Below are positions 1 to 64,000 of a stretch of DNA of 64,000 bases, piece by piece. This stretch comes from Candidatus Hydrogenedentota bacterium. Lineage in GTDB: Bacteria > Hydrogenedentota > Hydrogenedentia > Hydrogenedentales > SLHB01. Location: NCBI GenBank assembly GCA_045863295.1, contig BTWA01000002.1:134499-198498 (forward strand). The letters run 5' to 3'. A program made the position numbers and the translations under genes. The notes beneath the pieces were generated by a model, which did not search any database, was not told the origin of the DNA, and saw only the letters and a list, made by a program, of their open reading frames with translations. Positions within the stretch are counted from its first letter, which is position 1. Every line of letters starts with the position of its first letter.

Positions 1-79
1 TTCCACGAAGACTGTACTTCAGTCTTCCACGAAGACTGTACTTCAGTCTTCCACGAAGACTGTACTTCAGTCTTCCACG
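1..79 (-). repeat. Tandem 24-bp palindromic repeat, REP-like; likely truncated by the window edge
   Basis: TTCCACGAAGACTGTACTTCAGTC x3 plus TTCCACG. On the minus strand each unit reads GTGG followed by the hairpin AAGACTG-AAGTA-CAGTCTT. No spacers. Confidence 0.85.
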
Positions 80-231
80 CACGCCAAAAGCGTGGTGCAA
101 AATGCGGGCTATATGTTGTATCTGGCGTACGTCTTTACTTCAGCAGATTTTTGCGCTAAAATACTGAACATATATTTAGATATTGACTCGTAACTTCCAC
201 CAAGGCAATAGGTTGCGAAATAAATGAAAAT

Positions 232-278
232 ACACACCATGTTGTATGCTTTTAATTTGGCAATACAACATCTTGTTG
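232..278 (+). promoter_or_regulatory. Tandem NrdR boxes
   Basis: ACACACCATGTTGTAT (232-247) and ATACAACATCTTGTTG (263-278) fit acaCwAtATaTwGtg, 31 bp apart, upstream of thyX-nrdJ. A third candidate, GGGCTATATGTTGTAT, lies at 106-121. Confidence 0.8.
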
Positions 279-304
279 ACAGAAAACCCAATTCGCCGTA
301 TACT
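276..304 (+). promoter_or_regulatory. sigma70-type promoter P1 of thyX-nrdJ
   Basis: TTGACA-17 bp-TATACT; the -35 overlaps the second NrdR box. Confidence 0.75.
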
Positions 305-470
305 CGCGATTGTGTTCCCCGGCAGCACCTGTCGTCGCGCCGGGGCGGGAGGATGTTCCGAATGCGCCATGCGTTGACTCTCAATATGCCGCTGCTTCGG
401 ACCATTTTCTCTAAAATAAGCACGCATACCCCCCTGATTTCCCCCAGAAAGTGGACTTCCCAGAACCGTA

Positions 471-499
471 TGGACATCGCTTCGAGGCGGGTCTATAAT
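471..499 (+). promoter_or_regulatory. sigma70-type promoter P2 of thyX-nrdJ
   Basis: TGGACA-17 bp-TATAAT. Confidence 0.6.
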
Positions 500-632
500 G
501 CCCCGGCACGTGACGTGATCCGCCGGTTCCCGCCGGTCCTCCCGTGCTGCGAGTGGGGTCCGGTTCTGTGTTGTATCCCGTTTAAATTCAATAGCTTATG
601 CCGTGAACTCGGCGTTTCTGGGGCGTGTCTTC

Positions 633-1415
633 ATGGAGTTTGTTGAACCAAAAGTCTTCTTGGTGGGCGAAACCCGCATCGTCGAGGATGGCCTCAAGGA
701 CTATCTGGCCCACGTGGGCGTGCCAGAGTGGTCTACCGACGCGCCTTCGGGTTCGGAGACGCTTTGCGAGGTCATGGGGCGGCTCTGCTACCGGTCATTC
801 GAGCCCGGGCTGAACCCAAACGTAACGCGAGTGCGCAAGGGCAATCAAAAGTACCTGGGGCACGTGCTGGAAGTCGGCCACGGCAGCGTCATTGAGCACG
901 CCGTGTTGAATTTCATCTTTGCCGACGTCAGCCGCGTATTTACCCATGAGCTGGTCCGCCATCGGGCCGGAACCGCGATTTCCCAGGAGTCGCTCCGGTT
1001 TGTACGTCTGAACAAGCTTTCCGCTTATGTGCCGACCCATATCCGCGAAAACGACGAGGGAATGGAAGTATTCACGCGCACTATTCAGCAACTGGAGGAA
1101 ATCCAGAACAGTCTGGCACGTGTTTTCGAAATTGACGACGAAAAGCAGTTCGACCGCAAAAAAAAGCTCACCTCGGCGTTTCGCCGGGTCGCGCCCATCG
1201 GCGTGGCCACCACAATTGGCTGGTCGTGCAATTTTCGCGCCTTGCGCCATGTCATCGAAATGCGAACCGCCCCCGAGGCCGAAGAAGAACTCCGCCTCGT
1301 GTTCGGGAAAGTCTACGATCTCGTGAAGGGCCGCTATCCCAGTCTCATGGGCGACTATGAGGTCGAGGAAGTGGAAGGGCTGCCCTGGGTGCGCACAACG
1401 CACCGGAAAGTGTGA
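633..1415 (+). CDS. thyX: FAD-dependent thymidylate synthase
   Basis: Motifs GRLCY, GHGSVIEH, SRVFTHELVRHR..SQESLRFV. ATG 633 preferred over GTG 603. Confidence 0.95.
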   Translation: MEFVEPKVFLVGETRIVEDGLKDYLAHVGVPEWSTDAPSGSETLCEVMGRLCYRSFEPGLNPNVTRVRKGNQKYLGHVLEVGHGSVIEHAVLNFIFADVSRVFTHELVRHRAGTAISQESLRFVRLNKLSAYVPTHIRENDEGMEVFTRTIQQLEEIQNSLARVFEIDDEKQFDRKKKLTSAFRRVAPIGVATTIGWSCNFRALRHVIEMRTAPEAEEELRLVFGKVYDLVKGRYPSLMGDYEVEEVEGLPWVRTTHRKV

Positions 1416-1477
1416 CGGCACGGAATTTTAATACGCCACGGCGTTTGGTATTTAAGACTGCAGGAGGGGACGAGGCC

Positions 1478-3583
1478 ATGCTGTTCCAGGTCAAAGAGCG
1501 ATTCAAGCTGTCGGACACGTTTATTGAACAATTTCGCGGCCGGCAGCCCAAGTGGGGTCCCCTGGGCTACGTGACTTTCAAACGAACCTACGCCCGCGTG
1601 ATTCATGAAAATGAATCCAGCCGCACCGAAGAGTTTTGGGAATCCCTGCGCAGGGTGGTGGAAGGCTGCTATACCATTCAGCGCAACCACTGCCAACATT
1701 TGAAGCTGCCCTGGAACGCGCAAAAGGCCCAGCGCTCCGCGCAGGAAATGTTCGGGCTGATGTGGGAATTCAAGTTCCTGCCCCCGGGCCGCGGCCTCTG
1801 GATGATGGGCACGGATTACATCTACGAACGGGGTTCGGCGGCGCTCAACAACTGCGCGTTCGTGTCCACCTCGGACATCGATTTCAATTTCTCCGAACCC
1901 TTCTGTTTCCTGATGGATATGTCCATGCTGGGCACCGGCGTGGCTTTCGACACGAAAGGTGCCGGCAAGATTGGAATTGCCCAGCCCAAAATCGGCGGCT
2001 ACACCCATGTCGTGGAGGATTCCAAGGAGGGTTGGGTCGATCTGGTACGCTGCATCCTCGAATCGTACGTCGGAAACGCAATGCGCCCGAATCGCGTGGA
2101 TTATTCGCAGATCCGCCCGGTCGGTTCGCCGATTCGCACCTTTGGCGGCATCGCGCCCGGCCCCAAGCCGCTGATCGAATGCGTGGAAAACATCGACAAG
2201 ATTCTGGAGCCCCGCGTCGGCCAAAAAATAACCTCGTCGGATATCACCGACCTCATGAACGTGATCGGCAAGTGCGTGGTCTCCGGGGGCGTGCGCCGCA
2301 CCGCCGAACTGGCCCTCGGCGATCCCCACGATGAGGAATACCTCAAACTTAAAGATCCCGAAATTAACGGCGACAAACTGATGCAGTGGCGCTGGGCGTC
2401 CAACAACAGCGTCGCGGCATCCGTCGGCATGGACTACACCCGCGTAGGCACACAGACCGCGAAGAATGGCGAGCCCGGCTATTTCTGGCTGGACAACGCG
2501 CGCGCATTCGGCCGCATGAAAGACGGCGCCACCTACCGCGACGCCAAGGTGGCGGGCACGAATCCGTGCGCGGAACAAAGTCTGGAATCGTTTGAAATCT
2601 GCAATCTGGTCGAAACGTTTCCGTCATTGCACGAGTCGTTCGATGAATACAAGCGCACGCTCAAATTCGCGTACTTGTACGCGAAGACGGTCACACTCGT
2701 GCCGACGCACAATGAGCGCACAAACGCCATCATGCTGCGCAACCGGCGCATCGGTCTGTCCCAATCCGGCATCATCGAATCATTTGAAAAACACGGCCGT
2801 CGCGAACATTTGCGCTGGTGCGATGAAGGGTACAAGTACGTATCCGAATTGGACCGCATTTACGCGCAATGGCTGTGCATCCCCGAGAGCATCAAGAAAA
2901 CAACCGTGAAGCCCAGCGGCACGGTGTCGTTGATGCCCGGCGTTACTCCCGGCATTCACTATCCCCACGCGCAGTTCTACTACCGCACCATTCGCCTTGA
3001 CAAGACAAGCCCGCTGGTCGATCCCATCCGGCGCGCCGGATACCGCATCGAAGAATCGGTTTACGGCGACAACACATGGGTCGTCTACTTCCCCGTAAAG
3101 CAACGCAACTTCGAACGCTCCAAGAACGACGTGTCGCTTTGGGAACAAGTGGAGAACGTCGCGCAGATGCAGTATTACTGGGCGGATAACCAGGTGAGCG
3201 CTACAATCACCTTCCGCTCCGACGAAGCCAAGGACATCCCCAAAGTTCTTGAACTGTACGAACCGCGCATCAAGTCGATAAGTTTCCTGCCGCTCGTCGA
3301 TCACAATTATCCGCAGGCGCCCTATCAGGAAATCACCGAGGAAATGTTTACGATCGCCTCGCGCCGCCTGAAATTGTTGAACTTCGAAAACCTCAACACG
3401 GACGAGGCCGCCGACCTCTATTGCGACGGCGACAAATGCGAATCGCCGCTGCCGCAACCGGCCGTCGTGCCGCAGGAAGAGTTCACGTTTGCCATAACGG
3501 TCTCCGATGAGGACATCCAGGAACACGGCAACGGCTCCCGCCGCCGTCACCATGAAGAAGCGGAAGAAGTGGTTCCGAAATAA
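1478..3583 (+). CDS. nrdJ: Class II (adenosylcobalamin-dependent) ribonucleotide reductase, monomeric RTPR-like
   Basis: KFLPPGRGLW, NNCAF, GGVRRTAE, TNPCAEQ (thiyl Cys), TTVKPSGTVS, C-terminal CDGDKC. RBS GGAGG precedes ATG 1478. Confidence 0.93.
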   Translation: MLFQVKERFKLSDTFIEQFRGRQPKWGPLGYVTFKRTYARVIHENESSRTEEFWESLRRVVEGCYTIQRNHCQHLKLPWNAQKAQRSAQEMFGLMWEFKFLPPGRGLWMMGTDYIYERGSAALNNCAFVSTSDIDFNFSEPFCFLMDMSMLGTGVAFDTKGAGKIGIAQPKIGGYTHVVEDSKEGWVDLVRCILESYVGNAMRPNRVDYSQIRPVGSPIRTFGGIAPGPKPLIECVENIDKILEPRVGQKITSSDITDLMNVIGKCVVSGGVRRTAELALGDPHDEEYLKLKDPEINGDKLMQWRWASNNSVAASVGMDYTRVGTQTAKNGEPGYFWLDNARAFGRMKDGATYRDAKVAGTNPCAEQSLESFEICNLVETFPSLHESFDEYKRTLKFAYLYAKTVTLVPTHNERTNAIMLRNRRIGLSQSGIIESFEKHGRREHLRWCDEGYKYVSELDRIYAQWLCIPESIKKTTVKPSGTVSLMPGVTPGIHYPHAQFYYRTIRLDKTSPLVDPIRRAGYRIEESVYGDNTWVVYFPVKQRNFERSKNDVSLWEQVENVAQMQYYWADNQVSATITFRSDEAKDIPKVLELYEPRIKSISFLPLVDHNYPQAPYQEITEEMFTIASRRLKLLNFENLNTDEAADLYCDGDKCESPLPQPAVVPQEEFTFAITVSDEDIQEHGNGSRRRHHEEAEEVVPK

Positions 3584-3667
3584 TTCAGTTGGGTGCAAGT
3601 GCGCGGCCGGGCCGATTCGATCGGACGGCCGCGTTTCATTTTTTCCGGAGATGGCGGAGCCGCGAAT

Positions 3668-4558
3668 ATGCCGAGCAAACAGTTTCACGATTTGATGGCC
3701 ATGATGAGCGCGCGGGGGTTGAACGAAAAGCTGGGCGTCGACCTGTTGCGGAAAGGCTTCGAACGCATCGCCCGATTGTTCAACGATCCAGGCGAGGCGG
3801 AATGCACCGAAGTGCCGGCAAACGGAGTGCCTTCGGATTGGATTGTCCCCGCGGGATCGCGAGAACACACGGCACTGCTCTTTCTGCACGGCGGCGGCTA
3901 CATCATGGGGTCGCGCAATACGCACCGGGGACTCGCCGCGCGCATCGCCCGCGCCTCCAGGATGCACGCTATCGTGCCCGAATACCGGCTCGCGCCGGAA
4001 TACCCGTTTCCCGCGGCCGTGGAAGATGCCCTCGCCGTGTACGAATGGGTGCTGGAGCAAGGCATCGAACCTAATCACGTCGCCCTGGCAGGCGATAGCG
4101 CCGGCGGAGGTCTGACGCTGGCACTGCTGCTGACCCTTCGCGACCGGGCACTCCCGCTGCCCGCGTGCGCGGCCTGCCTGTCACCCTGGACGGACATGGA
4201 GGCAACCGGCGCATCCGTACAAGTGAACTCGGTGTTGGATCCACTCCTAACGGAGCGTCTGCTTGTGAAGGCGGCCGGGGCCTACCTGAACGGCGCAAGC
4301 GCGTCACACCCCTATGCCTCTCCTTTTCACGCGGACTTCTCAGGTCTGCCGCCCCTGCTCATACACGTAGGCGGCAGGGAAGTGCTGCTGAACGACGCCA
4401 CCCGAGCCGCGGAAAAAGCGCAAGACGCCGGTGTGGACGTGACACTGGAAGTCTGGGAAGACATGACCCACGTCTGGCACTACTTCGCTCCGTTACTGCC
4501 GGAAGGACAGGAAGCGGTGGAAAAAATCGGCAAGTTTATCCTTGCACACACCACCTAA
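3668..4558 (+). CDS. HSL-family alpha/beta hydrolase (esterase/lipase)
   Basis: HGGGY oxyanion motif, YRLAPE, GDSAGG nucleophile, catalytic His in MTHVW. Confidence 0.9.
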   Translation: MPSKQFHDLMAMMSARGLNEKLGVDLLRKGFERIARLFNDPGEAECTEVPANGVPSDWIVPAGSREHTALLFLHGGGYIMGSRNTHRGLAARIARASRMHAIVPEYRLAPEYPFPAAVEDALAVYEWVLEQGIEPNHVALAGDSAGGGLTLALLLTLRDRALPLPACAACLSPWTDMEATGASVQVNSVLDPLLTERLLVKAAGAYLNGASASHPYASPFHADFSGLPPLLIHVGGREVLLNDATRAAEKAQDAGVDVTLEVWEDMTHVWHYFAPLLPEGQEAVEKIGKFILAHTT

Positions 4559-5440
4559 TCAGATCGGCCAGGACTCGATATCCGACAGAAGTCCCTCGTG
4601 AAAGATCAGCGCCCCATCCACCGATGACTCTTCGCCCGGAGCCAAATCCTTGAACTGCGGGTCCGCATGCATGCAAGGGTGATTGGGGTTTGAAACCATC
4701 GACAACGTGTCCGTATACCACGTCATCAACACGTAGCGCTCCGCCTTGTTTGAGCGGGTCGCCATAACGGGCCAATCCGCCACCGGTTTGCCAGATTTGC
4801 GCCATCCCGACCGATACAATCCCTCCCGCTCGGGCAGATTGCCGGTCTCCGTGACGAGCACCCACCCTTTTTCCGGAACATGAATGAACTTGTTGTCCCG
4901 CGTGTAATCGGCGAATTCCGTGATAGCCCTCAGGAACGCGCACGTTTGCAGCGTGATGCCGTTCAGCGGTTCCTGACTGCCATTCCGGATGTACAGGCGC
5001 ATGGCCACTTTGGTATCGTTCACTTTTACAAGGTTTCCCCCGAAGGCAATGCCATTGGGTAGAACGCGCTCAAAGGCAATACCTTCGTCGATGGACTTCC
5101 AAGGCACGGGCGGCAGATCGTGAAAGACCGTTGGAAACGGCGGATTGATGTGGCTCAAAAACAACAAGCCCTGACTGCTGAATATGGCCTCGGGAAAATC
5201 CAGCCACAGGTAATCGTGGCTGGCCCAAGGCGGGCTGACCCACGCAATCTGCTCCCACGGGTAATGCGGCCTCCACTGACCCGGCAAGATACGAATTCCC
5301 TTGGAGATCGTTTCATAGGTCTCCTTGGGCTCCTCCTCGGCCCACGGTTGGACGGCCAGGACGGCCCCCGCCGCCGCAGACAGCACAAAGGCACGGCGGC
5401 TAACCACCGGCAAGTCCCGGTTGCTGTTGGGTCCCCACAT
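4559..5440 (-). CDS. Tat-exported protein of unknown function, homologous to the C-terminal domain of 19858..21534
   Basis: SRRAFVL twin-Arg signal, GGAGG RBS, shared motifs LDxPEAIFS and PCxHxDP. Confidence 0.75.
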   Translation of the reverse strand: MWGPNSNRDLPVVSRRAFVLSAAAGAVLAVQPWAEEEPKETYETISKGIRILPGQWRPHYPWEQIAWVSPPWASHDYLWLDFPEAIFSSQGLLFLSHINPPFPTVFHDLPPVPWKSIDEGIAFERVLPNGIAFGGNLVKVNDTKVAMRLYIRNGSQEPLNGITLQTCAFLRAITEFADYTRDNKFIHVPEKGWVLVTETGNLPEREGLYRSGWRKSGKPVADWPVMATRSNKAERYVLMTWYTDTLSMVSNPNHPCMHADPQFKDLAPGEESSVDGALIFHEGLLSDIESWPI

Positions 5441-5725
5441 GTATGAATCCTCCCTGCGGTGTTCCGGTTGTGCCGCGCCCACCAAGTATGCCAACCCGAC
5501 GCCGATTTCTGGAATTAACGAGCCTTTTGTGTTAGCCTTCCGTAAACCCTCGACCTGTGCCAGAAACGAGGGGTTTAATCGTCTTGCGGCGGGAAAATCG
5601 CCGCTTTTTCATCCGGGAACTGGACCCATTATACAGGTATTGCTGGAATTCCAGCTCAGGGGCGGTTGTGACGCAACACGCTTTCCTTCGGCCTCGCCAG
5701 CACGCGACATGAATAGGAATCGGAT

Positions 5726-6706
5726 ATGATCCGCGCACGCATAGTTGGAACCGGCCATTACATGCCAGATCGCCTGGTAACCAATGCGGAATTAGAGAAA
5801 CTAACCGATACCAGCGACGAGTGGATCCGGCAACGAACGGGAATATTGCAGCGCTACTTCTCGGAACCCGAATCGGGGGCGTCCGCGCTGGCGGTCCCCG
5901 CCTCCCAAAAAGCGCTGCAATCCGCGGGCATCGGCCCCGGCGACCTCGATCTCATTATCTGCGCGACAACCACGCCGGACTATGTCTTTCCGGCGACGGC
6001 GTGCGTGGTCCAGGAAGCCCTCGGAATTACGAACACGCCGGCCTTCGATTTGAATGCGGCCTGCTCGGGTTTCATGTACGGACTCTCGACGGCCAACGCC
6101 TTTATCCGCAGCGGCACGTACAAGACCATCCTGGTCGTTGCCAGCGAGATTGTGTCCAACCGCATCAGTTTCAAGAAGCGCGACACGGCCGTCTTGTTTG
6201 GCGACGGCGCGGGCGCGGTGGTGATGAAAGCGGAAGAAGGCGACCACGGCGTATTGACCACGCACCTCTGGGCGGACGGCGGAGGCCGCGAAATTTTGTG
6301 GCTGCCGATCGGCGGCTCAAAGACGCCCACCACGCCGGAGAATTATGCCGACGACGGCACGACCATCCAGATGAAGGGCAAGGAACTGTTCAAACGGGCC
6401 GTGGTCGAGTTTGGCGACGCCATCGAAGTTGCACTCAAGGCGGCCAATGTCGACTTGAGCGAAATCAGTCTGTTCGTGCCGCATCAGGCCAATGTCCGAA
6501 TCCTGCAAAGCGTGGCGGAACGTCTGGGCATGCCGCAGGAAAAAGTCATCATCAATCTGGATCGCGTGGCAAACACGGTGGCCGCATCCATACCCATTGC
6601 ACTATCCGAGTGCGTCGAACAAGGGCGCATCAAATCCGGGGATATGATCCTGCTCGCATCGTTTGGCGCGGGGCTCACGTGGGGATCCGCGGTCGTTCGC
6701 TGGTAA
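5726..6706 (+). CDS. fabH: 3-oxoacyl-ACP synthase III
   Basis: DEWIRQRTGI, AACSGF (Cys), LFGDGAGA, PHQAN (His), ANT (Asn), FGAGLTWG. Confidence 0.95.
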   Translation: MIRARIVGTGHYMPDRLVTNAELEKLTDTSDEWIRQRTGILQRYFSEPESGASALAVPASQKALQSAGIGPGDLDLIICATTTPDYVFPATACVVQEALGITNTPAFDLNAACSGFMYGLSTANAFIRSGTYKTILVVASEIVSNRISFKKRDTAVLFGDGAGAVVMKAEEGDHGVLTTHLWADGGGREILWLPIGGSKTPTTPENYADDGTTIQMKGKELFKRAVVEFGDAIEVALKAANVDLSEISLFVPHQANVRILQSVAERLGMPQEKVIINLDRVANTVAASIPIALSECVEQGRIKSGDMILLASFGAGLTWGSAVVRW

Positions 6707-6763
6707 TTCCCGCACCCGGTTCACGTTTGCGGCACGTCAACCCAACAACTGCATGAGCATGCC

Positions 6764-9694
6764 ATGACGACTGACGAAAGCGCGAAACCATCCGCGTTGC
6801 TTCGCGGCTCAACAGTAGCCACGGCAAGCGCCACGGTCTTCCTTTCCAGCGCGTGCATCATGATCGTCGAAATGGTGGCCGGGCGGCTGGTATCCCGGCA
6901 CATTGGCCAATCCCTGTACACGTGGACCGCCATTATCGGCGTGGTGCTCGCGGGCATGTCGGTGGGCAACTATCTTGGCGGGCGGATGGCCGATCGGTTT
7001 GCGCCCCGGCGGTTGGTTCCCGTGCTCTTCCTGTTGGCGGCGGCGGGTTGTCTGGCCACGCTGCCGCTCAACGCATGGGCCGGTACTTGGCCGTTCTGGG
7101 TGAACGTCTCCTGGCCGGTTCGAATTGTCGGACACATTGCCGCCGTATTCCTCCTGCCCGCGCTCTGCTTGGGCACCATCAGCCCGGCGGTCGTGCGGAT
7201 GGCCCTCGACCAGGGCCTTCCCCAAGGCCGCACAGTGGGCGAAGTCTACGCATGGGCCGTCGCCGGAAGTATCCTCGGCACTTTTCTAACCGGCTACGGA
7301 CTGTTGCAGGTCTTCGGCGTAACGGCCATCGTGGCGGGATCCGCCGCCGGTTTGGCCCTGGTAGGCATCGTCTACCTCGTCACGGCGCGAAAAACGCAAC
7401 CGGCCATGGATACGGATCCCAAACACGGGATCGGCTTGCAGGATGCCGTACTGCCTTGGCGCTTTCGTGAAATCGCAGGACCCGCAACCGTTATGTTTCT
7501 GGCCAACCTGTGTGTTATGGCCATGGAAATCGCCGCCGGCCGGATCCTCGCCAAGGATTTCGGATACTTCATTTACACATGGACAGCGGTGATTGGCGTG
7601 GTGCTCGCGGGACTCACCATCGGTAATTTCGCCGCCGGGCGGTTCGCCGACAGGCGGCATCCACACGGCATCCTGATGCTTCTTTTCATCGCGGGATCGG
7701 TGTCCTGCCTCACCGGGCCGGCCTTAAATGCATGGGCGTCCGGCTGGTTGCCCATGCTCCCCTTTCCATGGCCGTTGCGAATCACCACGCAGATGACGGT
7801 AGCGTTCTTCCTTCCAAGTCTGTTTCTCGGTATGACGGGCCCAGTCGTTACCAGGATTGCGTTGGATAAAGGCCGCGAAAAAGGCCGCACGATCGGAACC
7901 ATGTTCGCCAGCAATGCAATGGGCAGCATCGCGGGAACGTTTCTGGGCGGATTCCTGCTGGTGCCCGCGATTGGTATGTTGCCAACAATCGCCGTGGTCG
8001 GTCTGGTGCTGGCCGTGTTGGCGGTTGCTTCGGCACCGCGCAACGTGCTGGGCTGGGGGTGCGTGGCCGTCGCTGCCGCGTCCGTGATAGTCGCGCTTGT
8101 GCCCGGAAGAGCCGCATCCGTGGCGGGCCGCGCGATGCATCTGCGATTGGCCGAGGATCCGGCAGTGGTCTACCGGAACGAAAGCCAATACTCATACGTC
8201 GCCGTACTTCAGAATGCGAACCAGCCGTCGCTGCGATCGCTGTATCTCGATAAGCTGATGCACAGCAAAGTCGACCTCGACAATCCGCTCGCCCTCAAAT
8301 ACGAGTACGAATGGATCTATCGCGCCGTCATCGACCAATACTACCCCGAAGGAAATCCGTTCAACGCGCTCGTCATCGGAGGCGGTGGCTACACCTTTCC
8401 CCGTTACCTGGAATTGACGCGGCCCGGCAGTTACGTCGAAGTAATCGAAATCGATCCTGTCGTCACGGAAGCATCATATGCCGCCTTTGGACTGCCGCGA
8501 GACACATCAATGCACATCGTGCATCTGGACGGACGGAACCGCATCGAGGATCTCGCGCAACGAAAGGCCGCGGGAGAATCCGTTCCCGCGTTCGACTGCA
8601 TTTTCGGAGACTCCATCAACGACGTAAGCGTGCCCTATCACCTTACCACGCGAGAATTCAATGAACGCTTGAAGACCCTGCTCAAACCGGACGGGATCTA
8701 CCTGCTCAATACGATCGACATGTTCGACTCCGGAAAATTTGTCTCCGCCGTCGCCCGAACCTGTCAGGCCGTATTCGACTACGTATACGTATTCAGCAGC
8801 GGCTCGCCGCCAAACTTGAGGGACACGTTCGTAATCGTGTCGTCGCAACGGCCGTTGGAACTTGAAACAATACCGGAGTCCATACGTTCGCGACACCCTT
8901 ACGGAGGCCGCCTTCTCAATGGCGAACTCCTCGACAATCTGATGGCGCGCACCCGCGACTTTGTGCTCACCGACGACTTCGCGCCCGTCGACAATCTCCT
9001 TGCCCCGGTGGTCTTGCGCAGCGGCGAACAACGCGAAGAGGCGTTTATCGATAGAGCCATCGACGCACTGGCCGCCTCGGATCCGCGCACGGCCGAAGAA
9101 TTGGCCCGGCAGGCGCTCTCCATCAACGCTCGCTCCGCGAAAGCGTACGAGATTCTCGGCGTGGCGTTATCACAGCAGAACGACCATGAAGGGGCTATCG
9201 CCGCATACCGGGAAGCGATTGCCATCAATCCGGCCGAGGCCATCGCGCATTACAATCTGGGTCTGGAAATGGAACAGCAGGGGGACACGGAAACGGCCAT
9301 CGCATCGTGGCGCAACGCGGTTGCCGCGGATCCGGCCTATGAACCGGCCCTTCGAAAACTCGGAACCACCCTGCTCATGCAGGGCCGTGCGCCGGAAAGC
9401 GTGGAAGTGCTGCAATTGCTGACCAGCGCAAACCCTCAGTCGGCAACGGCCTTCTACAACCTGGGTCTGGCCTTGGGGCAGACCGGGCAACTTGAGGAAG
9501 CGGTAAAGGCGTGGAGCCAATCCGCCCAATTGAACCCGGCCAACGCAGACACGCACTACAACCTCGCGCTGAGTTACCAACAATTGGGCAAACCAAACGA
9601 CGCGTGGATCGCCGCGCAGGCATGCATCCAAAACGGCGGCGCCATCGAACCGGCGATTCTGGATCAACTGCGCGCCGCCGCCGGCGCGCAATAG
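6764..9694 (+). CDS. Fused MFS-like membrane / spermidine-synthase-like SAM-binding protein with C-terminal TPRs
   Basis: Two homologous membrane repeats (YTWTAxIGVVLAG), LVIGGGGY..EIDP, HLTTREF, LTDDFAPV, TPR repeats. Confidence 0.88.
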   Translation: MTTDESAKPSALLRGSTVATASATVFLSSACIMIVEMVAGRLVSRHIGQSLYTWTAIIGVVLAGMSVGNYLGGRMADRFAPRRLVPVLFLLAAAGCLATLPLNAWAGTWPFWVNVSWPVRIVGHIAAVFLLPALCLGTISPAVVRMALDQGLPQGRTVGEVYAWAVAGSILGTFLTGYGLLQVFGVTAIVAGSAAGLALVGIVYLVTARKTQPAMDTDPKHGIGLQDAVLPWRFREIAGPATVMFLANLCVMAMEIAAGRILAKDFGYFIYTWTAVIGVVLAGLTIGNFAAGRFADRRHPHGILMLLFIAGSVSCLTGPALNAWASGWLPMLPFPWPLRITTQMTVAFFLPSLFLGMTGPVVTRIALDKGREKGRTIGTMFASNAMGSIAGTFLGGFLLVPAIGMLPTIAVVGLVLAVLAVASAPRNVLGWGCVAVAAASVIVALVPGRAASVAGRAMHLRLAEDPAVVYRNESQYSYVAVLQNANQPSLRSLYLDKLMHSKVDLDNPLALKYEYEWIYRAVIDQYYPEGNPFNALVIGGGGYTFPRYLELTRPGSYVEVIEIDPVVTEASYAAFGLPRDTSMHIVHLDGRNRIEDLAQRKAAGESVPAFDCIFGDSINDVSVPYHLTTREFNERLKTLLKPDGIYLLNTIDMFDSGKFVSAVARTCQAVFDYVYVFSSGSPPNLRDTFVIVSSQRPLELETIPESIRSRHPYGGRLLNGELLDNLMARTRDFVLTDDFAPVDNLLAPVVLRSGEQREEAFIDRAIDALAASDPRTAEELARQALSINARSAKAYEILGVALSQQNDHEGAIAAYREAIAINPAEAIAHYNLGLEMEQQGDTETAIASWRNAVAADPAYEPALRKLGTTLLMQGRAPESVEVLQLLTSANPQSATAFYNLGLALGQTGQLEEAVKAWSQSAQLNPANADTHYNLALSYQQLGKPNDAWIAAQACIQNGGAIEPAILDQLRAAAGAQ

Positions 9695-9713
9695 CGCGGA
9701 ACGGAGAAGGCGC

Positions 9714-10646
9714 ATGTCGACGCCCGATGTGACCGTTGTCCTCGCAATGCGAAACCGCGCGGATGCACTGCCCATGGCGCTCGCGCACCTGGAACAGCAA
9801 ACCTATCCCGCGGGCCGGTTTGAAATCCTGGTGGCCGACCGGGGAAGTACCGACGATTCCGTGGCCGTGCTGAAGCGCTATGCCGCGGGCGCACCCGTGC
9901 CCACACGCTTCCTGACGCTCGAACAAGTATCGCCCGGCGCAGCCAGAAACAGGGCGGTAGAGGAAGCCCACGGCGAGATCGTTCTCTTCCTGGATGAAGA
10001 CGTGCTCGCAGGGCCGGGGCTGGTCGAAAACCACATGCGCCTGCAGGAGGCCCGAAAGAATCAGTGCGCATCGATTGGAAAGGTCACGCTACACCCGCAA
10101 ATTAACCCAGGCACCTTCACCCGGTGGCAGGAACTCCTCGCTGAAATACGCCACTTCGATGGACAACCACTGCGTTTTCCAGATTGGCGCGCCTGCAACC
10201 TGGCCGTTCCACGGACATCGCTTGTCAAGGTGCGTGGATTTGACGAAGACCATGAAGGGCACGGACTCGAAGACGTCGAGTTGGCCTGGCGCCTGGAGAA
10301 CCTCCCGCTTCAAGGTTTCTACGCGGAGAACGCCGCGGCCTATCTGTGGCGGGCAGTCTCCATCGATGCGGAAATCACCCGGTTCTACTTGCAGGGATAC
10401 AGCATCCTGCGTGTGCTGGAACGCACAGGCTCGAAAACATTGCGCCTGCGCTACGAGCGGCTGCTTTCGCAACGCGCCATTTCCATCAACCGCCTCGTCG
10501 CCCCCATGTGCCGGTTCATCTCCACCAATCTCGCCCACGACACGGCCGCATTTCAGTTCACATGCAGGCGAACTCTGGAACAGGCATTCGCGCAGGGATA
10601 CCGCGATGCGCGCGCAGGAAGGCCGCCCCGATTCACTGCCGCCTGA
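9714..10646 (+). CDS. GT2 glycosyltransferase
   Basis: EILVADRGSTD, ARN, FLDED, GFDE..EDVELAWRL. Confidence 0.88.
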   Translation: MSTPDVTVVLAMRNRADALPMALAHLEQQTYPAGRFEILVADRGSTDDSVAVLKRYAAGAPVPTRFLTLEQVSPGAARNRAVEEAHGEIVLFLDEDVLAGPGLVENHMRLQEARKNQCASIGKVTLHPQINPGTFTRWQELLAEIRHFDGQPLRFPDWRACNLAVPRTSLVKVRGFDEDHEGHGLEDVELAWRLENLPLQGFYAENAAAYLWRAVSIDAEITRFYLQGYSILRVLERTGSKTLRLRYERLLSQRAISINRLVAPMCRFISTNLAHDTAAFQFTCRRTLEQAFAQGYRDARAGRPPRFTAA

Positions 10647-10668
10647 CACGCGTCATTGGCCCCGTGGC

Positions 10669-12069
10669 TCACGCAATCATGGCGTTCAAAAGATTCCTGG
10701 TGATGATTTGCACCCGTTCGTCCGGCCCGTGCGGGCGGCCGTAATGCGCGAATGGCAACACATGCCCAGGCGGACTGCTCAATCCCTGCGCCCAATAAAT
10801 CGTCGAGGCATTAAACACCAGGTTCTTCTTCGGCCCCGGATAAAGCGTCGCCGTCCAATGCGCGATCTCCTCGCCCGCATTCTTGGCCATCCCCTCCGCC
10901 ACTATCTCAAGCCCCGGAATATTCGCGGGATCGCCATGAAACTCCCAGCCCACAAGCCCCGGAATGCCGTCGCCCTTATTCATTCCCGTGCCCTTGAACA
11001 ACCAGTGATCCGGCTTGACCACGGTCCAATCATCCGCGCCGTTGAAAGGTGAAATCGTGCGTGCGCCAATGAGCGTGTTCTCATTCGGGCCCTCCATCAG
11101 GAAGGGACCCATCCGGCCTTTCTCCACGTCCATCAACCCGCCATACCGGCCCGCGCGATTGAAAATCCGGTGAGGCGCCCCCGATGAACTGGGACCAAAC
11201 GGTGCAACAAAACAACTGGTATTGCCCGACAAAAAGGCAACATGAACACCGCGATCAATGGCCGCCTTCACATGGTGAAACTGTTCCAGGCTCCAGTATT
11301 CGTCGTGCCCCACCGAAAGCATCGCCTTGGCCCGAGTCAGCGTGCCATAATCCGCGTGAACGTCCGTATTCGATACATACGACACGTCGTAACCATGGTG
11401 TTCCAGCCAAAACGCCAGAGGGAATTCCCACAACAAAAACTCGCCCGAACCCTGCGACAACGGCGCATCGACTACCTGGCAGTACTTGCCGTACGGCCGA
11501 TCATAACTCACATACGTGTCGCCCGTCAGCGCCCAACTGCTCTTGCCGTCGTCGTAAAGCGAAAAATTGTCCGGCCAACGGTTATACGCCTGCCACGTGT
11601 TGTCGCTGCATTGAAAGACAATATCCGCCTCGCGGTCATCTTTCACAATAAAGACCACATAACTCTCATACCGGCTCCCAGTAAGCGCCAACTTCCCCAA
11701 ATACACCCCGCTTACCCACTCCTCCGGTATCACAATCGAAGCGCAAGGCGTCCAACGGCATTCGCGCACACGGCCGTGACCGATTTCCGGATCCGGCTGC
11801 ACGGCGCCGTCAAAGGGCCCCAGGCGAAGCATATGCCGGGCCCCGGTCCCGCCGTAATACCCCATGCGGTAAAAGTCCACCGTGAACGATTCCGCGGGAT
11901 TCGTGCTGACCATCAGATCAAGCGTCTCCCCGGCCTTCACGCTCGCCCGGCTCACATACCCCTCAATCCACGGACACCGGTATCGAGTCGAAGGCTCGAC
12001 ACGCGTATACGTCAACTGCCATTCCGTCGTGCCCGCCTGCTTATTCTCTCTTCGAATTCGATTCGACAT
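10669..12069 (-). CDS. N,N-dimethylformamidase beta-subunit-like (DUF6605-type) protein
   Basis: YRMGYYGG, WVSGVY, TWQAYN, VSYDRPY, GHDEYWS, FLSGN motifs. Confidence 0.8.
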   Translation of the reverse strand: MSNRIRRENKQAGTTEWQLTYTRVEPSTRYRCPWIEGYVSRASVKAGETLDLMVSTNPAESFTVDFYRMGYYGGTGARHMLRLGPFDGAVQPDPEIGHGRVRECRWTPCASIVIPEEWVSGVYLGKLALTGSRYESYVVFIVKDDREADIVFQCSDNTWQAYNRWPDNFSLYDDGKSSWALTGDTYVSYDRPYGKYCQVVDAPLSQGSGEFLLWEFPLAFWLEHHGYDVSYVSNTDVHADYGTLTRAKAMLSVGHDEYWSLEQFHHVKAAIDRGVHVAFLSGNTSCFVAPFGPSSSGAPHRIFNRAGRYGGLMDVEKGRMGPFLMEGPNENTLIGARTISPFNGADDWTVVKPDHWLFKGTGMNKGDGIPGLVGWEFHGDPANIPGLEIVAEGMAKNAGEEIAHWTATLYPGPKKNLVFNASTIYWAQGLSSPPGHVLPFAHYGRPHGPDERVQIITRNLLNAMIA

Positions 12070-12543
12070 AGTCCATGCTCGCTCATCGGTAAACTAAGTG
12101 AACCGGCAAACCGCCGATAACGGGCCGCTTCAACCTTCAACACAACCCGGCAAAACCAAGAGTCAAACGTCCAAAGGGAAATCTATCGCGAACCGGCATG
12201 ACGTGTCCAGCGCAACAACACAGATCCGCTGGATCCCAACCCACAGCCATGGGTCTGCAAAGCGGGCCGCGACAAATCCCACCACCGTGCCACAGAAATT
12301 TCACGAAGGCCGCACTAGATATTGCAGCAGTCAAAAGTGCACTTTGACCAAACGCTTGGCCGTGAGACAATCCTCTTTATAGAAAAGTGACGAAGCAACA
12401 GGTGGGAGCGCATTGATCCATTTGTAAGCGCTTGATCGATATAAGTCACCGTGCATGTGTTTGTCGATTCAAGGGGTACACCCCCGGGAGGGCAGACCAC
12501 CTACGTAAAGGCCTATTACCTGTCGGGTACCCGTTTGAATAAG

Positions 12544-12579
12544 AAAGACCCCGCTGGCGCATCGCCAGCGGGGTCTTTT
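12544..12579. terminator. Intrinsic terminator, possibly bidirectional
   Basis: AAAGACCCCGCTGGCG-cat-CGCCAGCGGGGTCTTT, downstream of 12633..13553(-). Confidence 0.85.
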
Positions 12580-12632
12580 GCCGAGACGGGGCTCTTTGTC
12601 CGCGGGTCTTTGGGCATTCGGGTCACGATTTC

Positions 12633-13553
12633 TCAGAACTGCGTTCCGACGGCGGTGCCGTCGCCGTTGGCCGTTGGGACTGTGTTGGACACTTTTAGCG
12701 TGCCGTCGTCTTCCACAAACAGATACCACAAGGTTCCGTTGGGCGATGCGATCTTCACGCAACCCGGCGCCGCACCTCCGCTCCCGTCCCACAACGTCAC
12801 GACACCGCGCGTAGCGCCGTCCACACCGGCCACCACGTCACCGTCCTGCGCGGTCAAGTCACCGGAGGACGTAACGCTTTTGTTGAACTTGACGGGGACA
12901 CCTGGATCGCGATCCATGAACAGGACATTGCTAATGAAGTTGCCGCTGTTGTCCCAACTGTTGATGACAAATGCGCTGCCTGCGTACTGGCCCAACTCCG
13001 GATGCTCACTAGCCCCGAACATCCAGCGGCGGTTGGCTAAGTTACTGGCAGATCCCGTGTAGAACTCCAACCGGCGAAATGTGGCGCCTGGCCCGGCGAA
13101 CCGAATAGTTTCCAAGTCGCTTCCGTCCCCGACCCAGACCGAGCCCGCCACTTTGACGTCATCGCTGCCCTCGTCTACCGTAAGCGCCTTAACCGGGGTG
13201 GCCGAGCCGGCGCGGGTGCCCAAGGCCAACGCATTGGCGGGTCCGTCGAACCATAGTCGTCCCCCGTTGGAGGTTCCGCCGCTGTACAAATCCACGGACG
13301 GATAGCCGCTGCCGGAAGCGGTGACTGACACGCGGCGGTCGGTCGCCGTTGCATTGCCCCCGTCTATTTGACCCTTGATTGCGGCATTCCCGTCCGCCGA
13401 AATATCGCCGTCCGATTCCAGGTCAACGCCCCCGTCCGGGATGGATCCAAACCCGCCCCCCACCTTGAGATTCTCCAGGTAACGGGGCGCTACACCCAAA
13501 CCAAGGAGTGCGATTGACAGAATCACGAACAGATAAACCCAATTTTTTCGCAT
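12633..13553 (-). CDS. Secreted or membrane-anchored Gly-rich beta protein with a phage-tail-fibre-like segment
   Basis: N-terminal hydrophobic signal (MRKNWVYLFVILSIALLGLG); RRWMFG..E....AGSAFVINSWDNSG segment; terminator follows. Confidence 0.7.
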   Translation of the reverse strand: MRKNWVYLFVILSIALLGLGVAPRYLENLKVGGGFGSIPDGGVDLESDGDISADGNAAIKGQIDGGNATATDRRVSVTASGSGYPSVDLYSGGTSNGGRLWFDGPANALALGTRAGSATPVKALTVDEGSDDVKVAGSVWVGDGSDLETIRFAGPGATFRRLEFYTGSASNLANRRWMFGASEHPELGQYAGSAFVINSWDNSGNFISNVLFMDRDPGVPVKFNKSVTSSGDLTAQDGDVVAGVDGATRGVVTLWDGSGGAAPGCVKIASPNGTLWYLFVEDDGTLKVSNTVPTANGDGTAVGTQF

Positions 13554-13937
13554 GATTATCCACCTCTCAAGACCAGCCAAGTTTCACAATTTCTCTCTAT
13601 GTATTTAGATAAAGTTGTTGCACTTCTCTCGGCAACCCTAAGAGTTTCCAGCATGGCGCGCCAGTCGGGCGCATCCTCGTTGCACTAAAACACGCAACCG
13701 GTACCATTTTGCTGTTTGCGATTAGTGTTTAAGAACTTCACGCTCCGCAGCAATGCAGCATGGGCCGTAGCGGGGCGGCCCAATCTTCTGAAAATTGCCT
13801 TTGGATTTTGGTTGAACCGCTTGGATAAATGTCTTGTAATTTGCTATAACACAAACACTTGGGAAGGATTCATTACTTATCAGAGCACACGTGGCACACC
13901 ATTTGCTGCATATGCCACACTGGATAAGGAGCAATGC

Positions 13938-14060
13938 ATGGGGATATCTGTCGTCATCCCTGTATACAACAGCGAAGGCTCATTGAAGCCTTTGGTCGAG
14001 AGACTACACCCGGTGCCGGAGGGATGTCACCAAGAGTACGAGCTAATCCTGGTAAATGGT
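13938..14060 (+). pseudogene. 5' remnant of a GT2 (ArnC/DPM-like) glycosyltransferase
   Basis: AGGAG RBS then MGISVVIPVYNSEGSLKPLVERL..YELILVNG; similarity stops abruptly. Confidence 0.6.
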
Positions 14061-14293
14061 CCAAGCGCAAAAGCCTTAATCGAGTACTCAAAAGTGGAAG
14101 TGGTGCAGCCTGCCTTTCATCACAATCATTTGCGTTTGTCGCCGTATGGAAGATTGCTTGGCGGCAATAGAGGGCAATACCTGTTTAGAGATCATGTCTT
14201 GGATCGGTTGGTACCAATTTCGATTCAAAACAACCTGAAACGGCCGGAACAAGGCAGGATGATAGGGGCGATTCGATTGTGCGCAGCTTTCCA

Positions 14294-16882
14294 ATGATCG
14301 CGAGAATTGCAGAATATCCTACCCTTTTGCGGGCAATGGTGTACACGGTACTGTTGATTGTATTGGTTATTGTAGTACAAAGGTTTTACATTGTGGGGGC
14401 GGATTTTGGTGAGCCATTTCTGTTGCATCCAGACGAGGACGTGACGACAGGGCTCGCTCTGGATCTGGTAAAGGAAGGGAAGCTAAACCCCGGTTGGCTG
14501 GGATACCCTACGCTCCACACTTACTTGACCGCGTCAAGTCACGTGGTGAGCCACTTCCGATTCCTTACTGGTGGAGAATACAAGCAGGACTATTTCGATC
14601 CGAATTCACCTCACGTGGGCCGAAAATGGCCTAATATCAATGCGTATGAAGAATTCATGTTCTATCGCGAGGCACGGAAGTTGAATGGTCTTTTCGTCGC
14701 GGGAATGGCAATCTGCGTCTTTATGATCGGAAAAATGCTCTTCAATTCGGCGGTCGGAGCGGTGTCCGCATTTTGGGCTTTGATTTTTCCGAATCTCGTG
14801 GAAGAAGGACACTATGCGGTGCCACAGGCACTTTTAGTCTTTGTATCTGTGCTGTCGATTTATTTCGCTGTGAGGTATGTGAAAGATGGACGGCTACTGG
14901 ATTTGTATCTGGCTGCCCTGTGCTCTGGACTTGCGTTGGGCACCAAATACAATTTTATTCCGTTGGGAATCGTGCTTGTCTCGTTGATGCTTGTGAAGCC
15001 GCTGGCCCGTTGGCCGCACGCTCCCCTTGTCGTGATGACTTCCCTTGCCTCATTTTTGCTATCTTCGCCCTACACACTTCTAGATCTACCGAAGTTCATG
15101 GAAAATTTTGGCGACGGCATCTATGCCTACAAATGGGGAGCTGGTCACACGGGCGCGAGCAGCGTACCGCCGCTGGTATGGTATGGACGAGTCTGGCTCT
15201 CTTATGGCGTAGGATATATAGTTTTGGCTACAGTGGGGTTGCTGGCATTACCATTTCTTCGTGGCAAACAGGGCCTCGTTGTCCTCACGTTTGTCTTATT
15301 CCTTGCGCTTTTGAGTGCGAATATCCAAGTATTGTTCGAACGAAATGTGCTGCAGGCCGTACCATTTTTTGCACTTGGTTTTGGTGCATTTTGTTGTATG
15401 GCTTACGAAGCCGTATACATAATTGCAGGCAAATTTGTGAAGTGGAAGCCCTTGCTTTTGGGACTTTCAAGTTTAACGCCGATCGTCATCACGTGCATGG
15501 CAATGTCCGCACCCATTGCAAAGAGCGAAGCCATGGTACGGCGATTCACTACGCGTACCACACTTCAGAGCGCTCAAATCTGGTTCAACAGCAATGCGCC
15601 AAAAGGAGCAAAGGTAATTTGTGATAGTACATGGCTTCCTGCAACCGTGCCGATTGAAGGCGATAAGTTTGAGGTTACCAAAGGGCCGGAGTTCTTGTTC
15701 GTGAGTCCCTACGTGGACTACTTAGATTACGACTACGCAGTTTCGGCGTTTGGCGGCACGTATGACGCCTTGCCGCCGATCAAGAATTATGTAATAAACA
15801 AGTTAATGGGTCCGACGAGTCGGCTTACATCGCAACCCATTTTGGACGAACTCACCCGCAACCGAGAGATTATGATGAAACGACTACCCTTGCTTGAGCG
15901 GGTAAATCACTTGCCGCCTACGCAGGATAATCGAACAAGCGTTTTCAACTTCGACGTGGAAGTCTATGAGATTCCCAAATTCGAGAAACACGTGCTGGAA
16001 GCGGAGACATTCTCTCCGGATTCGGCAATTGCCGCTGCAATGGCAGCCACAAATTACACACCCAAAGATGCCTTTTCAATGTCTTGGGAAGGCACGATCC
16101 AAAAACAGTTTGTGCTGACCCGTGGAGCATATGACGTATTCATCATAGCTTCATGCGACGTAGGGAATGAATCGCCAAGTCAAACGGCGGAAGTAAGGGT
16201 TGGCGACATCCTATTGCCAGTGGAACTGTATTGCTACGAAAGGAAGAGTTACTTTGTGGGTACTGCGCCGGTCGCGAAGGAAGGACCCACTAATGTATCT
16301 GTCACGCGGGTGGATGGGCGCTTCATTGCTGTGGATAGAATTGTTTTGGTCAAAACGGATTTGGATCCGGATGCGTTAAGCGCGATACAAGAAACTGCGA
16401 ATCAGTTCGCAAGTCCTAATTTGCTAACTAATGGAACCTTTGAGTTGGGCGACCCACAAGCCAGTTGGGTGTACAACGGAAAGAGCGGCGCTGTTCTATC
16501 GCGTGACGAGTCAGTAAAACACGAAGGGAAAACTAGCTTAAGGGTTGAACTCCCGGCTACAACCAATTTTGCTGCCGTACAATATGTTTACTCTGTTTCA
16601 CCCGGGAAGAAATTTCGGTTGCAAGGGTTTATAAGGACAGAAAACCTGACGGATTTTGCCTGTTTAGAAGTTCAGGATAGCGATCGCGGTCACACGGCAT
16701 TTTCTGTGCAATCGACGCCGGTAACCGGTACCAGCGACTGGATCGCGAGTACCGTCGATTTCACCGTCCCGCCTGATACGGAAAATCTTGCGATTATGCT
16801 CCGGCGACCCTTTATCAATCCGAATCAAAGTGGCACGGGCAGAATCTGGTTCGACGAAATAGCACTGAATGAGCTGAAGTAG
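14294..16882 (+). CDS. GT-C (GT39/ArnT/PMT-like) membrane glycosyltransferase with a C-terminal CBM4/9-like domain
   Basis: HPDE motif after TM1, GLALGTKY, many TM helices, FLLSSPY; C-terminal NLLTNGTFE..WFDEIAL. Confidence 0.85.
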   Translation: MIARIAEYPTLLRAMVYTVLLIVLVIVVQRFYIVGADFGEPFLLHPDEDVTTGLALDLVKEGKLNPGWLGYPTLHTYLTASSHVVSHFRFLTGGEYKQDYFDPNSPHVGRKWPNINAYEEFMFYREARKLNGLFVAGMAICVFMIGKMLFNSAVGAVSAFWALIFPNLVEEGHYAVPQALLVFVSVLSIYFAVRYVKDGRLLDLYLAALCSGLALGTKYNFIPLGIVLVSLMLVKPLARWPHAPLVVMTSLASFLLSSPYTLLDLPKFMENFGDGIYAYKWGAGHTGASSVPPLVWYGRVWLSYGVGYIVLATVGLLALPFLRGKQGLVVLTFVLFLALLSANIQVLFERNVLQAVPFFALGFGAFCCMAYEAVYIIAGKFVKWKPLLLGLSSLTPIVITCMAMSAPIAKSEAMVRRFTTRTTLQSAQIWFNSNAPKGAKVICDSTWLPATVPIEGDKFEVTKGPEFLFVSPYVDYLDYDYAVSAFGGTYDALPPIKNYVINKLMGPTSRLTSQPILDELTRNREIMMKRLPLLERVNHLPPTQDNRTSVFNFDVEVYEIPKFEKHVLEAETFSPDSAIAAAMAATNYTPKDAFSMSWEGTIQKQFVLTRGAYDVFIIASCDVGNESPSQTAEVRVGDILLPVELYCYERKSYFVGTAPVAKEGPTNVSVTRVDGRFIAVDRIVLVKTDLDPDALSAIQETANQFASPNLLTNGTFELGDPQASWVYNGKSGAVLSRDESVKHEGKTSLRVELPATTNFAAVQYVYSVSPGKKFRLQGFIRTENLTDFACLEVQDSDRGHTAFSVQSTPVTGTSDWIASTVDFTVPPDTENLAIMLRRPFINPNQSGTGRIWFDEIALNELK

Positions 16883-17220
16883 TTGGTCTCCGTTCTCCCC
16901 TTTCAATTTCTCCACGAAACATTACGCACTTGAGTAATGTGCGATGCAAACACAATCTGAACTGTAACGGCGAAGTGTTCTTCGAGCATTTCCGCAAATG
17001 TATGCAGCCATCTGTCCAATATAATCAAGCAAACCCAGGATAACATATAGAACAGTGTCGGAAAATTGATTTTGTTAGACGACTCGCTATTGTGCTGCCG
17101 AGTAAATCTTGGTCTTTGCTCCAATCAACACATCCGCTTCGTGCGAGCTAGGAAACGTGGATTCGCCGTGCTAAGAATTTCCTTGCCTGTATCCGGGGTA
17201 AGGCATGACAGACAATTGAA

Positions 17221-17259
17221 GCAGCGCCCGAATCGGCGTTCAACCGGTTCGGGCGCTGC
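17221..17259. terminator. GC-rich hairpin between convergent genes
   Basis: GCAGCGCCCGAATCGG-cgttcaa-CCGGTTCGGGCGCTGC. Confidence 0.6.
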
Positions 17260-17279
17260 TCATGAATGTCTCTTGTCCC

Positions 17280-18485
17280 TTAGGGGATTATTTTGTGCAA
17301 TTGGTAACCGTCAAACCAAACTTTGCCTGGTCCGCCACCTTTTTCCAAGTCGACAACGCGCAACAATACATTGATACCCGTTGTGCCCTGCGGCACTGTA
17401 AATAACAAATGTAAGTCCGTCCAGCCGTTTGTACCCGTAATACCGTCGTTGTATTTTACGAATGCCTCATGCCCTTTCAATGCGTCAGACACTTCAAGTC
17501 GTGCGGTTGCCGCGAGCTTTTCGGTCTTTATCTGTCCAGAAAGCACGTACGATTCGCCCTCTTGTACTCCTACTACTGTTCGAATGCCCAAGTTTGAATC
17601 CTCGGGCAACTCAACTTTCAGCGAGGCCTCGCCTACCGCCGCATCATCTGACGTCACCGCCGAGTCAGGCGCGTCGGTCCAACCGTTAAGTGGATTCGAA
17701 GTGTCTTCAAAACTCCCGTTGGACAACAGACTCGGATCTGATGTTGGCTGTACCTCATGTAACGTTACGCCATCAAACCAAACAGTTCCCTTCTTGGCCT
17801 CTTTCACTTCGGTCACAGGCCGACGGACAAGGACGTTTAGCGAGGTCACGCCATTTGGTACTTCAAACTCAATGGACTGCTTAGTCCATTCATCGGCTAT
17901 TACGGGCTTATCACTGGATCGCTTGGCGAAACTTTCAAAGCCTTTCTCACCATCTTGAACTTCAATCCACACGCCGTCCGTTACCCCTTGGGTCTTGACG
18001 TACCCGGTGAGGCGGTAAGAAGATCCGGACTTCACATTAACCCTCTGTCCCATACCAAAATTTACTTCCGGCTCCAGCGCTACTTGGAGTGCTCTCGTTC
18101 CTTGGTAGGCAGTCTTTTGCGTCAATTCAGGTTTGACATCTTTAATTGTATGGAGCCAAAACGCTGGGCCTGTGTCGGCTTCCTGTTCAAATCCGCCGTT
18201 CTGAATCAGATTCTCGCCAGAGACAACCCACTTAATCACCGCTTCAGGTACGGGTGCCACGTATTGAGCTGCGGCAACCGCTACAGGCGGAGGCGCCTGC
18301 GCAGCACCGGAATCGGGCACCGGGACGGGAGCCACATCCGGCTGCGAATCGGCAGTCTCCGGTTTCGGCGGAACAGGAGTCACATCCGACGGCGCGCTGG
18401 AGGGTTCACCCCCACATCCCAATAGGCTGCCCAACATGGCGCAGCTAACCATAGCAATAAAAATGATTTGCGACTTCCTACGCAT
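17280..18485 (-). CDS. Lipoprotein with two CBM4/9-like carbohydrate-binding domains
   Basis: Lipobox LLGC, Pro-rich linker, two NGxFE..WFDG repeats. Confidence 0.85.
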   Translation of the reverse strand: MRRKSQIIFIAMVSCAMLGSLLGCGGEPSSAPSDVTPVPPKPETADSQPDVAPVPVPDSGAAQAPPPVAVAAAQYVAPVPEAVIKWVVSGENLIQNGGFEQEADTGPAFWLHTIKDVKPELTQKTAYQGTRALQVALEPEVNFGMGQRVNVKSGSSYRLTGYVKTQGVTDGVWIEVQDGEKGFESFAKRSSDKPVIADEWTKQSIEFEVPNGVTSLNVLVRRPVTEVKEAKKGTVWFDGVTLHEVQPTSDPSLLSNGSFEDTSNPLNGWTDAPDSAVTSDDAAVGEASLKVELPEDSNLGIRTVVGVQEGESYVLSGQIKTEKLAATARLEVSDALKGHEAFVKYNDGITGTNGWTDLHLLFTVPQGTTGINVLLRVVDLEKGGGPGKVWFDGYQLHKIIP

Positions 18486-18889
18486 GCTCTCTGCCTCTCT
18501 CCTGCCTCACACAGGATTATTACGCATTCGTTGTCCCGATTTTGGATAGAGCGGCGCTGCTACAAACACCAAAAAGTATAGTATTTGTCGCGCAGACGGG
18601 TCAAGCCGCCGTCCCACGCCTCGACTGAGCTAACGAATTTGGATCGCAATTGGGTGACAGTAATTGCGGTGACCAGAGTGCCGTAAATCAGCAGACGTAT
18701 TTTTGTATTTTCGTGATTTTATATATACTATAACCCGCATACACGATGAATCAATAATAAACCCTTGTTTCAATCCGCTAGGCGATGCCCCGAGCCTGAG
18801 CCTACAAGAAGGCCATGGGCGGCGCATGGTATGCTTGCCGTTCTGAACGAGTTTTCCTTTCCCCCTACCAAACTTGGAGTGGTTGTGCC

Positions 18890-19831
18890 ATGCCGAAGGT
18901 TGTTCTGGCGTCGGTCGGGTTGTTACTGGGGTTGGGCGTGGCGTTCGCCGCGCCCGGCGATCCGGATTTGAAGATTGCGAACGAAGCAATCGAGGTGGGG
19001 ATCAGCAAAGACTTTGGGGGCGCGGTGACCTGGCTTGCCGTGGCGGGGTCCGCCCGGAATCTGATTAACAATCACGACAAAGGGCGGCAAGTCCAGCAGT
19101 CGTACTACGCCGGGCAAGGCTTCGATCGCACGGCGGAAGGACAATCCAAAACGTGGACCCCCTGGCCGTGGAATCCGGTGCAGGCGGGGGATGCGTACGG
19201 GAACAAGTCCACTGTGTTGGAAGCGAAGTTGGAAGACAACACGATCTACACAAAGGTGCAGCCGCTTTTGTGGGACATGAACAACGAGATATCCGAGTCG
19301 CACTACGAGACGTGGGTGTCGCTGGAAGGCAACACCGTGCGCGTAAAGAACAAGCTGACCTGTTTCCGCACGGACAATCGGTGGGAAGTGAAGCCGCGCG
19401 ATCAAGAGTTGCCGGCAGTCTATACCATCGGGGCGTTGTCGACGTTGTACACGTACGACGGGGATGCGCCCTGGACCGGAGCGGCGTTGAAGGTGATTGA
19501 GCCGAAGCCGTTTCCCGGGTATCCATGGCCGACATGGACCGGGCAGGAAAAGTGGGCGGCCAATGTGAACGCCGATAAGTGGGGAGTGGGCGTCTACACG
19601 CCAATGGCGGAACGGTTTTGCGGAGGATTCCACGGCACGCCGCCGGGCGAGACGGCGGACGCATGCACGGGATACATTTCGCCGCTGAAAACAGTGACGC
19701 TGGAGAAGGACTCGGTATTCGAATACGAGTACTACCTGATCGTGGGGACGCTGGACGAGATTCGCGCGTTCGTGTATGCGAAGGAAGGCAAATCCCTGCC
19801 AGAGCCGCCCAAGGAAAATACAACGCCGTAA
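18890..19831 (+). CDS. Secreted hypothetical protein (possible galactose-mutarotase-like beta sandwich)
   Basis: GGAG RBS, signal peptide, NLINNHDKGRQVQQSYY and WPWNPVQAGD motifs. Confidence 0.75.
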   Translation: MPKVVLASVGLLLGLGVAFAAPGDPDLKIANEAIEVGISKDFGGAVTWLAVAGSARNLINNHDKGRQVQQSYYAGQGFDRTAEGQSKTWTPWPWNPVQAGDAYGNKSTVLEAKLEDNTIYTKVQPLLWDMNNEISESHYETWVSLEGNTVRVKNKLTCFRTDNRWEVKPRDQELPAVYTIGALSTLYTYDGDAPWTGAALKVIEPKPFPGYPWPTWTGQEKWAANVNADKWGVGVYTPMAERFCGGFHGTPPGETADACTGYISPLKTVTLEKDSVFEYEYYLIVGTLDEIRAFVYAKEGKSLPEPPKENTTP

Positions 19832-19857
19832 CGCATGGCATGGTCTCTGTCGTCGCT

Positions 19858-21534
19858 TCAGCTTCCCTGAATCGCAGCTTGGATATCAGGGCCTTCGTGG
19901 AACCAAACCCTCCCCTTAACGCTGACGCGTTCGCCGGGCTTGGCATCGTCGAAAACCGGGTCGGAGTGAATGCACGGACACTTGGTATTGCCCCAGACGC
20001 GGCCGCAATGATCGAACGCGACGAGTATCCACCGGTCGCTATCTTTGGCTTTGATCGCGGCCACGGGGTCTTCCAGGAGTCGGCGTTCTTCGGATTGATC
20101 GTTGAACGCGGGTGCGCCCTTCAGCATCAGGCAGATCTGGGTGCGAAGTTTTGTCAGCAATTCGGGAGTGCCATTCTCAAGCCAAAGATCGAACTTGACG
20201 TCGTCCGCCGTGGGAGTGACCGTTGCGCCAAAGGCAACACCGTTGGGAAGCGTGCGCGAGAAGGCGAGGTCTCCGTCTTCAACGCGGGTCCAGTCGATGT
20301 TATCGATGAACTTGTTCTCTGCATTCCAGATCGTCGGCACGTGTGTGTGAGCGAGGTACATGAGGCCGAGGTTGCTGAAAATCGCCTCGGGCAAATCGAG
20401 CACGACATACCCCGAACCCTCCCACGGCGGAAAGATGGAGACTTTCGTTCCGCGCTGTGGATCGATCGCGCCTTCGAGGAATCCGATGCGGGGGTGGCGT
20501 CCGCCCGGGTAAGGCAGCACTTTAATACGGCCGTCGGCTGCGCGTTGCGCGGCGGGCTCGGCAAGCGCAGCGTGATGCTCCAGGTACGATTCCATCTCTT
20601 TCAAATTCAACCCCGTAACGAGCGCCGCTTCTTCAATTGAGTAGGCGTGGTGAGCCACCATATTCTGGATCCAATAATCGAGATCGGCGCGCGTTTGCCG
20701 CACTTCAACAGGCGACGCGCTGATCAAGTCGCCGAGCGCGGGATAGCGAACGTTCTTCATCGCATCGTTGGTGACGGCTTCCGCAGGAAGAAACGGTTCA
20801 AGGTCTCGCATGGCAATGACGTTGAATCCGCCTTGTTTCAGATGGTCCATGCATTGCTTGAAGAGTTCCTGCGTGGTGTGCACCCACGGATGCGCGATAT
20901 CAGGAATGCCGTGAAATTGAACGACCGCAATCTTCCCGTCGCGCGCGCGATCAACCACCGTCTTGAAATGTTCCACGGTCCAATTGGGATAGGCGTCGCC
21001 CGCCGAGGGAATCAACAGCGCGTGGTGAGTCGAAGGGTCGAAGAGTGCGCCCAACTGCAGCGAACCGTAGGCGGCCTCGGGCTGCATGCCCCGGCGCGCA
21101 AGGCGGTAGCCCGCCCCTTCCAACACGCGCAGCGATTCCGGCCCGAATGCATTTCCGGTCCATCCAAACGTAATCGGTTTGGGGACTCCCACCCGGCTCA
21201 ATTCGTTCTCAACAAGGGCCAGTTCACCCGCAAGCATGGAAGCGGCCTTGGGCGAATTGAAGCCCTGATGCGTCCACGAATGATTGCCAATCTCGAAGCC
21301 CATGCCGTGCAGTTGGCCGATGTCTTCCCACGTCATGAAGTTTTCCGCGTCGTTCATCCATCCGTGGGTGACAAAGAACGTTGCGCCAAACCCAAGTTCC
21401 TTGAGATAGGGACCCACAAACGTAACGTGTGATTTGACGGCGTCGTCAAACGTAAGAACGACTGTCTTGTCCGGGACCGGCACGGACGTTGCCGACGCGG
21501 CGAGACAAGCAATGGCGATGACAGACTTGAACAT
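19858..21534 (-). CDS. Secreted polysaccharide deacetylase (CE4/NodB) fused to a C-terminal domain of unknown function
   Basis: VLTFDDA, ATFFV, EIGNHSWTH, QFHG; signal peptide; GGAGG RBS. Confidence 0.85.
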   Translation of the reverse strand: MFKSVIAIACLAASATSVPVPDKTVVLTFDDAVKSHVTFVGPYLKELGFGATFFVTHGWMNDAENFMTWEDIGQLHGMGFEIGNHSWTHQGFNSPKAASMLAGELALVENELSRVGVPKPITFGWTGNAFGPESLRVLEGAGYRLARRGMQPEAAYGSLQLGALFDPSTHHALLIPSAGDAYPNWTVEHFKTVVDRARDGKIAVVQFHGIPDIAHPWVHTTQELFKQCMDHLKQGGFNVIAMRDLEPFLPAEAVTNDAMKNVRYPALGDLISASPVEVRQTRADLDYWIQNMVAHHAYSIEEAALVTGLNLKEMESYLEHHAALAEPAAQRAADGRIKVLPYPGGRHPRIGFLEGAIDPQRGTKVSIFPPWEGSGYVVLDLPEAIFSNLGLMYLAHTHVPTIWNAENKFIDNIDWTRVEDGDLAFSRTLPNGVAFGATVTPTADDVKFDLWLENGTPELLTKLRTQICLMLKGAPAFNDQSEERRLLEDPVAAIKAKDSDRWILVAFDHCGRVWGNTKCPCIHSDPVFDDAKPGERVSVKGRVWFHEGPDIQAAIQGS

Positions 21535-21859
21535 GGAATACCTCCCTAATCGGATGTACGGCTCGAGCCCCCGGTATGCCGAGGATTGAGAATACCTGAA
21601 TTCCCGGCGAATTCAGAGAACGGCCGCCAACGGCGGGCGGAGATCGGGTTCACTCATGAACGGAATTGAATTGTCTCCGGGATGGGTAGATAATTAGATG
21701 CCCAACAATTAATGTTGGCGCGGCGGCTTGGGGGAAAACGAGCCCGCCGAATTGCCCCGGGGATTTGCCATTTATCCGGACTTCCGGATGTCACTTGCGC
21801 CACAGCACACGGATTCGAGGGGGACTTGCGCCCGTGTCTGGCCGGGAAAGGATCTGTTC

Positions 21860-23287
21860 ATGAATACTTATCCAACCATAATTCAAGGAGGCATGGGAGC
21901 CGCGGTTTCGCATTGGCCGCTGGCGCGTGCCGTGTCCATGAAAGGGCAGTTGGGCGTCGTGTCAGGCACCGCGTTGGCCACCGTGGTGGCGCGCCGGTTG
22001 CAGATGGGCGATGCCGGGGGACACATCCGCCGTGCATTGGCGAATTTTCCGGAGCCGCGTCTTGGTGAACGGGTGATTTCCGCATGGTACCGCGCGGAAG
22101 GCAAGCAGGATAGCGAGCCGTTCAAGATGCATCCGATGTATACCTTGCATCCAGCACAAGAATTGCTGGAACTGACGGTGGCCGCGAACTTCGCGGAGGT
22201 CTATCTTGCAAAGGAAGGTCATGACGGTGTCGTGGGTCTGAACTTGTTGGAGAAAATCCGGCTGCCGAATCTCCCTTCCTTGTACGGCGCGATGTTGGCC
22301 GGTGTGGACTATGTGCTGATGGGCGCGGGCATTCCGATGGAGATTCCGGGCGCGTTGGATGCATTGGCGAAACACGATCCGGCTCGATTGCGGATACCCG
22401 TCGAAGGCGCGGAGAAAGGCGAGGAGTGCTTCTACGAATTCGACCCGCGGTCAATCGTGCCCCAACCGGCCGGTGATCTGAAGCGCCCACTGTTTTTGGC
22501 GATCATTGCATCGGTGTTGCTGGCAACGGCGCTCGTAAAGAAGGCGTCGGGCCGCGTGGATGGGTTCGTGATTGAAGGGCCAACGGCCGGCGGGCACAAC
22601 GCGCCGCCTCGCGGGCCGTTGACGTTGAGCGAAAGCGGCGAGCCGGTCTACGGTCCGAAAGACGAAGTGGACCTCGCGAAGATCAAGGAAATTGGATTGC
22701 CTTTCTGGCTCGCGGGATCGTGTGGATCGCCGGAGCGTTATCGCGAAGCGCTTGCAGCGGGGGCCGAAGGCATTCAGGTAGGCACCGCGTTCGCCTTCTG
22801 CGAAGAATCGGGATTTGTACCCTGGGTGCGGGAAGCGGCGATGGCGAAGATCGCGGATGGAACCATGACCGTGTTTACCGATCCCAAAGCGTCGCCAACG
22901 GGATTTCCGTTCAAGGTCGCAAGCATACCGGGAACGCTGTCGGACCCGGATCTATACCAGGAGCGCACGCGAATGTGCGACCTCGGCTATTTGCGGCAGG
23001 CCTACCGGAAAGACGACGGTACGATTGGATTCCGGTGCGCCGCGGAACAGACCGATCAGTTTGAAAAGAAAGGCGGAGACGCTGACGAGATATCCGGCCG
23101 GAAATGTTTGTGCAACGCATTGTCCGCGGCAGTGGGATATCCGCAGGTTCAAAAGGATCATTCCGTGGAGTTGCCACTGATCACGGCGGGCGATGATCTG
23201 GTTCATCTGGGCCGGTTCTTGAAGAACGGTGCGACTTCGTACACCGCCGCCGACGTGATTGCGACGCTGACGGGATCGGGCGCTTAG
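21860..23287 (+). CDS. Nitronate monooxygenase / FabK-like FMN oxidoreductase
   Basis: IIQGGMG, MGAGIP, EGPTAGGH, IQVGTAF, SPTGFPFK, Cys motifs CDLGYL and CLCN. Confidence 0.85.
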   Translation: MNTYPTIIQGGMGAAVSHWPLARAVSMKGQLGVVSGTALATVVARRLQMGDAGGHIRRALANFPEPRLGERVISAWYRAEGKQDSEPFKMHPMYTLHPAQELLELTVAANFAEVYLAKEGHDGVVGLNLLEKIRLPNLPSLYGAMLAGVDYVLMGAGIPMEIPGALDALAKHDPARLRIPVEGAEKGEECFYEFDPRSIVPQPAGDLKRPLFLAIIASVLLATALVKKASGRVDGFVIEGPTAGGHNAPPRGPLTLSESGEPVYGPKDEVDLAKIKEIGLPFWLAGSCGSPERYREALAAGAEGIQVGTAFAFCEESGFVPWVREAAMAKIADGTMTVFTDPKASPTGFPFKVASIPGTLSDPDLYQERTRMCDLGYLRQAYRKDDGTIGFRCAAEQTDQFEKKGGDADEISGRKCLCNALSAAVGYPQVQKDHSVELPLITAGDDLVHLGRFLKNGATSYTAADVIATLTGSGA

Positions 23288-25191
23288 CCCGCCAGGGCAC
23301 GAAGATCCGCGGCATCGACGACTTCAAGCAAGCCGAAGCAGTAAACCGGTATGCAGCGCGAGTACCCCGCGTCTTCCTGTATCAAGTCCTTGAACGAAAG
23401 CGGCGCATCCACAACGGCTATCGAATCGGACACGTCGGGATACACGGATCGGCTGGCCCATGCGGCGGTCACGCACGTGTACCCCTTAGCCTCCAATGCG
23501 ATGGTTTTGGGACGGAACGCGAATCGCGCCCATTGGCACACGGAAGCGATTTGCGCAGCCTCCAAGCCCAACAACCTTTCGTCCACGCTGCCTACAAACA
23601 TGGCGAATTGTTCGTTGTTCTTCTCGTGAAACGCCGCCTCTCCGATGAAGACCGGGTCAAAGGCCAACACCATGCCGCCTTCATTCAAAACCTGCCCAAC
23701 CCGTTCGGCCATCGTCGCGCGGCCTTCGTCCGCCAAGAGTACCGTGATGTGTTCGACCGGCAGTCCTTCCTTGCGCACGCTCGAGGCGGGAACCGTCCAT
23801 TCGCCGATGCGCAGTTTGTACGATCCGAACTCCACGCCTTCCTTGGTTTGAACAGACATCAAGGCCGGTTTGGCGTCCGGCGCCGATTCAGGCGCGCGCA
23901 GGACTTGCCTCAACTTCGTTCGAGTGGTTTCCGTCCACGACGCGAATTCCGGGGAATCCGGCGCGGGCGCGGGCGCGTGAGGCAACGGAGCGGCAATCTT
24001 GGCGGCGAGCGAAATGATAGTTTCATTTCCTTCGGGTACCCCGCAGTCCAGGTCTGCCCGGGTCAACACCTCGCCGTCGCTGGGCAGTTCCTCGTCCGGC
24101 GTATTGAGATTGAAGTGACGGTTCAAAAAGGCATACAACTGCTGCCGGTTGTCGAGCAAATAATTGTGCGTGCCGGGATCCGCGTTCTCGTGGTAGGCGA
24201 ACCGATCCGCCGCGTCAAGGGCCGCATAAAACGGCACGATGGGATCGTACACCGACGGCTTTGCGCGGTACGCTTGAAAACAACATTCGTCTTGCGCGTT
24301 GTAGAGAAGCAGCGCCGGCCGGGGCGCAAGCAATGCCGTGAGGTGCGTGTAGTCGGCTTCCCGAAGCAGGCCGGCAGGCACCTGTTCGAGATCCCCGATG
24401 TCGCTTGTAAATCGAATGCGCGTCGGTGTGCCGATATACCCCGCGTTGGGGACGGCCAAATCGACACGAGTATCCAAGCTGCTGATGACGATGGTCTGCC
24501 AGCCGCCCCCGGAAAGCCCAGTGACCGCCATGCGCGATGGATCGGCGTTAGGCTGGGCCTCGAGGACATCCAGTCCGCGTTTCATCGCGAGATAGAATAG
24601 CGAGACGCCGCTGACACCGGCCATGTCCAGGTAGGCGATTCGATCGTGTCCATACACCGTGCTCTCCAGTTCGCCCATGCGAAACCACTCGGGGTTAAGC
24701 GCAAGCACGCCCCGTTTCGCGAGGTTGATGCAGCGAATCTGTTTGTAATCCACGGCCTTTCCGGGTTCGCCCACGTGGCCATTGACGTTGAGCACGCTTG
24801 GCGCCGGCGCTTGGAGATTGGCGGGAACATACAGCAGCGCGGGAATCCACATGCCTGGAACGGCTTCGTACCGTAACTTGCGAATGGAGTAGAGGTCACT
24901 CTTCTCTATCGTCTCCAGCCACTCAATCCCGACCGGACCGTCGGTCCAGGACTCCGGCACGCCCCGCAGAATTGACTTCTCCAGCACATCCTTCCGGATT
25001 CGATCGGCTTCTTGCCGCCAGGTCTCGGCGCTGGAGGGAGGAGTCAACTCAGGAATTCGGGAAAGCACAAAGGCCTCCAATTCCACGCGGGTCTGATCGG
25101 GAGACAGGATCGGTTCGGCAAGGCGCGCGGCGACTTCTTCATTCAGTCCCGACAGCGCAATGATGATTGGCGCCAACGCAAACGAAAGCAT
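23284..25191 (-). CDS. Secreted alpha/beta hydrolase (acetylxylan-esterase-like)
   Basis: NVNGH, TGLSGGG nucleophile elbow, APRPAL, PGTHNY. Confidence 0.8.
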   Translation of the reverse strand: MLSFALAPIIIALSGLNEEVAARLAEPILSPDQTRVELEAFVLSRIPELTPPSSAETWRQEADRIRKDVLEKSILRGVPESWTDGPVGIEWLETIEKSDLYSIRKLRYEAVPGMWIPALLYVPANLQAPAPSVLNVNGHVGEPGKAVDYKQIRCINLAKRGVLALNPEWFRMGELESTVYGHDRIAYLDMAGVSGVSLFYLAMKRGLDVLEAQPNADPSRMAVTGLSGGGWQTIVISSLDTRVDLAVPNAGYIGTPTRIRFTSDIGDLEQVPAGLLREADYTHLTALLAPRPALLLYNAQDECCFQAYRAKPSVYDPIVPFYAALDAADRFAYHENADPGTHNYLLDNRQQLYAFLNRHFNLNTPDEELPSDGEVLTRADLDCGVPEGNETIISLAAKIAAPLPHAPAPAPDSPEFASWTETTRTKLRQVLRAPESAPDAKPALMSVQTKEGVEFGSYKLRIGEWTVPASSVRKEGLPVEHITVLLADEGRATMAERVGQVLNEGGMVLAFDPVFIGEAAFHEKNNEQFAMFVGSVDERLLGLEAAQIASVCQWARFAFRPKTIALEAKGYTCVTAAWASRSVYPDVSDSIAVVDAPLSFKDLIQEDAGYSRCIPVYCFGLLEVVDAADLRALAG

Positions 25192-25275
25192 GGTTTCCCC
25201 TCCCTTGCTGCGACCGGGGACACAATACGGCCTCCACGCCGGCCAGCGCAACGCGAGAGACACTTCCGCGAATCG

Positions 25276-26964
25276 TCAGCCCGCGTCCGGGTCCGCCGGT
25301 TTCGCGCCGTGCTTGACGTCGACAATGCGGCCCCTGAAAATACGGAGCACCCGCGCCACATGCGGATCGTTTGCGAGAGGATGATCCATTTCAGGTTGCG
25401 TTGCGGGCCTCGTGCGCCGTCCGTTGCCGTTCGGCTCTGGTTCCGGGTCGCTGGCCGGTCCGTCTTCAAGGACCGTATGCCGCAGATTGGCTGACCGTGC
25501 GCGCAACACTTCGTTCAGAGTCGCGACGTGCTCCGGTTTGGAAAGCACCTGCCGCGCGTGGGCATTGCCGGCGCCCAGACGCAAGGTCAATGTATCACCC
25601 TCGACCTGAACCGGGCGCGCCTGCGCCAAGGCTCCGCCGAGTTGCATGCTTTCCGCAGACACGGCCTCGGCCCAGATTTCCCAGAACCGCGCCAGATTTT
25701 TAGGTGTTACGGCGATGCGGCCGGCTGGCGCCGGGGATTCGGTCGCATCACCCGCGAAAGGGCCGGGAGGATCTTCGGTCCGATCCCCGGTCCGCGGTGC
25801 GGGAGGGGGGCCTCCCTCGCTCAACTGCGCCAGCTTCTCAAGCACGCTGTCGAGCGACACATCCACCGAGACTTTGGACAAGCGAATCAACTGGGTTTCC
25901 AAGGCGATCCGCTGCGCCATGTGCGTGTCAAAATCGCGGGACAATTCGGCGAACTGCTCCACCAACTTAATCAGTTGCGTAATCGAGAAGCGCCCCGAGA
26001 GTTCCTGCATCTCCGCCAATTCCGCGTCGGGCAGGGCCACGAGCGCCTTGGCGTCCGCCGTCTTGCAGACCAGCAGGTTGCGGAAATAATTCAGGATATC
26101 CTGCAAGAACTGCGAGAGATCCTTACCCGCGATGACAATATCTTCCACTACGCGCAGTTGCGCGGCGATGTCCTTGTCGAGCATGGCACGGCAGAGCCGG
26201 TGCAACACCTGCCAATCCACCAAACCCAGCACATCAAACACGTCCCGGTACGTGATGGTCTTACCACAATAGGAAATGAGTTGTTCGAGGATGCTCTCGG
26301 CGTCACGAATGCCGCCCTCAGCCGATCGCGCAATGGCATAGAGCGCTTCCTCGCTGCACGTCACCCCTTCCGAATCGATAATGCGCCGCAGCAGATCCTG
26401 AAGCCGTTCCATGCCGACGCGGCGGAAATCATAGCGCTGGCAGCGCGAGATGATGGTCGCCGGCACCTTGTGCGCTTCCGTGGTGGCAAGGATGAACACG
26501 GCGTGTTCCGGCGGCTCTTCAAGCGTTTTCAACAGAGCGTTGAACGCGGATCCGGAAAGCTGATGCACCTCGTCGATGACGTAGATCTTGTAGCGCGACC
26601 GGGACGGCACCAGGCGCACATTCTCGCGGATCTGCCGCACATCGTCGACCGTATTGTTCGAGGCGCCGTCAATTTCCATCACGTCGATGTTCGTGCCCGC
26701 GGCGATCGTCCGGCAATTGTCGCACTCGCCGCAGGGATTGGGCGTGGGTTTGTCCGAGACTTCGCAGTTCAGCGCCTTGGCAAGGATGCGCGCCGTAGTC
26801 GTTTTGCCGACGCCGCGCGATCCGATAAACAGAAACGCATGACCGATGCGGCCGGAGGTGATGGCGTTCTGAAGCGTCCGGGTGACGTGCTCCTGCCCCA
26901 CAACCGTCTCGAAGGTGCCCGGGCGCCATTTGCGCGCCAGCACCAAATACGGCGCATCGGCCAT
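25276..26964 (-). CDS. dnaX: DNA polymerase III subunit gamma/tau
   Basis: LARKWRP, GSRGVGKTT, CGECDNC, EIDGASN, IDEVH, NALLKTLEEPP, ISRCQ. Confidence 0.97.
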   Translation of the reverse strand: MADAPYLVLARKWRPGTFETVVGQEHVTRTLQNAITSGRIGHAFLFIGSRGVGKTTTARILAKALNCEVSDKPTPNPCGECDNCRTIAAGTNIDVMEIDGASNNTVDDVRQIRENVRLVPSRSRYKIYVIDEVHQLSGSAFNALLKTLEEPPEHAVFILATTEAHKVPATIISRCQRYDFRRVGMERLQDLLRRIIDSEGVTCSEEALYAIARSAEGGIRDAESILEQLISYCGKTITYRDVFDVLGLVDWQVLHRLCRAMLDKDIAAQLRVVEDIVIAGKDLSQFLQDILNYFRNLLVCKTADAKALVALPDAELAEMQELSGRFSITQLIKLVEQFAELSRDFDTHMAQRIALETQLIRLSKVSVDVSLDSVLEKLAQLSEGGPPPAPRTGDRTEDPPGPFAGDATESPAPAGRIAVTPKNLARFWEIWAEAVSAESMQLGGALAQARPVQVEGDTLTLRLGAGNAHARQVLSKPEHVATLNEVLRARSANLRHTVLEDGPASDPEPEPNGNGRRTRPATQPEMDHPLANDPHVARVLRIFRGRIVDVKHGAKPADPDAG

Positions 26965-27011
26965 CGTCACCCTCCGTTCGGCGGCGCCCACCAGTGCCAA
27001 GTCGTTGCAGG

Positions 27012-27240
27012 ATTCGGGAAAAATGGCCCGGGGCGGCGCCGGCAGCCTCGATCAGGCTTCCCTGCTTCACACGAAACAAACCACCTACGGCTGCTTCCGT
27101 CAAGACCTGACCGGGTTCGGCAGCGTTCCGTTGAGCAGGACCCAACCAAGGCTACCGGCTTCGCCCCCGGCGCTACAGCTTCCGCCGGACTGCGCACCCC
27201 GCACCGGCAAAAAACCGCGATTCTTCCCTTGGATAGGACC
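27012..27240 (-). ncRNA. ffs: Signal recognition particle RNA, probably large bacterial type; ends approximate
   Basis: Minus strand GAACCCGGTCAGGTCTTGACGGAAGCAGCC is the helix-8 SRP54/Ffh motif; long flanking helix; conserved position upstream of dnaX. Confidence 0.9.
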
Positions 27241-27408
27241 CGATACCGTACCATTTGGCGGCGCCGGCAGTCAAAGTCGCGCCGCCAGCGGACGTCTCGT
27301 GCAATCAACTGCCGGAGCGTGTATGGGAGCAAGGTCTTTCAGGCAAGACGGATTTGAGCTTCCGTAGTCCACGGTTTGGAAGACGCGACTTCACGCATTG
27401 ACAAGAAA

Positions 27409-28041
27409 TCACCCGCGATTCAGGTAGGCAAACGGCCCGCCCTTCAGCAATTCCGCAATGGGTATAGGTTCGGCCGGATTCCTAACGCGATCCCGCAACG
27501 GTTTTTCGTACCACGCAACATCACGCCATTCGCCAAGTTTGTATCCCACATGCGTAAACACGCCGATGGGCGTAAAGCCCATATGCGTATGAAGGCCCTG
27601 ACTGCCCGGATTCGGCACGGTGATTCCGGCAAATGCTTTGTAGTAGCCCTGCGCGGCAAGCAATGGCAACAGGACACTATAGAGCGCCTTGCCGCACCCT
27701 TTGCCGATACAATCCTCGCGCACATAGATGGAGACGTCCGTCGAGAAGCGGTAAGCCGCGCGCTCCCCATGTTTGGTGCCATAGGCATACGCCAGAATTG
27801 GCCAATCCACACCGGCATGGTGCTGCGAACCGGCTTCGCCCTCCAAGACAAGAAACGGATACTGACGGAGTATCGCTTCGATGCGATGTTGCATGTCCGC
27901 AACCGACGGCGGCTGCACTTCAAATGTAACCGGAGACTTCACGCAATACGGCGCATAGACCCCCAGTATGCCGGTAGCATCGTTTACGTTCGCCATCCGG
28001 ATTTGGGCTTTGGCAATCGTAGGCTTCAATTCCTCGGACAT
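27409..28041 (-). CDS. GNAT N-acetyltransferase (phosphinothricin acetyltransferase-like)
   Basis: VTFE, RAAY, SIYV..GKGCGKALY, AGITVPNPGS..H, VGYKLGEWRDV. Confidence 0.9.
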   Translation of the reverse strand: MSEELKPTIAKAQIRMANVNDATGILGVYAPYCVKSPVTFEVQPPSVADMQHRIEAILRQYPFLVLEGEAGSQHHAGVDWPILAYAYGTKHGERAAYRFSTDVSIYVREDCIGKGCGKALYSVLLPLLAAQGYYKAFAGITVPNPGSQGLHTHMGFTPIGVFTHVGYKLGEWRDVAWYEKPLRDRVRNPAEPIPIAELLKGGPFAYLNRG

Positions 28042-28340
28042 GCCCTTGCGTTCCTTCCCAAAAAAGTTCACGTGCAATCAACCCATGCAAGCGAACAACG
28101 ATAACGCAAGCCCCAAATACAATCCAGACCGCGACGCTGTCCAGTGCGGGAGTCTGTGACTTTGATCCGCATAAAATGCCGTACCGCAGGCCGCTTTTGT
28201 GGATGTGCTGTCTGTCTTGTAGAAGTATCTGCCGGAATGTGGAATAATTGCCGCCGGTCATAAATACTTGGAGGCCGGCCGCCGCAAGTCGAAAAGCGTA
28301 TGGCAGAGAATATGAGTAACTATTCTTTCCTTTACCGCGG

Positions 28341-29336
28341 TCAGTTGCTCGTAGAAAATGGAACATAGCCGTAAACGTTCGCGGGAACCTCAATGACCTC
28401 GTCGCCCGACTTGAACCGAAATGATACAACTTCCTTGAATACGCCCGGATTCGGGATAGATCGAAACGACACATCCACTGCAATGGAGTCATTAGCGTGG
28501 CCAGGCGATTCGCTAAAGGACAGACAACCGCAAGGGGAATTGGCATCCAAGAAACGAACTGCGTTTTCGCCGAACGTCTTGAAAAGGATGGACTGGGCCC
28601 TCTGCGGATTCTCAATTTGTCCAAAGGAGAATAATTGTTCAGCAGGTTCAACGGGTCTCATTACATAACCAGTCAGCGCGATTTCGTGTTGCCCTGAACT
28701 CGAAACTACAGTTGCCGTTGCGTCAATGGAACCGAAAGGCATGGCCGCGCCGGTTTTAATCGTTACCGTGGTTTTTCCATTTGTTGGACTTTGGCCTTTT
28801 GTTTCGTTTTCTGTGATCACAAATTCCGCACCAGCAGGAGAATCAACGACTACTTCGAAATCAGACGGAAGCATATCTACTGTAAATGAGCGTTCCACGG
28901 TAGATTCGCGGGAAAAGTGACCGAATGCAAGGATTTCTGGGAGTATATTTTGAATATAGCCTGTGATTGTGAGATCGACAGGGGGACCATTTTCAAAATG
29001 CACGATTGTAGATACGTTAAACTCGCCCGCCTTTCCCTCTAGATTCACTTCGACTGGAACCTCAAGTATCTGTAGCGGATAGACTGTGGTCCTTTCGACA
29101 TCCGCTACAGTGCATCCACACGTAGTCTGAACCAATGATACCTTTGAGGGGCGAAGCGACAAATTTCGTACTCGAAAAGTATGTCTGTATCGATCATTAG
29201 GCAAATCGATCATTCCTAAATCGTGCACACGTTCGCCCGAGATACGAGGGGCCTGCAGGAACAAGAGAGCCACGCTGGCGAAAAGAAAAGTCACTGCAAA
29301 CAGAATTGTCATCGGAGATCGGCGAGGTGACTTCAT
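28341..29336 (-). CDS. DUF1573 / Ig-like domain protein, membrane-anchored
   Basis: N-terminal TM; HDLG..HTFRVRN..TTCGCT; second SPCGC. Confidence 0.8.
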   Translation of the reverse strand: MKSPRRSPMTILFAVTFLFASVALLFLQAPRISGERVHDLGMIDLPNDRYRHTFRVRNLSLRPSKVSLVQTTCGCTVADVERTTVYPLQILEVPVEVNLEGKAGEFNVSTIVHFENGPPVDLTITGYIQNILPEILAFGHFSRESTVERSFTVDMLPSDFEVVVDSPAGAEFVITENETKGQSPTNGKTTVTIKTGAAMPFGSIDATATVVSSSGQHEIALTGYVMRPVEPAEQLFSFGQIENPQRAQSILFKTFGENAVRFLDANSPCGCLSFSESPGHANDSIAVDVSFRSIPNPGVFKEVVSFRFKSGDEVIEVPANVYGYVPFSTSN

Positions 29337-29435
29337 TTCTTGCCCCTGTAGTCAGATAAGGCAGAATTTGCAGTAAGTTTACTGTCCAAAGTACACACAA
29401 TCCGTAAATATTCAAGCAAGACCACCCAAGTACTC

Positions 29436-29473
29436 CGTTTCACGCGCATAGGCACGCCCATGCGCGTGAAACG
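29436..29473. terminator. Hairpin downstream of the Cys-rich gene
   Basis: CGTTTCACGCGCAT-10 nt-ATGCGCGTGAAACG, perfect 14-bp stem. Confidence 0.6.
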
Positions 29474-29496
29474 AATGTCCGGCATTCATGAACAAC

Positions 29497-29892
29497 TTAT
29501 GGCAAGCACGAAGCCCCGCTTAGGGTCGCAAACTTCCGTTCAAATGTGCCCTCGAAATCTCCACGTTCACAGAAGTACCATCCTTCGTTCTCCGGGTCCG
29601 GGGTGTCGCCAAGATCGCACTCATAAAGATCATGACAGGGCACTTCCTGGCTGCTGCCCTCGGCGTTGCAGTTCACCTGCCCAATCGCTGGCGTAACGCA
29701 ATATGGGATTTGCTGAAAATTATCTCTTTCCTTTGCATAGTGTTTGCATTCTGCGTCCCGATCGGTGCTCAAGCTTGAACACAGGAGTGCGGAGCCGCAC
29801 TGGTGCGGATCCACGGTAAAACAGTCAGCCAATGACACAAAGCAGGTTGCCAGAAAGACTGCCGAGCAAATTGCCAAAACTTTAGCTTGCAT
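29497..29892 (-). CDS. Small secreted Cys-rich protein (131 aa)
   Basis: AAGGAG RBS, signal peptide MQAKVLAICSAVFLATCFVSLA, 10 Cys in the mature part. Confidence 0.75.
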   Translation of the reverse strand: MQAKVLAICSAVFLATCFVSLADCFTVDPHQCGSALLCSSLSTDRDAECKHYAKERDNFQQIPYCVTPAIGQVNCNAEGSSQEVPCHDLYECDLGDTPDPENEGWYFCERGDFEGTFERKFATLSGASCLP

Positions 29893-29908
29893 GTTTTGAG
29901 TCTCCTTA

Positions 29909-31060
29909 TCATTGAGGTTTTGGTAAATTGGCCTCGCCTTCGCGAGGCTGGGCAAAAGAACTTGGTCTAGAAGCAATTGCTACAGTTAGTGCGTCGACAT
30001 TGGAAGGAACGAACTCTCCGTGTCGTGCAATCGTGTATTTTTGTACTTCTCCTGGAAGATGAAATACGCCATACACGTTGTCGGGAAAATTGAGACTAGA
30101 CAAAGCAATTGGTTGCCGCCTGCCATCGTCTATGATCTCAACTTCCTCATAGGTGATTTCCCGCTCCAATACGGGTTCTTCTCCCGAATCGTCCGTAAGG
30201 AAGTATTTGAATTGCTTGGGAAAGGGGACTCCGTCTATAGTGTGGTACTCGGCTTCAAAGTGTTGTTGTCTATTCTTATTCCCGGGTTTGAACACCGCCG
30301 ACACAATCACGCAACAGTTTCTCGTATCCAGAATTATGGTCAAATCAACGGTCTTGCCCCATGCCGCACGTTGTATTTCCAGTAGTCCCTCTTGGCTGCC
30401 ATTTAAATACCGATACGTCCATTGCCCAATCGGCTTCGAGTTTCCATCTGACAACCCGTATATCGACTTTGAAAGAGGGTTTGTTCCGCCTGGAGAGGTT
30501 GCTCTCAGAGCGGGGTCTGCATAAAAGTACAACCCTTTCATTTGAGAGCAACGTTTGTTGAACGCCTCGTCGCCCCAAGAATTTTTTTCGTAAATCTCAA
30601 CGACTGGAGCATCCACATACGGCCATAACCCTATCGTGTTTTGGGTTACAATGAAGCGTTCTGCTTTGATACCCTTGACCGGCTCATAAACCAATCCTGT
30701 GGTTCCCGGCGGGGTACCGGTGATTCTATTCATTGCATTGTGGATTTCGTTTTGAACGAACAGGTCGCCGTTGACCATGTTTACCCGGCTGAAGTACTCC
30801 ACAAGTTTTTTTGCATTACCCTTATCAGCGAAATCTTCTGTCCAGGTCTTGGAATATGCTACGAACTTGCAGTTGGCCAGCAACTTCGCATATCGGCTTT
30901 GTTCCGCAAGTACATATTCGAGAATTAGCTCAACAGGTTGGTGGGCTTCAACCGATGGGCCGTCAATTCTTGGGGCCGGAGTTTGACTATGAGCAGACAA
31001 CCCCATGAACACCGCAAAACAAACGCTAACCAGCGGAGACGAAGTAAGCAGAGTTTTCAT
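29909..31060 (-). CDS. Secreted hypothetical protein
   Basis: GGGAG RBS, signal peptide, long open frame co-oriented with the downstream genes. Confidence 0.75.
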   Translation of the reverse strand: MKTLLTSSPLVSVCFAVFMGLSAHSQTPAPRIDGPSVEAHQPVELILEYVLAEQSRYAKLLANCKFVAYSKTWTEDFADKGNAKKLVEYFSRVNMVNGDLFVQNEIHNAMNRITGTPPGTTGLVYEPVKGIKAERFIVTQNTIGLWPYVDAPVVEIYEKNSWGDEAFNKRCSQMKGLYFYADPALRATSPGGTNPLSKSIYGLSDGNSKPIGQWTYRYLNGSQEGLLEIQRAAWGKTVDLTIILDTRNCCVIVSAVFKPGNKNRQQHFEAEYHTIDGVPFPKQFKYFLTDDSGEEPVLEREITYEEVEIIDDGRRQPIALSSLNFPDNVYGVFHLPGEVQKYTIARHGEFVPSNVDALTVAIASRPSSFAQPREGEANLPKPQ

Positions 31061-31109
31061 GAATGACTCCCTTGACAACGCCATTACCTTGTGCTGCTAC
31101 GCAGATGTA

Positions 31110-31139
31110 AGGGTATGTCTTTTTTTTTTTTTTTGTCAA
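31110..31139 (-). promoter_or_regulatory. sigma70-type promoter with a poly-A tract in the spacer
   Basis: Minus strand TTGACA-A14-GACA-TACCCT (18-bp spacer); T15 run at 31120-31134 on the plus strand. Confidence 0.6.
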
Positions 31140-31274
31140 TAGGCATAATTACCTCCATACGGATGCTTCTATACACACTAGTAATCCATACCGTTGCGCA
31201 TTTCTGCCAGGAAGTTTCCGTATTGAGTTAACGTATTGCTGCGAAAGTTCTTGGGACAAGTAGGGGCGAGCCGC

Positions 31275-33404
31275 ATGGTCAGGAACTACGGTCGTATAAT
31301 CGTCTTGGGGCTGGTTGTGATTGGGTTGGCCATTTGGTTGATTTACCTGTTGACCGTTGGCTCCGGTAAAGGCCTTGGAGTTGCCGCACGAGATCCGCTG
31401 CCGCAAATCGAGGGGCCTGGCGGGGGGGTGCGGGAGTCCAAGCCCGTAGCGCATGTTGTGAAGGAGCCAACGATCACGCCCCAGGGGGCTGGAGTTATTG
31501 CAGGGGTGGTGCTGGACCGGCAAGGTGTGCCACTCGCGGGTTCAGATGTATATTCGCTTCGGATCGGCGGCATAGAGAATGTTTTCACGAACGAGCATTC
31601 GACTGCGCAAAGTGTGTCAACGGATTCGACCGGCGAGTTTCGCCTTGAAGGTTTGCGGTGGGGCTGGTATCGGGTATCGGCGGCGAGCGCCAGCTTTGCC
31701 GCGAGCAGTACAGTCGTTCTATCTCCTGCATCCCCCGCTGCGCAAGTATGCCTGACCATGCGGAAATCTGGAGCACTCCATGGTTTGGTTGTGGATGACA
31801 CAGGCGGGCCGGTGCCAAGGGCGGAAATCGTGCCCATAATTCATGATGAACGTGAAATCGGCACGGTGGAGCGGGAGGGGTTTGCCCAGAAAACCTTGGA
31901 TGATGGGACTTTCATTCTTGAAGGGGTGGAGCCGCTCGCGTGGTCATTGCTTATCAAAGCACAAGGCTATGCCGCGCACGTGAGCGACGCCATTCCGGTC
32001 AATGGCCCACCCGTCACCATACGTCTTCAGAAGGGCAACACATTGTCCGGCATCGCTGTGGACGCTTCGACCGCTGTACCCGTAGCCGAATGGGCGTTCG
32101 AAGTCGTGAGCGACGAGGTCACTGCGTTGAAGTATGCGGCGGCGACGGACGAATCAGGCCGGTTTTCTATTGAGAGTCTCATGCCGGGTACGTATCGCTT
32201 TCGTTCGACGCACTCAACATACGTGCTGGCTGACAATACGATTCGTGTGGAGATTCCGGCGTTTGGGCAGGTGACGCCCTCCGTGACAGTGCGTCTGGTG
32301 GGCGGAGCGACGATCCGCGGGCGCGTCTTTGACGCGTCCACAAACGAGCCGCTCGCGGATGTACAGGTCATGGCGGAGAGAAGGTCCTCCACCACCGATG
32401 AAAATGGAATGTATGAAATTACAGGCGTTCCGCCGGGGCAAGTCCGGGTATCCCTGGTTGCCAGACCCCGTGGTTACGGTGGTACGTATGGCAAATCTTC
32501 CAGCGACCGCACCGAATTGCAGGTGGCATCGGGCCAGGTAGTAGAGAATGTGGACTTCGGTCTGGACCGAGGCCTGACACTTTCGGGCGTGGTGGTGGAT
32601 GAAATTGGAAACGGGCTTGCGGGCGTGCAGGTTGATGCCAACGCGTTTGAGACGAGAGACGACGGCATGCGCTTTGCCACAATGAGCGATGTCATCGCCA
32701 CGGACGCGAATGGCGGATTTACGATTGCTAATTGCGAAACGGGAATGGAGTTGTATCTTGTGGCTTCGTCACCGATGGGCCGGTCCGAAGAGTCGGGACC
32801 GCACCGCATGGAGAACGCCGGTATTGAAGGGATTACCCTGGTATTGTCAGCGGAATTGTCGGCGTCGATTGCCGGACAGACGGTGGACGGTATGGGCCGT
32901 CCAGTGCGCGCCACCGTCATTGCAAAGCATCAGGAGACGGTTGCTTCGGTTGGAAGCGCGACTCAGACCACCGACAGCGACGGCATGTTTGTATTTGCCG
33001 GGCTTGCTCCGGGCGCGTATGTGCTGACAGTGGGAAGATATGAGCCAAGAGGGTTGATTCGGGCGACGATTCCGGCAGACCAAGTTACGTTGCGTGCGGG
33101 TCAAAGCGTCACAGGCAGACGGCTCGTGCTGGATGAAAGGGACTCTCTGTCCATAGCGGGTTTCGTTGTGAATTCGGAAGGCGATCCTGTTCAGGGCGCG
33201 AATGTCGAGGCGGAAGGGATCGACGAAGACGGCCAAATTGTCATGCGTACCGACATTTCGCGTAGGGATGGCTCGTACGAAATCATTGGTCTATCCGTTG
33301 GAGAGTATACGGTGTATGTGGCCGGTAGTCAGCCATCGATTTCTCAGAGAAATGTACCCGCAGGTTCCACAGGCATTGACTTTGTCTTGCCTGAGAGTGA
33401 GTGA
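31275..33404 (+). CDS. Membrane-anchored protein with tandem carboxypeptidase-regulatory-like (Cna-B-like) repeats
   Basis: About six repeats of IxGxVxDxxGxPxxGAxV..TDxxGxFxxxGLxxGxY; N-terminal TM. Confidence 0.85.
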   Translation: MVRNYGRIIVLGLVVIGLAIWLIYLLTVGSGKGLGVAARDPLPQIEGPGGGVRESKPVAHVVKEPTITPQGAGVIAGVVLDRQGVPLAGSDVYSLRIGGIENVFTNEHSTAQSVSTDSTGEFRLEGLRWGWYRVSAASASFAASSTVVLSPASPAAQVCLTMRKSGALHGLVVDDTGGPVPRAEIVPIIHDEREIGTVEREGFAQKTLDDGTFILEGVEPLAWSLLIKAQGYAAHVSDAIPVNGPPVTIRLQKGNTLSGIAVDASTAVPVAEWAFEVVSDEVTALKYAAATDESGRFSIESLMPGTYRFRSTHSTYVLADNTIRVEIPAFGQVTPSVTVRLVGGATIRGRVFDASTNEPLADVQVMAERRSSTTDENGMYEITGVPPGQVRVSLVARPRGYGGTYGKSSSDRTELQVASGQVVENVDFGLDRGLTLSGVVVDEIGNGLAGVQVDANAFETRDDGMRFATMSDVIATDANGGFTIANCETGMELYLVASSPMGRSEESGPHRMENAGIEGITLVLSAELSASIAGQTVDGMGRPVRATVIAKHQETVASVGSATQTTDSDGMFVFAGLAPGAYVLTVGRYEPRGLIRATIPADQVTLRAGQSVTGRRLVLDERDSLSIAGFVVNSEGDPVQGANVEAEGIDEDGQIVMRTDISRRDGSYEIIGLSVGEYTVYVAGSQPSISQRNVPAGSTGIDFVLPESE

Positions 33405-33573
33405 GATACGCCTATTGCTTGGTAAATGATCTGGAATTCGCGAGAACCTAGCGTTGATTTGTCAGCCGGATGTCTTGTAGAAGCATCGGCCAAAATATGA
33501 AATAATCGAACACAGAATCGTGTGCAATACTTAATTGTACTAGTTTATTCGATGGGTTGCGGCGGGGATATTC

Positions 33574-34380
33574 ATGTTTGGGACGCCCACAAAGCTGTTG
33601 ACCGCGAAAGAGCTGACCGTGCTGATTGGCGTGGCGGCCGCGTTGACGTTGGGGGCGGGCACGATTTGGTTTCTGGGGGTCGCGCCGCCGCCCACCGAAT
33701 CGGCTCGTGAGGCGCCGCCTTCGGAAGCAACCAAGAGCGAATTGCCTGCGCCCGCCCCTGCGGTTGAACCCAATACTCCTTCGATGATACCTCCATCCGA
33801 TCCGGCTCCGGCCCCTCGATCAGAGGAAGAGACCACGATTACGGTGGCGGTTCGCGGTGCGGTCAAGAATCCCGGCGTCTATGCCATGAAGGCGAAAGAT
33901 CGCGTGAGCGATTTGTTTCGTGCGGCGGGCGGGCTGAGCGAGAATGCCGACACCTCGGACATCAACTTGGTGGCTCGGCTGGCGGATGGCACAACGTTGT
34001 CCGTGCCCTGGTTCGCGACGAGTGCCGTCGTTGAAGGGACGCTGGTCGTGCGGAGCGGCACCTCGGGGCGTGTGAGCAACCCCGCGATATACACATTGTC
34101 CAGCGGAGGCGCTGTCTCCGAAGTGGATGCGCCGGCAACGGCAGCACACGCGCAGGCGCAAGCCGCGCAACAAACCGCAACGGGCGGCCCGCTCAACCTG
34201 AACACGGCCACGAAAGAGCAATTGGAAACGCTGCCTGGCATCGGCCCGAAAACGGCGGACAAAATCCTCGAGTACCGCAAGGCGGGTCAATTCAAATCGG
34301 TGGAAGATCTCACCAACGTCAGCGGCATCGGGCCGAAGAAACTGGAAGCCCTGAGGCCGCACGTAACGGTGGGACCGTAA
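33574..34380 (+). CDS. comEA: Competence DNA-binding protein ComEA
   Basis: TM, SLBB domain (VAVRGAVKNPGVY..AGG), HhH motifs LNLNTAT..LPGIGPK and VSGIGPKK. Confidence 0.92.
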   Translation: MFGTPTKLLTAKELTVLIGVAAALTLGAGTIWFLGVAPPPTESAREAPPSEATKSELPAPAPAVEPNTPSMIPPSDPAPAPRSEEETTITVAVRGAVKNPGVYAMKAKDRVSDLFRAAGGLSENADTSDINLVARLADGTTLSVPWFATSAVVEGTLVVRSGTSGRVSNPAIYTLSSGGAVSEVDAPATAAHAQAQAAQQTATGGPLNLNTATKEQLETLPGIGPKTADKILEYRKAGQFKSVEDLTNVSGIGPKKLEALRPHVTVGP

Positions 34381-34392
34381 AGACGCCCTGCG

Positions 34393-35820
34393 TCACTTGA
34401 ATTGAATGGCGTAGAGGTCCGCGTCCTTCATATCGAAATGCAGCCGCACTGTTTTGCCTGCCAGGGCGCTTACATCCGCGTTGCCCTTCCAAGTGGCCTT
34501 GCGCGCGATAAAGTCGCCGATGAGTTCATCGGAATCGTTGCGGGTATAGCCGGGAATGGGCTGACCGTTTTCCTCCTGAATCTCCACCCAGAGGCTGCCC
34601 GCGGCAGACGTGGCCATGTTGAGGAACAATTCCTTCCCGGAGAAGCGCAGCGGCTTCGTGGTGAATGTGCCGCCCTTGTAAGGCGCGTTAATGGATGCGA
34701 ATCCGTCCGTGCGCAGCGTCAGGCGTTGCAGGTGGTGCGTGGTTTGGCCGTAGTTTCGCTGCACGTACATCGACAGTTCGCCTTCGCCGGTTTCCACAAC
34801 GCCGCGAGCGGGATAGTTCGTTCGCGACGTCCAATTGTTCAGGCCGAGGCCCGGGCGGATGAACGCGTTCATAAATGTGCGATCGTAGACGCTGCCGCCT
34901 CGAGTCGTCATGAAGACCGTGTCCGAACAATCTCCTGAATACTGCGCTTCGCTTCCGATGGCCTGCGCTTCCGTTTCGTTGATCACGCGCCGCCCCGGCA
35001 TGAATCGCGCGGCGATGGCGAGATAGATGTGCGGCGCGCGCGAGTAGGGAATTGTCTGGTTGGTGTACAGGTGTTCCGCGGGCGTGTCGCCGAAGGTCAT
35101 GCGGACCGGTTCGCTCCACGTGCGGAAATCCGGCGAGGTGGTCCGGCTGATGGCGCGAACCTTGTCGTAGAAAGACCTGAAGTAGCAGAGATACAGTCCC
35201 TCCGATTCCGACCAGAACACGACGTTCTGCGAATCGAACTTGTGCACGTCGGTTGCCATAAGTATGGGCTGATCGAGCCTCGTCCATCGCAACCCATCTT
35301 CGGATACAAACCCGAAGAGGCCCGTGTCCACGGTACCGGCCGCGGCCTTGTACCGTTCGTTCGCGGGTGCGTCTTGCCGCGTATCCACGATGGGGGCGAA
35401 GTTGTGGGAGTATGGCGTGGCATGAAATAGAATGACATTGTTGTCTTTCGATCCCAAGACTTCGTGCAGACCCACCATGGGTTTGGTCCATGCGATTCCA
35501 TCCATGCTTTCCGCGACACACGTCGTTTCAAAATCGGATCCGTCCTTGCCGGCCTCCGGCAGGCCGCGGTAATACGCGCGAAAGCGATCGCCGTCCTTCA
35601 GCACGGTTACATAAGCGCTGTAGCGGCCTTCCCACCGCTTATCAAAGGAGAAGGCCGTTTCACGACCCACCGGTTCATGCAATACATGGTGCGTTCCGTT
35701 CATTGCGCCGATCAGATGTGCATCGACAAACGGTTCCAGGCGGGAGTCTATCCGGACAGGATCACTCGAAGCCCAGGCTGCAAGGAACGCGACGGAGAAA
35801 AGGCACACGCAGGTTTTCAC
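34393..35820 (-). CDS. Secreted five-bladed beta-propeller glycoside-hydrolase-like protein
   Basis: SxDGxxW repeats, FDSQN, YTNQ, LRTDGFAS C-terminal module; GTG start inferred. Confidence 0.75.
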   Translation of the reverse strand: MKTCVCLFSVAFLAAWASSDPVRIDSRLEPFVDAHLIGAMNGTHHVLHEPVGRETAFSFDKRWEGRYSAYVTVLKDGDRFRAYYRGLPEAGKDGSDFETTCVAESMDGIAWTKPMVGLHEVLGSKDNNVILFHATPYSHNFAPIVDTRQDAPANERYKAAAGTVDTGLFGFVSEDGLRWTRLDQPILMATDVHKFDSQNVVFWSESEGLYLCYFRSFYDKVRAISRTTSPDFRTWSEPVRMTFGDTPAEHLYTNQTIPYSRAPHIYLAIAARFMPGRRVINETEAQAIGSEAQYSGDCSDTVFMTTRGGSVYDRTFMNAFIRPGLGLNNWTSRTNYPARGVVETGEGELSMYVQRNYGQTTHHLQRLTLRTDGFASINAPYKGGTFTTKPLRFSGKELFLNMATSAAGSLWVEIQEENGQPIPGYTRNDSDELIGDFIARKATWKGNADVSALAGKTVRLHFDMKDADLYAIQFK

Positions 35821-35997
35821 GGCTGAAATCCCCCCAAGGTGAAACGCACGCACACCTATCGTTATGCACTGCCGCGCAGGGATTTGTCCAGCCTTGCCGC
35901 CAGATCCGCCGCAAGGGAAACCTTGGGGCGGTTTCGAGGGATACCGTATACTCAGGCGCTTGGGCGGCGGTTCAATTGCGGAGCGAATCTGGTGTCA

Positions 35998-36117
35998 ATG
36001 TCGCGGGATCGACGGTGGTTCGAATGGAAACTGGCCACGGTTGTCTTTGTGGCAATTTTGGCCTTGGTAGGGTTCATTCGCATTGCCGTGCGCTTCTCAT
36101 TGGGCGCCGCGCCGTGA
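35998..36117 (+). CDS. 39-aa single-TM small protein
   Basis: MSRDRRWFEWKLATVVFVAILALVGFIRIAVRFSLGAAP; GTGA overlap with the next gene; TATACT upstream. Confidence 0.5.
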   Translation: MSRDRRWFEWKLATVVFVAILALVGFIRIAVRFSLGAAP

Positions 36118-38033
36118 AGCGGTTCATGCCGTTTGCCGCCGAGGCGGCGTTGTATGCGCTTGCGTTTGCGGCGCCATGGGCGGTGTACGCGACCATTCCC
36201 ACAACCAGCGTCTCGCTGGAGTCGGGCTTAACGGCCGCCATTACGCTTCTTGCGTTTCTCGATCTTGCCCGCAGCCAGCGGTTGCGCGTGCCCTTCGAGT
36301 TCACATGGCCCGTGGTAGCCCTGCTTGGCGTGGCGTGGGCCGATGCGTATTTGACGCGCGAGCCGTGGCCCCTGCGCATCACGTCGCTTTCCCTCCTGTT
36401 CGTATCCGTCATTCAACTGGTGCGCGGTCCTGCCTGCGTGCGCGAATGCCTGCGCCTGACGGCCCTGGCCGGCGGCGGCGTGGCGCTGGCCTCGATCCTG
36501 AGCCGCGCCGGGTATCTGGTGCCTACCGTAGCACTGGTTGACGGTCAATTGCCGGCGTCCCTTGCTAGTCGCGAATTACAGGGCATATTCCGGCTGCCTT
36601 ATCTTGCATCGCCCCAGTCTTGGCCACAGGGGTTTGCGTCACTTTTCCTTGGCATGATTTGCGGACTCGGCTTTATGGGAATGCGCAACAACACGCATAG
36701 AGCGCGGTTGCGCGCGGCGGTCGATGTCGGTTTGCCCGCCTTTGTGATTGCGACCTCCGCACTCTGGATTAAGTCCGCCATTCGGGAGTGGGCACCATCT
36801 CCCGTCGAACCGCTGGATCCGGAAGCGTGGGTGCAAGTGGGAATCATCGCTTGGATCGTCGCGCGGGTTGCGGCCAAACTGGAAGCCGACCGCCGGGAAA
36901 CACACAGCGGGTTTCACGGAGTGCTACAAGCGCTGCTAATCACGCTTGTCCTGGCAGCGGCCTTCTACCCCAATGTCGTAGGCCCAGCGCACGTCTTTCT
37001 GCTGGCATTGGCGGCCGCGTACGCGTGCCCACATCCGCAGACGCCGCCCTGGTCAGGGCGTGCGGCGCTTGCCGGCACGTTACCCGTATTTGCGCTGGTC
37101 ATTGTCAACGCCCTCGTCGTCAATCCGAGCAACCTTTCCGATCCGCGAAACTTCAGTGCGGCCATACAAGCCGACCTGGAGAAAGACATGCCGGAAGTCG
37201 CTTTGAATCGAATTCGTCTGTGGGAATCGTTTGACGGAGACGGACGTGCCATTGCCCTGTCGCGATCGCGCATTGCCTTGGCCCAGGACCAGCCCATTCT
37301 TGCATCCATCTATTTCACGGACGCCTGCGCCGCTCGGATAAGCGATCAACCTGGTATGGCAAGCGCTGCTATCGGCCAGCCCGATAAGGACGCGTATGTC
37401 CGGGCGTTCCGAGCGTGGCAACCCGAGGTAGGGGCGGACGGAAAATACAACCTGGCTCTGGCGAGAGTCCTGATTGCAGCCGGCGACCGCGACGGCGCTT
37501 TGTCCTGGTTGGAAGCGCACACGGAACCGCTGCCCGTTCCTGCTGGCATTCAAGATACCGCGGCGATCGCATATGCCGCCGCGCGGCTGCTCCTTGCACC
37601 GGATTTGAAAGAAGATCTCAGCGAATGGCCGTTGGAACGCCTGATGGGATTGTTGCGATCCTGGGGCGCGCACGTTGAGCCGCCCCCCGAAGGTTTTCCC
37701 AAAAAGGCCCTGCCGCTCGCCGCTTGGGGTCAGATCACGCAAGACGCTTTCGAGTTCGGCGTCGCGGCGGGCGAATGCGGATCGACGGCATCCTTGGCCG
37801 GGCCCGTGCGGCCGTCTGACTGGTCCGGGACTGTGGAAGAGTCAGACTGGCTATGGACGCGCGATGAATCCGCGGAATATTGGGACGCGCAATTCTTTGT
37901 GAGCGAAGGCGGCGTCCGGCGGGTGTTCGGCGACATCGGGGTTGCGGGGAATTGCGATTTGCGGCAGCAAGGCGGCGGACCTGGCCCGAATCTGGCTCCG
38001 ATCGACCCATTTATACGCGTGTTGCTTCCCTGA
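36114..38033 (+). CDS. Polytopic membrane protein (O-antigen-ligase-like N-terminal part, helical C-terminal part)
   Basis: Multiple TM helices; GTG start inferred from the overlap. Confidence 0.6.
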   Translation: MKRFMPFAAEAALYALAFAAPWAVYATIPTTSVSLESGLTAAITLLAFLDLARSQRLRVPFEFTWPVVALLGVAWADAYLTREPWPLRITSLSLLFVSVIQLVRGPACVRECLRLTALAGGGVALASILSRAGYLVPTVALVDGQLPASLASRELQGIFRLPYLASPQSWPQGFASLFLGMICGLGFMGMRNNTHRARLRAAVDVGLPAFVIATSALWIKSAIREWAPSPVEPLDPEAWVQVGIIAWIVARVAAKLEADRRETHSGFHGVLQALLITLVLAAAFYPNVVGPAHVFLLALAAAYACPHPQTPPWSGRAALAGTLPVFALVIVNALVVNPSNLSDPRNFSAAIQADLEKDMPEVALNRIRLWESFDGDGRAIALSRSRIALAQDQPILASIYFTDACAARISDQPGMASAAIGQPDKDAYVRAFRAWQPEVGADGKYNLALARVLIAAGDRDGALSWLEAHTEPLPVPAGIQDTAAIAYAAARLLLAPDLKEDLSEWPLERLMGLLRSWGAHVEPPPEGFPKKALPLAAWGQITQDAFEFGVAAGECGSTASLAGPVRPSDWSGTVEESDWLWTRDESAEYWDAQFFVSEGGVRRVFGDIGVAGNCDLRQQGGGPGPNLAPIDPFIRVLLP

Positions 38034-38171
38034 CCGGAGTTTGACCCCTTTTCACCGCGAATGGCACAATATCCGTTCGCTTGATTGACACGCACGGGCT
38101 TTGTGCAGGCAGCCCTTTTCCCGTGCACCCTGTATTCTTGATCGGCGGTAACCCCGAGAGGCGCATCTTTC

Positions 38172-38780
38172 ATGAACATGCATTGGCTTCGAAACGAAGA
38201 CGAAGAGGAAGGCGAAGAGAAAAAGGAAAAGAACGGCTTTCCGTCTTTTCTGTTGAAAACCCGCACCATCGTATTGTCCGGGCAAGTAGATCAGGAGTTG
38301 GCTGAAAAGGTCATTTCCCAGTTGATCGTGCTCGATAACGACAACTCCGATCCCATCAAGATCATTGTGACGACCCAAGGCGGCCACGTGGATTCTGGCT
38401 ATGCCATTCACGACATGATGCGGTTTGTTCGGTCCGAGGTGTATACGATTGGCGCGGGGTGGGTGGCGAGCATTGGCGTGCCGATTCTGTTGGGCGCGCC
38501 CAAAAAAGAAAACCGCGTCTCGCTTCCGAACACGCGATTCCTTTTGCACCAGCCCAGCGGCGGCGCGGGCGGTCAACTGCAGGACCTGCGCATTGAAGCC
38601 CAGGAGATTCTCAAGATCCGGCAGAAACTGAATGAATTGATTGCGACGGAATCCGGCCAGACCGTGGACAAAATCGCGCATGACAGCGACCGCAACTTCT
38701 GGATGTCCGCCGAAGAGGCCAGGAAATACGGCTTGGTTTCCCGTGTCATCAAGAACGTGCAGGAACTTGGCGGTAAGTAA
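38172..38780 (+). CDS. clpP: ATP-dependent Clp protease proteolytic subunit
   Basis: GGHVDSG, VASIG (Ser), PNTRFLLHQPSGG (His), DRNFWMSAEEA..YGL. Confidence 0.93.
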   Translation: MNMHWLRNEDEEEGEEKKEKNGFPSFLLKTRTIVLSGQVDQELAEKVISQLIVLDNDNSDPIKIIVTTQGGHVDSGYAIHDMMRFVRSEVYTIGAGWVASIGVPILLGAPKKENRVSLPNTRFLLHQPSGGAGGQLQDLRIEAQEILKIRQKLNELIATESGQTVDKIAHDSDRNFWMSAEEARKYGLVSRVIKNVQELGGK

Positions 38781-38802
38781 CAGATTCGGATTGTATCGAT
38801 TG

Positions 38803-38837
38803 ACCGGCCGTGGGGTAGAACTCACGGCCGGTTTTTT
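38803..38837 (+). terminator. Intrinsic terminator after clpP
   Basis: ACCGGCCGTGGG..CTCACGGCCGGT followed by a T run. Confidence 0.85.
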
Positions 38838-38920
38838 ATTGCACCGTTGAGCCATATGCGGCGATGGTGTTTAATGGCCGGCGGTACGAAGTTCAAGAAC
38901 ACCAGCAAGGACAACGACGA

Positions 38921-41512
38921 ATGCGAGACGCGCGCGGACTCTCGGACGGCACGAAGATCGCCCTTATCCTCGGGTTTGCCGCCGTTGTCGTGATTGGCGG
39001 AACGCTGGCCAGCCGCCCGTCAATCGCCCCGCAACCGGCTCAGGGTGCGGATGCGCCCACAACCCAAAAAGCACAGGGCGAAAATGTTCCAGTTCCACCT
39101 GCCGACGAAAACGCAACCGCCGATTCCGCAGCCAAGCAAGAGCAAGCCGGCCCAGCGACACACCCCGCCGCCGCCTCGCCGGTAACGACGCAATTGGCTT
39201 CCGTGGAACCCACAACCGTTCGGATTTCCGCCGACGTTGTCGTGAAGAATGCGACTAGATTGGGGATCAATCTTGGCGCTCCTGAACCGTACGGCGCGGG
39301 CAACTTTCTCAAAAACCTGATACACAACCCCGGATTCGAATCGGGCATCTTTCGCAGCATGATGCACGCGGACGAAGGTTCCACCGCGGATCGTGTTCCC
39401 CAAGCCTTTTGGACCACCGAATGGAATGTCGAGGAGTGGGGGATCGGCCAGAATCCGGGATTCTGGAATGGCGCGGCGATCGAGTTTTTGTTCGGATCCG
39501 CGAAAGGCCGGCAGGGCACGGTACGTGACTACCGGCACGAAGGTACGCAGCACGTCTTCTATGTGGATCCCAGCGGACCCGCCCCAAAGCAATGGGACGT
39601 CTTTGTCGTTCGCAAGGAATTGGAGGGTTTACCCGGCGCCTATGCCATGAATCCTGCGATTGCCGCGCCGGGTGAGACGCGTCCGGGCAGCCCGGGAAAG
39701 CAATCGTTGTATCTGCAGAATCCCGCCGGTGAAGGATCGTCCGATTGGCGCTACTTCATGGACAGCACCTACCGGGACGATGATCCGTCTGCGGGGAAGC
39801 TCTATCTTGTGGAAGGACCATGGCGGCTCAGTTTCTGGGCCAAGGGCGGCAACGATGGCGACGCGTTGGCCGTCGATTTTTCCCGCGAGGGCGAGGCGCA
39901 ATTCTTCAGCCAGACAGTGGCGATGACCGGCGAATGGAAAGAGTATTCGTTTGAATTCGACGTGCCAAAGGGACAGGACGCGTTACGCGCATACGGCGAT
40001 TCCTACAAGCCTATCCTGACGTTTCAATTCGCCCTGTGGGATGAAGGCGCCAAGGCGTGGATCGACGATGTGGTCTTGTCCCGGCGCGATCACACCAATC
40101 CAACCGAATTCGCCGACACGCTGGTCAACACGCTCAAAGCGATACATCCAGGCATCGTGCGCAAATGGGCGGGGCAACTGGGGAATTCGCTGGACAACGA
40201 GTTGGCGGAACCGTTTGCGCGCAAGACCTACGAACACAATCCCCGTGGCCGCCGTGCGGGCAACTACGGATACTCCTTGCACGAGTTCTTGCGGCTCTGC
40301 CAGTTGCTGAACGCCGACCCATGGTATGTGGTGCCGCCCACGTTCACCTCCAAAGAATGCGCCCAACTGATCGAGTATCTCGCGGCGCCATCCGGTTCGG
40401 GCGCAGCCTATGCGGAAAAACGCGCCGCGTTGGGACAGACCGAACCGTGGACCTCGGTCTTCCACACCATTCATCTGGAATTTGGCAATGAAATGTGGGG
40501 AGAAGCAACCCCCAACGATCCGTTCTACGGCGGTTCCGCCATGGGCGGCGAACGATTGGCCCACATGGCCTCGGATCGTTTTGCTTTGATGAAGGCGTCG
40601 CCCTTTTATGATGGAGATAAGTTTGACTGCATCATTGGTGGACAGGCCTCGTGGCCAGGACGACAGGAAGAGATAGATCGCAATTCCGAACACCATGATT
40701 CCATTGCCATTGCCCCCTACTTCGGCGGATTGGAGACGTTCAAATCCAGAGACGAGATTTATCCGCCACTGTTCGCTTATCCAACGTATGCCTCGACGTT
40801 GGGGCCCGTGCGAGGCGCTGCAGACGCGTTAAACGCCACAGGCAAGGGTACGAATCTCGCCGTGTACGAAATCAATTACCATACAACCGGCGGTCCCGCA
40901 CCCGAGGAAATGCGCAACCGCTTCGTGGCAGGCGCGTCCGGCGCGATTGCCTTGCCGTTGCATATGCTCTTGTTTCAGCGCGATCACGGCGCCCGAGCTC
41001 AATGCGCATTTACACTCAATCAGTATTCGTTTGCCATAGGCGATCTGGGCCACGTACGCATCTGGGGAGTCGTCCGGGACTTGTTCGCTACAGGCCGAGT
41101 GCGGCCCACCGGTCTCGGGTTGTCCTTGGCCAATGCCGCCATTCAGGGCGATATGGTGCGCACGTCGCACCAGGGACAGAATCCGGGATGGGTACAGAAA
41201 CCCATCAATGGCATCGAAAAGCCCACGACTGTTCCCTTCATTCATTCGTTTGCATTTCGTTCGGAACGCAGTCAGAGCCTGATTCTCTTCAATGTGAGCA
41301 TGGATCGCGAAGTGCCCGTGATCGTCCAGCCGGACGAACCTTCGGCGCCGAAAGCCACGTTATCGCAGATCAGACCTGAAGACATCGATACGTGGAACGA
41401 AGACGACGCACTCGTGCGTGTGGAGACGATTGAGATCGCTGATTTTGCCGAGGGCTACGGCGTGACATTGCCGCCGCATTCCATGTCGGTATTGACATGG
41501 CAAAGCTTGTAA
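38921..41512 (+). CDS. Membrane-anchored clan GH-A glycoside-hydrolase-like protein (GH51/79-like)
   Basis: N-terminal TM, NPGFE CBM-like module, LEFGNEMW (acid/base), VYEIN (nucleophile), C-terminal TLPPHS. Confidence 0.75.
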   Translation: MRDARGLSDGTKIALILGFAAVVVIGGTLASRPSIAPQPAQGADAPTTQKAQGENVPVPPADENATADSAAKQEQAGPATHPAAASPVTTQLASVEPTTVRISADVVVKNATRLGINLGAPEPYGAGNFLKNLIHNPGFESGIFRSMMHADEGSTADRVPQAFWTTEWNVEEWGIGQNPGFWNGAAIEFLFGSAKGRQGTVRDYRHEGTQHVFYVDPSGPAPKQWDVFVVRKELEGLPGAYAMNPAIAAPGETRPGSPGKQSLYLQNPAGEGSSDWRYFMDSTYRDDDPSAGKLYLVEGPWRLSFWAKGGNDGDALAVDFSREGEAQFFSQTVAMTGEWKEYSFEFDVPKGQDALRAYGDSYKPILTFQFALWDEGAKAWIDDVVLSRRDHTNPTEFADTLVNTLKAIHPGIVRKWAGQLGNSLDNELAEPFARKTYEHNPRGRRAGNYGYSLHEFLRLCQLLNADPWYVVPPTFTSKECAQLIEYLAAPSGSGAAYAEKRAALGQTEPWTSVFHTIHLEFGNEMWGEATPNDPFYGGSAMGGERLAHMASDRFALMKASPFYDGDKFDCIIGGQASWPGRQEEIDRNSEHHDSIAIAPYFGGLETFKSRDEIYPPLFAYPTYASTLGPVRGAADALNATGKGTNLAVYEINYHTTGGPAPEEMRNRFVAGASGAIALPLHMLLFQRDHGARAQCAFTLNQYSFAIGDLGHVRIWGVVRDLFATGRVRPTGLGLSLANAAIQGDMVRTSHQGQNPGWVQKPINGIEKPTTVPFIHSFAFRSERSQSLILFNVSMDREVPVIVQPDEPSAPKATLSQIRPEDIDTWNEDDALVRVETIEIADFAEGYGVTLPPHSMSVLTWQSL

Positions 41513-41515
41513 GCA

Positions 41516-41746
41516 ATGAAGGACCATCAAGACAATGAATTTGACCGGCGTCGCGGATTGCTTCACGGCGATCTCAACGGTTCGGATTTGGAGGCGTTTC
41601 GATTCGTGAAAAGCTGGCATCGATTGCCGCTCTTCCAGGAGGCGTTGTGGTACAAAGGCGTCAACGCCGGCGAGGCCATTGAACACTCGATCTTGGAGCG
41701 TATCGCCGGAATTCTCGGTCGCGATCATTCCGGAGAGCCCGATTGA
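41516..41746 (+). CDS. Small hypothetical protein (76 aa)
   Basis: Fills the gap between two co-oriented genes; TTGA overlap with the next ORF. Confidence 0.5.
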   Translation: MKDHQDNEFDRRRGLLHGDLNGSDLEAFRFVKSWHRLPLFQEALWYKGVNAGEAIEHSILERIAGILGRDHSGEPD

Positions 41747-43923
41747 GGCGCGCTGTGATCATCGGCATGATGCGCATGCGCGGCGGCGAACGGGTCGCCC
41801 GCGCGCTCATCGAACGCGCAGACGTCGACATCATCGCACTCGAACCCACCGGTTCCACGTTGCGCGAAGCCGGAATTCCATTCATACCCTACGACACCCT
41901 TGTGACGCCGGACGTGGCGCGCCGCGCCCAGTTTCAGATAGTGCCCCGCGCCGACACCCTTATGAAAGGAATTGTCGACCCGGCGTTTCGGAACAACTAT
42001 CCAGCCTTGTCCGACACCGCCTGGCTTCAAATCCAGGAAGTGCTGGCAGAGGCGGTCCGAAATGATTTGCTGGCCATCACAACGATGGTAGAAGCACTGC
42101 GCCATGCGGCTCGACATTGGAACCTGGCGCTGGCCGTGCTCTCAGAAGACGCAGTTCGTGAATCTCGAGTCATCGCGGAGACGTTGCGCCGCCTCGGCAT
42201 TCCGTCACTTCAGATTCAGCACGGGGTTCCCTGCGGATCGCTGATTACGCATACCGGCGTTCACACCACGCACGTGGCCGCATTTACACACGCGGCAAAA
42301 GACATGTTTTGTGCGCTTGGCGCAAATCCCGAATGCGTGCATGTAACTGGCAATCCGGCATGGGACCCCTACTTCATGCCGTGCGATCGCGTAGAACGCG
42401 TGCAGGCGTGTGCCCGCATGAATCTCGATCCCCAGCGCCCCATCCTTACCTACGCTTTCACGCAAAGCAGCACTTGGACCCGTCTGAATGCGGCGTTTCC
42501 CAATCACCACGTGGATCTCTCGGAAGCCGTCTGCAATGCCATGGTTGCGGTTTCGAGCCGGCATCCTGATTGGCAATTCCTGCTCCGGCCACGGCAGCGC
42601 GAAGACGAGATACGACGCGCGCAGCACATGGCGAACGCAGCCCGCGAGCGATGCAAGACGAACGTGCAGTGCGATATCGCACCCGTCGCGGATACGCTCG
42701 CGGTCACCGACGTGATGCTGTGCACGCATTCGAACATCGGTATCGAGACCATTGCCCGGGGTAAGCCGGTTATCAATGTGGATATCGAGGACTTGGGGTC
42801 AGCCGTCTATCGCCAGGGAATCGGTCCCCTGTTTCAAGAAGACGACGGCGTGTTGCACGCGGGCTCGGAATCCGAAATTGAATCGTGCATGGAGAAAGCG
42901 ATTGTGGACGAAGCCACCCGCGCCTCACTCCAAGGCCGGCGCGAGGACACGCTCAAGCGCTTCAATACCTACACCGACGGCAAATCCACGCAGCGGGTAG
43001 TTGACGTCATCTTGACCATCCTGAATTCGAAGTCATCGCGTCCTTCCGCGGTGAGCAGGTATCCCGGTGTGGAGCACGCCTTGATTCGAGTGCTACCAAC
43101 GCAATGCGACCGGGTGTGCGTAACCGGACGCGCCCACCAGGAATTGGCCCTTGCGTTGAAACGGGATCGGCCGGGTACTACCGTCTGCGTACACGAATCC
43201 AATTGCGATGCCGCTGATTTTCCGTGCGTCATTCACGGTGACCCAATTCCGTTGGGTGACGAAGGTGCCGATTGGATGCGGCAGCTGAGATCCATACTGG
43301 CGGAGGATGGATTGCTGATCGCCTGGTTTCGGTCTGGCGTCTCGGAAGAGGCGCAATCCACGTTTGAGGAGGGTCAGTGGGTTCTCCCGATCAGGCAATA
43401 CGACCCGCCGACGGAATTGGGTGGCCATTCCGTAGATAGCGTCGCAGCGTTGCTGGGAAGAGGGGGATTTGCGCCGGAATCCCTGGTTCCTTTTGGGTGG
43501 CGGGATTCAAGCCTTGCCGACGCTCCGACATGCGATGGGTGGGTCGTGACGTCGAGACCGGGAATCCGGGATCGCGGTCGTCTTGCGCACGATGAGCAAC
43601 GGGCCAGACATCGGGCTCTGCTCCGGAACCGCGCAGGCGAGGATCACTTCGCCCATGGCCGGTTCGAAGAGGCCGCACAAGCCTTTGAGCAAGCAGCCTC
43701 CTCCGGCGGCGAGGCGCGCTATCTAAACAATCTGGGCGTCGCATTACACGCACTGGGCCGCCTCGAGCCAGCATGGGACGCATTCGTATGCGCGCTGCAC
43801 GAAGACCCCGAGTACGGTGAAGCCCGGGAAAACTTGACATCGCTGGCGGCCGAATTGGACCGCTCGGCCGAGGCCGGCGAACTGTTAAGCCTCTTCCCAC
43901 TGGATCGCGGCCGCTTCCTTTGA
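41743..43923 (+). CDS. GT-B fold capsule/surface-polysaccharide biosynthesis protein with C-terminal TPR
   Basis: QIQHG, VTGNPAWD, SNIGIET..GKPVI, DGKSTQRV; TPR NNLGV. Confidence 0.7.
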   Translation: MRRAVIIGMMRMRGGERVARALIERADVDIIALEPTGSTLREAGIPFIPYDTLVTPDVARRAQFQIVPRADTLMKGIVDPAFRNNYPALSDTAWLQIQEVLAEAVRNDLLAITTMVEALRHAARHWNLALAVLSEDAVRESRVIAETLRRLGIPSLQIQHGVPCGSLITHTGVHTTHVAAFTHAAKDMFCALGANPECVHVTGNPAWDPYFMPCDRVERVQACARMNLDPQRPILTYAFTQSSTWTRLNAAFPNHHVDLSEAVCNAMVAVSSRHPDWQFLLRPRQREDEIRRAQHMANAARERCKTNVQCDIAPVADTLAVTDVMLCTHSNIGIETIARGKPVINVDIEDLGSAVYRQGIGPLFQEDDGVLHAGSESEIESCMEKAIVDEATRASLQGRREDTLKRFNTYTDGKSTQRVVDVILTILNSKSSRPSAVSRYPGVEHALIRVLPTQCDRVCVTGRAHQELALALKRDRPGTTVCVHESNCDAADFPCVIHGDPIPLGDEGADWMRQLRSILAEDGLLIAWFRSGVSEEAQSTFEEGQWVLPIRQYDPPTELGGHSVDSVAALLGRGGFAPESLVPFGWRDSSLADAPTCDGWVVTSRPGIRDRGRLAHDEQRARHRALLRNRAGEDHFAHGRFEEAAQAFEQAASSGGEARYLNNLGVALHALGRLEPAWDAFVCALHEDPEYGEARENLTSLAAELDRSAEAGELLSLFPLDRGRFL

Positions 43924-43956
43924 AGACCATGCGAAACGCGGGCTATACTTCCACGT

Positions 43957-44958
43957 ATGCATCCATCCATTAATCCCGTCAGCGATTCCGGTGTGTTCGA
44001 CCTGTCCGTCGTTATCCCTGTTTATAACGAGGAAGAGAGTTTGTACGAACTTCGCGACGAACTCTTTCCCGTGCTTCAGTCGCTCGGCAAATCGTATGAA
44101 ATCGTGTTCGTCGACGATGGCAGCACCGATCGATCCGCGGAAATCCTGCGAGAGTTTTTCGAGGCCAATACCTTTGTGAGGGTGGTTACGTTCGTACGCA
44201 ATTTCGGCCAGCAGATGAGTTACACGGCCGGACTTCGATATACGCGAGGCCAGAGCGTCATCTTGATGGATGCCGATCTGCAATCCCCCGCGTGCCACAT
44301 TCCCGATGTGCTTGCCAAACTGAACGAAGGGTTCGACGTTGTTTACGGCCGCCGGGAAAAACTGATCGGCCCGCTCTACCGCAGGCTCGGCACGCGCTTG
44401 GCCAGCTTCCTCATCCGGCGATTGACCGGATTGAATATCCCCGACAGCGCAAGCGGCTTCCTGGGCTTGAGCCGAAGATTGGTGGTCAACGTAAACAAAT
44501 ACGACGAACGAGCGCGGTATCTGAACGGCCTCTTTGCTTATCTCGCCTACGGCCGCAGCGCCTCCGTACCCGTGACGCGGCGCGAACGCAAATACGGCGA
44601 ATCCAAATACAATTTCTTCAAGCTCGCTGCCATTGTGCTGACCTTTATTGCCCGGTTCTCTAACCGGCCCCTGCATCTGGCTTTGTGGGCATCCGGCCTG
44701 ATAGGCGCCCTGGCAGTCATCGCGCTTGTGGTCGCGGCGGCACTGGCAGGAACCGGCAGGCTGGATTCCGCCGCTGTGGCGTTCGTGGCGTCGCTCGTGC
44801 TGGGGGGTAACGGCATCGTGCTGGCGGTTCTGGGCATCATGGGTGACTATATTGGCCGGATCTATGGGGAAGTGCGCCAGCAACCCCCATTTCTCATTGC
44901 GGAAGTCCTCGATCGGGAACCCATGGAGCCATTCGCCCGCTGGTCTGGAAACCCTTGA
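43957..44958 (+). CDS. GT2 polyprenol-phosphate glycosyltransferase (ArnC/GtrB-like)
   Basis: SVVIPVYNEE, VDDGSTD, RNFGQ, MDADLQ, GESKY, two C-terminal TMs, YIGRIY. Confidence 0.92.
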   Translation: MHPSINPVSDSGVFDLSVVIPVYNEEESLYELRDELFPVLQSLGKSYEIVFVDDGSTDRSAEILREFFEANTFVRVVTFVRNFGQQMSYTAGLRYTRGQSVILMDADLQSPACHIPDVLAKLNEGFDVVYGRREKLIGPLYRRLGTRLASFLIRRLTGLNIPDSASGFLGLSRRLVVNVNKYDERARYLNGLFAYLAYGRSASVPVTRRERKYGESKYNFFKLAAIVLTFIARFSNRPLHLALWASGLIGALAVIALVVAAALAGTGRLDSAAVAFVASLVLGGNGIVLAVLGIMGDYIGRIYGEVRQQPPFLIAEVLDREPMEPFARWSGNP

Positions 44959-45236
44959 GGCCTCTCCAGGATCAAAAATCAATAAATACCATGTCGAATT
45001 CTCCGCATACCCTGCACGGTTTGCTTTTTTAGGGTATACTCCTTCCGTGGGCTCCAATCCGGCCCACTGTGTCCGAACGTCGAGAACAATGTCGGGCCGT
45101 AAGTATCCGCGGAGGCACATGTTGGACGAGACGAGAATCACCGATGCGTGCAAGGCGTCCCACGAACAGGCGTTCTGTACCCGTTCGAACTGGCGCCACT
45201 ATCTGCCCGTGGGGAACGAATCGTTTGAGAACTTCG

Positions 45237-47213
45237 ATGCACGCTGATCCGTTCCAGGGCCAGGACCGCAGGCCGCGAGTACTGTTCGTTAATGACGACG
45301 AAACCGCGCAAGCCCGTTTAGTCACGGCGCTGGAGAATCCCTCCTCTGCCGGGCCCGACGCCTCAGTGTTGTATCGGGTAGAGGCAGCCTATTGCGGCCA
45401 ACAGGGGCGGGACATGGTGAGGGAGTCCGTTCGATCCGGTGACCCATTTGCCTTGGCCTTCATCCGCCGCCATGTCCGATCAGGATGGGACGGCGTGGAA
45501 ACGGCGCTGCATTTGTGGCAGGACGATCCGGACCTCCCCGTGGCACTGTGCATGGACGGCGAATGCAAGGATAGTAGCGAACTCACGCGCTGTCTGGGAT
45601 CGTCCGGAAAGTGGATTGCCATCGGCGATCCCGCAAGCCATGTGCATATCCGCCAATTGACAGGCATGATCGCGCGTCAATCCGGCCCGACCGTGCCGGC
45701 CTCGCCCAATAAATTCCACTCGTGGATCGACCATCTCGAAGACGTGGTCTGGACGATGGATTCGGATCTTACGATCTCATACATCAGCCCATCCGTTGAG
45801 ACTGTAACGGGACGCCCGTGCGAATCGTTGATCGGCACATCCTTCACCGAATTGCTGGCTCCACAGACCCGCGAGGACATGGTGGAGGTGCTGAAACAAC
45901 TTTCTGTCGCCCCAACCGATTCTGCAACGAGCAATGCAACCCGAACACTCGTCTTGGAACTGTCCCGCGATGGCAACTCCGTATGGGTGGAAGCGAAAGT
46001 CACACACATTGCCGGTGTCTCCGGCAGCGGGGGGATGACAGTAGGGATAGCGAGAGACATCACGGACCGGCGCAAGCTGGAGGAACGGCTGGCGCAGGTG
46101 CGCAAGATGGAAGCCATCAGCCGTTTGGCCGGCGGCATCGCGCATGACTTTAACAACCTGTTGACCACCGTCATTGGCGGGTGTGATATGGCGTTGAGAA
46201 ATGTTCCGCAGGGAAGCCCTCTGCAAGCCGACTTGGAAGATATTCGAAAGGCGGGAGTACAGGCGGCCACCATGACCCGGCAATTGCTGGCATTTGGCCG
46301 CCGTCAAATGCTTCAGCCAAGCGCACTGTGCGTTAATCGTGTCATCGGCGATTTGGAGCGCATGTTGAAGCGAGTTCTGGGCGATCGCATTGAGTTGGTT
46401 CTGCACTTGGACGACGACATTGCCAACGTATACGCCGATCCCGGACAAATGGGCAATGTTGTTATGAATCTTGCCGTGAATGCGCGCGATGCGATGCCTT
46501 CGGGTGGACGCCTGACCATTGCAACCGAGAACGTCCGCTTCTCAGAGGACTTTGTCTTGGGCTCGGAAACCCTCACCGCCGGAACCTACGTCATGGTGAG
46601 GATAACGGACAACGGCATTGGAATGGACGGCGCAACGTTGTCGCGGATATTTGAACCGTTCTACTCGACGAAAGAGGCGAGCGTGGGCGCCGGCCTGGGG
46701 CTGGCGGTAGTGTACGGAACGGTCCGCCAGAGTGGGGGCGGATTAGACGTGTGCAGTTCGCCCGGAAGAGGCACTACGTTCAGGCTGTATTTCCCGGTAA
46801 TGCACGATGAGTCGGACGACGCGGTGCCGGTCCATCCGGACCTGCCCGACGGCAAGACGGTGCTTGTCGTGGAAGATGAACCGGCTGTGCGCCAATTGGT
46901 CTGCCGGATATTGCGTCACAAAGGGTATCGCGTGCTCCAGGCCAGCCATGGCGTCGAAGCCATGGAAGTGGCCACGGAATACGAAGGTACGATTCATCTC
47001 CTGGTGACGGATGCCATCATGCCGCATATGAATGGCAGCGAACTGATTCAGAAAATGGCGGCCGTGCGCCCAGATACCCGCATGCTCGTGATGTCCGGGT
47101 ACGTGCGTGATCTCACAGGCATCCACGGATCCCGGGCCAACGCCGTTCCGTTTTTGCAGAAGCCATTCTCCAGCCGCGACCTGTTGGAGGCCATCAAGCC
47201 GCTCTTGCGTTGA
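45237..47213 (+). CDS. Hybrid sensor histidine kinase (REC-like - PAS - HisKA - HATPase - REC; CckA-like)
   Basis: AGGIAHDFNN, NARDAM, DNGIGM, FEPFYSTK, GLGL; C-terminal VVEDE..TDAIMP..KPF. Confidence 0.92.
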   Translation: MHADPFQGQDRRPRVLFVNDDETAQARLVTALENPSSAGPDASVLYRVEAAYCGQQGRDMVRESVRSGDPFALAFIRRHVRSGWDGVETALHLWQDDPDLPVALCMDGECKDSSELTRCLGSSGKWIAIGDPASHVHIRQLTGMIARQSGPTVPASPNKFHSWIDHLEDVVWTMDSDLTISYISPSVETVTGRPCESLIGTSFTELLAPQTREDMVEVLKQLSVAPTDSATSNATRTLVLELSRDGNSVWVEAKVTHIAGVSGSGGMTVGIARDITDRRKLEERLAQVRKMEAISRLAGGIAHDFNNLLTTVIGGCDMALRNVPQGSPLQADLEDIRKAGVQAATMTRQLLAFGRRQMLQPSALCVNRVIGDLERMLKRVLGDRIELVLHLDDDIANVYADPGQMGNVVMNLAVNARDAMPSGGRLTIATENVRFSEDFVLGSETLTAGTYVMVRITDNGIGMDGATLSRIFEPFYSTKEASVGAGLGLAVVYGTVRQSGGGLDVCSSPGRGTTFRLYFPVMHDESDDAVPVHPDLPDGKTVLVVEDEPAVRQLVCRILRHKGYRVLQASHGVEAMEVATEYEGTIHLLVTDAIMPHMNGSELIQKMAAVRPDTRMLVMSGYVRDLTGIHGSRANAVPFLQKPFSSRDLLEAIKPLLR

Positions 47214-47222
47214 GTGACGCGA

Positions 47223-47894
47223 TCAGTGCCGGGCCTTGTCCTTGGCTGGTATCCCGTCCAGAGGCCACAATGTCAGATTTCTGAATTCGATGGGCGTGCC
47301 TTCGCTTTGAAAACCAATATAACCTTCGGCAACAGTGCACTCCGTGGCGGCATTTTGTTCCTGACCATTGATGCGTACCCGGATCGTGTTGTCTTCGCAA
47401 ACAATTTCGTATTCGTTCCATTCGCCAATCGGCTTTTCGTTATGCGGCCGCTTCTTAATCACCCTGCGATCGTTGGGATCGGTGTGTTCTTTGAACTCCG
47501 CCTCGCCGATGACAAACATATCGCCCGCATGCTCTGACTGGAGTTGCGTTTCATACCCTTCGGGCCACACTTCGTCTTTGTCCCGTAGGTGCAGCAACAC
47601 ACCGCTGTTTCCGCCTTGCTCCGGCCAACGCCATTCGAACGTCAACCGGTAGTCGGCATACTTTTGAGTCGTGCGGATGTAACCGTGCGGCACGCCGCTA
47701 GTCCGCAATACGCCATCTTGTACAACCCAGACGCCGCCCGGATCTATGTTGGCATCGGGTATGAAAACAAACCAACCCGCGAGATCCCTGCCGTTGAACA
47801 ACTCGATCGGAACCTGCACGTCGTCGGTCCATCCAGGCAACACGAACGCCAGCAACAGGCCCCATCGTATTCTTTGCATGATGCAATTCAACAT
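47223..47894 (-). CDS. DUF1080 / 3-keto-disaccharide hydrolase family protein
   Basis: LFNGRDLAGW, NSGV, YETQL, GEWN, GYIGFQSEG..FRN. Confidence 0.88.
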   Translation of the reverse strand: MLNCIMQRIRWGLLLAFVLPGWTDDVQVPIELFNGRDLAGWFVFIPDANIDPGGVWVVQDGVLRTSGVPHGYIRTTQKYADYRLTFEWRWPEQGGNSGVLLHLRDKDEVWPEGYETQLQSEHAGDMFVIGEAEFKEHTDPNDRRVIKKRPHNEKPIGEWNEYEIVCEDNTIRVRINGQEQNAATECTVAEGYIGFQSEGTPIEFRNLTLWPLDGIPAKDKARH

Positions 47895-47898
47895 GATT

Positions 47899-50199
47899 CT
47901 ATTCGTCTTTCGCGGGATTGGAATCGGCCTCCGCGACGGGAGAAACGACCTCCACGCGTAACGGCTTCTCCGTGCTAAGGTGGACCGAACTTTGCGGAAA
48001 TGGAATCCCGATATTCGCTTCGGAAAGCATGTAACTGATGCGGTGGCGCAAATCGCTCTGTACCACCCGGGGATCCACGCCCGTGGCCAAGTCCACCCAG
48101 AAAAACGCTTCGAAAATGAGCGCGTTGTCTCCAAAATCCCGGAAAAGCACAACGGGCGCCGGATCCTCCTGAATGCGCCCATGTTCCTTGACCGCATCCA
48201 TGATTAGCTGGCCCACGTCGCGGGTCGGCGAACCGTATTCAACGCCAATGGAAATCGAGAACCTCACGCGCGTGTCTGAGTGCGTCCAGTTGACGACATT
48301 CTTCTCCAAGAAGTGGCTGTTTGGAATGAGCACATCCACGCCTGTGAACGTGCGCATCTGCGAGCACCGCGCCCCAACATTCACGATTCTTCCGTTGTGC
48401 CCGTCGACGTCGACGATGTCGTGAATCTTAATCGGCCGTTCGACCAGAAGAATCAGACCGCTGATAAAATTGTTTATCAGGTTCTGCGCACCGAAGCCGA
48501 CGCCGATGGCGAGCGCGCCGCCCAGGAACGTGAATACGGTAAGTGGAATCTGCACCACGAACAGCGCGTAATACACGACGATGACAATGAGGAGATAATA
48601 AAACCCCTTCGATATGCCGATGGCCGCGCCTTCTTCCACGTGCATGCGTTCAATCAAGAGCCGTCGTATCCAGCGCGTCAGGAAATGAACAACCACCATG
48701 CCCGCAATGAAGATCAACAGGGCAATGATAATCTTGCCCAACGTCAGCGGGTTGTCCTCCACGTTGGTGAGCGGATAATTCCACCACGTGACGACGTCTT
48801 CCTTAATAGACTTGTAGCGCTCCGCGAACGTCGCCGTATTCAAACGGCTGTCCAGTTCCTCGCGCAACCGGGCCACCAGTTGTTGCACTTCGAATACCCG
48901 GACGAGCGCTTCCGCGTACGTTTCCAACAGCGTCGTATACGACGCCTGCTTCTGTTTCGCAAATGCGTCGGATTCGGCACCGGTGGGCAGTCCCATCAAG
49001 GCGCTGCGCACGCCGGTCATTCCCGCGATGAACATCTGCCGGTCCTGCGCGACCTCCTCGTCCATGGCCGAAACTTGTTGGCGTGTCTCCCGGCTCGGCG
49101 CGCCTTCGGCGCGGCTAAGCAGCTTTTCCCGAATGCGCCACAATTGTTCTTCTTGGGAAAACGTGCGAGCCAGCCCCAGCCGGATTTCGTACACCCGTGC
49201 GGCATTGTCGGCGGTAATGCGCAATACGCCGACTTCGTCAATGAGAGATTTCAAGTCCGCTTCGGCCTGGCCCGAAGCGCGCGCTTCGTCCAGGCGAGTC
49301 TGCGCCTCTTTAGCCAACCGCTCTTCGCGATCTCGCGCAGTCGCGGCATCCTCCACTTTCTTCTCCGCCGCGGTCCGCTTTTCCGCCAGAGAGGCCAGCT
49401 TTTCATCCAGTTGTTTCTGATTGAAAACAGTATTGGATCGAGCCAGTTCCACTTTTTTCTGGCTGAACGCGCGCTCGGCATTAAGGGCTTCCAATTTTGC
49501 GGAATAGGCGTCCGAAGTGGCTTGAGCGAGATTAATGTTGGCCTGTTCCAACTCGATCTGACTTTGAACCAGACCGGCTTCCCAATCGTCGCGCGCCGTG
49601 CCCGTACCCGACCGGATGGCCGCTTGAATTGTTGCCGCGCGGCCCTGGGCCTCCGCCAACCGCTTTTTGTACCTGTCCACACTGTCGCGGCTGTACTGTA
49701 TCTGCTGCGTCGCGGTCTCAATCTCATATTCCTTGGTCGCCAGTGCCGCCAACTGTCCGTCCAGAAAGGCCACCGTATACGGCGGCGGCTCCGGAAATCC
49801 CGTGAAGGCCTCGAGGTCCCGCTCGGCCGCCTGCTTTTGTTCCTCGAATCGCGCCTTGCTTTGGACCGATTCCAATTGACGCTCCAGAACATAGACGTGT
49901 TCCTGAAGGATGGCGCCTTTGCGTTGCAGATCTTCCACAGGAACGCCCAATTGCGCGGCCCGCTCCGGCGTAGCGGCGTCCTGTGCCACCCGGAGCCGTT
50001 CGCGCAGCGATCCCAAAGACAACTCCAGGGAAGTTCTCGAATCGATCGCGGAGGCGTTGTCCGTGCTATTCTGTTGCGCGCCCGAAGGCAGGTGCACCAG
50101 CGCGCAAAATACGAGCGCCATCACGACCCGAGGTGCGTTGCGAACCGTGCCAGGCCAGGATGCGTTTGAGTTTCGAGTGCGATTTACGTGAGCCACCAT
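47899..50199 (-). CDS. MscS/MscK-like mechanosensitive channel
   Basis: Periplasmic coiled coil; GALAIGVGFGAQNLINNFISG, ERPIK, IPNS, IPFPQ. Confidence 0.92.
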   Translation of the reverse strand: MVAHVNRTRNSNASWPGTVRNAPRVVMALVFCALVHLPSGAQQNSTDNASAIDSRTSLELSLGSLRERLRVAQDAATPERAAQLGVPVEDLQRKGAILQEHVYVLERQLESVQSKARFEEQKQAAERDLEAFTGFPEPPPYTVAFLDGQLAALATKEYEIETATQQIQYSRDSVDRYKKRLAEAQGRAATIQAAIRSGTGTARDDWEAGLVQSQIELEQANINLAQATSDAYSAKLEALNAERAFSQKKVELARSNTVFNQKQLDEKLASLAEKRTAAEKKVEDAATARDREERLAKEAQTRLDEARASGQAEADLKSLIDEVGVLRITADNAARVYEIRLGLARTFSQEEQLWRIREKLLSRAEGAPSRETRQQVSAMDEEVAQDRQMFIAGMTGVRSALMGLPTGAESDAFAKQKQASYTTLLETYAEALVRVFEVQQLVARLREELDSRLNTATFAERYKSIKEDVVTWWNYPLTNVEDNPLTLGKIIIALLIFIAGMVVVHFLTRWIRRLLIERMHVEEGAAIGISKGFYYLLIVIVVYYALFVVQIPLTVFTFLGGALAIGVGFGAQNLINNFISGLILLVERPIKIHDIVDVDGHNGRIVNVGARCSQMRTFTGVDVLIPNSHFLEKNVVNWTHSDTRVRFSISIGVEYGSPTRDVGQLIMDAVKEHGRIQEDPAPVVLFRDFGDNALIFEAFFWVDLATGVDPRVVQSDLRHRISYMLSEANIGIPFPQSSVHLSTEKPLRVEVVSPVAEADSNPAKDE

Positions 50200-50285
50200 A
50201 GTGCTGATGCTACGGCGATGATCCCCGTGCTGTCAATGCGGGAAGGCCCATCGCCACAACCGGACCGGGAGGTGACGGCAGAATC

Positions 50286-51398
50286 ATGAGCGATTCACCG
50301 GCCGCGCAGGCAATACCCAAGCATGTGCCCCGCATTCCAGGACAGGCGCCAGGCACAATCGATTCCGTGCCCGGTTCTCCCACTCCTACAATCCGGGTTT
50401 TCGCCTATAACGACAACGAGTTTGTCGAGGAAACAATTAGCGATGTCTGCCAGTTGGCCAGCTATTTGGCGGAATGGCGGGTGACCTGGGTCCACGTGGA
50501 TGGCCTGGGCGACAAAATCGTGCTGCAACAGTTGGGCACGCTCTTCGAAATGCACCGGCTTGCGCTGGAAGACGTGGTGCACGGCCAGAGCAGGCCCAAG
50601 GTCGAAGTCTACGGTGACCATGAATTCATCGTCGTCCGAATGCCGATACGCGGCGAAGTCCTCCAGACGTCGCAACTCAGCATTGTGCTCGGTCCAAACT
50701 ACGTAGTGACTTTTCAGGCCGTGGCAACGTCCTGTTTGGAGCCGGTGCGCGAACGCGCTCGGAAGGAATCCGCGGTGCGTCTGCGGCAAGGTGGCCCGGA
50801 CTATCTCGCATACTGTCTGCTTGACGCGGCCATCGATCACTATTTCCCATTCCTGGAGGAATACAACGATCGCATCGACGAATTGGAGGACGAGGCGCTC
50901 ACCCATGCCAACCGGGAATTCGTAACGCACGTGCACGATTTGCGCCGCAACCTGCTTACCGTGCGGCGCGCCATGTGGCCCATGCGCGAAGTTATCAACA
51001 CGATGATTCGCGATCTTCGCATTCCGTTGAGCGACGAAACCCGATTGTACCTCCGCGACTGCTACGACCACACGCACGAAATCCTCGACAGCGTCGAGTC
51101 CTACAGAGAAATCACATCCGGCCTGCTCGACATCTATTTGTCCAGCGTGAATTACCGGCTCAACGAAGTCATGCGCGTGTTGACCGTATTCGCAACGATC
51201 TTTATTCCGCTGACGTTCATCACTGGTCTTTATGGCATGAATTTTCACACCGAAGATTCGCCCTACAACATGCCGGAATTAAGCTGGCGATATGGCTATC
51301 CATTCGCGCTGACGATAATGGCGGTAACCGCGGGCAGCCTGCTGTACTTCTTCTGGCGCAAGGGATGGCTTGGAAAGTCTAACGACAAGGATCGGTGA
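50286..51398 (+). CDS. corA: Magnesium/cobalt transporter CorA
   Basis: LEDV..RPK, FIPLTFITGLYGMNF, MPEL. Confidence 0.95.
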   Translation: MSDSPAAQAIPKHVPRIPGQAPGTIDSVPGSPTPTIRVFAYNDNEFVEETISDVCQLASYLAEWRVTWVHVDGLGDKIVLQQLGTLFEMHRLALEDVVHGQSRPKVEVYGDHEFIVVRMPIRGEVLQTSQLSIVLGPNYVVTFQAVATSCLEPVRERARKESAVRLRQGGPDYLAYCLLDAAIDHYFPFLEEYNDRIDELEDEALTHANREFVTHVHDLRRNLLTVRRAMWPMREVINTMIRDLRIPLSDETRLYLRDCYDHTHEILDSVESYREITSGLLDIYLSSVNYRLNEVMRVLTVFATIFIPLTFITGLYGMNFHTEDSPYNMPELSWRYGYPFALTIMAVTAGSLLYFFWRKGWLGKSNDKDR

Positions 51399-51471
51399 AC
51401 GTTTCGTCCAAAGTGAAACAAGACGCCCCCGCACCGGTGGCGGCGCGGGGGCCCTGGTCACGACACTGAAA

Positions 51472-52203
51472 TCAATTGGCTTCCGGCGCCGGCTTTGCAT
51501 CTGGAGGCGGCGGGGGCGGCGCGGCGCCGGGCCCGGGCACCATGGGCGGTCTTGGCGCGTGCGGGTTGTTGGGATCATCGCCGTCGGGCCGTTGCCGCAT
51601 GTTGCCGTCCCAGCGGCGTTCCGAATCGCCGTCGCGCGGGCCGGTGATCCGGCTTTCGCGGGCCTTCTCGATGAGGCGGCGTAAATTGCTTTCAAACTCC
51701 TGCAGAAACACATAGAGCTGCGCTTGCTGCGCCGTGTTCAGACCTTCGGCCATCAGCGTGAACGACTCATACCGCATTTCCGTGAGGCGCTTGTCGTTTT
51801 CCATCACCACATTCAGGCGTTCCTGAATGGTCGCATCCGGAAGCTTCTGCTCCAACGCCTCGCGCAACGCTTTGTGCGCTGCATAACGGGTCTCAAATTG
51901 CTTGCGATACTTTTCGCGCTCTTCATTGAACCGCCGCACAAACACAACCGTCTGATCATCCGTCAATTCAAGTTGTTTGGAAGCGCGCACCAGCATCACC
52001 GTATCGATTAATTCGCGTACGTCTTTGTCGCCCCAATCCGGGCGGTGCCCGTCGTAACCGCGAGGGCCGCGATCGGGCCGGGAGTCTTCCGGCTTTCCCT
52101 GGGGCGCATCGCCGCCTTCCGGCGGTTGGGCGCAAGCCCAGCCGGTCGCCGCAATAACGGCGATAGCCATGGCTAGTATTCGAGTAGGCATTTTCATGTA
52201 CAC
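51472..52203 (-). CDS. Periplasmic helical protein (Spy/CpxP-like), third gene of the ECF operon
   Basis: Signal peptide, LELTDDQ and LNTAQQ motifs, Pro-rich tail. Confidence 0.65.
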   Translation of the reverse strand: MYMKMPTRILAMAIAVIAATGWACAQPPEGGDAPQGKPEDSRPDRGPRGYDGHRPDWGDKDVRELIDTVMLVRASKQLELTDDQTVVFVRRFNEEREKYRKQFETRYAAHKALREALEQKLPDATIQERLNVVMENDKRLTEMRYESFTLMAEGLNTAQQAQLYVFLQEFESNLRRLIEKARESRITGPRDGDSERRWDGNMRQRPDGDDPNNPHAPRPPMVPGPGAAPPPPPPDAKPAPEAN

Positions 52204-52204
52204 A

Positions 52205-52852
52205 TTATCCCTCTTGCGTCTCAGTCAACAACGCATCGTACAATTGAGACGCCTCTTCGTCATTGAGGCTGTCCAAATCCGGCAGTGTGCCGCCGTAACC
52301 GAGATCGGCGGCCGTCGCAAAACTGGCATCCAAATCGGCCACGTAGGCCAGCTCATCCGCTGAAGGTACGGCCTCCGGCTCGGCGGCCGTATTCATTGCA
52401 AGGTGAAGCGGCAAAGTCTGAATTTCAGTCGATGCTTCGGGCAATTCCCGCGAAAGTTCCGACAGCAGGGCATCCAACTCCTGATCCGACATCGACGACA
52501 TTTCCAACACAAGCCGGTCATTCGCCGAAGGAGCCGGCGCGGGCTGCATCCGGTAAGTCTGGAAACCAATTGTCACCGCCGCCGCCGTGGCGAATACCGG
52601 GGCCAGCAACCGCCACACGCGAAAACGCGGCGCAGGCCGCGCCTCGCGAACATGGGCCATCACCCGCGTGGAAAACGCAGCATCCGCCTCCGCGCGTGGC
52701 AACGCGCGAAGCGATTCCGACAACGCCGTATATTCGCGGTACCGCCGGAATGCCTCCGGATGCTTTTCCAGCATGCCCCGAACGGCTTCCGCGTCGTCGG
52801 ATTCGCCGTCCAGGTAGGCCGAAAGCAATTCCTGAAGTTTCTTGTCATTCAT
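52205..52852 (-). CDS. Anti-sigma factor (RseA-like)
   Basis: ELLSAYLDGE, single TM; ATGA overlap with the sigma gene. Confidence 0.85.
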   Translation of the reverse strand: MNDKKLQELLSAYLDGESDDAEAVRGMLEKHPEAFRRYREYTALSESLRALPRAEADAAFSTRVMAHVREARPAPRFRVWRLLAPVFATAAAVTIGFQTYRMQPAPAPSANDRLVLEMSSMSDQELDALLSELSRELPEASTEIQTLPLHLAMNTAAEPEAVPSADELAYVADLDASFATAADLGYGGTLPDLDSLNDEEASQLYDALLTETQEG

Positions 52853-53427
52853 GGCAGTTCCCCTCCCATCTCCAGCAGGCGAATTCGAAGCTGTTCGCGT
52901 GCGCGGGCGAGCCGGCTCTTGACCGTACCCTTCCGGCACCCCACGATTCCAGCCACGGCTTCGTAGTCCATGCCGTGCAGTTCCCTCAGTACAAGAACTT
53001 CACGGTGTTCCGGCGTCAGTTGGGCCAACGCGCTCTGAATCAGCGCTTCAAGCTCACGTAAGTGAGTGGCCCTGTCCGGACGGTACGCCTCGTCGGCAAC
53101 GAGACGCTCCGTGTCATCATCCCGCACGAGAGATTGAAGGCGATCGCGTCCCCGACGTCGCTGATCGCGCAGGAAGTTCAACGTTAAATTGCGTGCCATG
53201 CCAAACAACACCGTGGAAAACTTGGCCTGGGGATGAAGCCGGTCCAAATACCGGTACACCCGTACAAAGCTCTCTTGGGCGATGTCCTGGGCATCTTCTT
53301 GCGACCCGACCATGCGCTGGCAAAAATTCACCAGCGGATGCTCGTATCGCTTCACCAACGCCTCGAAGGCGTTCAAGTCGCCCCCTTGAGCCCTGGCGAT
53401 GAGATCCCAATCGGAATCATGACTCAT
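52849..53427 (-). CDS. ECF RNA polymerase sigma factor (RpoE-like)
   Basis: GDLNAFEALV, AQDIAQESF, REVLVLRE..YEAVA..GTVKSRLARAR. Confidence 0.93.
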   Translation of the reverse strand: MSHDSDWDLIARAQGGDLNAFEALVKRYEHPLVNFCQRMVGSQEDAQDIAQESFVRVYRYLDRLHPQAKFSTVLFGMARNLTLNFLRDQRRRGRDRLQSLVRDDDTERLVADEAYRPDRATHLRELEALIQSALAQLTPEHREVLVLRELHGMDYEAVAGIVGCRKGTVKSRLARAREQLRIRLLEMGGELP

Positions 53428-53700
53428 GGCGGGCAACGCTTTCACATGAGGTTGAACACCAGCGCCGGGTGCGGGTTCCGCCAAAGGGAATCTTGCGGAT
53501 AAATATCGTGTAAGTCATTGTAAAGTAATGTTTTATTGATGTGTAGCCGCAAGGCACGGATTCGAGTCCGACGGAGCCACTTTTCTGTTTCTGTACCGGG
53601 CACATACCCTATACTACTCCGGCGGACGTTTGCGAGATACTCAGACTCACCAAGTCCAAATCCCTTTGCTCCAAGGTCGCAGACGCTTAGGATGAGCATT

Positions 53701-54393
53701 ATGTTCAAACTCGGTACGGCACTCTTACTCGGAATTGCCTGGGCGCTGCCGGCGGACCTGGCCGCACCGTTCCCAAACATCGAAGTTGCTCCGAAAGACG
53801 AGGGGCCGGCGGACAAATCGTTTGCCGCATTTCGAGATTCGTTAAGCAAGGTTATCGACAAGCGCAACGTGGACGAATTGCTCAAGGCGGTCGATCCGGA
53901 TATCAAGTGCGGGTTTGGTGGCGACGATGGCGTAATTGCCTTCGTACAAACCTGGGAACTGAAGACGGAACCCGCCAAATCCAGGATATGGCAGGAATTG
54001 CGCGAAGTGCTTCGGCTCGGCGGCGCATTCATGGATTTCGACGGCGACAAACTCTTCATCGCACCCTATACCCACACCGAATTCCCCGGCGAATTGGAAC
54101 CTTACGAGTTTGGGCTGGTGACGGGCGCGGGCGTGCGGATAAGGAGCGAACCCGGTTCAAAGTCGAAAGAAGTCGCCAAAGTCTCATACGCCGCCGTACG
54201 TTTCCTGGACGATGCCGAGCCCAAAGAGGAATCCATCGGCGACGAAACATTTCCATGGCGAAAGGTCGCACTGGCAGACGGTACGCAAGGCTACATCTGG
54301 GGCAAGTACGTGCGAAGTCCAATCGACTTTCGCGCGGGCTTCAGTAAAAAATCTGGCGAGTGGAGAATGACTTTTTTTGTGGCAGGCGATTGA
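53701..54393 (+). CDS. Secreted SH3b-domain protein
   Basis: Signal peptide; VRIRSEP..WRKV..GYIWGKYV; SPIDFRA..FFVAGD. Confidence 0.8.
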   Translation: MFKLGTALLLGIAWALPADLAAPFPNIEVAPKDEGPADKSFAAFRDSLSKVIDKRNVDELLKAVDPDIKCGFGGDDGVIAFVQTWELKTEPAKSRIWQELREVLRLGGAFMDFDGDKLFIAPYTHTEFPGELEPYEFGLVTGAGVRIRSEPGSKSKEVAKVSYAAVRFLDDAEPKEESIGDETFPWRKVALADGTQGYIWGKYVRSPIDFRAGFSKKSGEWRMTFFVAGD

Positions 54394-54486
54394 CTGAATG
54401 ACACCCGGAAATTGCGCGGATTCACGAGCAAGCGTCGAATTTCAGCGCACGGCTCTTCCGAATACGATTTTTGAAAGGCAACCCCG

Positions 54487-56292
54487 TTAACTCTTCGGAT
54501 TAAGACTCACCACACTGGGCCGGTGCGTGCCTTCGCTGGGTTCGCTGGCCGGGCCGCTCGGGCCCATGCCCACTTCCGTTTGTGCCAGCAATTCACCAAA
54601 ATACGCTTCGTTCGAGAACCGCAGCAACAGGTGCCTGTGGCACACGTTGCATTGGAATTCGTACCCCGGTTCCACGTTTTCCGGCAACCGGATGTAGGTG
54701 CTGCAGAACGGACACGCCACGCTCTTGGCGTCCTTCTCGTGGTAGTTCTGAAGAATTCGATCGATGCGCCCTTCGTCGCACGCCTTGACAAATGCGTCCA
54801 CGATCAACGGATCGAACTGGGTTCCCTTGCCTTTGATGATTTCTTCGCGCGCGACTTCCAGCGGTAGCCCCTTGCGGTACGGGCGATTGCTCGTCATCGC
54901 GTCCAGCGTATCCGCCACCGCGAGCAGCCGCCCTTCCAGGGGAATGTCTTCGCCCGAAAGGCCGTAGGGATATCCTTTGCCGTCGAACCGTTCATGATGG
55001 TAGAGCGCGTACGGAATCAGCGGAATGAGGAAATCGATGTCCTGCATCAGGCGGGCGCCGCGTTCCGGGTGCACCTGCATCTTCTGATACTCTTCATCGG
55101 TGAGCTTGCCTGCTTTGCGCAGAATGGCGTCGTCGATCGAGATTTTGCCGACGTCGTGCAACACGCCGCCCATCTCGCATTCTTTCATCTTTTCGTCAGA
55201 CCAACCGAGAGACCGGGCGATTTCCAGACCAAAATTGGTCACGCGCCACGTATGACCGACGGTATAGTGATCGCGAAGTTCAACGGCGTTCGCCAGGGCA
55301 ACCAGCGTGTCCTGATACGCCTTTTCCAGTTTCGCGAGATACTGCGCGTTGCGGATGGCCGTGGCCGCGCCCTGCGAAATCGCCACAAGTAACTCGAGAT
55401 CCTTTTGCGAGAACGCGTGCGCCGTGCCCCGCGTATCCACATATATCACGCCCAGCGTCTCGTTCTGATGCTGTAGCGGCGTGCACATCGCGGATGTGAT
55501 GTTTTGCGCGATGATGCTCATGCCGGCCTCGAACCGATCATCGCCGGCCGCGTTAAACGTAATGACGCCTTCACCGCCCTCATACGCGCGCCGCACGATG
55601 GTCGAGCTAATCACGAACGTGGAATCGCCCTTGCCGGATTTCACGAATTCCGTGACCAGTTCGTTGGAATGATCGTCTTTCAAAAGTATCGCGCCGTTGT
55701 GGGCCTTGACCAGAGGGAAGATCTGCTCCATCACTCGGGCGAACAGTTTCGAAATATCGCGCTCGCTGGAGATGATCTGGTTGGCTTCGTACACCGCCGC
55801 CAACCGACGCTGTGCATCCCGAAGATCGTCCGAAGTGACGGCCTGCGAAGGCGCCTCGATAAACGTGCGATAGATGTTCTCGGCCGACTTCGCTTCCACC
55901 AGACTCGAGTCGTCGTTCTCGAACTGAACCGGCTTCGACATCGCAATCGTCTGATTGCCCACCGTTTGGATAGGCCGCGGCGTGGTTGCCGAAGGCGCCT
56001 GGTCTTCCATTTCGAATTGGAGATCCATGGGCCCGATTCGAATTATATCCCCGCCCGAAAGCCGGTATTCAAGAATGCGGCGTGTTCCAATAAACGTGCC
56101 GTTGCCGCTACCGAGATCCCGAATCATGGTGCCGGATTGGGTCCGTTGGATTACCGCGTGCTTGCGGGAAATCTGCAGGTCGTTGAGCTGAAGGCCATTT
56201 TCCGGGCTGCGCCCAATGGTCAGCGAACCAACGATGTCGTAGACCCGCCCTTGAAGGGGGCCGTTCAACACCCGGATATGTTCGCGTTTCAT
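54487..56292 (-). CDS. FHA-GAF-HD-GYP cyclic-dinucleotide phosphodiesterase with C-terminal Zn-ribbon
   Basis: IGRS..SRKHA..SGNGT (FHA); GAF; LHDVGK, HHERFDGKGYP; CPFC..CNVC. Confidence 0.9.
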   Translation of the reverse strand: MKREHIRVLNGPLQGRVYDIVGSLTIGRSPENGLQLNDLQISRKHAVIQRTQSGTMIRDLGSGNGTFIGTRRILEYRLSGGDIIRIGPMDLQFEMEDQAPSATTPRPIQTVGNQTIAMSKPVQFENDDSSLVEAKSAENIYRTFIEAPSQAVTSDDLRDAQRRLAAVYEANQIISSERDISKLFARVMEQIFPLVKAHNGAILLKDDHSNELVTEFVKSGKGDSTFVISSTIVRRAYEGGEGVITFNAAGDDRFEAGMSIIAQNITSAMCTPLQHQNETLGVIYVDTRGTAHAFSQKDLELLVAISQGAATAIRNAQYLAKLEKAYQDTLVALANAVELRDHYTVGHTWRVTNFGLEIARSLGWSDEKMKECEMGGVLHDVGKISIDDAILRKAGKLTDEEYQKMQVHPERGARLMQDIDFLIPLIPYALYHHERFDGKGYPYGLSGEDIPLEGRLLAVADTLDAMTSNRPYRKGLPLEVAREEIIKGKGTQFDPLIVDAFVKACDEGRIDRILQNYHEKDAKSVACPFCSTYIRLPENVEPGYEFQCNVCHRHLLLRFSNEAYFGELLAQTEVGMGPSGPASEPSEGTHRPSVVSLNPKS

Positions 56293-56429
56293 AGTCGGGG
56301 AGCCTCGATGATTCTGCGGAACCCGCTGATTTTCTTAGATTTGACCCCTCTTTATACCACAGGGGCAAGTTTCTTGCCAAGAATCTCTCCCCGTCCATTT
56401 TTCGATCAATCCGCGCCGCCTCCAGTCCG

Positions 56430-56509
56430 ACACCACATTTTGTGGCCAAACCAAACCAAAAACCCTATAAATTGTTGCATGTGCCTTGACACTACACAAT
56501 ACCTAGGAT
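56430..56509. promoter_or_regulatory. Three NrdR-box-like 16-bp palindromes at 32-bp spacing
   Basis: ACACCACATTTTGTGG (56430), ACCCTATAAATTGTTG (56462), ACACAATACCTAGGAT (56494). Confidence 0.55.
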
Positions 56510-56514
56510 ACAAT
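56486..56514 (+). promoter_or_regulatory. sigma70-type promoter of the polysaccharide-export operon
   Basis: TTGACA-17 bp-TACAAT. Confidence 0.8.
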
Positions 56515-56688
56515 GCCTCTCGATACTACCAGAAGATGGGGCTGTTTGGCGGTACCGGCTCTTGCCGCGTGCGGATCAGGGTTTTTCGCGATTCGACGTG
56601 ACAAGTGCCGTTGCCGGGCATAATTCAGCTAGGGACAGGCTAACAAACGGCTGGGCACGGGCTCTGGGATACCCGGAGGAACGAGCAT

Positions 56689-57741
56689 ATGAACGAATCC
56701 ACAACGGTTCAAGACTTCTTCGGCCTGCGCGAACAGCCCTTTGCCGCGACGGCGGACCCCGCATACTTTTATGCCACGGCTACACACAGGGAATGCCTGT
56801 TTCGCCTCTGGAACTCCGTGGATGAACGCCACGGCATCGCGGTCGTTCTCGGCAACTACGGCACCGGAAAGACCACGCTGCTCCGGAAACTGCTCACCGC
56901 AATGCGGTCTGAGCCCAACCGGTATACGACCGGCGTAATCGCGTGTCCCATTCCGTCGTGGACCAGTTTTTCGCTGTTGGAAGCCATTTCGCGCCAATTC
57001 GGCTTGAAGCCCGGGCAGCAATCGTTCGTGTCTCATGTGGAAGCGCTCTACCGCCATCTCTATGCAAGCCGCAACCGTATCATGACCCTGGTGATCGACG
57101 ACGCCCAGAATCTGAACAAGCGGGGTCAGTTGGAACTGCTGCGCCTGGTGCAGAATCTGGAGACATCCCAGCACAAACTGCTCAATCTCGTGCTCTTTGC
57201 CCAAATGGAGTGGATTCCAGTCTTGCGGGCCGCGCCCAATTTCGAACAACGCATAAACATGACGTATGTGCTTGACGCGCTGTCTATTGAGGAAACCCGC
57301 GATTTGGTGGAATTCCGGATTCGGCAGGCGGGAGGCGGGGAGCGTGCGCCGTTGTTTGACGACAACGCAATTCAAGCTCTTCACGCCTATGCCGAAGGGA
57401 GCCCGCGAATCACCATCAATCTCTGCCGCAACGCGTTGTTGCTCGCGGCGCAATTACGCACCCGCCACATTGGCCATGGCGTAATTCTGCACACCATACA
57501 GAAGACGACGCTCCCCGACGAGCAGCGGCATCTGCGCGTTGTGGATGCACTCGGACTGCTGGAACCAGAACCCGCCACCGTCGATCCGCCCAGCACCGTC
57601 GTGAAGCTGCATGAGGAGGCTCCAATGCCCCGATCCGGACAGTCGCGCGCGAGCCAGTTGCTGCTGAAGGCCGCGCGTACGAATCCCACATGGAGTGCGT
57701 TAACAGGGACCCATGACGCAGGACGAGCACAACGCGCATAG
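56689..57741 (+). CDS. ExeA/GspA-family AAA ATPase
   Basis: FFGLREQPF..DP.YFY, GNYGTGKTT, LVIDDAQNL, QRI, GSPRITINLC. Confidence 0.9.
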   Translation: MNESTTVQDFFGLREQPFAATADPAYFYATATHRECLFRLWNSVDERHGIAVVLGNYGTGKTTLLRKLLTAMRSEPNRYTTGVIACPIPSWTSFSLLEAISRQFGLKPGQQSFVSHVEALYRHLYASRNRIMTLVIDDAQNLNKRGQLELLRLVQNLETSQHKLLNLVLFAQMEWIPVLRAAPNFEQRINMTYVLDALSIEETRDLVEFRIRQAGGGERAPLFDDNAIQALHAYAEGSPRITINLCRNALLLAAQLRTRHIGHGVILHTIQKTTLPDEQRHLRVVDALGLLEPEPATVDPPSTVVKLHEEAPMPRSGQSRASQLLLKAARTNPTWSALTGTHDAGRAQRA

Positions 57742-59914
57742 CGGTGAGTCGCAGCCCTCTCCCACGGAAAAGGATGTCTATGGGGAACTCGAACACATCG
57801 AGAAAGCCTTATCAGGCGAGATAGCGGGCGATCCCCGTTTGGGGAGCGGCGTGCCCGATCACTTGCGCGGCGCCGACTCGGATTTCCTGGCCATGAGCGG
57901 TCTCGAAGACAATGCGGTCGAATCCCAGCCCCGCTCCGACGATCTCGATCCATCCAAACCCGTCAGTTTCTATGAAAGAGGCGTGGCCGACGTCGATTCC
58001 AGCATGGCCCCCGGCACTATGGAAGATGCGTACCGCAATGGCGAAGACGTCAACGCGAAACCGCAGCCCAAGGCCATGGGCGAATTGCGCGATATCATCG
58101 CCGACCTGACGCGCGATATCGCCGGCGAACCGGAAAGACCGTCAGTTCCAGACTCCCCAACGGATGACGAAGTCGAGAAGACCGTTATCGCCATGGAACA
58201 ATCCGCGGCGGAAGAAACCCGGCTCCGCCCGGTCGATCCCGTGTTGTCCAAAGCGGAACAATTGCTTGAAGAGTTGGATGCGCCGCCACCCAAGGCGCCC
58301 GATCGCAATGATTTGATCGTTCAGGAGCCTTCTGCAACTACTCCTGAAACTCCAGCACAGACCGCGCCGCAAAACGATTGGCCGGTACCTTCGGCGCGGC
58401 TGGGGTCGTATGAGGACCGGCAGGACACGGCAAGCCACCGCAAGCGGAGGAAACCGAGAAACCGCCGATTGCGTCGTGCAGTAGGCGCCACGGCCGTAAT
58501 CGCGGCGTTGTTGGCCGGGGCCTTTGTGGCCTATCGAGGCGCCAACTATTTCGAATCGCGATTTCGCACCCCCACAAAGCTCTTCAATCATGCCGCGGCC
58601 CTGGCTTCCAAGGGCGATTTCAAGGGCGCGGTGCAAGCGTATGAGGAATTCGCGGGGCTCAATGGAACGCACCCGCTGCATGCCGAGGCGCTGTTTGCCG
58701 CCGCAGTCTGTATGCAACAACAGGCAACGGGAAACGCGAACCAGAAGCAACCTGTCCTGATCGAGGCGCAAGGAAAATTCCAACGTTTTATAGACGCATA
58801 TCCAACGCACAACAAAGTCGCGCGCGCGCGCGTCTTGATCGGCCGGTTACTCTACGAGACCGGAGCGTACCAGCAGGCCATGGATGCGCTCGAAGACCCC
58901 GAACTTCGCTTACTTGACCCGGGATCCACGGTGCCCATTCTTCGGACCATCGCCCGGAGTCACGCGAAAATGGGTCAGTACGATCTGGCACAGACGGCCT
59001 ACCTGCAGGCCGCCTCTACCACCGGCAATCTAACCCCCGATGTGGATTTCGAAGAGTTGGGCTCGCTCTACCAAAGCCTCTCCGAAAACGCGCCCGACGA
59101 TGAGACGCGGAAGCACTACCAGACACTGGCCATGGAACAGTGGGATCGCGTTGTGCGCGTATCGGGCGTCGATCCCGCCACGAAAAATGCCATGCGCGTG
59201 AAGCTGGATGTGATGCGCGATATTTCTCAAAAGGCGCCCGCGGCCGTGATACCGGAACAAAACGTACAACCGGAAAGTGCCGCGCCTGTTTCATCGCTCG
59301 ATCCCGTCGAAGACTCGGCCATGGATTCGCCGCTGGGCGGGGCGCAGGACCCAGCCGAAACCGTCGGACAGGATGGCACGATCGAGGGCGAGACGGCCGA
59401 ACTCCCCGTTCCGGATTCAGTGATTGCGGATGCACCCGCAATGGAAGTCTCGGAAAGCGCCGCCCCAGAGGGAGAAGAGCCGCTGGAACCGGCCGCGGTT
59501 GTGATACCGGACACCGTTGCTTCCAACGTGGCGGATACCTCGGACACCGAGGAACCCGCGGATACTTCGCCCCCAGGCCACGCGCCCTGGGAGATAACGC
59601 CTCCAGGCGATGCCGCTGCGGCCGTGGTGGAGAATCCTGGTTCGGAAACAGGGGTCGACGAAGCATTACCTGAACCAACTCCCGACGCTGACGAGGCCGC
59701 GCCGATGGATGCGGCGCCGGAAGACTCTTCGACGTCGTTGCTCTACCACGTGCTTCCGGGCGACACCCTCGAAAAAATCGCCAAGCGCTATAACATGACC
59801 GAGCAGGAAATCCTGGATTTGAACGAACTGACGAATTCGAATCTGCGCGTAGGGCAGGTGTTACTTATCGACAACGGGAAACCAGCCGATGCAGCGGCTT
59901 CAACCGGAGAATGA
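57713..59914 (+). CDS. Single-TM protein with periplasmic TPRs, acidic linker and C-terminal LysM
   Basis: Basic stretch then TM; TPR repeats; YHVLPGDTLEKIAKRY..LN..LRVGQVLLI. Confidence 0.85.
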   Translation: MTQDEHNAHSGESQPSPTEKDVYGELEHIEKALSGEIAGDPRLGSGVPDHLRGADSDFLAMSGLEDNAVESQPRSDDLDPSKPVSFYERGVADVDSSMAPGTMEDAYRNGEDVNAKPQPKAMGELRDIIADLTRDIAGEPERPSVPDSPTDDEVEKTVIAMEQSAAEETRLRPVDPVLSKAEQLLEELDAPPPKAPDRNDLIVQEPSATTPETPAQTAPQNDWPVPSARLGSYEDRQDTASHRKRRKPRNRRLRRAVGATAVIAALLAGAFVAYRGANYFESRFRTPTKLFNHAAALASKGDFKGAVQAYEEFAGLNGTHPLHAEALFAAAVCMQQQATGNANQKQPVLIEAQGKFQRFIDAYPTHNKVARARVLIGRLLYETGAYQQAMDALEDPELRLLDPGSTVPILRTIARSHAKMGQYDLAQTAYLQAASTTGNLTPDVDFEELGSLYQSLSENAPDDETRKHYQTLAMEQWDRVVRVSGVDPATKNAMRVKLDVMRDISQKAPAAVIPEQNVQPESAAPVSSLDPVEDSAMDSPLGGAQDPAETVGQDGTIEGETAELPVPDSVIADAPAMEVSESAAPEGEEPLEPAAVVIPDTVASNVADTSDTEEPADTSPPGHAPWEITPPGDAAAAVVENPGSETGVDEALPEPTPDADEAAPMDAAPEDSSTSLLYHVLPGDTLEKIAKRYNMTEQEILDLNELTNSNLRVGQVLLIDNGKPADAAASTGE

Positions 59915-61410
59915 CATTGAACATGCGTGACAAGACGCGGAAGCGCTGGCGCCGCATGGGGCTATCGCTGGTCATTGCGGCCATGGCATTGCTCCCCGCC
60001 GCGATTGCCGAAGAAGGCGTGATTCAACCCGGCGATCTCGTCTATGTCGACGTATACCGTCGTCCCGAAGTATCCACAACCACTCAGGTGGACGGCAATG
60101 GAAACATCTCCCTGCCCTATGTGGGTACCGTCAACATTGGCGGCCTGGGTACGGCGGAAGCCTCGTCGCGCGTGGCGAATGCGCTCTCGTCCATCGTGCG
60201 CGAGCCGCGCGTCACGGTGTCGAAAACAATGCCCACGTTTTCGACGGCATATCGCACGGAAGAAATGAAGACCGAACTGGTGCCATTGCACAATGCCCGG
60301 GCGGAATCGCTCACCGAGGCATTGCGGCACATGACATCGGAAGGTGGCGCGATCGGGTATGATCCCGACACCAACACGCTCATCGTCACCGACTCGCCCG
60401 GCACGGTTCAAAACATCATGGCGGTTATCAACCGGTTGGACAAGATGGAGAGCCAGCTTGCCCAAGTGCGTATTGAAGCGAAAATAGCCGAAGTCAAAAT
60501 CGGCGCCATGAAGGAACTCGGCGTTCGCTGGTTTGCCCAAGGCACCGAAGTAAACGGCGGATATTATCCCATGGGCACCCAAACCGTTCCCCTGCAGTCG
60601 CTTCGCGGAGAATCCGGGAATCCGATTAACAACGAAATCATCGGCGGAAATCCAACCAATTCCAACAACCTGTTCAACAGCACCGGACGCCGGTTTGTGA
60701 ACGAGGACTTTGACCGGTTGCTGAATGTGCCCGCCATGGTTCCCAAAGTGGGTCAGTTGTTTCTCGGGGTGATGAACGGCAACGTCGATCTCGGCGTGTT
60801 TCTTGATGCCCTGGTTGCCGACAATCAGGCCGAACTCCTCGCAAACCCGACCGGCTTGACCGTAAATCACAAGCCCGCGGAAATCCGCATGACCGACGAG
60901 TTTCCCTATCAGGAATTCGGTATCGAAGCGACAGGACGAGAATCGTTCTCGACTCGCTTCATGGATCTCGGCATTATCATGAACGTGACGCCTCACGTTG
61001 GCCAGTCGGAGAAGGGGCGATATGTTACGCTGGAGATGGACACGGAAGTATCGTTTCCCGTGGGAGCCAGCGATGGCATACCCATCCGGTCTGTACGCTC
61101 ATACACCGGCGAGGCCGATGTCATGGACGGCCAGAGTCTGGTAGTCGGCGGCATTTACCGCAACGAAGTACAGGATACCGAGCAGCGTGTGCCGGGAGTG
61201 GGCAAATTGCCTATTCTGGGCAATTTGTTCAAACATACGGAAAAGACGCGCCAACAGACGGAACTCATGATTTTTGTGACACCGAAGGTGTTTGATTCGC
61301 CGGATACGGTCACCTGGGATCGGATGCTCGATTTGTCGAAAGTTTCGGATTCCATGGCAAAAGATCTGTCCGGTGTTTCCGCCCGAACGCAAGAAGTCCG
61401 GAGGGACTAA
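59911..61410 (+). CDS. Fusion of a Wza/OPX polysaccharide-export domain with a secretin (NolW-like N domain + secretin core)
   Basis: IQPGDLV..VDGNGNISLPYVG..PRVTVS; L.NA.A..DPDTNTLIVTD..I.RLD; QVRIEAKIAEV, GIIMNVTP, VPGVGKLPILGNLFK, ELMIFVTP. Confidence 0.88.
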   Translation: MTLNMRDKTRKRWRRMGLSLVIAAMALLPAAIAEEGVIQPGDLVYVDVYRRPEVSTTTQVDGNGNISLPYVGTVNIGGLGTAEASSRVANALSSIVREPRVTVSKTMPTFSTAYRTEEMKTELVPLHNARAESLTEALRHMTSEGGAIGYDPDTNTLIVTDSPGTVQNIMAVINRLDKMESQLAQVRIEAKIAEVKIGAMKELGVRWFAQGTEVNGGYYPMGTQTVPLQSLRGESGNPINNEIIGGNPTNSNNLFNSTGRRFVNEDFDRLLNVPAMVPKVGQLFLGVMNGNVDLGVFLDALVADNQAELLANPTGLTVNHKPAEIRMTDEFPYQEFGIEATGRESFSTRFMDLGIIMNVTPHVGQSEKGRYVTLEMDTEVSFPVGASDGIPIRSVRSYTGEADVMDGQSLVVGGIYRNEVQDTEQRVPGVGKLPILGNLFKHTEKTRQQTELMIFVTPKVFDSPDTVTWDRMLDLSKVSDSMAKDLSGVSARTQEVRRD

Positions 61411-61416
61411 CGGATC

Positions 61417-63657
61417 GTGTTGGCCAACCCCTCAGCCATCGACCAGACCGCCCCGCAAACGGCAAACCGGGACAATACGCTCCGCTTTGTCGTTAACGCG
61501 GGAACGCGCCATTGGAAAATGATCACCATTCTCACGGTGGTGGGTGCGCTGGCTATCGGCGGATACGGGTTGATGACGCGAACCACCCATATGGCATTTG
61601 CCGCCTCCGCGGATCTCATTGTTCACCGGTCGCCGTGGGAACAAGGCATCTTGCAGGACCTGGGCAAACGGCCCATGTTCGAGTCGTCGCCTAAGGCTCT
61701 CATTGATCGCGTCAGCAAGCGGGCCGTGGCAGAAAACGTAGCCCGCGCCCTGGTAGCACAGGACATCGACTCTGGTGGACAGTTCAGCGGCATTGCCACC
61801 GAGACGGAATACGCCTCCAAGGCCCGGCAAATCGACGCCATGCTCTCGCTCGAACCGGATCAGGAATCCGGCCTGATACATGTGCAGACGGAGGCGCTGA
61901 ACGAGCAGGACGCCGCGCGTATCGTGGAATACGCCGCGCGCGCTTTCATTCAGCAGAATCTTAACTTCGTGCGGGAACAGGAAGAGGAAACCCATGCGTT
62001 TGTGCAGCGGCAGTTGGAGGACGTTCGCCAGCAATTGGATGCCGCTCAAAAGTCGGAATGGGAATTCCGGAAGGAAATGGGTTTCCGCACAAAGGAGCTG
62101 GTCACTGAAGATCTCAAGGCGTTGACGCTGGATCTCACCACCGCCGAAACCAAAAAAGAAGAGATCAGGGCCATCATGGCCAGCATCGAATCGCAATTGA
62201 AGGAAAAAGAAGAACAACTCCCCGTTTCGCTGAGCACCATCAACGATCAGGTCGTCAATGAGCTGATTGTCCAGTTAAATGAATTGCACAAAGAGCGGAT
62301 TACCATGTCCGTCGCTTTCACGCCGAACTATCCGCCGTTGCAGGAACTGCAGGAAGAGATTCGGGAGAAAGAAGACGCCATCATGCACGCGGTGCGCGAA
62401 TTGAACGCAAGCGTGGGCACCGGCCAGGACGTGTGGGAAGATCGAAAGAACCTGCGCGATCAGTACGTCAACCTGCAAGTTCAACTTACTTCGGTTGAGA
62501 TTCAGACGTCCACCAACCGAAAACTGATTGAGGAACTGGAAACGGTACTGCCTGGTTTGGCGGAAAAGGACAAGGACTATCAGAACCTGGTTCGGGCGGT
62601 GCGCCAGCACAACGATCAGTACTTGCAACTCCTGGACAAGGAATTCGAGCTCTCCAGTGCCATTCAGCGCGGCAGTGGAACGATAGAGCGAAGCCCTACC
62701 CCTCCGTTTGTTCAACCGAAGCCCCACGAAGGCCAACGCGGACCCATCTTTCTGTTCCTCAGCGGAGGGCTGGTCGGGTTGACGATCGGCATTGGTCTGG
62801 CCCTGCTCCTGGAAGGCATGAACACGTCCATTCGATCCATCGAAGATGTAAGCATTCATCTTGGCCAAGAAGTGATCGGAACCATTCCAAGAATGCGGTT
62901 TGGTCCGCCGACTACGCGCAGGCGCGGCACCTACGTTCCCGTTAAAGATGAAGACGAAGTCGATGCGTGCATCGTTACGCAACACGATCCCAAATCGCCC
63001 ATCTCCGAGGCCTATCGAACCCTGCGGACCAATTTCCAGTTCAGCACGCTGCAATACAAGCCCAGGACCATACTCATCACCAGTGCCGTTCCAGGCGAAG
63101 GCAAGACCACCACAGCCGTGAACATGGCCGTTACCTTTGCGGACAGCGGATTCCGGGTCCTGCTTCTGGATACCGATTTGCGCCGTCCGCATGTGCACCA
63201 TGTGCTGAAAATGGAACGAGGACCCGGGCTTGCGGATGTGTTGCGCGATGGGTTGGACTACAAATCCGTACTCCGAACGACGCGTGTCGAAAACCTATGG
63301 TCGATTTCGGCGGGCCGCGTTCCGCCCAATCCGTCCGAGTTGGTTGGATCAGAGAGGATGCGCAACCTTCTCAATCAGATGCGGAATGACTTTGATTTGA
63401 TCATTTGCGATGCGCCGTCGCTCCTCGTCGTCACGGACCCGGTTCTGCTGGCCCGCGAACTTGATTCCGTCGTGCTCGTGGTCTCGGTGGACAATGCCCG
63501 CCGCGAGACAGTTCAGCGCGGGATTAAGCTGCTCGAGACGGCTCAGGCGAGAATTGCAGGCGTCGTGCTCAACGGCCTGGAAGCATCCCGCCGTCACTAT
63601 TATTATTACTACTACTACTATGAAGACGCGCCGGTGCGCCGCCGGAAAGCGCTCTAA
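61417..63657 (+). CDS. wzc: Polysaccharide co-polymerase / BY tyrosine kinase
   Basis: Two TMs flanking a coiled coil; SEAYRTLRTN, GEGKTT, DTDLRRP, DAPS, GVVLN, C-terminal run of 8 Tyr. Confidence 0.92.
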   Translation: MLANPSAIDQTAPQTANRDNTLRFVVNAGTRHWKMITILTVVGALAIGGYGLMTRTTHMAFAASADLIVHRSPWEQGILQDLGKRPMFESSPKALIDRVSKRAVAENVARALVAQDIDSGGQFSGIATETEYASKARQIDAMLSLEPDQESGLIHVQTEALNEQDAARIVEYAARAFIQQNLNFVREQEEETHAFVQRQLEDVRQQLDAAQKSEWEFRKEMGFRTKELVTEDLKALTLDLTTAETKKEEIRAIMASIESQLKEKEEQLPVSLSTINDQVVNELIVQLNELHKERITMSVAFTPNYPPLQELQEEIREKEDAIMHAVRELNASVGTGQDVWEDRKNLRDQYVNLQVQLTSVEIQTSTNRKLIEELETVLPGLAEKDKDYQNLVRAVRQHNDQYLQLLDKEFELSSAIQRGSGTIERSPTPPFVQPKPHEGQRGPIFLFLSGGLVGLTIGIGLALLLEGMNTSIRSIEDVSIHLGQEVIGTIPRMRFGPPTTRRRGTYVPVKDEDEVDACIVTQHDPKSPISEAYRTLRTNFQFSTLQYKPRTILITSAVPGEGKTTTAVNMAVTFADSGFRVLLLDTDLRRPHVHHVLKMERGPGLADVLRDGLDYKSVLRTTRVENLWSISAGRVPPNPSELVGSERMRNLLNQMRNDFDLIICDAPSLLVVTDPVLLARELDSVVLVVSVDNARRETVQRGIKLLETAQARIAGVVLNGLEASRRHYYYYYYYYEDAPVRRRKAL

Positions 63658-63684
63658 TTTTAGCGATCGCGGGTTCGTACTGAC

Positions 63685-64000
63685 ATGCCCTTTTTTCAGC
63701 CATCCGAATATCAGATCGGGCGCGGTGAAGTCGCCGAGAGCCGGTTTGAAGTCCCGTTTATCGCGGGATTCATGCTGTTTTGCGGCATTGGACTCTTCAT
63801 CTTTCAGGTTTTCGTTGGGGACGAATACCTAACCCTTGCGCTGGCTGCGACACTTCTCATTTTCGGCGTCACCATGTTTCGCGTAGAGTTGGGTGTATAC
63901 ATTCTGGTTATCGGGATGCTGCTCTCGCCCGAGGTGGAAACCGGCAGCGTGGGATTTGGCCACCGGGAATTGAATATCCGTTACAACGACTTTCTCATCA
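63685..64000 (+). CDS. Wzy / O-antigen-ligase-like membrane protein, partial (runs off the window)
   Basis: Own translation from ATG 63685: MPFFQ..hydrophobic TMs..MLLSPE..NIRYNDFLI, open to the end; located after wzc. Confidence 0.6.
   Translation, partial: MPFFQPSEYQIGRGEVAESRFEVPFIAGFMLFCGIGLFIFQVFVGDEYLTLALAATLLIFGVTMFRVELGVYILVIGMLLSPEVETGSVGFGHRELNIRYNDFLI

Follow-up and report, generated by a model that had tools for sequence, protein, structure and literature searches.

The window analysed here, a stretch of 64,000 nucleotides from a Candidatus Hydrogenedentota bacterium, ends in a row of genes for an ExeA-like ATPase, a membrane TPR-LysM protein, a protein joining an OPX D1 domain to a secretin (D1-secretin), a Wzc and a Wzy_C-like protein. 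The first gene (56689..57741, + strand) encodes a soluble ExeA/GspA-like AAA ATPase of 350 amino acids (Pfam AAA_22, 64.4 bits), for which a transmembrane segment was looked for and not found; its best NCBIfam match, TIGR03015 (XrtA/PEP-CTERM-associated ATPase), reached 146.8 bits, which is below the cut-off of 324.5. It overlaps by 29 nt the gene of a bitopic inner-membrane protein of 733 amino acids (57713..59914, + strand), composed of an acidic N-terminal part, one transmembrane segment (aa 255–275; transmembrane segments were taken from a hydropathy script), a periplasmic TPR region (TPR_16, TPR_12) and a C-terminal, peptidoglycan-binding LysM domain (aa 678–719, 55.2 bits). The stop codon of this gene overlaps the start of the D1-secretin gene (ATGA; 59911..61410, + strand, 499 amino acids). 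Wzc, a PCP-2a tyrosine autokinase of the BY type (61417..63657, + strand, 746 amino acids), starts 6 nt past the secretin stop. The preliminary description had placed a full BY-kinase here, and the protein is indeed complete: it matches the BY-kinase model TIGR01007 (192.7 bits, cut-off 108) as well as Wzc, TIGR01005 and TIGR03007, has transmembrane segments at 34–54 and 442–468 and a GEGKTT Walker A motif, and ends in eight consecutive tyrosines. The coordinates and lengths given earlier for this protein and its 499-residue neighbour agree with ours.

The last gene (63685..64000, + strand) runs off the window and starts a multi-spanning Wzy_C/O-antigen-ligase-like protein with many hydrophobic segments; the full gene (C2:198183-199676 = L002:4184-5677) encodes 497 amino acids. 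Its Wzy_C match lies barely above the threshold (33.0 bits, cut-off 31.7) and its single NCBIfam match is a weak one to the IctB family. The earlier assignment of a Wzy-like gene after Wzc thus stands, with a marginal score, but the module is fuller than was claimed, since the ATPase and the TPR-LysM protein belong to it. Upstream and divergently transcribed lies a gene for a 601-residue FHA-GAF-HD_5 protein (54487..56292, − strand; Pfam FHA, GAF and HD_5; HD-GYP-like). It matches the NCBIfam model of NosR-family c-di-GMP phosphodiesterases with 126.5 bits, below the cut-off of 400.

Domain structure of the fusion protein

Three Pfam domains were found on the single chain of D1-secretin, all on the + strand and above their cut-offs: Poly_export (OPX D1, PF02563) at aa 34–104 (60010..60222; E 9.1e-19, 67.9 bits, cut-off 28), one secretin N-domain with the ring-building fold (PF03958) at aa 121–182 (60271..60456; 49.5 bits, cut-off 28.2) and Secretin (PF00263) at aa 300–461 (60808..61293; 128.9 bits, cut-off 27.5). 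This is the combination, with a NolW-like N domain in the middle, that had been proposed. No SLBB, Wza_C, STN or N0 match was obtained at E≤0.01, which bears out the claimed absence of SLBB domains and of the C-terminal helix of Wza. Among the NCBIfam models, the OPX models EpsE and pepcterm_export aligned to aa 37–106, and positions 303–595 of the 600-position GspD model to aa 148–466; the secretin core is therefore complete, as had been claimed. The N-terminus, MTLNMRDKTRKRWRRMGLSLVIAAMALLPAAIA/EE, contains a single hydrophobic stretch (aa 15–38) and no cysteine, and the signal peptide, read from the sequence, accordingly lacks a lipobox, again in line with the preliminary description.

The assignment of both halves was also assessed by comparison with known structures. 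Sequence matches in the PDB were to PilQ and GspD (E down to 1.8e-29), and a phmmer search gave E 3.1e-7 for the class-3 OPX protein WzaB (9n9a). In the AF2 model the Poly_export stretch is predicted with pLDDT 82–90, and aa 120–178 adopt the predicted order strand-helix-strand-strand-helix; the model as a whole has a low mean pLDDT (65.5), with very low values at aa 204–293. With Foldseek, GspD, InvG and PilQ occupied ranks 1–20 (E 2.8e-16 to 2.7e-13). The D1 part was closest in structure to WzaB (9n9a; 34% identity, rmsd 1.0 over 70 columns); Wza (2j58) superposed with an rmsd of 3.2 over 95 columns. The model and the score well above threshold both favour the reading of the N-terminus as Poly_export.

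Conservation of the operon and its distribution

The same three-domain architecture was present in 119 of the 120 homologue clusters listed, which rules out a misassembly as the origin of the fusion, and it recurs in 28 independent genome loci. An alignment of 22 sequences had a mean column identity of 57%, with invariant residues in D1 and in the secretin core; the latter is the most conserved part, with many invariant columns at aa 300–470. The architecture also occurs in two metagenomic proteins that are far more distant: P0141 (34% identity to the protein of the window) and P0145 (∼28% over the whole length, 30% over aa 1–200).

The gene order of the window is conserved. Counted over the assessable cases among the 28 family genome loci, Wzc follows D1-secretin directly in 26/26, with a gap of 2–8 nt where the start is unambiguous, and the homologues thus co-occur with wzc and not with pilus or T2SS genes, which favours the reading given in the preliminary description. 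By the rule of the script, the next gene after Wzc is the Wzy-like one in 23 of 24 loci; in the 24th (L028) this gene is split into two reading frames. Upstream, the TPR-LysM gene is directly adjacent in 23/23 and the ExeA-like ATPase is present in 16/16. As far as their contigs extend, another five metagenome loci and a divergent one (G076) have this order up to and including Wzc; no Wzy-like match was found at the divergent locus. The conserved module was found to contain neither a flippase, an initiating transferase nor a conserved glycosyltransferase, a point against the polysaccharide reading; no porin gene and no candidate acceptor protein is conserved in it either.

Within the phylum, D1-secretin (E≤1e-60) was detected in 64 and the Wzy-like gene (E≤1e-50) in 66 of 135 Hydrogenedentota genomes. 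All 64 secretin-positive genomes are also Wzy-positive, and the two Wzy-positive genomes without the secretin are 84% complete. Within one genus (g30) the same three of eight genomes carry both genes. As far as seen, the family is confined to one order-level clade of Hydrogenedentota and a few metagenomic lineages.

Relation to other secretins and OPX proteins

Thirty of the 52 next-ranked secretins fetched were scanned: none contains Poly_export, and 29 have STN/N0 at the position of D1. At the eight of their loci that were scanned, the neighbours belong in every case to PilM, PilO, PilN or the T2SS C/E/F/K/M families, and neither a PCP nor Wzy was found (0/8). D1-secretin thus resembles the short N0-N-secretin proteins of the PilQ/GspD superfamily in size (∼480–520 amino acids), in having one N-domain before the core and in sequence (25–33% identity), but differs in carrying Poly_export instead of STN/N0 and in adjoining Wzc and Wzy instead of PilM, PilO or T2SS E/F/K/M/C genes.

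Six Poly_export matches were found in the genome, in four proteins. The other three proteins are of the Poly_export-SLBB type and are encoded on different contigs, each directly beside a PCP of its own; none gave a Wza_C match at E≤1e-4. The locus itself contains no canonical OPX gene. D1-secretin takes the OPX slot beside the PCP and is the only one of the four with a built-in outer-membrane domain. It shares with the class-1 OPX system Wza-Wzc of E. coli (group 1 capsule, colanic acid) the N-terminal D1, the adjacent PCP-2a with a C-terminal tyrosine cluster and a Wzy-family protein in the operon. Unlike Wza, it lacks the SLBB domains (D2/D3), the amphipathic-helix barrel of Wza_C and the lipobox; its outer-membrane part is a secretin β-barrel, and a predicted ring of secretin N-domains separates the pore from D1. 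In common with the class-3 OPX proteins of M. xanthus (WzaX/WzaS/WzaB with WzpX/S/B), D1-secretin lacks an outer-membrane-spanning helix in its OPX part, and the exit would be by a β-barrel. The barrel is, however, covalently joined and would be a multimeric secretin instead of a monomeric PgaA/GfcD-like porin, and SLBB is lacking, a domain described in a survey as common to all OPX proteins (PMC9603273).

Secretins have been implicated in the release of a non-protein exopolymer before: cyanobacteria and M. xanthus need them to secrete slime (PilQ of filamentous cyanobacteria, GspD of M. xanthus; Zuckerman, So and Hoiczyk 2025, PMC12475490). Those slime nozzles are ordinary proteins of pilus or T2SS machines without known coupling to a polysaccharide pathway (PMC12475490), whereas here the coupling is encoded in the protein (D1) and in the operon (Wzc, Wzy-like). 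In the literature searched no description of a D1-secretin fusion was found. With its constant place beside Wzc, the fusion suggests a route for polysaccharide across the outer membrane that has not been described before.

A candidate secretin exit for a polysaccharide

We consider it probable (about 0.65) that D1-secretin is a secretin pore which an exchange of its docking domain has tied to a Wzc/Wzy pathway; what was observed of the module is its domain architecture and fold, its conservation, its operon structure and the co-occurrence of its genes. In ordinary secretins, N0/STN engages the platform that pilus or T2SS machines have in the inner membrane; in the present protein it would be replaced by D1, through which Wza-type exporters dock onto the periplasmic arms of Wzc. 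In a cryo-EM study of E. coli Wza-Wzc, the forearm of the Wzc helical arm contacts Wza D1 and deletion of D1 abolishes co-localisation (PMC12881504). With Wzc and the Wzy_C-like protein, D1-secretin would form that half of a Wzx/Wzy-type pathway which polymerises and exports. Genes outside the module would make and flip the lipid-linked repeat units; these would be polymerised at the Wzy-like protein under the control of Wzc, and the chain would pass up the periplasmic cage of Wzc into a putative D1 ring, through the single N-domain ring into the secretin vestibule and out by the gated β-barrel. The preliminary description had proposed such a pore; synteny, fold and co-occurrence support it, while the oligomer, the D1-Wzc contact, the nature of the substrate and the role of the ATPase/LysM pair are inferences. 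Solved secretins have 12–15 chains in single-entry structures, and Wzc (PMC12881504) and, according to abstracts, Wza are octameric; a D1 ring on a secretin would thus have no one-to-one match to Wzc, which speaks against the proposed route.

An unlikely alternative is that the fusion is not a conduit but a periplasmic or outer-membrane accessory of the Wzc pathway, similar to class-3 OPX proteins, which hands the polymer to a separate β-barrel porin encoded elsewhere, its secretin part being a scaffold or an anchor. In known secretins it is a pilus, pseudopilus, needle or phage that opens the gate. The module encodes no piston of this kind, which speaks against the proposed route, and a gate without any indicated way of opening would suit an accessory. 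The same holds for the three canonical OPX proteins without Wza_C, which would need a separate porin by the class-3 model (PMC9603273; abstract of PMC12819527), so that such porins may exist in the organism. Yet the module lacks a conserved porin gene, and selection of a complete gated barrel, and this as the most conserved part of the protein, merely for anchoring is not parsimonious. Quite unlikely, too, is a module that makes or exports a glycoconjugate instead of a free Wzy polymer, the Wzy_C-like protein being a ligase or O-oligosaccharyltransferase and the secretin releasing a glycosylated protein or a lipid-anchored glycan. The Wzy_C family also covers WaaL ligases and O-oligosaccharyltransferases, the family matches are marginal or weak, and the protein is unusually conserved (259–637 bits across 24 loci, 46–60% identity across the genomes of the phylum), which is atypical of O-antigen polymerases; nor is a set of flippase and glycosyltransferases linked to the module. 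Against this stand the lack of a conserved candidate acceptor in the module and the presence of a PCP-2a autokinase with a tyrosine cluster, the hallmark partner of Wzy polymerases (abstract of PMC8285477).

It is very improbable that the secretin serves protein, pilus or DNA transport encoded elsewhere, with D1 as an alternative ring former and the linkage to Wzc a co-regulation of surface structures. The genome has 19 T2SSE and only 7 other Secretin matches, so some machines could be without a dedicated secretin, and ExeA-like ATPases accompany pilus and T2SS secretins. However, none of the 19 T2SSE matches is on the 322-kb contig, and no pilin motif was found within 20 kb; with a general prepilin motif instead of a dedicated program, a single plausible instance was found on the contig, 21.6 kb downstream. 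This agrees with the earlier statement that no pilin or T2SS genes are near. The absence of N0, the coupler to such platforms, the invariant and close neighbourhood of Wzc and the almost exact tracking of the Wzy-like gene by presence and absence of the secretin likewise argue against such a role.

The putative role of the ATPase and the TPR-LysM protein is most likely that of ExeA/ExeB (GspA/GspB) or MshM/MshN, where an AAA_22-type ATPase and a peptidoglycan-binding or TPR membrane protein also lie beside a secretin; unlike in those pairs, the ATPase is soluble and LysM is on a separate TPR protein. ExeAB are accessories of secretin assembly, and the pair would provide a scaffold, bound to peptidoglycan, for assembly of the large secretin multimer across the wall. 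ExeA-like ATPases adjoin non-fused secretins in 10 metagenome loci, of which L114, L145 and L149 are of the T2SS/T4P type. TIGR03015-like ATPases are also found beside ordinary OPX/PCP pairs without a secretin, for example at the edge of contig C20 of the same genome, and the ATPase is therefore no specific pointer to secretin assembly. Output of the pathway may be regulated by tyrosine phosphorylation of Wzc and by the divergent FHA-GAF-HD-GYP-like gene, whose product is a probable c-di-GMP-linked regulator of the module; of the 14 family loci that could be assessed, 10 have a homologue upstream.

Domain structure of the D1-secretin

The window (G000:C2:134499-198498) belongs to a source genome, G000, of 6.3 Mb in 88 contigs. 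The D1-secretin is encoded at 59911-61410 (+ strand; 499 aa), and its start overlaps the stop of the preceding 733-aa gene. Three Pfam domains were found along the chain: Poly_export (PF02563, the D1 domain) at residues 34-104 with 67.9 bits (cut-off 28); Secretin_N (PF03958), the ring-building N domain before the core, at residues 121-182 with 49.5 bits; and Secretin (PF00263), the barrel and gate domain, at residues 300-461 with 128.9 bits. With NCBIfam, residues 148-466 align with the final 293 positions of the GspD model, and the OPX (outer-membrane polysaccharide export) models EpsE and pepcterm_export align with residues 37-106; all these matches stay under the equivalog cut-offs, as is to be expected of a chimera. 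SLBB, SLBB_2, Wza_C, STN and type_II_gspD_N0 gave no match in the protein (Pfam, E≤0.01). The N-terminus is a signal peptide without cysteine, and a lipoprotein identity is thereby ruled out.

The AF2 model of the monomer, based on a 22-sequence alignment, is modest (mean pLDDT 65.5), with values of 82-90 for D1, 67-86 for the secretin core and below 50 for residues 204-293; the region after D1 adopts the alpha/beta fold of a secretin N-domain. Foldseek comparison of this model with solved secretins yielded GspD (5zdh, E 2.8e-16) and also InvG, PilQ, pIV and RcpA. On the OPX side, D1 was matched to that of class-3 WzaB (9n9a; rmsd 1.0 over 70 columns, 34% identity), of Wza (2j58) and of the Wza-Wzc complex (9r64). 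A phmmer sequence search of the PDB agrees with these results, with matches of the window protein at E-values down to 1.8e-29. The preliminary description had claimed, from the sequence alone, a signal peptide without lipobox cysteine, an N-terminal Poly_export domain, an N domain with a complete secretin core, and neither SLBB domains nor a Wza C-terminal helix; the domain searches and the WzaB/Wza D1 structural match bear this out. In the alignment of 22 sequences (A1), the mean column identity is 57% and invariant positions occur in D1, the N-domain and the secretin core. Directly past the core, residues 464-474 hold the motif P-x-x-x-T-W-D-[RKQ], of which P464, T468, W469 and D470 are invariant in A1, in a region of low AF2 confidence; the motif may be an S-domain-like element.

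The D1-secretin is thus built from two known kinds of machine; it is OPX-like at its periplasmic end and presumably secretin-like at its outer-membrane end. According to an OPX survey (PMC9603273), all OPX proteins have one or more SLBB domains after Poly_export, and the three classes end in Wza_C, in GfcC or in neither. The D1-secretin shares with classes 1-3 the N-terminal Poly_export domain and the pairing with a gene for a co-polymerase (PCP), but it has no SLBB and its C-terminus is a secretin core, which occurs in none of the three classes. With the secretin superfamily (GspD/PilQ/InvG/pIV) it shares the PF00263 core and at least one N domain, but not the N0/STN domain, nor the pilus, T2SS, T3SS or phage partner genes. 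Since it agrees only partly with either family, it is not filed as an ordinary member of one or the other.

The module and its conservation

The D1-secretin gene is the third of five on the + strand. The first (56689-57741) encodes a soluble, ExeA-like AAA_22 ATPase of 350 aa, and the second (57713-59914, overlapping the ATPase gene by 29 nt) a bitopic TPR-LysM protein of 733 aa, with one transmembrane segment (residues 255-275), periplasmic TPR repeats and a C-terminal peptidoglycan-binding LysM domain. The gene for Wzc (61417-63657, 746 aa) follows the D1-secretin gene after a gap of 6 nt. Wzc is complete, with the PCP-2a/BY-kinase features of two transmembrane segments (34-54 and 442-468) that flank a large periplasmic domain, a cytoplasmic kinase with the Walker A motif GEGKTT, and a C-terminal run of eight tyrosines; it scores 192.7 bits with the BY-kinase model TIGR01007 (cut-off 108), and no match to Pfam Wzz or GNVR was found at E≤0.01. 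The fifth gene starts 27 nt after Wzc, at 63685, and leaves the window; the full gene (C2:198183-199676) encodes a multi-TM protein of 497 aa, of which the Wzy_C/O-antigen-ligase-like match is barely over threshold (33.0 versus 31.7). The secretin-Wzc-Wzy-like part of the operon was correctly described from the sequence alone, and the upstream ATPase and TPR-LysM members had been missed. A gene for an FHA-GAF-HD_5 (HD-GYP-like) protein lies upstream of the operon in divergent orientation. Just past the window, after the Wzy-like gene, C2:199717-202283 (L002:5718-8284) encodes a YaeI-like metallophosphoesterase, a KdsB/PseF-like CMP-sugar cytidylyltransferase and a PseG-like protein; these genes are not kept in related loci, and they hint that this strain has a nonulosonic-acid sugar.

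Among 5.8 billion protein clusters, 754 relatives of the 499-aa protein were found at E≤1e-3, and the same three Pfam domains were present in 119 of the 120 matches listed, the exception being a protein of 397 aa. Where names are given, they are automatic annotations: 'polysaccharide biosynthesis/export family protein [Candidatus Hydrogenedentes]', GspD or PilQ. When one genome per species was scanned, 80 loci were obtained; 28 of them encode close relatives of the window protein (46-64% identity). A misassembly, which the preliminary description had weighed as a possible source of the fusion, is ruled out by this recurrence in homologue clusters and related genomes. The records of the 28 loci name Hydrogenedentota or bear what are evidently binning labels (such as Nitrospiraceae or Bathyarchaeia). 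Module contigs recorded as Bathyarchaeia, Nitrospiraceae or Nitrospirales include those of loci L030, L023, L027 and L029, among others; such labels are probably errors of binning or classification.

Gene order in the 28 loci was determined by phmmer with the window's own proteins and a tally script. Wzc follows the secretin directly in all 26 assessable loci, at a spacing of 2-8 nt wherever the longest-ORF rule does not over-extend the Wzc start, and the Wzy-like gene comes after Wzc in 23 of 24, the remaining locus (L028) having two split ORFs. Upstream, the TPR-LysM gene directly precedes the secretin (23/23) and the ATPase gene precedes TPR-LysM (16/16); the FHA-GAF-HD gene is found upstream of the module in 10 of 14 assessable loci. 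The order through Wzc is repeated, where the contig allows, in five metagenome loci (L105-L108 and L111), with the Wzy-like gene seen in L107 and L111, and also in a divergent locus of genome G076 (36% identity), in which the Wzy-like gene was not seen. No conserved glycosyltransferase, flippase or porin family was found around the module in the related loci, nor was one found in the rest of the window.

At E≤1e-60, the D1-secretin was detected in 64 of 135 Hydrogenedentota genomes (44 of 86 high-quality genomes; 34 of 66 genera), so that about half of the sampled genomes of this uncultured-dominated phylum contain the module; the count is a lower bound because the divergent copy of G076 was missed at this threshold. 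The gene is single-copy (G095 has two pieces on two contigs), and within the phylum it occurs only in families belonging to a single order. For the Wzy-like protein, 66 of the 135 genomes gave a match (E≤1e-50), including all 64 secretin-positive ones; the two with Wzy only (G044 and G101) are 84% complete, and both genes are absent from 69 genomes. In one genus (g30), the same three of eight genomes hold both genes. These co-occurrence counts are given without a statistic, as related genomes are not independent. Presence and absence follow the pattern of a module whose genes are acquired and lost together. In a listing of sequencing runs, half or more of the sequence words occurred in two rows only, X1, a possible source sample, and one sludge run; no RNA run was among the matches.

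Nearest secretins and other exporters of the genome

The other 52 loci of the 80-locus scan encode secretins with 25-34% identity to the window protein, from Fibrobacter, Pirellulales, Sedimentisphaerales, Omnitrophota, Armatimonadota and others. Thirty of these were scanned for domains, the other 22 being more Fibrobacter-labelled proteins of the same size. Poly_export was found in none of the 30, and 29 have an STN and/or GspD-N0 match (in some cases under the curated cut-off) ahead of Secretin_N and Secretin; in comparison secretins of ~480-540 aa the three domains occupy positions equivalent to those of the three domains of the window protein. Among 59 neighbour proteins of eight hand-picked comparison loci (five and three from two scans), pilus/T2SS assembly families are present at all eight loci (PilM in seven, plus PilO, PilN and T2SS C/E/F/K/M/B) and no PCP or Wzy family was found. 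Two linked differences, and only these, thus set the D1-secretin family apart from its nearest secretins: D1 stands in for N0, and Wzc and Wzy take the place of the pilus/T2SS neighbours.

In principle, the protein could be a pilus or T2SS secretin, a Wza elsewhere could serve the locus, or the module could be a PEP-CTERM/XrtA locus. Apart from the fusion, the genome does encode seven Secretin matches, six of them over cut-off, and 19 T2SSE matches, but none of the latter is on contig C2, and of 51 occurrences of a prepilin motif in G000 the only plausible one on C2 lies 21.6 kb downstream of the module; the preliminary description had likewise seen no pilin or T2SS inner-membrane genes nearby. 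A canonical Wza, for which the preliminary description had called for a check, is not present at the locus either. The three other Poly_export proteins of G000 are each encoded beside their own PCP: two are Poly_export+SLBB proteins (C14:7181-8521, in an exosortase locus, and C20:1872-2735), and the third (C4:166178-167590, equivalent to L020:8179-9591, - strand, 470 aa) lies beside a Wzz/GNVR PCP and a glycosyltransferase cluster and has three tandem Poly_export domains before its SLBB domain, an unusual architecture. No Wza_C match was found in any of the three (E≤1e-4), and the fusion is the only Poly_export protein found in G000 with a built-in outer-membrane domain. OPX-PCP adjacency is thus the rule in four of four cases, with the fusion filling the OPX slot.

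For the PEP-CTERM/XrtA reading speaks the best curated match of the ATPase, the XrtA/PEP-CTERM-associated ExeA-like model TIGR03015; its score of 146.8 bits is well under the cut-off of 324.5, and the matches of the module to TIGR03018, TIGR03007 and TIGR03027 are also under cut-off. As the D1-secretin locus contains no exosortase either, this identity is ruled out. An exosortase locus of the PEP-CTERM type was found at C14:6084-16822 (L018), with a sigma-54 activator, OPX, PCP-kinase, WecG, a 1070-aa TPR protein and EpsH with DUF3485; G000 therefore has a separate exosortase system, unlinked to the secretin module.

More distant fusions were sought with residues 1-200 against 1.84 billion representatives, which gave 2100 matches at E≤1e-3. 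About 16 representatives align over both D1 and the N-domain, and most of them are family members. Two far more distant ones, P0141 (536 aa; 37% identity to residues 1-200, 34% whole-length) and P0145 (499 aa; 30% and about 28%), both carry Poly_export, Secretin_N and Secretin (Pfam); of 12 other proteins checked alongside them, 11 are ordinary Poly_export+SLBB OPX proteins and one is an N0-bearing secretin. A metagenome scan with P0272, of the P0145/P0272 lineage, found no relative, and in a second one, with alignment A2, all matches were either main-family fusions or ordinary secretins; a phylum scan with P0141 returned only the main family, at 30-39% identity. Three giant proteins, P0132 (3491 aa), P0135 (3580 aa) and P0258 (3589 aa), match the Secretin_N-like region of the window protein (residues ~115-194) with 15, 36 and 5 stretches, respectively; the best of P0135 covers only residues 160-194.

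A possible secretin route for polysaccharide

Secretins use their N0 domain to engage GspC, PilP or PrgH of inner-membrane platforms. With D1 in place of N0, and with the gene 6 nt before that of Wzc, the simplest reading is that a secretin pore has been re-addressed from a pilus/T2SS platform to a Wzc platform. The fusion is real and conserved, and comparative evidence speaks well for a secretin-type outer-membrane exit wired to a Wzc/Wzy pathway, a reading to which we give a probability of roughly two in three. In a cryo-EM study of E. coli Wza-Wzc, D1 of Wza is bound by the forearm of the helical arm of Wzc; deletion of D1 abolished co-localisation of Wza and Wzc, and interface mutations abolished colanic acid production (PMC12881504). 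In the proposed route, polymer would be made at the Wzy-like protein under the control of Wzc and would pass from the Wzc cage through the D1 ring, the N-domain ring and the secretin vestibule and gate to the outside. Prediction of a complex between Wzc residues 55-442 (A3, 22 rows) and the D1-N-domain part, residues 33-190 (A4), gave scores of 0.29 and 0.30, short of the mark of 0.32, which speak neither for nor against docking. The symmetries of secretins (12-15 subunits) and of Wzc (8 subunits) differ, and no obvious gate-opening component is encoded in the module.

The ATPase and TPR-LysM pair would help to assemble the secretin multimer across the peptidoglycan. This role is plausible by analogy with ExeA/ExeB and MshM/MshN, which the pair resembles; in the module an AAA_22 ATPase and, on the adjacent bitopic protein, a LysM domain are encoded beside the secretin. 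No curated ExeA/GspA model of NCBIfam matched the window ATPase. ExeA-like AAA_22 ATPases (125-179 bits to that of the window) also stand beside ordinary secretins without D1 at ten metagenome loci (L114, L116, L122, L130, L131, L135, L145, L146, L149 and L161), and the neighbours at the three scanned (L114, L145 and L149) are T2SS/type IV pilus genes in an MshL/MshM-like arrangement. The evidence from the ATPase is ambiguous because TIGR03015-like ATPases also accompany ordinary OPX/PCP pairs, for instance at the edge of contig C20 in G000. Taken as a whole, the module may well represent a fourth structural class of polysaccharide translocon, with a secretin barrel as the dedicated Wzc/Wzy exit, docked via D1 in place of N0 and assembled by an ExeA-like ATPase and a LysM-TPR scaffold.

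Two open questions are touched by this protein: by what path polysaccharide gets across the outer membrane if no part of the OPX protein spans it, and whether polysaccharide, too, can go through secretins, which are known to gate the passage of proteins, pili and phage. The latter idea so far rests on one slime-nozzle study, which links ordinary PilQ/GspD secretins to slime secretion and, in the passages searched, mentions no fusion of the D1-secretin type (PMC12475490). Full-text searches of freely accessible papers gave no description of a Poly_export-secretin fusion, in line with the earlier view that such a route is not known to have been characterised; several papers apply 'secretin' loosely to Wza. 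A secretin that carries D1 instead of N0 and shares a fixed operon with Wzc amounts to a natural experiment. The finding is of high interest because one small protein of 499 aa, in a five-gene module, makes both questions experimentally approachable. If the secretin is indeed the Wzc/Wzy exit, it would provide natural genetic evidence for glycan conduction by secretins without pilus or pseudopilus. The fusion shows periplasmic docking domains to be modules that trans-envelope machines can exchange, and the poorly understood ExeA/TIGR03015-type ATPases in polysaccharide loci gain a candidate role.

Elsewhere in the window, a ComEA-like protein with SLBB and helix-hairpin-helix domains (33574-34380, +) is unrelated to the module. 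A region of lower G+C content (0.49, versus about 0.58 elsewhere) encodes both a PMT_2-type glycosyltransferase fused to CBM_4_9 (14279-16882, +) and a second CBM_4_9 protein (17280-18485, -).
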